From: Raja brachyura
Taxonomy: Eukaryota
Direction of reading: 5' to 3'
DNA: 64,000 bases
Assembly: GCA_963514005.1 (NCBI GenBank)
Contig: OY740799.1
Location: forward strand, 11,098,001-11,162,000
Positions within the stretch are counted from its first letter, which is position 1. Each line of letters starts with the position of its first letter. Shown here piece after piece: positions 1 through 64,000 of this stretch. Under the pieces are notes generated by a model that saw only the letters and a list, made by a program, of their open reading frames with translations, ran no database searches and had not been told where the DNA came from. The position numbers and the translations under genes were made by a program.

Positions 1-859
1 TCCAGAGATGCTCTATCTCATTGATTATTATATTATTGTATTTTAATATTCTTTTGCACTACATGGATTCTGCATGACAATCGTGCACGATTCTGCTGTT
101 TTGCACTCGTCATCATATTGTTGTATTTATCATTAGTGTATGTTTACTGTTACACTGTGAGCTTCGGGTGAACAAGGAACAAGGAACACCCTCTTAGAGA
201 TGATAATAAACTAATCTGATCTGAACTTGGGACCAAGCTTCTTGTTTTAAAGGCTTTTTATTTATAACTTCCACCACATTTAAAAATCAATCCACCCCTC
301 CATTCAATTGTTGTGCTCAGGTTTTCCATTTTCTATAACTATTTTCAATTGTTTTGTTTATTTGTCCTTTTCTTTCTTGTTGTAATTATTTTATAGTGAG
401 ATCTTTAATTTTGATTACATAAAGTTATTTGATTTCATTAATTTCTAGTTAATTTATTTTTAAATGCTTCAACATATTTGAATAATTTCATCAGTAAGTT
501 CACCTTCCAGATCGGGTTTTGTGTTTTTCGTTTTCTTTAAAAATAACAAGTGCACAAAGTTATATGAGTGGATTAGACCTGGTCACACATAAACTGAACT
601 AAAAGATCAATTTGCTGACCTTTAGAAATAGCACAACACCAAAAACCACAAAACATGTTTTTCATGAATAGAGGAAATGGAAATGTGTGTGGAAAATGTT
701 TGCGCAATTTTTAGGTCATGTAAAGTGACATTGTTTTGTAATTCCTCAATTTGGTTTATAATCAAATCCAGCTTTTGGATCTAATGACATGCTTTACTTT
801 TTAATTAGAAATTATATCTATATATATATGTAATTTCTGATAAAAAAAGTTTAACGTAA

Positions 860-1824
860 TTAGAATAAGGATATAAGTGGCTTGTTGTAGAACCTCTGAA
901 AAGTCGATTCATTTGACCATCCTGCGGCCGCGAGGATGTGGTCTAGAGGGACGTCCATTGCCCTCACCACTGACGTCGACGCTGCCCTGGTGGAATGAGA
1001 TTTAACGTTTTCAGTATTAACTCCCGCACATCCCAGGACTTGCTTCAGCCATCGTGAGATGGTCTGAGATGACACTTGCTTATGTGGCTTTTTGTGGCTT
1101 ATAAGTAGTGCTACCTCAGACCCTCTGAGGCTCTTCGTAACATCAATATAATGCTTCAAATGCTCCACTACACGCAGGCGTGAATCTGCTGGATAAGCTG
1201 ACAATACAAGCTTGAATCCTGACACCCCTGGTCTGCTCTGTTTGAGTAAGTCATAGACGTAAAAAGTAACGGCATTTTGTGATGACACCATCCAGTCCAG
1301 ATGCAGTTTGTTGAGAGTCTGAACCCTCTGCGCTGATGTAAGCACCATGATCATGACCAATTTGAGGGTGATCCTTAGTAAGGACAATGATGAGGCTGTT
1401 CCCCATTGACGGAGCACCATGAGTACCATGCTCACATCCCAGATTTGAGAGTACCTAGGCCCAGGAGGATTGGAATTAAACACACCCTTCATGAATCTTG
1501 ATATTAACAGGTGGGACCCTAAAGGTGGAGATCTGACCCTCGACACAAGTATGCTGACAGGGCACTCCTGGCACTGTTGATGGCACTGTAACTCAGCCCT
1601 TCACTGGATAGGAATTCTAGCACATCTGGGATGGAGACCGTGTGATGTGATGTTCCCATGTAAGCAAAATTCCTCCCATTTCCTGATATGGGAGAGGTAT
1701 TGCCTTTTTGTGCTATCCCTCCAGGATGATGTGATGGTATCCACAGTCTGATTGGACAGGCCCAGGTACGGCCTTTTAAAAATCTGCAAATCAACAAATT
1801 TACACGATCATTCAATGGGCACAA
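860..1824 (-). mobile_element. DIRS-type retrotransposon tyrosine recombinase remnant (frameshifted)
   Basis: ORF 860-1546 has tyrosine-recombinase motifs (AQRVQTL, KSHSTRAAS, AAGWS, FQRFYNKP). Overlapping ORFs 1519-1824 and 1601-1789 encode the N-terminal part (SWRDSTKRQY..W, LSYSAINSARSALS) in other frames. Confidence 0.85.
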
Positions 1825-1951
1825 CCTTATTTCTTGATATCATTTTGTTGATATCAGGAAATAAAACCGTGCCTCCTTTGAGGGTGTCATAAATCAGGAC
1901 GAGCGGAGATTGTGTGACAAGGAAGTAATTCAAGTGGAAAACAACAATTTG

Positions 1952-1980
1952 CTAGCCAGAAAAATAAGGTGTGCCGATTA
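1952..1980 (-). CDS. Candidate short terminal exon of the Ig-superfamily gene (VIGTPYFSG*)
   Basis: Acceptor atgttaccttag (ag at 1982-1981) is phase-1 compatible with the C1 exon; stop TAG at 1954-1952; intron of 171 bp. Speculative. Confidence 0.3.
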
Positions 1981-2151
1981 CTAAGGTAACATTATAAAGT
2001 GAGATTGATTTGATTTAAAAAAGAAGTAAATTTGGCCTTCGTTATTTCTATCACACTTTCTTTATATCCAGTAAAGCATTAATTTTACAACACATTCCAA
2101 CAGGGGCTTTGCTGGCCTTCCTGCTGAATTGATTCTATGATTCCATCCTAC

Positions 2152-2466
2152 CTTGAGCAACTGTATGAACATCAATGATGATAGTACCATTTAGCTCGGT
2201 CTGTGATGCCAGATGTTGGACTATACACGTGAATTCAGAGGAGTTGGAGCAATTTTCTGTGGAGATGCTGAATGTTTCAGTGTAGTTATAGGTTCCATTG
2301 GGATTGGTTGGGTTGCTTGTACTGATGAGCCTGTAGGTGAGACAGGTTGGTTGTATCCAAAAAGTAATAATATTTGGATAAAACCCATATGCTAAGCATG
2401 TAATGATAATTGATGGTGAAGAAGAAATCTTGTCGTAAGGTTCCAGGAGCCACAAAGAAGGACAAG
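2152..2466 (-). CDS. Ig C1-set domain exon
   Basis: ACPSLWLL...ITCLAYGFYPNIITFW...NGTYNY...FTCIVQH is the C1 signature. Acceptor tttttttataaccag, donor G|gtagga, 315 bp, phase 1/1. Confidence 0.88.
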
Positions 2467-2769
2467 CTGGTTATAAAAAAAAGCGAGAGATTAGCAATGG
2501 TATCATTCTGAAGTGGCATATCATTCTTCAAAGGTATCCAAATTACAAAGGTACTGAAACAGGTTCATATTTAATTACATGAACAGTACTAATTATAAAC
2601 ATACATTTCTTGAAATCAATTATGATCTTTATATGCAGACTGAACACCTGCATATTTTCTGTTTGCTTAATCTACAAATATATATGGAGCTGTATAATTA
2701 TACAAAATGTTTTGCTCCTATTTCCTCATTCTAAAGCATTCATCCCCATCTCAGCCATCCTATTCCCAC

Positions 2770-3192
2770 TATTCTCGCTAGAATTTAGAAGATTGAGGGG
2801 TCTTATAGAGACTTACAAAATTCTTAAGGGGTTGGACAGGCTAGATGCAGGAAGATTGTTCGCAATGTTGGGGAAGTCCAGAACAAGGGGTCACAGTTTA
2901 AGGATAAGGGGGAAGTCTTTTAGGACCAACATGAGAAAATCATTTTTCACACAGAGAGTGGTGAATCTGTGGAATTCTCTGCCACAGAAGGTAGTTGAGG
3001 CCAGTTCATTGGCTATATTTAAGAGGGAGTTAGATGTGGCCCTTGTGGCTAAAAGGATCAGGGGGTATGGAGAGAAGGCAGGTACAGGATACTGAGTTGG
3101 ATGATCAGCCATGATCATATTGAAGGGCGGTGCAGGCTCGAAGGGCCGAATGGCCTACTCCTGCACCTATTTTCTATGTTTCTATGTTTCTA
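2770..3192 (+). mobile_element. CR1 LINE 3' end
   Basis: SLEFRRLRG-LIETYKI...TRGHSL...[14 protein letters not shown] followed by a (TTTCTATG)n tail. Confidence 0.9.
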
Positions 3193-3347
3193 TTGTTCCA
3201 ATCCTGTAAGGACTGACATATAACTAGCCACTTTCACATACTTCCAGCCTAACCCGAATACTTTGCAGACACAAAATGCTGGAGTAACTCAGCGGGACAG
3301 GCAGCATCTCTGGAGAGAAGGAATGGGTGATGTTTCAGGTCGAGACC

Positions 3348-5707
3348 TGTAAATAAGCAATTCACATACTCTTGAAGTGTATAACATCCTTTAATGATAG
3401 CACACGGTGTAACACACGTCAGCAAGCACTGGTTACATTCTTCTACTGAAATGATGGTCGAAATGGGGGTGCTAGAAGCGGTTAGCAAGCCCACCGATTG
3501 GGTCTCCACCGTGGTTGCCACGCTAAGAAAAGACAAGAATGAAATATGCATGTGCATCAACCCGAAAGACTTAAACCTTGCCATCAGGAGACCCCACTAC
3601 CCCATGCGGTCTGTTGAGGACGTGGCGGCTCAGGTCGGGCAGGCCACCGTCTTTTCGGTCCTAGACGCGAAGAACTCGTTTTGGCAGATTCCATTGGACA
3701 AAGCGTCTTCTGACCTGACGACCTTCTCCACACCGTTTGGCAGATTCAGGTTTCTGCGAATGCCATTCGGCATCAATTCCGCTAGCGAGGTGTTCCAGCG
3801 AACGATGGAGCAGATATTCTCAGACCTGCCATGTGCCATCATTGTGGATGATATCCTGGTTTATGGGAAGGACATTGCTGAGCACGACCTGAACCTCCGC
3901 CGCGTCCTGGATCGGGCGCGATGGGCCAACCTGAAACTGAATCCCAAGAAATGCCGGTTTCGTGTCTCAGAAGTCATGTATGTTGGACATGTTTTTACCT
4001 CTAACGGACTAAAACCTGACCCTTTGAAGGCGGCTGCCATCTCCAAGATGGTAGCCCCCACCGACATGCCAGGTCTGCAACGCTTCCTGGGCATGGTGAG
4101 TTACCTTGGGAAGTTTATACCTAATCTCAGTGAGCTGAGTGCACCCCTGCGGCAGCTGACAAAAAAGGATATCGCCTGGGCCTGGCTCCCACTGCACCAG
4201 CAGGCTTTCAACTGTCTCAAGTCCAGACTGATTAACACACCGACATTGAGGTTCTTCGACGTGAGCCGCCCCATCACCGTCACCTGTGACGCTTCCAAGT
4301 TCGGTCTGGGCGCGGCCTGCCTTCAGTCTGTCGATGGATCGTTACATCCTGTCTCCTATGCCTCCCGCACCATGATGGACACGAGCAGCGATATGCTCAG
4401 ATCGAGAAGGAGTTGCTTGTTGTAGTGTTCGCCTGCTCCAAGTTCAGAGACTTCCTGTTTGGCAGCAAATTCACGGTCGAAACCGACCACCAGCCACTGA
4501 TGACAATTCTGAACAAACCGATTCATGCTGCCCCTGCCAGGTTGCAGCGTATGATGCTGCAGCTCCAGCATTTCAATATCGTCTATAAGAAGGGTACCAA
4601 GATGCACATTGCGGACACCCTATCCCGTGCCCCGTGGACCTCCTGTGCCCCCCACCCCTACGAAACAGAAGACTTGCTAGTACTGGGAGTTGACTTTATT
4701 CCCACCGAGCAGTTACAGCTTTAGGCCGAGCACACCGCTACCGATCCAGTTTTGCAGCGGATTGCCTTGGTGATTAAATCGGGGTGGCCAACGAAGTGCT
4801 CCAGCTCGCCAACTGAAACACAGCCTTTCTTCCTGGTCCGCGACGAACTGGTGCTACAGAATGGCGTTATCGTCAAGGGACATAAAGTTGTAGTCGATGC
4901 AACATTTGCCCACGCTCAGTGCCAGTTCTACTGGCCTGGAATGGCCAAGTATATCCGGGACCGCGTTTCTGCCTGCTCCACGTGCAACAGTCTTGCACCA
5001 CACCAGCAGCGACAGCCTCTGCTGCAACAACCTGCTCCTGCCTTGGCCTGGTCCTCGCTGGCTGCCGACATCTTGGAGTGGCATGGTAACCACTACCTTG
5101 TCCTGGTCGACTCGTACTCAAACTGGTTCGAGGTGGATTTGCTGACATCCCTCACGTCAGAGATGGTAATCCGTAAGCTGCGAAAACACTTCTCCACCTT
5201 TGGGTCTCCTGTCCGGTTGCAGACTGACAATGGAAGGCAGTTCACCAGCCGAGAGTTCAAGGTTTTTGCCAATAAGTGGAACTTTGTGCATTTCACCAGC
5301 AGCCCAGAGTACCCACAGAGCAACGGCCTTGCCGAACGGGCCATCCGCAGTGCCAAGCTTCTGATGGAACAGGCGAGACTGTCTAACTCTGATTTGTATT
5401 TGGATCTCCTGAACCTCAGGAACGTTTCCAGGGATCTGGCCATGGGGTCCCCTGTTCAGCGTCTGATGTCCATAACAACCAGACCCACTATCCCACTTCT
5501 GACACCATGTAGATAAGCAATTCACATACTCTTGAAGTGTATAACATCCTTTAATGATAGCACATGGTGTAACACACGTCAGCAAGCACTGGTTACATTC
5601 TTCTACTGAACTCAGGGAGGGGAAAGTGTTATGATTGATGTTAACCAAGGTGGGGTTAATGGTACTGATGTAGCTATATTATTGGTTGCATGCATAAACC
5701 ATCTACA
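3348..5707. mobile_element. Gypsy LTR retrotransposon remnant with inverted internal pol (RT-RNaseH-integrase)
   Basis: Plus-strand pol fragments (VLDAKNSFWQI, RMPFG, IVDDIL, CDASKFGLGA, TDHQPL, VDSYSNW, QTDNGRQF, YPQSNGLAER). Full LTR 5508-5707 (TGTAGA...TCTACA), partial LTR 3348-3450, 5-bp TSD-like agacc/cgacc. Confidence 0.92.
5490..5507 (-). promoter_or_regulatory. Primer binding site (tRNA-Leu complementary) of the Gypsy element
   Basis: The minus strand reads TGGTGTCAGAAGTGGGAT immediately after the LTR's terminal CA. Confidence 0.85.
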
Positions 5708-6454
5708 CGACCCTTCTTCAGACCTTTGTATACAGCCGTGTGCTTATTTTTTTGTTTTACACATTCACTTTTATTTGAATTGGCCTTCTCTGTCTGTGGG
5801 TCTAGATCATGTTGACTATGCTGTTCCACGATCATTCTTGGCCTCTTGCTTTGGTTGTATCAGCCTTTTCAAATTTCCTCTTCCATCGATGTCAATTGAA
5901 TGAGTAAGTTAACCACTATGTTCTCACACAAAACCAACAACCAAATCCTAAACAACCTCACTCCACATAAGAGGTGACATTTAATACAACAAACTAGTTC
6001 TCATTTTCAATGCATCTAATGGTTAATCAGGGATGAACTGAATTAAAGTTACTTCTTTGTTTAGGAAATGTGTTTTGCTGCAGCCTTCAATAGATGCAAA
6101 TCTACTTTCATTTTCTCTTGTCATAAATAGCCAGTTGGATTTTTGTAGATCTTAATCAGGAAAATTGACAGTTTTGTTCATAAAGATTCTCTTTTCTCTT
6201 CTGTTATTTTCAAATCTGATCCATAAGCAGTATAGAATTGACCATTAAGCACATACCATAATTGAGACAGCAAAGTACCAATTAAATAATGACACAATTT
6301 ATACATTCGGCAGCAAAATGCAAAATAATCTGATGCTTGTCAATCATGATGGCGTGTACAAAATGTACAGCATAAATAAAACATAGCTTTTATGCAGGGG
6401 ACAAAATGTCTCAGCTGTGCTGTAAATTCAAAGCAAAATATTTTGTAGCCACAT

Positions 6455-6662
6455 GTAAGAAGGAACTGCAGATGCTGGTTTAAACCAAAGATAAACACAT
6501 AAAGCTGGAGTAACTCAGCGGCCAGGCAGCATCTCTGGCGAGAAGGACTTTGGGTGACGTTTCGGGTCGAGTAGTGGGGTTTCGACCCAAAACGTCAACC
6601 ATTCCTTTTCTCCGGAGTTGCTGCCTGTCCTGCTGAGTTACTCCAACTTTCTGTGTCTATTT
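6455..6662. repeat. Fold-back pair of Penelope terminal-repeat fragments
   Basis: gctggagtaactcagc...tgacgtttcgggtcga, an 11-bp spacer, then tcgacccaaaacgtca...gctgagttactccaac. Confidence 0.75.
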
Positions 6663-7869
6663 TGTAACCATGATGTGTTTGTTGTGTCAATTAAATTCCT
6701 GGCTCTTATATAACAGCAGCATAAATTAGGATTCTGTCTGATTTGGCTATAAGCCTTGACTATGCCCGATTTTACTGTGCTTCCTCTCTTTGCTGATAAA
6801 TTAACTTGAAAAGATCTCACTGTCAATCTAGATCAAGCACAACTACACTGTCCATTTGAAACACATTCGGCCTCATGTCTAATTCAGACCACTCTTCTGC
6901 TGTAAGAACAGGCATGACTGATATACTTGTCCTATATTTGTGCCTTTTGATTAAGATTGTTCAACATCCTTTATTTCTCACAACAGTGAATAAAATCAAA
7001 TCCTTAATAAGATAAATATCATATGGAAGCATAGATAGCTCTCATTGAAATCGATAATCATGCTACCTTCCATTTTTACTTAAACAGACACATAAAAGTA
7101 ATTTACATATAAAATATTTTCATTGCAGTCCATTACTCAATATATCAAAACATTTGTTGCAATAACTTTCATGCTATGCAAAATTAAAGGCACAGCCAAA
7201 TGAATTGTATACACTGTTTTAATTTGTGGTAGTTAATTTCACATTCATGGACAAACAAGCTTCAGTAGCACAAATTGAGAAATGTGAACTACATTTAGGT
7301 AAAAAAAGAATTCAAGCAACATTTTGGTCCAATTGCTCCCAATTTTAAGTAAGGGATTCCAATAGTGGGCATGGATTAGTAATAATGATGGATTTCTTAA
7401 CTGGAGCTTTCCTCACAGTTTTATTCATATGTTGTACTCCTTCCCATAATTGCAACTTACAACTTTTTTTCTTTCAAAATGTTCCTTGTTCTGACATAAG
7501 GACAAAGATTTGAAATATTTATTCTGTTTCCTTTTCTGCAGACTGCCTGTCCTGCTATATTCAGTGTTTCCTGTTTTTATACAGTTATCTCAAAAGTAGG
7601 TTCAACCTGCCAAAAATGTGTGTTTGCGGACTCTAAGCCTTTCTATTCTGGACCAGGCTTAAGGTCAAATGAAGAACTCCAGCCGGCATGCTGATTTAGA
7701 TCAGCTAACTCACCGCAGTTCGATGATCATCTCTCATATAACTGACACAACATGACACATCTCTCATATACCTGACACAACTGTACGAAGTTAATTGCTG
7801 CAAAAGTTTGCATTAATTTTCCAAGTAAATCTGCCAAAAAACTGTTCAAAGAATTAAAAAAATAATTAC

Positions 7870-8229
7870 CAGTTACATTCAGCCGGGTGCCACTTCCCTC
7901 GGCTTTCAAAGTTGGCGGTGGTCCCAACCGAATCACCTCACAGCAGTAGATTCCATTGTCACTGACTTGAACATCGATAATTGTTAAGATGAATGCCTTC
8001 CATGTAGAATCATGCCTTACGCAATATCGAGAATGACAAACGTAAGGTTTGTCGGTAGATAGGTTTGCGATTATTATTGAAGAATATTGGCTATCATTGC
8101 GGAAAAACCACTTTACTGTAAATCTTGATAGACTATGCATGGAATAGGAACAATGTAATGAGATGGACTGTCCTTTTGCGATGGTAAGGGTATCAGGTTG
8201 CTGTAAATCATTAATTATCTTGTGTACAG
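7870..8229 (-). CDS. Ig V-set exon with joined J-like G strand (VJ-type domain)
   Basis: SISLHC..VKWF..FILTIIDVQVSDNGIYCC..GPPP..EGSGTRLNVT. Acceptor tctctttcctcag, donor G|gtaatt, 360 bp, phase 1/1. Confidence 0.9.
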
Positions 8230-9545
8230 CTGAGGAAAGAGATTCAGAAAATGTAATTAAAATGCCGTATTTCAAAGTTAATCTTCCCCGCGGTAATAAT
8301 TGTAATAAATGTAACTGTTTTTGTTTGAACCTCCTCTGCGATTTCCATATGAGTGGCTAACACGTTAAATTTATTTGGTTAAGTAGAGAAACTTCATAAG
8401 TTAACACTTCATATTAGTACATTTGCAGCTGTAATTGGAGTACAATTTTAACACTGCTCCTGCATGTTTTTAAAATGTAAACAGAGGAATTTTAAACATT
8501 GAAATACCATAGAACAGAATTGTTTTCAAGATATATTCTATCTCCGCTGCAAGAACAGTACTTCACAAAACAAATCCATTAGGTACCATGTAACAACACA
8601 ATAAGGCATGGAATGGAAAATAATGCCCGCTGTAGCCATTTTATGAACGAAGACTATTGTGATATTTTAACAAAATGTCACCAGATAGAGACAAATGAAC
8701 AAATCAAGCAACATAAGACCTATGAGGTATACAAAGGATAAATGCAGGACAGGTCTCAACACCAGGGGATCATAGGTTTACATGGAATACCACATTTCTG
8801 AATTAAAATGAAAGTTTTGGAAAGTTTAAACTAATGCTCTTTAAGTTTAAAAGCTCAAATGCTATATCATGAAATTTAAAAGTATCAATATATATTAGTC
8901 ATTTCAACTTAGGAAAACAAAAACACAATTGTGAATATTCAAGATGGTTTGAAAAGAAAGTAATAGCAAACATTCAGTGTTGCTAACCCATTTCAATTTC
9001 ACCGAGTAAATTCAACACAGAATGCACCAACAAAAGTAGAATCACATCAATTTTGCTATCATTCACTTTAACTGTTACATTTCATGCAGTTGACAACATA
9101 TAGTATAAACTTAATGCCTATCCAAATTTGATAAAATTAAAGAACACAACGTTGGAAGAACTCAAACAGCATTTGTGAAGGTAAAACAAGATGGTACTTT
9201 CACAATATTAAAAAAAAACCTTTTGGACAGGTACATGAATAGGATAGGTTTAGAAGAATATATGGGCCAAATGCAGGTAGTTATTGAGCAAATTGGGCCA
9301 AAGGGCCTGTTTCCACGCCGTATGACAATGAAAAAATGTAGGTCAATGTTTTGGTTCGAGCCCCTGATCAGGACTGATTTAGAATTTAATCATGAAATAT
9401 TGACTTACACTTTTTGCCTTCAGAAATGCTGCTTGATCACCGTTCTTTCAGCACTCTTTTTTAAATTCTAGATTCCAACATCAGCAATCTCCGTTTGCTT
9501 GGTGAAATCAAATTCTGTATAAAGTATTACACTCGGGTCTCATAC

Positions 9546-9594
9546 CTGCAAGAGGTATTAACAGCTGTAGGATAATGTAAAATGATGTCTCCAT
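9546..9594 (-). CDS. Leader (signal peptide) exon of the Ig-superfamily gene
   Basis: gacATGG Kozak-like start, METSFYIILQLLIPLA, donor G|gtatga. The 49-bp phase-1 exon is the typical size for an Ig leader and is in frame with the V exon. Confidence 0.75.
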
Positions 9595-10645
9595 GTCACC
9601 GTAATCACCAGCTGGACCATGAAACTCTCAGCATTCACAGCGCAGCTCACCCTATTATTTCTTGTAAAACATCAGATGATCCGTTTCTTTACATACAAAG
9701 ATACAATGTGTGAAGGCGTGCGAGCCTAATGGTTGCAAGTTTTGCTAGACCACTAATTCCTCTTGGCTTTTATGCAAAGGCATTGGGCACATGTGATTGG
9801 TATCATTTTTGTACGTCACGACTCTGATCTTTACCACAAAATATAGATTGAGAATGCTAAAGAAACTTTTATTGTGGCTAAACTGGTAACTTTTTAAGCA
9901 AAGTTGCATGAAAAATATTTGCATTTTTCAATGCAGCATAATTGAAAATGTAATATTTAAACATACCAATTAACGCGGGGGATTCAGAATTTCACATATA
10001 CAAGTTTGTGGGTTGATCTTTACATGCAGAATTTTTTTGTTCAGACAAGCTCATACGATTTAAACTGGTGCCATGCCAAATTACTTACTTACTGCCTATT
10101 ATACCTCCTGGCATGTAGGGCCGCAATGAAGGTCCTCCACTCCTGTTGATTCCTTCAGTTGCTGTTTCCGTAATATATTTGTTTTACGAGACGGGGTGTT
10201 AGCCATGAGCTCAACCTCCAACCTGGAGGACCAGTGGATGGCGGGGCTGGATTTTTTTTTTCATTTTGAAGAAAGATTTGATAACTGGGATTGTATTCTC
10301 TGTAGCAACGGAGGTGAAGAAAATACTTAGTTGAGGTGAATAATATTATGAGAATAGGACCTGTTTTGCTTAACAAAGAGTGTAAGAAGGAACTGCAGAT
10401 GGTGGTTTAAACTGAAGATAGACACTAAAAGCTGGAATAACTCAGCAGGACATGCGGCATCTCTGGAGAGAAAGAATAGGTGATGTTTCGGGTCGAGACC
10501 TTCAGACTGAAGAGGTTGAAAACCAGTCATAAAACACCATGACTGGAGATGTGTGTTATCCAACCAAGGGCAGAAATTATAATCATGTGTTCATCTTTAT
10601 TGATGTGACACCATAATAAATATATTACAGAAAAAATAATTTAAT

Positions 10646-10920
10646 GGGATGGCACGGTGGCGCAGTGGTAGAGTTGCTGTCTTGCAGCACCACAGACCCA
10701 GATTTGATCCGGACTACGGGTGCTGTCTGTACAGTATTTGTACATTCTCCTTATGACTACATGGTTTTCTCTGAATATTCCGGTTTCTCCCACATCCGAA
10801 AGAAGTGCAGGTTTGTAGGTTAATTGGCTTCTGTAAATTGTCCGTGGCGTGTAGTATACAACTGGTGTATGGTAGGTTGCTGGTCGGTGTGGACTTGGTG
10901 GGCCGAAGGGCCTGTTTCCA
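10646..10920 (+). mobile_element. tRNA-derived HE1-like SINE
   Basis: A-box-like ggtggcgcagtggtag, central body, and 3' gggccgaagggcctgtttcc. Related copies at about 22590-22795 (-), 48590-48880 (-) and 51170-51580. Confidence 0.75.
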
Positions 10921-11257
10921 TATATATGTTTTACACATATATCTTAATTTCATTGAACCATATACGGTTTAATATGTGGCATTATTTTCGGCTTGTTTCT
11001 ATAGTCAAAAGGTAAGTTTGATTGATTTATTTGTGCAGAACAGTGATGGAAGTCTAACTCCTCTTGCCTTGTTTCTTGGTTTTTGTTTCTCTATATATAT
11101 GCATAACAGCATGAATTATAATCTGATTTCCATACATGAAGGTACTAAGGTCATTCATGTGCTGCACCTGTTGATCAGAGCCTGGTTCGACTGTGGAATG
11201 TAGTTAGGAATGTAATTTAGCCTAATCTTATTCATATCTAATCCAATTTGAAGCATA

Positions 11258-24499: not shown

Positions 24500-24606
24500 C
24501 CAGGGATTGGCTGCAGTTCCCAGATCAGCTCGTGTCCCCGAGTCTGGCTGCAGTTCCCAGGTTGGCTCGTGTCCCCGGGACTGGCTTCAGTTCCCAGGTC
24601 GGCCCA
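24500..24606 (+). repeat. Minisatellite of about 37 bp x 3
   Basis: The unit ggctgcagttcccag..gctcgtgtcccc is repeated three times. Confidence 0.8.
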
Positions 24607-24935
24607 CCTGCCCTTACACCGCGAAAACAAATTGGAAAAAAAGCACGTGGTTATTCGGGTTAGGGGCCGGATTTGGCCCGTGTGCCGTAGGTTGCCGAAC
24701 CCTGTCCTAGATGTTTGGCCTCATTGTGGTCCCTCCCATGTTTTACAACCGATTCACCTGGTTAGTTCCATCTCCGGCTGCTTCATGTTGTCAGCGGCTG
24801 CACATCCAACCAAGAAAGAATTGCACGCAATGTCACCCACAGCCACCAACTGACGTGCTTCACCGGACTGCACAGATCTCTGTGATGTGGTGCAAAAAGA
24901 CAAACTGTGTAGGGACTGAAGACAGCGTCAGAATT

Positions 24936-24997
24936 CTGTCATGAGCGAGGATGTGACAACACACGCAGAGGGAGACACATACACAAAGGGAGAGAGA

Positions 24998-25073
<76 letters not shown>

Positions 25074-25725
25074 GATAGACAGNNNNNNNNNNNNNNNNNN
25101 NNNNNNNNNNNNNNNNNNNNNNNNNNNNNNNNNNNNNNNNNNNNNNNNNNNNNNNNNNNNNNNNNNNNNNNNNNNNNNNNNNNNNNNNNNNNNNNNNNNN
25201 NNNNNNNNNNNNNNCTGTCATGAGTGAGGATGTGACAACACACGCACAGGGAGACACATACACAAAGGAAGACACACGCACACGAAGACAGACAGACACA
25301 CACACAGGGAGACAAAGACACACACACACAGGGAGACACGCAGAGACAAGCACGCGCACACACAGGGAGACGCACACAGACACGCACACGCACATATAGG
25401 AGGACACACTCGGACAAGTACACACACAGGGAGACAGACACAGACGCACACACACACCTTTCCTTCCCCCTCCCTCCCACTCCCTCTTTCCTCCCACTCC
25501 CTCTTTCCTCCCACTCCCTCTTTCCTCCCACTCCCTCTTTCCTCCCACTCCCTCTTTCCTCCCCCTCTCTCTCTTTCCTCGCCCTCCCTCTTTCTCCCCT
25601 TTCTCCTTCCTCCCCTTCATCCCCTTTCTACCTTCCCCACCCCCGTCTCTCTTAGCCTCCATCCCTTCCCTTTTTTCTTTCCCTTGCTCTCTCTCTTTCT
25701 CCCCTCCATCTCTCCCTCTCTATCC
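24936..25725. repeat. (CA)n / CA-rich and CT-rich low-complexity block with an assembly gap (N 25083-25214)
   Basis: (AC)n run, degenerate CA/GA repeats, and (ctcccactccctctttc)n. Confidence 0.95.
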
Positions 25726-26071
25726 CAGACGCCCAATGGCGGGCATGGTGTGGATTGGCGGCGCTGGCGCTGCCGTGTAAGTTGAAGGGAGGGAGTGAGG
25801 CTGCAGCGGCGGCCGGCAGTGCAGCACTCACAGCTGGCGCACAGAGGCGCTGACACCCGCTGCCCGGACCGACGCGCTTCCCCAGACCGCACAGATCGCT
25901 GTCACGTGGCGCAAAGAGACAAACTATACAGCAAAGATCCTATAGCAAAGGACGGAAGTGAGCTGTGCAAGGACGGAAGTCAGCGTGAGAACTCTGTCAT
26001 CAGCGTGAGGGCGTGAGAATTGGTTGCAATGCGTGATTCTCACGCTCAAAGCGTGAGAGTTGGCAGCCCTG

Positions 26072-27265
26072 CCTATACGGACTTGAGCAAGGCATTTGAT
26101 AAGGTTTGCAGGGTAGGCTGCTCTGGAAGGTTAGATCGTATATGAGCCAGGACAAACTAGCCGACTGGATAGAGAATTGGTTTCATGGAAGGAATCAGAA
26201 AATGATGGTTGTTTTTTTCGGCCTGGAGGCCTGTCGCTGTGGGTATGTTTCAGGGATCGGGATCGGACCCATTGCTGTTGTGATTGAAATCAATGATTGG
26301 GATGGAATGCAGAAGGTATGATTAACAAGTTTACACCCCAGCAGTATGAACATTGACCTCCAATTTCAAGTAGTCCTTGCTTTCTCCCTCCTTCCTCTTC
26401 CCTTCTCAGCTCTCCCACAGCCCACTGTCTCCGCCTCTTCCTTTCCTCTTCTCTCCCCCCCACCCACATCAGTCTGAAGAAAGGTCTCGACCCGAAACGT
26501 CACTTATTCCATCGCTCCATAGATGCTGCCTCACCCGCTGAGTTTCTCCAGCATTTTTGTCTACCTTTTCCAGCATCTGCAGTTCTTTCTTAAACAAGTT
26601 TGCAGATGTCATTTAAGTGGGTGGTATTGTAGATAGTGAAGATGGTTGTTAAAAAATCATGGCAGGATTACGATCATCTGAGTAAGTGGGCTGAGGAATG
26701 GTTTATGGAGTTTATTACGGATAAGTGCAAGGTGTTCCATTTTGGGAAGTCAATTCTGGGCAGGAGTTTCACTATGAATGGCGAGTCTCCGAAGAGTGTT
26801 GTAGAGCAGTGGGATCTAGGAAGGCAGGTATTTAGTTCCCAGAAAATGGTGTCGCATGTAGATGGAGTGGTCATGAAGGCTTTTGGTCCATTAGCTTTCA
26901 TCCGTCAGGGTATTAAGTATAGACATTGGGTTATTATGTTACAGTTACATTGATGTGGCCGCATTTAGAGTATTGTGTTCAGTTTTGGTTACCCTGCACA
27001 GGATGTCGTTAAGCTGGAAAGAGTGCAGAGAAGATTTACAAGGATGTTGCCCGGACTGAGCTATAGGAAGAAGTTGGGCAGGCTAGGACTTTATTCCTTG
27101 GAGTGTAGGAGGCTGAGAGGTGATCTTATAGAGGTGTATAAAATCATGAGAAGACTAGATAGGGTGAATGCACAGTGTCTTTTATCCAGAGTAGGGGAAT
27201 CGTGAACCAGAGGACATAAGTTTAAGGTGGGATGGGAAATATTTATTAGGTACCTGAGTGGCATT
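26072..27265 (+). mobile_element. Degraded CR1 LINE (continuation of 21712-22114) with an inserted Penelope terminal fragment at about 26335-26595
   Basis: DLSKAFDK, KCKVFHFG, LERVQRRFTRMLPG, RGDLIEVYKI. Confidence 0.8.
26474..26501 (+). ncRNA. Minimal hammerhead ribozyme motif
   Basis: agt-CTGAAGA-aaggtctcgaccc-GAAA-cg-TC-act, with flanking AGT/ACT able to form a short stem I. Confidence 0.5.
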
Positions 27266-28129
27266 GTTTAAGTCATTTGGTCTATTTTCATTTTCACATT
27301 ATTCTTTCCTTTACTAGGTAATGAAATATATTTGGATACTGCGATGCTTAAGAGGCAGCTATTGTAGTCATTCCTACAAAATAAAACCATCTATTAGAAG
27401 ACTGCTCACTTCAGGTACAGTATTGTACGGTAGGACGTCACCTTTTTGATCTAATGAAAAATGATATATGGTTTGTTAATTTTTTTTAATGCTATTTAAT
27501 GATATCTTGCAACATAATCAATTTTAATTAATAAATCCGCTGAAAGGAATGAGAAGACGCTGTTAAACCCTCCATAATTTCCAGTTCATTTACATAATGT
27601 CACATAATGTATACTGAGTTCTGTAAACGTTTATAGTGAAAGTGAATGGTGTCGATGTAGTGTAATAGATTTTTAAAAGCTCACAAAAAAATTATTTGAA
27701 ATTCAATTCAACATATACAGAGCATTAGGTTAAATTTTCTTTTCAGTTCCCTTTTCTCCCTCTTCTCCCCTCTCAAATGGGGCAAACTGTACAGACGAGT
27801 GATAACGCACACCTCCAGATTCAGGGGCAGTTTCTTCCCAGCTGGCAACTGAACCATCTTACTGCAACTAGAGAGCAGTCCTGAACTGCTATCTACTTAA
27901 TTGGTGACTGTGGAAGACATTAATTTAGAGGAAAATGAAAGGAAAATGAAAAGTGGAGACTTTGCAGGTCAAGAGACTTTATTGCATGACATCATGGAGA
28001 GATGGCGGCAGTTACCTGCTCAACAGTTCTCTGACTTCACAGCAGAATTAGCCGACAGTTATACTGTGCAGTAAACAGCTTTTGTTTTTTGTTAGATACA
28101 ACTAACAAAAAACTAAAGTTTTTTGGTGA

Positions 28130-28945
28130 GGTGTGGCGGCGCCTCACGGCAGCGGCTCTCTACAGTCGTCCATCTTTTTTAAATTTTTGTCTTGTTAAAT
28201 GTATGTCTTGAGCTTAGTTTTTATTATTTTTTAGCTGTGTATATGTGGAGGAGGGGGGGGGATGTGGGGGAAACCGTTAGTTTCTTCCCTGTACGGGGAC
28301 CCGACTTTTTACCTGTCGGGTCTACGGTGTCGTTTTGCCGTTGGGTCATGCTCGGCTGGGACCCGACATTGGAGCTTTGGAAGCTCCGGCTACAGGCCCG
28401 GTGGACAGGAACATCGGGAGCTCCAGGTCCCTAGTGGGAGACGGCTTTTCGGAGCTCCTGCAGCGGCAACTTCTCTCGCTGGAATCGCAGGGTTTGGAGG
28501 AAACGGAGCGGGGCCTAACATCGCCCCGCGAGGGTTAGCGATCCACGGGACTTCCGCCGGGGGCACTATCATCAGAGCCCCAGTTCGCCTAGACGCTGCA
28601 GTTGGACTGCTGCACCACAGGGTTTAAAGGACACGGAGCCGGGGCGTAACATCGCCCGGCGTGGCTTAATGTCCACAGGACTTGCCATCGTCCGCCGGGG
28701 GCTTTAACATCGGAGCCCGAGTTCGCCAAGACGCTGCAGTTGGACTGCTGGACCGTGGGTGAAGAACAAAGGGCAGAGATAAGACTTTGCCTTCCATCAC
28801 AGTGAGGAGGTGTGGAGACTCACTGTGATGGATGTTTGTGTAAACTGTGTTAAGTGTGGGTCTATGTAATGTAAAAAAACTGTAGAAAATGAAATTTCAT
28901 TCAAACCAAACTGTTTGAATGACAATAAATAGCATTCTATTCTAC
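28130..28945 (+). mobile_element. GC-rich non-coding non-autonomous retroelement with LINE-like tail
   Basis: 5' ggcggcgcctcacggcagcggc, internal duplication, core tttgccttccatcacagtgaggag, 3' gacaataaa plus a short tandem tail. Homologous to 58330-59180 (-) and 60130-60458. Confidence 0.65.
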
Positions 28946-29099
28946 TGTATGAAAATGTACTATCTACTACATGGGTACCAATTATTTAATTAGTCATAAC
29001 ATACTTTTTGTTAATGTCAATCTTATTCAACAACAGATGGTTAATACGAGTCAAACACAATACAAGGGCATCTTGACATTATTCTATCTCACCTTTTAG

Positions 29100-29300
29100 G
29101 CGGACGGCGCCACAATCCCCTCTCCGAGCCAATCATAAGCCCTCCATTTACTGCAACGTATCTACGTAACTAGTGGTAGGGGGCGGAGGTGGTCTACTGT
29201 AACACACTGCTGAGATAAACAAGCTTCCTTATCTCCGTCTGCTATTTCATATTTACATTTACCATCAACCCTTCAACGCATTCCTAGATAAGAGGTAATA
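29100..29300 (+). promoter_or_regulatory. Candidate alternative promoter and 5' UTR exon of the ACOT gene
   Basis: CCAAT box (gccaatc, about 29128), GC box (ggggcggag, about 29180) and donor ag|gtaata at 29294/29295. Confidence 0.4.
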
Positions 29301-29953
29301 CGTCTAATTTTACTTAGCCAATTCCCACGAACCTCTTCTAAACCTGGTCAACGATAGATGCCAATTGTCACAACCAAACACCCTTTCGTTACTTTGTTCA
29401 ATTCCAATCAAGTAAACTTTATTTGTCACATACACATACAAGATGTACAGTGAAATGAAAGTGACAATGATCTGCGGGATTATGCAAAGCAACAGAACAA
29501 CAGAACCAGTATTTACATTTTTTTTTTAAAGACACAACAGTAATTACTCCCATGTGAGATCAGAGTTTACAGTCCTAATCCAAATTTAGTAAGAAAGGAT
29601 AATAATATTTTCTTCCACAGTGACCCTTGGACTATCTTTGATCAGACTTTGCTGGGTTTATCTTGCAGTAAACGTTATTCCCTACTGTACACTGTGAATG
29701 GCCCTATTGTAATAATGTATTGTCTTTCCGTTGACTGGTTATCACGCATCAAAAGCTTTTCACTGTACCTCGGCACACGTGACAATAAACTAAACTGAAC
29801 TGAAACGGAAACTTTTCTCCTGTTGGAGGAGATATTGAAGTGATGCAAAAAAGGAGCACCATTAATGACGTTTTCTGATTGCAATATTTTTTTAAACAGC
29901 ATGGAGAACTACAGTTTAAATTAAAGCAGAAATAAATGGATGGGTTAGTCACG

Positions 29954-30161
29954 CAGTGGTTCCCAACCTGGGGTAAATTTACCCGGGGGTGAATTGTTGA
30001 TTCTGGATTTGTACATATTTTTTCTCATTGACTGACTGTGTTTGGTTCTGGTATATCGGTATCTGTTCATCATTAGTTGTTCATAAATAAGTGAAATAAC
30101 ATTGTTATGTACTATTAAAGTTGCCAGGAGTAAATGGGACAAAAAAGGTTGGGAACCCCTG
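29954..30161. mobile_element. hAT/Charlie-like MITE
   Basis: TIRs CAGTGGTTCCCAACC / GGTTGGGAACCCCTG. Confidence 0.7.
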
Positions 30162-33100
30162 AGTTAGTGGAATGGCCGTTTATTCATTTTAATGTTAGAA
30201 AATGTGATGCATGCATCTTGAAAGATTAAATACAGATCTTTGTTTGTACCTCCCTATAAATGACTATGTTCAACAAGATCAGAATAATGAACAGTACATA
30301 ATTTCTTGTCATTTAAAATGTTTAAAACATTTTCATGAAGACTTGACCAGAGTTTAGAAATGTATATAAACCAATAGTTAAAATTGTAGTGCATCATGCT
30401 AACTAGGAGTTATAAAAATGAACTGCAAATGCTGGTTTATATCAAAGCTAGACACAAAATGCTGGAGTAACTCAGTGGTTCAGGCAGCATCTCTGGAGAA
30501 AATTATGGGTGACTTTTTATGGTCAGGAAGAAGTGTCCTAAAGACAGGTTCCGACCCAAAACATCACTCCAGCATTTTGTGTCTCTGCTAATTTGGAGAT
30601 GTACATATCGAATAAACATTAAAGTTAGAGTGTCCATGGAGCATAAAATTAGAACAGGAACTGGAAAAAATTAGCTGGTCACAAGCATTCCATGACTTAC
30701 AAAACAGGAGCAGCCCTAAATACAAATTTATAAAGTTATTTTGATCTATCTGAGCTCCATTGACCAGGCCTTTCTGAGTTAACCTCATCCATGAGACTCA
30801 CCCTCGGCTTTCTCTGTCATGTTACAATTAAACTGCAAATCAGCTATTTTCCCCCTCATGGCCCTACATGGTGCTGCTGTAAATGGTGCCATACCTTCAG
30901 GCACTGTGCTGAAAGGATTTCAATCATTGTGTTTTGTCCCTGCAGAAACTCCATTCCTTTGCCAATGATGTGATGCAGAATCTTATGCGGGTCAAAACCA
31001 TTTATACCCAAAAGCTTCAACATGTTACTATTCTATTATAAATATTGAATATTTCTACTTCTGCAATACCAAGGGGGAAAAAGGAGAGCTGCTCGAGGAT
31101 CTCAGCAGGTTGGCAGCATCTAATTAGGGAAATGGACAGTTGCAGTTTCGGGTCCAGACCATTCATCTGGACTGCTTCTGTAGTCTCTGCGCGTACGAAA
31201 AGGCAAAATCATGGTTCTTGGAATAAAAAAAGGAAAATACTGGAAAGGGATAAAGGTCAAACATTATCTGTGCAAAGAGAAACCAAATAATTGTCTTGGG
31301 TTGATAACGGAATGGAAAAGCTAGACAATTAAAATTTTAAGATGGGTGAGAGATTGCCAGGCCCTGAGAAAAATATACCAGTTTCTTAAAAGGAACAAGA
31401 GAAGTAATCACATTGGCACTGGCCATCATTTTCCCTGGCAGCAGTGTAGTTCCAGAAGATTATAGATATGCTAACATTACACCACTGTTTAAAAGTAATG
31501 ATGGTAAAAGTAAAATGGGTAATTACCATCCAATTAATTTAAATTTATTTGTGAAAACATTATTGGAATCATTTCTGAGGGGTGGAATAAATGTTAATTA
31601 TCCATGCTACCATGGCACAGATGGCATTTAAATGAGGGGGCGGGGGGTGTAGTAGTTGCAGGGAATAGCATAGGAACAAGTTATTCTTTGCAGAAGAGAT
31701 AGAGTCCTGAAGGCTGTTACTTGCCAGTGCCTGAGTAAGAACATTTATTCTACATGGGAGAGGGAGGGAAAATATTAAATTATTATGACATATGTAGGTA
31801 TAAAACTGGAAGGATGTTTTGGAAGGATTATGAGTAGTTTAGGGAAAAAAAATAGAATTGAAAAACAGCTTCAAGATCACTAACTGGGCCATATGCAAAC
31901 TAACAGGGCAAATAAGAATGCTAAATGTGTGGCTCAAACGTATGCAATAACTAGGTTCTGCTGCTGTGGGCACAGACACCATTATTGGGGGAAGATATGA
32001 CTTTTCTGTTGGGAGAAGCTTAATTTGAACAATGCTAGCATGAGAATTCTGGGAAATCAAACTATAATAGGTTGGATTTTTTATTAAGTAGAGGGGAGAT
32101 ATTCCATCTGGCGGTAGTTTAATGAATCAAAAAATAATCAGAGTGCACTGGTGGTAAAGGGTGAATAAAGATCAAAGGATGATGGAAGGGGGTCGAAAAT
32201 ATATGCAAAAGCATCAAGCTGAAATTAGAACCAAAGAAAGCAGCTACATTTATAAAATGTCAAAGCTTAATGCTCTAACTGAATGCATGTGGCGTTTGGA
32301 ACAAGATAGACAAGTTGAGGGCATTATTGGAAATAAATGAGTTTTATTTTATAGCAATTACCATTCTGGATTACCATGGTTACCAGAATATTTAACTCAA
32401 TGTTTCAGGTCATTTGATAGCCCATAAAGAAAAAGAGGTGGCTTGGCATTGTCAATTGATAAAGGAATAATTATGGTAGTGAGTAAAGATTATAGTGCAG
32501 TGGATTGGTATTTGTTGATTATTGTTCTGAGCAACAGTGAAAAACACGGGGACGTCTCCTGTCATAATATGTATCAGTGACTCGGGCTTAGACTCTTTCT
32601 CAACATTTATCATCTGTGGCTTCGCTCTATAAGCTATAATAAATTTGGAAAAACACACACTTGGGGGCCCCTATAGTCATCTAATGAGTAACCTCGCACT
32701 TACTTTCCATTCTTACTTTCTATACTTTATTGCACCTACCCAAACACACAACACATAAGAATATGCACAGATGGCCGCGGGCCTAGTGCTGGAAGTGAGT
32801 GTTGTGCTGGATAATTTATTGACTGGCGCAGAGCCTACATTTTGTCATAATTTTTAAATGATTCTATGAAAGGATGAGAAGATCAAATATGTGATGTTCA
32901 AAGACGGAAGGAATGGAAGATGATGTTAATGGCTCAAATCAAGAAAAAAATGTCTAGAAGAGGTAGATTGGAATAGCTGAATCATAATTTGTATTCAAAT
33001 CCTTCAAGTTGTGGAAAGCAATGGCTAAAAAGTCAAAATGGGAGTGGCAAAGGGATCAAAAATTAAAGCAAAAGGTAGGTTGAAACTTGCTCACAATGCA

Positions 33101-33501
33101 GACTGAACAGACATGTTCTGCTGCATGCTTTTCCCCTGGTATTGAGGAAATGTTACAGTAAATAACATGAAGATAACTAACTCGAGATAAGTATAAATAA
33201 AGTGTTGTGTTCTCATGGAAAACACATTTGGACTTTGAATAATGTGGCTCAGCGTTTCATTTAATTGGTAATGATTGAATGGCTTAAACAAGGTAAATTC
33301 GTAGATCAGTAATTCATCCTTGGCATGAACTGAGTTGAAGAGTCTGATAACAATGGAAAGAAGTTGTTCTTAAATCTGGTGGAACATGGTTTTGTGTCTT
33401 CTGCCCAACAGGAGAGAAGAGAGAATTTCCGGGCTATGATAGGCTCTTGAATACAGTGCCCTCCATAATGTTTTGGACAAAGACCCATCATTTATTTATT
33501 T

Positions 33502-35852
33502 GGGTTACACAAAAAGCTGGAGAAACTCAGCGGGTGCAGCAGCATCTATGGAGCGAAGGAGATAGGCGACGGTTCGGGTCGAGACCCTTCTTCAGACTGG
33601 TCAGGGATCAGGGAAACGAGAGATATAGACGGTGATGTGGAGAGATAAAGAACAATGAATGAAAGATATGGAAAAAGTATCGATGATAAAGGAAACAGGC
33701 CATTGTAAGCAGTTTGTAGTGTGAAAATGAGAAGCTAGTGCGACTTGGGCGAGGGAGAGATAGATAGAGAGAGAGAGAATGCCAGGGTCCGAGGACTGAG
33801 GGAGAGGTGGGAAGGGGAGGAGGCAGCAAGGGTTAACAGAATTGAGAAAATTCAATGTTTCAGCCCAGAGGATGCAGAGTCCCCAAGCGGAATATGAGGT
33901 GCTGTTCCTCCAATTTGCGGTGTGGCTCACTCTGGCCGTGGAGGAGGCCCAGGACCGAGAGGTCGGATACGGAATGGGAGGGGGAGTTGAAGTGCTGAGC
34001 CACCGGGAGGTCGGGTTGGTTATTGCGGACTGGGCTGAGGTGTTCGGCGAAACGATCGCCAAGCCTCCGCTTGGTCTCACCGATATAGATCAGCTGGCAT
34101 CTGGAGCAACGGATGCAGTAGATGAGGTTGGAGGAGGTGGAGGTGAACCTCTGTCGGACCTGGAAGGACTGCTTCGGTCCCTGAAAGGAGTGGATGGGGG
34201 AGGTGAAGGGACAAGTGTAGCATCTCTTGCGGTTGCATGGGAAAGTGCCCAGGGAAGGGGTGGAGCGGGGGGGAAGGGGTGGAGCGGGAGGGAAGGGAAG
34301 AATTGACAAGGGAGTTATGGAGGGAGCGGTCTTTGCGGAAGGCAGACGGGGGTAGATTGGAAGATGTGGCAAGTGGAGGGGTCACGTTGGAGGTGGCAAA
34401 ACTGGTGGAGGACTATCTGTTGTATGTGCCGGCTGGTGGGGTGAAAGGTGAGGACCAGGGGGACTCTGCCCTTGTTGTGAGTGGGGGAATGGGGAGAGAG
34501 GGCAGTGTTGCGGGGTGTGGAGGAGACCCTGGTGCGAGCCTCATCTATAGTGGGGGAGGGGAATCCCCGTTCTCTGAAGAATGAGGACATTTGTGATGAC
34601 CTGGTGTGCAACACCTCATCCTGGGAGCAGATGCGGCGTAGACGGAGAAATTGGGAATAGGGGATGGAGCCCTTACAGGAAGCAGGGTGGGAGGAAGAGT
34701 AGTCCAGGTAGCTGTGGGAGTCAGTTGGTTTGTAGTGGATGTCGGTCAGGAGTGTATCACCTGCAATAGAGATGGTGAGGTCAAGGAATGGTAGGGAAAT
34801 GTCGGAAATGGTCCAAGTGTATTTGAGTGCCGGATGGAAGTTGGTGGTGAAATGGATGAAGTCAGTCAGTTGCGTGTGGGTGCAGGAGGTGACACCAAAG
34901 CAGTTGTCGATGTAACGGAGGTAGAGGTCGGGGGTGGGGCCCTGGTACGCCGAGAACAAAGATTGTTCGACGTGCCCGACAAAGAGGGAAGCGTAACTGG
35001 GGCCCATGCGTGTACCCATAGCTACGCCTTGTGTTTGGAGGAAATGGGAGGAGTCAAAAGAGAAGTTATTGAGGGTAAAGACCAACTCCGCTAGGCAGAG
35101 GAAGGTGTCAGTGGACGGGTATGGGTTGCTCCTCTGGTCGAGGAAGTACCGGAGGGCTTTGAGACCATCCTGGTGGGGGATGGAGGTGTAGAGTGACTGG
35201 ACATCCATGGTGAAGATGAGAGGATGGGGGCCTGGGGAATGGAATGTGCGGAGCCGACAGAGTGTCTGAGGTGTCTTGAACATAGGTGGGGAGGGATTTA
35301 ACAAAGGGGGATAGGATGGAGTCAAGGTATGTGGAAATGTGTTCGGTGGGGCACGAACAGGCAGAGACAATGGGTCTGCCGGGGCAGTCGGGTTTGTGGA
35401 TTTTGGGGAGAAGGTAAAATCGGGCCGTGCGGGGCTGGGAAACGATGAGGTTGGAGGCTCGGAGGCGGTAGGGAGCCGGAGTTGATGAAGTCGGTTATGG
35501 TGCTCGAGATGGTCCAGGGGTAAGTAAGAGGAGGTGTCCGAGAGTTGGCGAGTGGCCTCCGCTTTGTAGAGATCGACGCGCCAGACTACCACGGCACCTA
35601 CACAAAAAGCTGGAGAAACTCAGCGGGTGCAGCAGCATCTAAGGAGCGAAGGAGTTAGGTGACGTTTCGGGTCGAGACCCTTCTTCAGACTGGTCAGGGA
35701 TCAGGGAAACGAGAGATATAGACGGTGATGTGGAGAGATAAAGAACAATGAATGAAAGATATGTAAAAAAGTATCGATTATAATGGAAACAGGCCATTGT
35801 AAGCTGTTTGTAGTGTGAAAATGAGAAGCTAGTGCGACTTGGGTGGGAATAA
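33502..35852 (-). mobile_element. Penelope-like element (RT + GIY-YIG) with direct terminal repeats
   Basis: RT motifs DVQSLYTSI, GVAMGTRMGP, YLRYIDN, FLDL; GIY-YIG motifs NLIYCI..YIGET..RFAEH. Repeats 33506-33749 and 35599-35843; TSD atttatttattt. Confidence 0.93.
35661..35688 (-). ncRNA. Minimal hammerhead ribozyme motif in the Penelope terminal repeat
   Basis: CUGAAGAAGGGUCUCGACCCGAAACGUC; the sister copy at 33568-33595 has GAAC in place of GAAA. Confidence 0.6.
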
Positions 35853-51000: not shown

Positions 51001-54000
51001 AAGTACCACTTTACCTCACTAATCCTGATGCACATTGGCAATAATTAGACTATAGGTGTGTTTGGTGTTGCAATATAAAATTGTACTGGCAGAGAACATT
51101 CTATTCCCTTATGAAGTTGAATACAAAATTTGAATATGAATATTCTAATCATTGAAAGATGACACATTTAGAGAGCTACTCTACCGCAACCCAGATTCAG
51201 TCCAAACTTCTGGTACTATCTGATGGGTGTTTGTATGTTTTTCTGTGAGTCCTTGTTTCTCCCAAGAGTTTCAGTCTACTCTCTCATCCCAAAGACCTGC
51301 AAGTTGGTAGATTAATTGATCCTATCAATTGACCCTAGTGTCTCGATGGGGAAGTTGATGGAAATTTGGGGATTGCTGTTGGATTAGAATTAGTGGGTGT
51401 TTGATGTTCAGCATGGATTTGGTAGGCTTCTTCTTACATATGGCGTGCACAGCCTAAAGTTGTAAGACAACTTGTTCCGTTTGATCTTCACGCCAGGTTG
51501 ATTGCATTAGTCGAAACAGTGTGGACCATGTGAAGGTTGCAATCTACCATCCCATTGGGTAGGCTGAAGGGCCTGTTTCCATGTTTTATAAGCATACTTG
51601 TACTTTTGCCTTTGGATCTATTATTTTCCATTTATGCATATGCTGGTTCTTCAGTAACATTTTTTCTGGGTGTGTTATTTTAAACCAAATCTTTAGATAT
51701 ATGGAGGAAAAGATTAATGAAGACAAATGTAGGTCCCTGACAGTCAGAAACGGGTGAATTTATAAAAGAATGACAGACCAGTTAAACAAGTACTTTGGTT
51801 CTTCACTAAGGAAGACCCAAACAATCTCCTAGAAATACTAGGGGACCGAAGATCTTGTGGGAGGGAAGATCTGAAGAGAATCCACATTAGTCAGGAAATG
51901 GTGTTAGATAAACTGTTGGGACTGAAGGCAGATACATCCACTGATGGTCTGCATCCCAGATTGTTCAAGGAGGTGGCTCTAGAAATCGTAGATGCATTGG
52001 TGATCATTTTCCAATGTCCTATAGACTCTGGACCAGTTCCTGTGGACTGGAGGGAGAGAGGAAAGGGGGAATTATAGACCAGTTAGCCGTACATTGGTAA
52101 TGGGGAAGATGCTTGAGTCAATTATTAAAGATGTAATAGCACATTTGGAAGCACTGATAGGATCGGTCAAAGTCAGCATGGATTTACGAAGGGGAAAATT
52201 ATGCTTGACTAATCTTCTGGAATTTTTTGAGGATGTAACAAGTAGAATGTATAAGGGAGAGACAGTGGACGTGGTGTATCTGGACTTTTTAAAAAGCCTT
52301 TGACAAGTCCGACTCAAGAGATAAGTGTGCAAAAGTAGAGCACATGGTATTGGCCGTAGGGTATTGACATGGATAGAGAACTGGTTGGGAGATGGGAAGC
52401 AAAGAGTAGGAATTAACAGTAGGAATGGCAGGCAGTGACTAGTGGGGTACCGCAAGGCTCAATGCTGGGACCCCAGTTATTTACAATATTAACAATTTAG
52501 ACGATGGAATTAAACGAACATCGCCAAGTTTGTGGATGACACAAAGCTGGGTGGCAGAGTGAGCTGCGAGGGGGATGCTATGAGGCTGCAGGGTGACTTG
52601 GATAAGTTGGTTGAGTGGGCAACTGCAAGGCAGTTGCAGTATAATGTGGATAAATATGAGGTTACCCACTTTGGTGGCAAGAACAGAAAGGCAGATTATT
52701 ATCTGAATGGTGTCAGATTAGGAAAAGGGGAGGTGCAATGAGATCTGGGTATACTTGTACATCAGTCTCTGTAAGTACGCATGCAGGTGCAGCAGGCAGT
52801 GAAGAAAGCTAATGGCATGTTGGCCTTCATTGTGAGAGGATTTGAGTTTAAGAGCAAGGAGGTCCTACTGTTAATCCTGACCAAATTGGAGAGGCTATGG
52901 CTTTAAAATGGGGTGAAAGCTTCAGGGCTGCTGGGAGATTTGGTCAATTTGGAATTGCTCCCTGCAGAACTGGGACAAGCTGCAGAATGGTGCCAGTGTG
53001 TCTAGAGCCTAGATACAAGTTGCAAGAAAAGAATAAGAACACCTGCAGGCCCTGTCAATTAAGTGCAATAGAATGAATAAAATGGATTGGATGGCTGCAA
53101 ACCAGACATACACCTTGTAAATAATGTTGCAGAGTTCTACTTTGCTGAGTGTTGATTGGATGAGGTATTGAGCCTTGCCTGGGTTTCTTGCAGATCAGGT
53201 TAAATTATTCCAATTTGGCTTCCTTGAGAACTTTCCCATGTTGGGGGAGTCCAGAACCAGGGGTCACAGTTTAAGAATAAGGGGCAGGCCATTTAGGACT
53301 GAGATGAGGAAAACCGTTTTGACCCAGAGTTGTGCATCTGTGGAATTCGCTGCCACAGAAGGCAGTGGAGGACAATTCACTGGATGATTTAAAGAGAAAG
53401 TTAGATTTAGCTCTTGGGGCTAACGGAATCAAGGGATATGGGGAGAAAAAGCAGGAATGGGGTACTGATTTTGGATGATCAACCATGACCATATTGATTG
53501 ACTAGCTCGAAGGACTGAATGGCCTACTGACCTATTTTCTCTTTCTTTGTTTAATATCTGACATTTTCATTTTGGGATATTAGCTCAATAAGCCAATGAT
53601 TTCCTGAATTAATTTTTGGATTATTGGTTAAAATAGGAAAAAAATCCTTTTGCAATTTAATCCCGAAGCACAAAATCAAAAAGGATACTTTACCCCATAG
53701 AAGTTTCTGTAATTGGCTTACACTATCTTTTGAATGCTTTTATTGCATATGGGGCAATTAAAAAAAGTAAGCCACTTGCGCACTGAAGCCTGGTGCTCCA
53801 TTAAGCTGTCTTCTTATCGAGTCCATACACAAGGTTAGACGTTGTTCACCCAGAGCTGGACAATCTTCTCGGTATCTGCATATAATGGTGTCTGTCTTGT
53901 CGCTTCTTGTGTGTGGTGGAAAGATTGGTGGAAACAGGGCCGCGATGTGAACACTCCTTCCTTGACCTCTCCATTAATAAGATCACGCTAATCTGATTGC

Positions 54001-55548
54001 AACCTAATTTCTATATCAGTGGCTGCTTTTCCTTTATCAAATATCTAACCACTTCTGCCTTCGAAATATTCAAACTTTGCTTCCACATATTTTCAATAAG
54101 AGTTCCAAAGGTTCTCAAATTAAAATGCAGTCATCCTGAATTGTAACTTGGTACAGTTGCAATTATGTAGAAACAAGGAACTGTTATTAGCTATGCCACA
54201 TATTCCAAGGTGACCTTGCAGCCAACAAATGCCAGTTGTACAACATCAGTGCTTTCATTGTTAAAACATCATCGCTACCACCAACAACCATCTCCATTCT
54301 GTGGGCAGAATGATAGGGGGGGAATCGGTTGTGAAGCTTTGAGCCCAGCTAATTCAAAAATGTAATTTATTTGGGGTATTTTTCCTTGTATTCTCTCCAT
54401 CACTAAGCCTGCTGCCAAAATCCGTCCCTGCCCCTTTCAGTGTAATGTACTTCCCTCCAATATCATTTGAAAGGCACAAAGAAAATGAATATTAGTCTTG
54501 TGTACATTTAAAAGCATAATTCATAAATATGTAAGTAATGTGCATCCACTTTACAGTTTCTGGTTGTTTTGTTCTCACCTGTATAGAGAAGTTTGCATGT
54601 TTAAAACTTCCCTGGCAAAGCCTCATTTATTGCTGATCTCAGGTTAACATTGCAAGGTATGGACTTTACTAGCAAATCCTCATTGCCAATCTCAAATTGG
54701 CATTGCAAGAAAATAGGCCTGCATGTATTGTCATATCCCATTACATGTCATGCTAAGTGTGTTGTATGCTTTTTGAGTTGAAGTTTGGTGATATTCCCTT
54801 ATGCACCCAAGCCTCTCCCTATGAGCACTAACAAATGCTCTTTCATTTCGTTACTGACCTGTTTCTGCAAAGTTTACATGGGAAGGCGATAAGGAACAAC
54901 GGGGAGGGAAAGTGAGATTTAAAAAAATGAGTTTAGACCAGCTTGTACTTGTAGATTGGCAGTTCTGAAACTCCAGTACCCACGTCTCTTTTTCATCTAA
55001 ATGAGACATGTCTTGTTGCTTCAGGGGACAATTGGAAAATCTAGACAATTGAGTTGGCTTGTTTAATTAATTGATGACAAATTGTAGATCTATTCTAGGA
55101 ATCATTAATTATTGCTTAATTCTTTGTGTCATTTTAATTCAATGGTACAGAAATATTGATAGAATGAACCATTATGTAGAATTGAGTAGAGGGCACTCAA
55201 AATGGCATCCTTGTGAAAGCTGTTACTTTACAGATAGAATTAACAGAAATTGACCAAATTTCAGGAAGTTGTTTAGCTGTTCAAGAACAAAGGGTTATTT
55301 TCTAAAAATAAAAGTGAGAATTGCATGAATTGAGCTGTTGGACTACAGCAGTAATGTAGAGTTGGAAATAATACTCAATCTAATATTTGTTTTTTGTAAT
55401 GGCTTTTCTTCTTGCAGTTAGACTTTTGTGGGGAGGAACCACTAAACCTCATGCAGATGCTCAGGAGGATTCCTGGAAAAAGATCCTTGCATATTTAGAA
55501 AAGCATCTTGTACATGAACACCCTGTTGTAATCCAGTCTAATCTGTAA
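38883..55548 (+). CDS. ACOT: Type-I acyl-CoA thioesterase (ACOT1-6/BAAT/ACNAT family), 10 coding exons, 438 aa, putatively peroxisomal
   Basis: Exons 38883-39081, 39628-39727, 42692-42882, 46698-46873, 47051-47170, 49824-49906, 50202-50295, 50670-50750, 50843-50984 and 55418-55548 join in frame (1317 nt). Motifs [58 protein letters not shown]-terminal SNL. The symbol is family-level only. Confidence 0.93.
39628..39727 (+). CDS. ACOT coding exon 2
   Basis: [18 protein letters not shown]; phase 1/2. Confidence 0.92.
39914..42277 (-). mobile_element. Second Tc1 copy (same family) in an ACOT intron, carrying two nested LINE fragments
   Basis: [17 protein letters not shown] and TIR end GGCACTG|TA; inserts at about 40164-40667 and 40851-41106. 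Confidence 0.9.
40164..40667 (-). mobile_element. Rex1-like LINE 3' end
   Basis: [30 protein letters not shown]; near-identical to the copy at 47843-48570. Confidence 0.88.
42692..42882 (+). CDS. ACOT coding exon 3
   Basis: ERFYMAPG...[12 protein letters not shown]; phase 2/1. Confidence 0.92.
45150..45698 (+). mobile_element. CR1 LINE 3' end
   Basis: [41 protein letters not shown]. Confidence 0.9.
46698..46873 (+). CDS. ACOT coding exon 4
   Basis: [37 protein letters not shown]; phase 1/0. Confidence 0.95.
47051..47170 (+). CDS. ACOT coding exon 5 (catalytic Ser)
   Basis: [17 protein letters not shown] (GxSxG); phase 0/0. Confidence 0.93.
47843..48570 (-). mobile_element. Rex1-like LINE 3' part
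   Basis: [23 protein letters not shown], with a gacaataaa and (tttgac)-type tail. Confidence 0.88.
49824..49906 (+). CDS. ACOT coding exon 6
   Basis: [11 protein letters not shown]; acceptor tttttcttcag, donor gtaagt; phase 0/2. Confidence 0.85.
50202..50295 (+). CDS. ACOT coding exon 7
   Basis: Open frame [16 protein letters not shown]...IVP; strong acceptor; phase 2/0. Confidence 0.82.
50670..50750 (+). CDS. ACOT coding exon 8 (catalytic Asp)
   Basis: [18 protein letters not shown]; phase 0/0. Confidence 0.92.
50843..50984 (+). CDS. ACOT coding exon 9 (catalytic His)
   Basis: [15 protein letters not shown]; phase 0/1. Confidence 0.94.
51700..53550 (+). mobile_element. Degraded CR1 LINE fragments
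   Basis: [31 protein letters not shown] and a CR1 3' end. Confidence 0.85.
55418..55548 (+). CDS. ACOT coding exon 10 (terminal)
   Basis: [28 protein letters not shown]...QSNL*; downstream AATAAA near 55940, 56053 and 56400. Confidence 0.93.
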
Positions 55549-57177
55549 TTTTCTGCAGAATTACCAATCGTGCCTTCAAAAGAAGCCACTTTGTTACCTG
55601 CCTGTTTTTTAGTACAGTTAATTAATACATAGGGTTGTATGATAATGCTGTGAAGGGGACGTTTCAAGCCTACAATCAAACATTTAAAAAAAAAGAGATA
55701 AGGATAAATGCATTAAAGATTTATGAATCTTTTTTTTTCCAGAAGGCTGTTGGTATTTGGCCATTGAGAATATTTGTTGCTAACTGTAATGCGATAACAC
55801 TATATTCTGTATTCTAGTATTTCTCTCTTTGCAATACCTGTTGCACATGTATATGGGTTGATTGTACTTGTGTATAGTATGATTTAAATGTATTGCACAT
55901 GAACAACGTTTTTCACTATTTCTCAGTACAAATGATCATAATAAACCAATATATTCATGGATCAGATCAAAATAATTTTGTTTCATTGGATGTTGCTCAG
56001 GAAAGTCCACATTTTTGAGATCATGGGTAAAGTGGCAAAGATCACTTCAGTGAATAAAGACTACGTGCCAGTAGTATTCCACAGGGATTGGTGCAATTCT
56101 TTTGCTTTCTATGAATTTTAAAAAAAGAATGATTTAGACTAAAATGTTGAAGCCATGATTATTCTGTAGATGACGGGAAAAATTGGTTGCATTGGAATAT
56201 GAGTGAGAATCCTGCAGTGGAACAGATACTCATGGTGCATTTAAAATGGTAAATGTTGTATAGCATATTTGCTGTTCTTAAGTAATATCGTGATATTACT
56301 ATTAATCTATTAAAGTAGGTGATTTGTCTTCCCAAAATGTATGTTTTCTTATGAGAATATCCAATGTAATTATCTCACATACTGTGGAATTATGCATTGA
56401 ATAAATTACTACTCTAAATCATATTCTTAAGTATTGTGCTTGTGCTCTGTTTTATGTGTAGTTATTGTAAAATCACTAACGCCATGGTTTTGAGGTATTG
56501 TTCAAAATAACTTAAACATTTTTGTGTGAAAAAGTTGCCACTCTTTCTCATCTTAAACCCATGCATTTGAGTTCTTGATTCCCATACACTGGGGAGTTCA
56601 AGTGGGCAGAAAGAGACAGAAGCATCTAGGAGGATGTTTCAGAAGCATGTATGAGGAAAGGGATCCTTACAACTCAGTAGGCCATGGTTTTGATTTAGAT
56701 TTGAGGTCTTGATCTTAAAGCATTTTTTCTCCTTGCCAAATCAAAGGCTGTGCTCTCACAACTTTTCCAGTGCCTCATCTGACATGTTTATTGTTGAAAG
56801 GTTGTTTTACAGTAGGCATTTGTTGGGGAGGGATCTTTGTTTTTTATGGTTCTTTAAGGTAACGCCTATTCTCTCACTTTAGTAACTTGATGATGACTTG
56901 ACGTTCAGCCTCTGGCTATAAACAAATGTCATATGCTATTGGAGTTTAACAGCAAGCTGGAGCGATGTGGGTTCTGCAGTGAATATATTGTGGTTTAAAT
57001 GGTTTCCCAAGTGTTGTGTAGATTGACTCCATTGAAGCAGGAGTTAGTGCATCAAGGGCAAGGAAAATTGAGAAGAGTTCAACCAATACCACAGCTGTGC
57101 TCTGTATTCAAAAGTAATTTCAAGGCCCAATTTACAGGAATGTTGCAGAATGGGCAAGTGGCCGATCTATAATGCAA

Positions 57178-57196
57178 TGCTGCCACCTAGTGCTGG
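57178..57196 (-). promoter_or_regulatory. CTCF-like motif
   Basis: The minus strand reads CAGCACTAGGTGGCAGCA, close to the CCAC(Y)AG(R)TGGC(R) core. Confidence 0.3.
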
Positions 57197-58329
57197 CAGA
57201 CTCTATTCTTGGATTTTAACCAGTCAATAAATTCAGTTTGAGCCACAAACTGTAAATGCTGTATTTCTGAACAAAAATAAAAGTGCTGGAGGAACTCGGT
57301 GGGTCAGTCAGCATTTTTGGACAGAATGGACAAAACAATGTTTTGGATCTGGATCCTCCTTTAGCCCATCTATCAATTACTGCCACAGATGCTTAACCCA
57401 CTAAGTTCCTCAGCGCTTTGTTTTTTGCTCAATAAATTCAGCTTCCCACTACATTCCTCACCTATGAGAGGAATTTGTTTTTTAGAAGGGAAGTGGTGGC
57501 TAAACGAGTTGATCAATGTGTAGGATTTTTTTTCACGACCAAGTTCATTTTTTACTATGTATTACACACTTAGTAAAGAATATTTAGGAGAGTTTCAAAA
57601 TATTTATTAAACTTGTAATGCAAAAAAGTATTTATGAATTGATAGCAATTTGTACACCACCCCTTCTCTGCCTCTAAATTCTCTACCACTGGTTCAGAGG
57701 TACGATAGATGTAGAATAACATTAATATTCTGATAATATGGGGCTCTTGGAGCCAACAGTTTTGCTGGACTATTGTTTTCCACTTGTATTAATTAATAAC
57801 CAAACATTTTCATTTTACTTAACATGTTACACGGTCGTATAATACATTTTACAGTAAACCAAATGAGTTTATGGAAAGCAGTAAATAAACAAGTACTCAG
57901 GACCATGGCTCCAACTACAAACCTTCTTACACTCTTGACATTCTTGTCATTTACATCCTGTGTTTCTGGTATCTAACATCATTCAGGGCTGAAGAATACC
58001 ATAACACTGGCACCAGCCATATACCCGACCCAGACTGTAACCCAGCCAAACTGGATCATCAGATCTGGTTGAAGAGTCTCCTTACACTCTGGACTCCCGA
58101 TTCTATGTAATGCAGATAATGTTCCCTTATCACTTGCATTAATGTCCAATTCTTATTCTGGAAACATGCATTATAGCAGAGCCACCTGTACTCTCACTTT
58201 GATTTCAGCCCAGGTCCCTTGGCTCTGGCTGGGCTAGGGAACAGGATCAGGCCATGCTGCCAACAATGTCTGTGTCAAACATAATATCAAGCTAAACTAA
58301 ACTCATCTGCCTGTAGATTACCTCTAACC

Positions 58330-59180
58330 TACAATTCAATACTGTTTATTGTCATTTGAACCTCACTGAGGTTCAAACGAAATTTAGTTTCTGCAGTCAT
58401 ACATACAAGAAAAGAACCAAGACACAACACAATTCACACAAACATCCATCACAGTGCATCTCCTCCTCACTGTGATGGAAGGCAAAGTCGTATCTCTCCC
58501 CTGCACTCCCCATTCTCCTCCCGATGTCAGTCAAAGCCCCTGGCGGGCGATGGTAAATAAGTCCCACGGTCATTAAGGCCACACCGGGCGATGCAAGGCT
58601 GCGCTCCGGGTCCTGATGTTAGAGCCCCCGGCGGGCACCAGCAAGTCCCGTGGCCATCAAAGCCACGCTGGGCGATGTAAGGCCCCTCTCCAGGTCGTCT
58701 TCAACCCCGCAACTCGAGCGGGAGAAGTTGCCGCCACGGGAGCTCTGAAAAGCGGTCTCCCACCAAAGACCCGCAAGCCCCCGGTGTTACCGTCCACCAG
58801 CCTGCAGCTGGAGCCTTCGAATCTCCGGGGTCGGGCAGCAGCAGTGCGTCACCACAGCTCCTCCCGTTCTAAACTCGGCCAGCTCCACGATGGTGTGTAG
58901 TCTGCAGCTCCGCGACTGGAGCCCCAGGTCCGGTTGGAGGCCGCTCCACGGTGCTAGGCCCCAACGGCAACGGAGACCCGACAGAGGAAAGGCCGGGTCC
59001 TCCTTACAGGGAAAAGATTTTAAAAGTTTCCCCCACCCCCACACACATATCCAGCTAAAAGAAAAACACTACACTTAACGAGACCAAAAAATAAATTAAA
59101 AAAATTTAAAAAGACAGACGGACTGCAGAGGCTGCTGTGACGAGAGGCCGCTGCGATGAGAGTCGCGCCGCCCACCGGAG
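58330..59180 (-). mobile_element. GC-rich non-autonomous retroelement (same family as 28130-28945)
   Basis: Shared 5' motif, internal repeats, ccttccatcacagtgaggag core and gacaataaa tail. Confidence 0.65.
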
Positions 59181-60639
59181 ATGGGACCGTTGTGGGAAAT
59201 TTTGAAATAGTTCAATGGAATAAACAAAACCACAGAAAAAAAACATTGTACTAGTTAATGCTGTGATACACATCTTCCACATAGACTGGCAGCTCCAGTT
59301 GGGTTAAAGTTGGAAACCAGCACCAACACAAACCACCACTGTCTGCACAGCTAATAATAATTCCCAATTATTGCTAAAGCACATATTTTTGCAGTTTTAC
59401 AAGTGCACACATTCATTCATTAGAACTGAGAGAAGATCACAAAGAAGGATAAATTTAAGATAGTCCCATTATTTAATTGATTTTTATATATTCTATTACG
59501 TTGAACATGGAACAGGCCCTACAGCGCACAGTCTATGTTGAACATGATGCCAAGATGCAGTAATCTCCTCTCCCTGTACATGAGCCAGAACCTTCCATTC
59601 CCTCCATATTCCTGTGTCAATCCAAAAGCCTCTTAAACACTGCTATCATATTTGCCTCCATCGTCACCCCTGGCAGCACGTTCCAGGCACCCACCATTCT
59701 CTGCAATATATTTAATCAGGTTTGTTGTATTCAATTGCTTTTCAATCATTTCTAATAATTTTTTTAAGACTTTGAAGAAGCTTAGCAATGTTTTAATAGA
59801 GTTTGAATGTTTGTGCAAGTTGAAGATATATGATCCTCATAACAGTCTGGACAGGTGGTTGTGTGAGATAAGCTAATTTGCCTATCAAAGTGATTTTGTG
59901 GGTGGTGTTTCCCATTACAAACAGAAAGGTCTTTAGTTGTGTTGGGCTTTGCTGTGTTCACCTGATGTCAGCTGACCTGAAGAGGTTCACATCTGGGGAT
60001 TTACTCCAAGAGTGTGTTCTGTGGGCAGTCAAATAGTCGCAGTAAGTTGGTCCCTGATAGGATTTATATTATATATTAGCCGATTTCACCATCGAGGAGC
60101 TCACAGTTTTGTGTTGAGTCTGATGTCGGGAAGCTCCAAAGTCACAGGAGGTTGGACCAGTCCTGACCCGGGGTTCGATCACCCGGCGCAGGGAGCTGAG
60201 ATCCCCTGATGCAGCAGCTTGATCGCCCCGACGCGGAGGGCTCGACTGCCGACTGCGGGAGAACAAAGAAGGGAAGAAGACTGAACTTTATTTTGCCTTC
60301 CATCACAGTGAGGAATGTGGGGGAGTCGCTGTGGCGGATGTTCATGCTAAAAATTTATTTTGGTGTCTTGTTGCTCTTTATTGGTATGACTGTATGGCAA
60401 ATCAATGTCCTTGTATGTTGCAAAACATACTTGGCTAATAAAGTACTATTATCATTATGAAAGGATTTGAATAGGTTGGGCACAGAGATAAAAGGACTAA
60501 AGGCGTGATAAGGATATAAGATTTATGAATTGTGAAGCCAAATGAATTTAGGTGGAAAGGGAGGGGGATGGGGCAAAATGGGTACATCCAGATGAGGCTC
60601 GGGGAAGAGGGGATAATCAGGGGGGTTGGTAAATTGTCT

Positions 60640-61745
60640 AAAATCGGAGTATTCAATGTTCATACCGTTGGGTTGTTGGCTACGAGGTGCTGTTCCTCCA
60701 ATTTGCGTAGTGGCCTCACTTTGGCAATGGAGGTGGCCCAGGACAGAAAGGTCAGTGTAGGAATGGAAAGAGGTGTTGAAATAGTTAGCAACTGGGAGAT
60801 CTGAGCCTTGGAAGACTGAGCTAAAAGCTTCGGTGACATGTTAGTAGAGGGAAATGGATTGGGACTGTAAAGGAAGATCTGGAGGGACTTTAGACCTTCA
60901 TGCTGGAGGGTGGAGGTGTAAAAGGACTGAATGTCCATGGTAAAGATGAGGCGATGGGAGCCTAGAAATTGAAAGTTAATGAAGAGTGAAGGGTGTGTAA
61001 GTGTCTCGGGTGTAGATTGAAGCGTTGAGGAGGGCGTGTGGAGTCCTCCTTCACATCCATCCATGGACCCCAGCAGTCCTTCCATGCAAGTCAGAGGTTT
61101 ACATGCACCTCCTCTAACCTCATCTGCTGCTCCTTTATATTGGCCATAATTTCACTGAACACTTGTGCTTGGTCCACCAAAGCCTTCTAGATCTCCTGGC
61201 TGCGAACAATTTAACTCCTCTTCCTATTCCCATGCAGATCTTTCTGTTCTAGGCCTCCTCCATTGCCAGTGAGGCTAAACTGGAGGAACAGCACCTCATG
61301 TTCCACTTGGGTAGCTTACAACCTAATGGTATGAACATTGCATTTTCCAATTTTAGTCAACTTTAAACCCGTCACTCCCTTCTCAATGCACCATCTACAC
61401 TCACACATATATCTCCCTTTCCACATATATTCCTTTCTCTAGCTTCACAATTTGCAATTCTTCCATCCTTATTTCACAAGGATTTTGTCTTTTCATCTCT
61501 GGCCTTTGTCCAACTACCCACATATCAAAAAACCAGCCTCACCTGTATCCACCCATCACTCGCTTGGCTTTGTCCTGCCCTTCCTATCTTCCAGCATTTT
61601 CGTCCCCCATTAGTTTGCAGAAGGATCCCAACCAGAACTTAGCCATGTTTTTCCAGAGTTGCTGCCTAACCCTGAGGTACCACCAAAATGTTGTCTCTTT
61701 CTTGAAGAAAACCAGCATCTGCAGTTCCTTATTTCTACATTTTTC
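60640..61745. mobile_element. Old rearranged Penelope remnant
   Basis: Minus-strand RT fragment FTMDIQSFYTS and KLEEQHL, plus-strand GIY-YIG remnant and a terminal-repeat fragment. Confidence 0.7.
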
Positions 61746-62103
61746 TGCTGCTTAATTACAGAAGACACCTTCCAACCGTTTGCTGTTTGAGAATGGACTG
61801 AGTAGTCAATAATAGTATTGAATTTGTCCTTTTAGAATTTGTCCATGCCTGTTTATGTCCTTTTTACAGGACACAACTAGATATGTTTCCACATGGTTAG
61901 GTAGATGTCATATTGTGACTGTGCTGTAGCAGCCTGGCTAAATATGAGCCAGTTCTAAAGCACATATTTTCACCACCACAGGCAGAAATGCTGATGACTT
62001 CCATGGACTTTGAGTGAACAGAGTTGGCTAAACACTAAATGCTGGAATAAGTCAGTGGGTCGGGCAGCATCTCTGGAGGAAGTGTAGAGTATCTCTTCAA
62101 AAG

Positions 62104-64000
62104 ATTGTACTGGTACCTAAAATGCCTCCCCAGCCTGTCTGAATGACTACCGTCCGGTGGCCCTCACCTCGGTAGTCATGAAATGCTTTGAGAGGTTGGT
62201 CAAGAAACACATCTGCGCCTTCCTCCCTCGCAACATGGACCCGCTACAATTCACATACCATCCGAACAGATCCATGGACGATGCGGTCTCCCAGGTTCTG
62301 CACACCGCTCTCTCTCATCTTGACAGACAGAAGGGGGCCTACATGAGGATGCTGTTCATAGACTTCAGTTCAGCCTTCAACATGATAGTCCCCACCAGAC
62401 TGGCCGAGAAACTGCTAGAATTGGGGCTCAACACCCCCCGTGTGCCTGGGTCCTGGACCTTCTCTCCAGCAGGCCCCAGGTAGTCAAAATGGGGGGAAAT
62501 ACATCAAAGTCCCTCACCCTGAGCACAGGATCCCCCCAGGGTTGCGTCCTCAGCCCCCTACTGTACTCCCTGTACACACATGACTGTGTGGCTAGGTTCA
62601 GCTCCATCTCGATAATCAAGTTTGCTGATGACACTGTGGTGGTGGGCCTGATCTCAGACAACGATGTGAAGGCCTACCGAGAGGAGGTGGCTGATCTGGC
62701 ACTCTGGTGTCAGGACAACAGCCTTCTCTTGAATATCAAAAAACGAAGGAGCTGATCATGGACTTTAGGAGGGCACAGTATCCCCATTGAAGATAAATGG
62801 GGATACTGTGGATTGGGTGAGCTGTTTTAAATACCTGGGAATCCATATCTCTGAGGATATGACATGGATATCACACGCTGCAGCACTCGTGAGTAAGGCA
62901 AGGCAGCGCCTTTACCACTCAGGCAATTGAAGAAATTCACAATGTCTCTGAGGATCCTCCAGTGCTTCTACTCAGTGGCTGTGGTTCTTGGTTCTTGGTT
63001 ACGTGGTCCTCCAAAAATATTCCAACTGGAATTTAAACTGGAGGTGGTGAAGGGAGGGGTTTAGCCAGAGAGGGTTATTAGGAAGAAAGTGACACTTTAA
63101 ATTTAGTTGCATCTGTCTGGGCAACCGTGGCTTGGTGGAGATTATTCCATGCTTTAATAGTGCGTGGAAAGAACGAATTACTGTACACATCTGTCTTTGA
63201 GGCTGGGACCACAAATTGGATCGAATGCCCTCGTCTGCTCCTAATTGGTTTGTGGTTGGTGTAGTTCTTGTGATCTATGTCTAGCTGACCATTTAACATT
63301 TTGTAAAAACAGGTCAAACGGTGAGCTTCACATCTGTCTTGGAGAGGGTTCCACCCCAGAGAATTCAGAAGTTTGGTGACACTCGCTTCTCTCTCATAGG
63401 TGTTAGTAACAAATTGAGCGGCCTGTCTTTGGACACGTTCAATGGATGAAATGTTTTTATCTGTGTATGGGTCCAAAGCTGCAACTGCGTAGTCTAGATG
63501 AGGTCTAACGAGGGTGAAATACAGCTTCTCCTTGACAGAAGCTGAACAATGATGGAAGTTGCGCCTCAGGAAGTTTAGGACACCTGTTGCTTTCACTGTT
63601 ACATGATGAGTCTGACCATTCCAACGTAGATCATTCTGCAATTTGATGCCAAGATACTTGGTTTGTTTGGATTTTTCAAGGGTGACACCAAGTATGTTGT
63701 AAGATGTGACGCCTGGATTCCTCTTTCTGGTGACGCGCATGGTTTCACATTTGGAAGGGTTGAACTGCATGCCCCATTGTTGTGACCACTCGACCATAGT
63801 AACGTGGAATGATAGTAACGACCATAGTATTGTGGAAAGCATCTTGTCCGGAAATATCACGATTAGGTTTGGGAACTGCTCTGCCCAGGACAAGAAGGCT
63901 CTGCAGAGAGTACTGCGTTCGGCCGAACGCACGATGGGAACTACACTCGCCCCCCTGCAGGAACTATACATCAGAAGGTGCAAGTCCAGAGCCAACAAGA
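62104..64000 (+). mobile_element. Rex1-like LINE interrupted by an antisense LINE
   Basis: [37 protein letters not shown]; resumes after about 63820. Confidence 0.85.
62985..63796 (-). mobile_element. LINE 3' part (family of 18581-19212)
   Basis: WGMQFNPSKC, KYLG, LVRPHLDYA, SFFPRTIKAWN and a (ccaagaa)n tail. Confidence 0.85.

What the first reader, a model, noticed from the sequence alone, without database searches (positions are those of the whole stretch)
1952..9594. Non-rearranging leader-VJ-C1 antigen-receptor-like gene with a CD28/CTLA4-like PPP loop
Seen: three phase-1 exons give leader + V + C1. The V domain runs directly into a J-like strand (EGSGTRLNVT, a variant of FGxGTxLxV) with no intron or recognisable RSS, and its CDR3 equivalent contains GPPP. 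Known: C1 domains are largely limited to adaptive-immune proteins (Ig, TCR, MHC, tapasin, SIRP, some B7-family members), single-exon VJ domains occur in NKp30 and CD28-family receptors, and CD28/CTLA4 bind B7 through MYPPPY. Inference: it appears too divergent for a typical germline-joined shark Ig light chain and may be a poorly characterised VJ-C1 gene resembling the pre-RAG antigen-receptor ancestor (compare chicken PRARP and amphibian VJ-C1 genes). This is the strongest novelty candidate in the window.
Basis: partly seen in the sequence, partly recalled or inferred. Interest (0 to 1): 0.8.

Follow-up and report, generated by a model that had tools for sequence, protein, structure and literature searches.

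The report
Skate non-rearranging V-C1 inhibitory receptor
The three exons are real and are spliced as predicted; they form the front half of a skate gene for a non-rearranging, antibody-like (V plus C1) membrane receptor that sharks, rays, gar, salamander and turtles also carry, which is probably an inhibitory immune receptor and possibly the cartilaginous-fish counterpart of chicken PRARP.

Summary
On the minus strand, a leader exon (9594-9546), a single-exon V domain with a J-like strand (8229-7870) and a C1 exon (2466-2152) are open, all in phase 1, and have canonical splice sites. A 921-nt contig from an RNA-like run joins 7870 directly to 2466 and leaves the genome at the exon 2 acceptor. 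There is no RSS.

The gene is incomplete in the window. Full-length orthologues from rays and at least eight shark species continue into a transmembrane helix and a tail with two ITIM-like motifs, and no such exon lies in 1-2151.

More distant V-C1 relatives occur in gar, axolotl and turtles, and a second paralogue occurs in a ray and a chimaera. Databases name them "Ig kappa-like", "SIRP-alpha-like" or "uncharacterized".

By sequence and by predicted fold, the V domain is closest to TCR V-alpha/delta domains. Its FG loop fits the CTLA-4/CD28X signature YxCx6PPPx5GxG exactly, but CTLA-4 likeness holds only at the level of this motif. The C1 domain is a derived C1-set domain with an extra cysteine pair.

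It is not an Ig light chain, SIRP, UrIg or a CD28-family member. Identity with chicken PRARP is plausible, but I could not test it because neither the papers nor the sequences were available. My verdict is a new member of a known kind, of moderate interest.

The parts
9595..9800 (-). 5' UTR and probable promoter. It holds two CCAAT boxes (9800, 9786), CTTTGCAT (7/8 of the Ig octamer) at 9779 overlapping a CATAAAAG TATA-like box, and several short uORFs.
   Evidence: Motif scan. If the X5 RNA contig is colinear with the genome, it would begin near 9722 (177 nt of exon 1). Promoter function is inferred, not shown.
9546..9594 (-). Exon 1, coding part: first part of a split leader (METSFYIILQLLIPLA plus 1 base), phase 1.
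   Evidence: The N-terminus aligns with the Narcine orthologue MRISFYLFLQIQIPFA. The ATG has a strong context (G at -3, G at +4).
8230..9545 (-). Intron 1 (1316 nt, GT..AG).
   Evidence: The RNA contig diverges from the genome at the acceptor.
7870..8229 (-). Exon 2: end of the leader plus a V-set domain with the J-like G strand in the same exon (119 codons). It carries the signature Y94-x-C96-x6-PPP-x5-G111-S-G113-T-R-L-N-V. Cysteines are at 26, 64, 69, 95 and 96. There are three N-glycosylation sites.
   Evidence: Pfam V-set 3.4e-19. AF2 with an alignment gives pLDDT 90.3 and a 10-strand V fold. Best fold matches are TCR V domains with Z 16-17.6. Orthologues are 45-82% identical. An RNA contig covers the exon.
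2467..7869 (-). Intron 2 (5403 nt). It contains an LTR-retroelement pol fragment on the opposite strand (RT/RNaseH/integrase ORFs at 3394-5516).
Evidence: Intron bins have zero or low depth in the RNA-like run X5.
2152..2466 (-). Exon 3: a C1-set domain (104 codons), phase 1 at both ends. Canonical cysteines are C23 and C80, with a family-specific extra pair C41/C72. The canonical C-strand Trp position is Ile. There are five N-glycosylation sites and an extra Cys at the start of the exon.
   Evidence: Pfam C1-set 1.8e-7. The profile against PDB gives Ig heavy-chain C, UrIg2 C and SIRP C1 domains. It is 65% identical to Narcine. The exon is joined to exon 2 in the RNA contig.
1..2151 (-). Start of intron 3. 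It holds a tyrosine-recombinase (DIRS/Crypton-like) transposon fragment at 860-1824. The TM and cytoplasmic exons lie beyond the start of the window.
   Evidence: Pfam Phage_integrase 3.5e-9. tblastn finds no match to the orthologues' TM or tail. The RNA contig extends about 68 nt past exon 3 into sequence outside the stretch laid.

Best explanation
The locus is the 5' half (leader, V and C1 exons) of the skate orthologue of a single-copy elasmobranch gene for a type I membrane receptor. The receptor has a germline-joined, TCR-like V domain, one derived C1-set domain, a TM helix without a charged residue, and a cytoplasmic tail with two ITIM-like tyrosine motifs about 20 residues apart.

The gene does not rearrange. 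The conserved FG loop (PPP followed by the GxG bulge) and the conserved C' strand (KIIAN, glycosylated) point to a fixed endogenous ligand bound on the GFCC' face, as in CTLA-4/CD28. On engagement, the ITIM tyrosines would be phosphorylated and recruit SHP-type phosphatases to damp activation of the cell.

Shown: the exons, their splicing and transcription, the domain types, the orthology and the wider family. Inferred from orthologues: the skate TM and ITIM exons, which lie off the window. Inferred from family knowledge: the ligand face and inhibitory signalling.

The wider family (gar, axolotl, turtles, plus a second paralogue in a ray and a chimaera) also has members with an Arg in the TM and no ITIM, so it looks like a paired inhibitory/activating family. 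It may be the family published as chicken PRARP.
For: - Exons, phases, splice sites and absence of an RSS.
- A spliced contig joins 7870|2466 and breaks at the exon 2 acceptor.
- Pfam V-set and C1-set.
- A search of the V exon against 1.84 billion representatives puts ray and shark proteins on top: 82% to a skate-like fragment, 59% Hemitrygon, 58% Narcine, 43-50% sharks.
- Their full sequences read L-V-C1-TM-ICY(A/V)EL...(I/V)VYS(T/P/A)V.
- Orthologues occur in at least 8 shark species. In the V tree the shark branching follows the accepted relationships of those taxa (own knowledge); the ray/skate rows sit in an unresolved fork with the shark clade and gar.
- The family HMM scores 150-212 bits for orthologues, 58-70 for gar, axolotl, turtles and paralogue B, and 46 or less for NCR3-like, TCR V, VL and SIRP.
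- In the type A C1 alignment (skate, Narcine, two sharks, gar, axolotl, turtle) the extra Cys pair is invariant.
- The YxCx6PPPx4-5GxG signature is found in 14 of 18 family proteins scanned and in the window.
- TM Arg forms occur in turtles and in an axolotl two-repeat gene.
- The predicted V fold is confident and TCR-like.
Against: - The skate TM and cytoplasmic exons were not seen, so the skate copy could differ from its orthologues.
- No tissue or cell type of expression is known, and the RNA nature of run X5 is inferred from its coverage pattern and the spliced contig, not from its record.
- No ligand or signalling data exist for any member.
- The PPP and GxG motifs are not absolutely invariant: Narcine has PAP and GNS, and S. 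torazame has SKG.
- Deep nodes of the V tree are weakly supported.
- The skate V and C1 exons carry extra cysteines (C64, C95, and C1 of exon 3) that most orthologues lack (Heterodontus shares the YCC doublet); their role is unknown.
Confidence: 0.75

Rival explanations
1. It is a true member of the CD28/CTLA-4 family (closest to CD28X/CTLA-4) that kept or gained a C1 domain. It would bind a B7-family ligand through the PPP loop, perhaps the B7-like V domain of the neighbouring Ig-NLR gene.
For: - The spacing matches the CTLA-4 and CD28X signature YxCx6PPPx4/5GxG exactly.
- With a tetrapod-weighted V profile, CTLA-4 is by far the best single-domain PDB match: 49.7 bits, i-E 2e-12, against 35.5 bits for the next.
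Against: - All nine described CD28-family members have a single V domain and no C domain, and they carry other tail motifs (YxxM, EYEDM and others).
- With the shark/ray V profile, CTLA-4 is not among the 60 best PDB matches and TCR V-alpha leads.
- Fold searches rank TCR V domains first, and CTLA-4 is not in the top 48-50.
- The family's peptides are absent from the CD28 paper's supplementary sequences held as text.
Confidence: 0.12
2. The skate copy differs from its orthologues. It would be a secreted, decoy or activating variant, or a decaying copy that is still transcribed.
For: - The 3' exons are not in the window.
- NCBI models of orthologues include isoforms without a TM or without the C1 domain (P0153, P0003, P0100).
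- The skate exons carry cysteines that most orthologues lack.
Against: - All three exons are open, with canonical splice sites and conserved core residues.
- The RNA contig continues about 68 nt beyond exon 3 into a further exon.
- Every full-length elasmobranch orthologue has a TM helix and at least one ITIM-like motif in the tail, two in all but Chiloscyllium.
Confidence: 0.08
3. It is a germline-joined immunoglobulin light chain, or another chain of a rearranging antigen receptor, as the automatic names of several orthologues ('Ig kappa light chain-like') suggest.
For: - It has an L-VJ-C1 layout.
- The V and C1 domains hit antibody and TCR chains in PDB.
- Germline-joined IgL clusters exist elsewhere in this genome (earlier notes).
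Against: - Orthologues have a TM helix and an ITIM tail.
- Introns of 1.3 and 5.4 kb contrast with the roughly 2.5-kb IgL miniclusters noted elsewhere.
- The J-like strand has no F/W before GxG.
- The C1 domain lacks the canonical Trp and has an extra Cys pair.
- VL domains score only about 28 bits on the family HMM, against 150-212 for orthologues.
Confidence: 0.02
4. The V-C1 exons are upstream exons of the neighbouring membrane-spanning Ig-NLR gene and not a gene of their own.
Against: Orthologues in ten or more species are stand-alone proteins of about 330 residues with their own TM and tail.
Confidence: 0.03

Closest known systems
[quoted passage not shown] 2019, J Immunol 202:1992, chicken PRARP genes)
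   Same: From the title and from citing papers: these are non-rearranging IgSF genes with a joined VJ domain, counted among VJ(-C1) genes. From my own recollection of the abstract, unchecked: they have a V plus a C domain, a TM and a tail, come as a pair of genes, and are widespread in bony vertebrates but absent from mammals. That matches the taxon spread seen here (gar, axolotl, turtles, no mammal among the top 150 hits) and the two paralogue types.
   Different: No PRARP sequence or text could be obtained, so orthology is untested. If it is the same family, the shark, ray and chimaera members would extend it to cartilaginous fish. No citing paper mentions a PPP/CTLA-4-like loop for PRARP.
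CTLA-4 / CD28X (CD28 family; Quiniou et al. 2024, PMC11599192)
   Same: The V-domain FG-loop and G-strand signature YxCx6PPPx4/5GxG has identical spacing. The GxGT.(L/I).V strand is shared. Both are non-rearranging and occur in sharks and rays through to reptiles.
   Different: The CD28 family has a single V domain and no C domain, and it has other cytoplasmic motifs (YxxM, EYEDM). Here there is a C1 exon and ITIMs. The overall V sequence and fold are closer to TCR V domains.
SIRP-alpha (the automatic name of several orthologues)
   Same: A VJ-type V domain followed by a C1-set domain, then a TM and ITIM tail. SIRP C1 domains are among the better PDB matches of the C1 profile (E about 1e-14).
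   Different: SIRP has two C1 domains. Its V domain scores only 27.5 bits on the family HMM and falls in the other half of the V tree. It has no PPP loop.
UrIg / UrIg2 (Flajnik et al. 2023, 2025; PMC12227049)
   Same: A non-rearranging elasmobranch gene with a split leader, a single-exon VJ and C1-type domains. It is also mis-annotated as an Ig light chain. UrIg2 tops the list for the C1 profile.
   Different: UrIg and UrIg2 have 3 to 11 C domains and form secreted or long membrane homodimers. The top rank of UrIg2 is the sum of three domains of 16-25 bits each, no better than a single IgG CH3 at 33 bits. The UrIg2 V domain is not among the best V matches.
NKp30/NCR3 family of elasmobranchs and amphibians
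   Same: A non-rearranging VJ domain with GxGT.L.V, and paired inhibitory/activating forms. A newt protein named NCR3 by UniRef joins the family's part of the V tree on a long branch.
   Different: NKp30 has no C1 domain and no PPP loop. The shark multi-V receptors with the GNGTQLTV motif (P0017/18/97, automatically named IgSF2/3- or SIRP-alpha-like; their NCR3 identity was not checked) fall in the other half of the tree and score about 26-36 bits.

Membership tests
Non-rearranging VJ-C1 IgSF receptor (PRARP-like kind) | V domain and J-like G strand (GxGTxLxV) encoded in one exon, with no RSS | tested here: met
   Exon 2 reads through to GSGTRLNVT. No heptamer/nonamer lies in 7600-8400. The RNA contig is colinear with the germline exon, with 1 mismatch.
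Non-rearranging VJ-C1 IgSF receptor (PRARP-like kind) | A C1-set domain in the next exon, with phase-1 exon boundaries | tested here: met
   Pfam C1-set 1.8e-7, above the cut-off.
Non-rearranging VJ-C1 IgSF receptor (PRARP-like kind) | TM region and cytoplasmic tail with tyrosine motifs | tested here: inconclusive
   Not present in the window. Present in every full-length elasmobranch orthologue.
PRARP proper (chicken PRARP genes) | Sequence orthology and synteny with the chicken PRARP pair | not testable with these tools
   The paper and sequences are not held.
CD28/CTLA-4 family | CDR3/G-strand signature YxCx6PPPx4/5GxG (CTLA-4, CD28X) | tested here: met
   The window has Y94-C-C96-EVIRLG-PPP-TLKAE-GSG. 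14 of 18 family proteins scanned match.
CD28/CTLA-4 family | Ectodomain of a single V domain with no C domain | tested here: not met
   A C1 exon is spliced to the V exon. All nine CD28-family members have one V only.
CD28/CTLA-4 family | The V domain as a whole is closest to CD28/CTLA-4 V domains | tested here: inconclusive
   CTLA-4 is the best single domain for a turtle-heavy profile. It is not in the top 60 for the shark/ray profile or in the top 48-50 of the fold searches.
Immunoglobulin light chain | Secreted L-V-J-C chain, with an FGxG J motif, a canonical C domain and no TM | tested here: not met
   Orthologues have a TM and ITIMs. The residue before GxG is E, K or I. The C1 domain lacks the canonical Trp and has an extra Cys pair. 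VL domains score about 28 bits on the family HMM.
SIRP | V plus two C1 domains, with the V domain clustering with SIRP V domains | tested here: not met
   Orthologues have one C1 domain. The SIRP V domain scores 27.5 bits and sits across the tree.
UrIg/UrIg2 | VJ followed by three or more C1-type domains, with V and C domains clustering with UrIg | tested here: not met
   Orthologues have one C1 domain. Per-domain scores to UrIg2 C domains are 16-25 bits, no better than IgG CH3. The UrIg2 V domain is not among the top V matches.
NKp30/NCR3 | Single VJ domain without a C domain, with the V domain clustering with NCR3 | tested here: inconclusive
   The C1 domain argues against membership. A newt protein automatically named NCR3 joins the family's side of the tree on a long branch (91/85), while shark multi-V receptors with the GNGTQLTV motif (identity as NCR3 unchecked) do not. 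No curated NCR3 sequences were at hand.

The most novel reading that the evidence does not exclude
The gene is the skate member of an undescribed family of two-domain VJ-C1 paired receptors spread across jawed vertebrates but lost in mammals. Sharks and rays have ITIM forms, and tetrapods also have TM-Arg forms. Its V domain is TCR-like yet carries the CTLA-4/CD28X PPP-GxG signature. On this reading it would be a living example of the two-domain VJ-C1 precursor postulated for antigen receptors (Flajnik et al. 2025, Fig. 2) and a link between antigen-receptor V domains and the CD28 co-receptor family. It would not be simply PRARP under another name.
Probability: 0.25. Interest if true: 0.8.

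Novelty: new member of a known kind. Interest (0 to 1): 0.5.

Why it matters
Non-rearranging VJ-C1 genes are the material from which the origin of antibodies and T-cell receptors is reconstructed. A single-copy VJ-C1 receptor has been conserved from chimaera, sharks and rays to turtles. It has a TCR-like V domain and a CTLA-4-type ligand loop, and genome annotations currently hide it under wrong names.

If it is PRARP, its range extends to the oldest jawed vertebrates. If it is not, it is a further candidate relic to place in V and C1 phylogenies beside UrIg, UrIg2, NCR3 and the CD28 family.

It also offers a testable receptor-ligand question: does the PPP loop bind a B7-like partner, possibly the neighbouring Ig-NLR?

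Tried and rejected
- Single-sequence AlphaFold of the V exon failed (pLDDT 36). Only the alignment-based model was used.
- The first-place rank of UrIg2 for the C1 profile was rejected as evidence of special kinship. It is the sum of three domains of 16-25 bits each.
- The CTLA-4 top rank was re-tested with a shark/ray-only profile and vanished. I therefore claim CTLA-4 likeness only at the motif level.
- The PRARP test failed for lack of material. The papers are not held. Text searches found only two passing mentions, with nothing in the supplements. No paper cites the orthologues' accession numbers.
- Profile and turtle-seeded protein searches reached turtles but no bird, and nothing was named PRARP.
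- The protein Atlas gave only generic V/C1 clusters.
- Run records do not say that X5 is RNA. That is inferred from its coverage and the spliced contig.
Full-length analyses used database orthologues only.

Full report
**What is in the sequence**

Read on the minus strand, the region holds three open exons with canonical splice sites, all in phase 1.
- Exon 1 runs from the ATG at 9594 to 9546. It encodes METSFYIILQLLIPLA plus one base, with donor AG|GTATGA.
- Exon 2 is 8229-7870: 2 bases, 119 codons and 1 base, with acceptor TTTCCTCAG| and donor CTG|GTAATT.
- Exon 3 is 2466-2152: 2 bases, 104 codons and 1 base, with acceptor T8ATAACCAG| and donor AAG|GTAGGA.
- The introns are 1316 and 5403 nt long.

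The finding's lower bound (1952) lies in intron 3. Exon 3 ends at 2152.

Pfam calls exon 2 a full-length V-set domain (E 3.4e-19, model positions 1-109 of 109). It calls exon 3 a C1-set domain (E 1.8e-7, 31.8 bits against a cut-off of 21), ahead of CD80-like C2-set (3e-4).

The V exon runs without interruption into the J-like strand E-G-S-G-T-R-L-N-V-T. No RSS-like heptamer/nonamer pair lies within 7600-8400 on either strand, and there is no CAC[AT]GTG in the exon.

**Is it expressed and spliced?**

The run search listed no run recorded as RNA. However, run X5 is from the same organism as the runs that hold 100% of the words, and it behaves like RNA. Exon bins have depth 9-12, while intron bins have depth 0-2.7.

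X5 contains one 921-nt contig on the minus strand (table 8, record 17):
- Positions 175-537 lie on 8232-7870.
- Positions 538-704 lie directly on 2466-2300, where the laid stretch ended.
- There is one mismatch in total.

This is exactly the predicted 7870|2466 junction.

The contig also stops matching the genome at the exon 2 acceptor. The three extra matching bases, 'cag', are the last three bases of exon 1, as expected for a 9546|8229 junction. The 174 nt upstream were outside the stretch laid, so exon 1 itself is inferred.

About 68 nt of the contig lie beyond exon 3, which implies a further exon.

In run X1, from another organism (97% identity), a contig ends exactly at 7870 with 9 unmatched letters beyond. 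The same donor is therefore used in a related species.

Runs X4 and X6 cover the introns and look like genomic DNA.

**The gene is incomplete in the window**

tblastn with full-length relatives finds only the V exon (8233-7868) and the C1 exon (2467-2153). No TM or tail exon lies in 1-2151, and there is no second copy in the 64 kb.

The ORFs downstream of exon 3 (860-1824, minus strand) belong to a tyrosine-recombinase transposon fragment (Pfam Phage_integrase 3.5e-9). Intron 2 carries RT/RNaseH/integrase ORFs of an LTR element on the opposite strand.

**Relatives**

An exhaustive phmmer search of the V exon against 1.84 billion representatives puts these proteins on top:
- a skate-like transcript fragment (P0001, 82% identity)
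- Hemitrygon akajei XP_072922972 (59%)
- Narcine bancroftii XP_069765714/712 (58%)
- Stegostoma (50%)
- Scyliorhinus canicula XP_038667672/670 (43%)

The sources name them 'uncharacterized', 'immunoglobulin kappa light chain-like', 'tyrosine-protein phosphatase non-receptor type substrate 1-like' or 'CEACAM1-like'. None of these names survives inspection.

Full-length forms (Narcine 331 aa, S. canicula 344 aa and six further sharks) have this layout:
- leader, V and C1
- a short stalk
- a TM helix, ..LLS(V/I)(S/C)GG(T/S/I)AC.I.., with no charged residue
- a tail with ICY(A/V/T)EL and, about 20 residues later, (I/V)VYS(T/P/A/S)V

Both tail motifs fit the ITIM consensus.

In a maximum-likelihood tree of V domains, the window's V groups with the skate-like fragment, the two rays, the sharks and gar. 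The shark clade branches in the accepted taxonomic order (squalomorphs outside Heterodontus, catsharks and carpet sharks; taxon relationships are my own knowledge), while the ray/skate rows are left in an unresolved fork. This is what a single-copy orthologue would give. Deep nodes of that tree are weak.

**A wider family**

More distant hits share the V-C1 layout, the PPP loop and GxGT.L.V:
- gar XP_015207742
- axolotl XP_069483861
- an axolotl gene with two V-C1 repeats, XP_069483859
- turtles (LOC103306549 and others)
- an unidentified archosaur- or turtle-like transcript (P0179)

A second paralogue type, 'B', occurs in Hemitrygon (XP_072900657) and Callorhinchus (LOC103180135, known as cDNA). 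Its C1 domain is canonical.

On an HMM built from the shark/ray V domains:
- orthologues score 150-212 bits
- gar, axolotl, turtles and type B score 58-70 bits
- everything else scores 46 bits or less (NCR3-like newt 46, TCR V-alpha-like 35-37, VL 28, SIRP 27.5)

No mammal appears in the family among the 150 best hits.

The C1 domains of type A share an invariant extra cysteine pair (C41 and C72 in window numbering). They also replace the canonical C-strand Trp, which is Ile37 in the skate. The neighbouring W36 is one position out of register.

Turtle members and the axolotl two-repeat gene have an Arg inside the TM helix and, apart from one SLYTAV in Caretta, no ITIM-like motif. The gar and the other axolotl gene do have ITIM-like motifs. 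The family thus looks like a paired inhibitory/activating receptor family.

**What the domains resemble**

V domain:
- The shark/ray V profile finds TCR V-alpha chains as the best single-domain PDB matches (about 45 bits, E about 1e-10), followed by light-chain V domains.
- The AlphaFold model built on a 19-sequence alignment is confident (pLDDT 90.3, pTM 0.83).
- Its nearest solved structures are TCR V-delta, V-alpha and V-beta domains. Foldseek gives E 6.5e-11 and TM about 0.8. VIA-align gives Z 16-17.6, against 15-16 for antibody V domains and 15.1 for PD-1.
- The differences between these ranks are small, but the V domain is clearly of the antigen-receptor type.

FG loop and G strand:
- The loop and strand read Y94-C-C96-EVIRLG-PPP-TLKAE-G-S-G-T-R-L-N-V.
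- This is the signature YxCx6PPPx4/5GxG that Quiniou et al. 2024 use to define CTLA-4-like CDR3 regions and CD28X. The spacing is the same as in CTLA-4.
- It is present in 14 of 18 family proteins scanned. Narcine has PAP/GNS and S. torazame has SKG (the other two are an N-terminally cut fragment and P0013, whose loop differs by one residue in spacing).
- A turtle-weighted V profile makes CTLA-4 the best single-domain PDB match by a wide margin: 49.7 bits, i-E 2e-12.
- With the shark/ray profile CTLA-4 drops out of the top 60, and it is not among the best fold matches.
- I therefore claim CTLA-4 likeness for the loop and strand only.

C1 domain:
- The C1 profile ranks UrIg2 first (E 1.4e-18). 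That rank is the sum of three domains of 16-25 bits each.
- A single IgG CH3 domain scores 33 bits, and SIRP C1 domains are comparable.
- The domain is a generic, somewhat derived C1-set domain.

**How it most likely works**

Shown: this is a transcribed, spliced, non-rearranging gene whose product starts with a split leader, a TCR-like V domain and a C1 domain.

Inferred from orthologues: a single-pass membrane anchor and two ITIMs. The receptor would then recruit SHP-type phosphatases after tyrosine phosphorylation and damp the cell that carries it.

Inferred from conservation: the FG loop (PPP), the GxG bulge and the glycosylated C' strand (KIIAN-L-S) are the most conserved surface elements. 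This points to one conserved endogenous ligand bound on the GFCC' face, as CTLA-4 and CD28 bind B7. It does not suggest a variable antigen-binding site.

Whether it is the partner is pure speculation.

**What it is not**

- Not an Ig light chain: orthologues have a TM and ITIMs, there is no F/W before GxG, and the C domain is derived.
- Not SIRP: there is one C1 domain, not two, and the V domain falls elsewhere in the tree.
- Not UrIg or UrIg2: there is one C domain, not three or more, and no special V or C affinity.
- Not a CD28-family member by architecture: it has a C1 domain and different tail motifs. Its peptides are not in that paper's supplementary sequences.
- NCR3 kinship cannot be excluded at depth, because a newt protein named NCR3 joins on a long branch. 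The shark multi-V receptors with a GNGTQLTV-type strand, which may be NCR3-like, are distant, and NKp30 has no C1 domain.

**PRARP**

The closest published concept is the PRARP pair of chicken (Fu et al. 2019). Two held papers cite it among VJ or VJ-C1 genes.

The layout, the two paralogue types and the taxon spread (bony vertebrates without mammals, as I recall the abstract) fit what I see here.

Neither the paper nor any PRARP sequence could be obtained. My protein searches reached turtles but no bird.

I put the chance that this family is PRARP at about one half. In that case the cartilaginous-fish members, and the CTLA-4-type loop, would be the additions.

**Verdict**

The gene is a new member of a known kind, the non-rearranging VJ-C1 immune receptors, and is of moderate interest.

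The most novel reading not excluded is an undescribed VJ-C1 family spanning jawed vertebrates that links antigen-receptor V domains and the CD28 family. I give it about 0.25.

Noticed in passing
window 46640-46966 (+): An ORF holds an exon of an acyl-CoA thioesterase of the ACOT1/2/4/BAAT family (human ACOT2 3hlk_A residues 170-226, E 2.5e-16). Pfam is blank for it. Human ACOT genes sit at 14q24 and BAAT at 9q31 (own knowledge), which is the MHC-paralogous 9/14 group. This is a weak hint about the chromosomal neighbourhood of the V-C1 gene.
   Followed up: partly
window 860-1824 (-): A tyrosine-recombinase (Phage_integrase, E 3.5e-9) ORF with an upstream ORF. It is a DIRS/Crypton-like transposon fragment inside intron 3 of the receptor gene, on the same strand as the gene.
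   Followed up: partly
window 3394-5516 (+): RT, RNase H and integrase ORFs of an LTR retroelement lie inside intron 2, antisense to the receptor gene.
   Followed up: partly
window 9595-9800 (-): Upstream of the ATG there are two CCAAT boxes and CTTTGCAT (7 of 8 of the immunoglobulin octamer ATTTGCAT), which overlaps a TATA-like CATAAAAG about 50 nt above the inferred 5' end of the RNA contig. The 5' UTR also has several short upstream ORFs, one of which (ATG at 9620, 20 codons) overlaps the main start out of frame.
   Followed up: no
related proteins P0171, P0173, P0174 (turtles) and P0013 (axolotl): These family members have an arginine inside the TM helix and, apart from one SLYTAV in Caretta (P0173), no ITIM-like motif. 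A linked axolotl gene (P0112) does have ITIM/ITSM-like motifs. This suggests paired activating and inhibitory forms in tetrapods.
   Followed up: partly
related proteins P0153, P0003, P0100: NCBI isoform models of orthologues skip the TM exon (S. canicula X3), skip C1 plus TM (Hemitrygon X4) or skip C1 (axolotl). Soluble or short forms may therefore exist.
   Followed up: no
window 24860-25662 (-): A run of N (an assembly gap or masked stretch) is flanked by low-complexity GT/CA-rich repeats.
   Followed up: no
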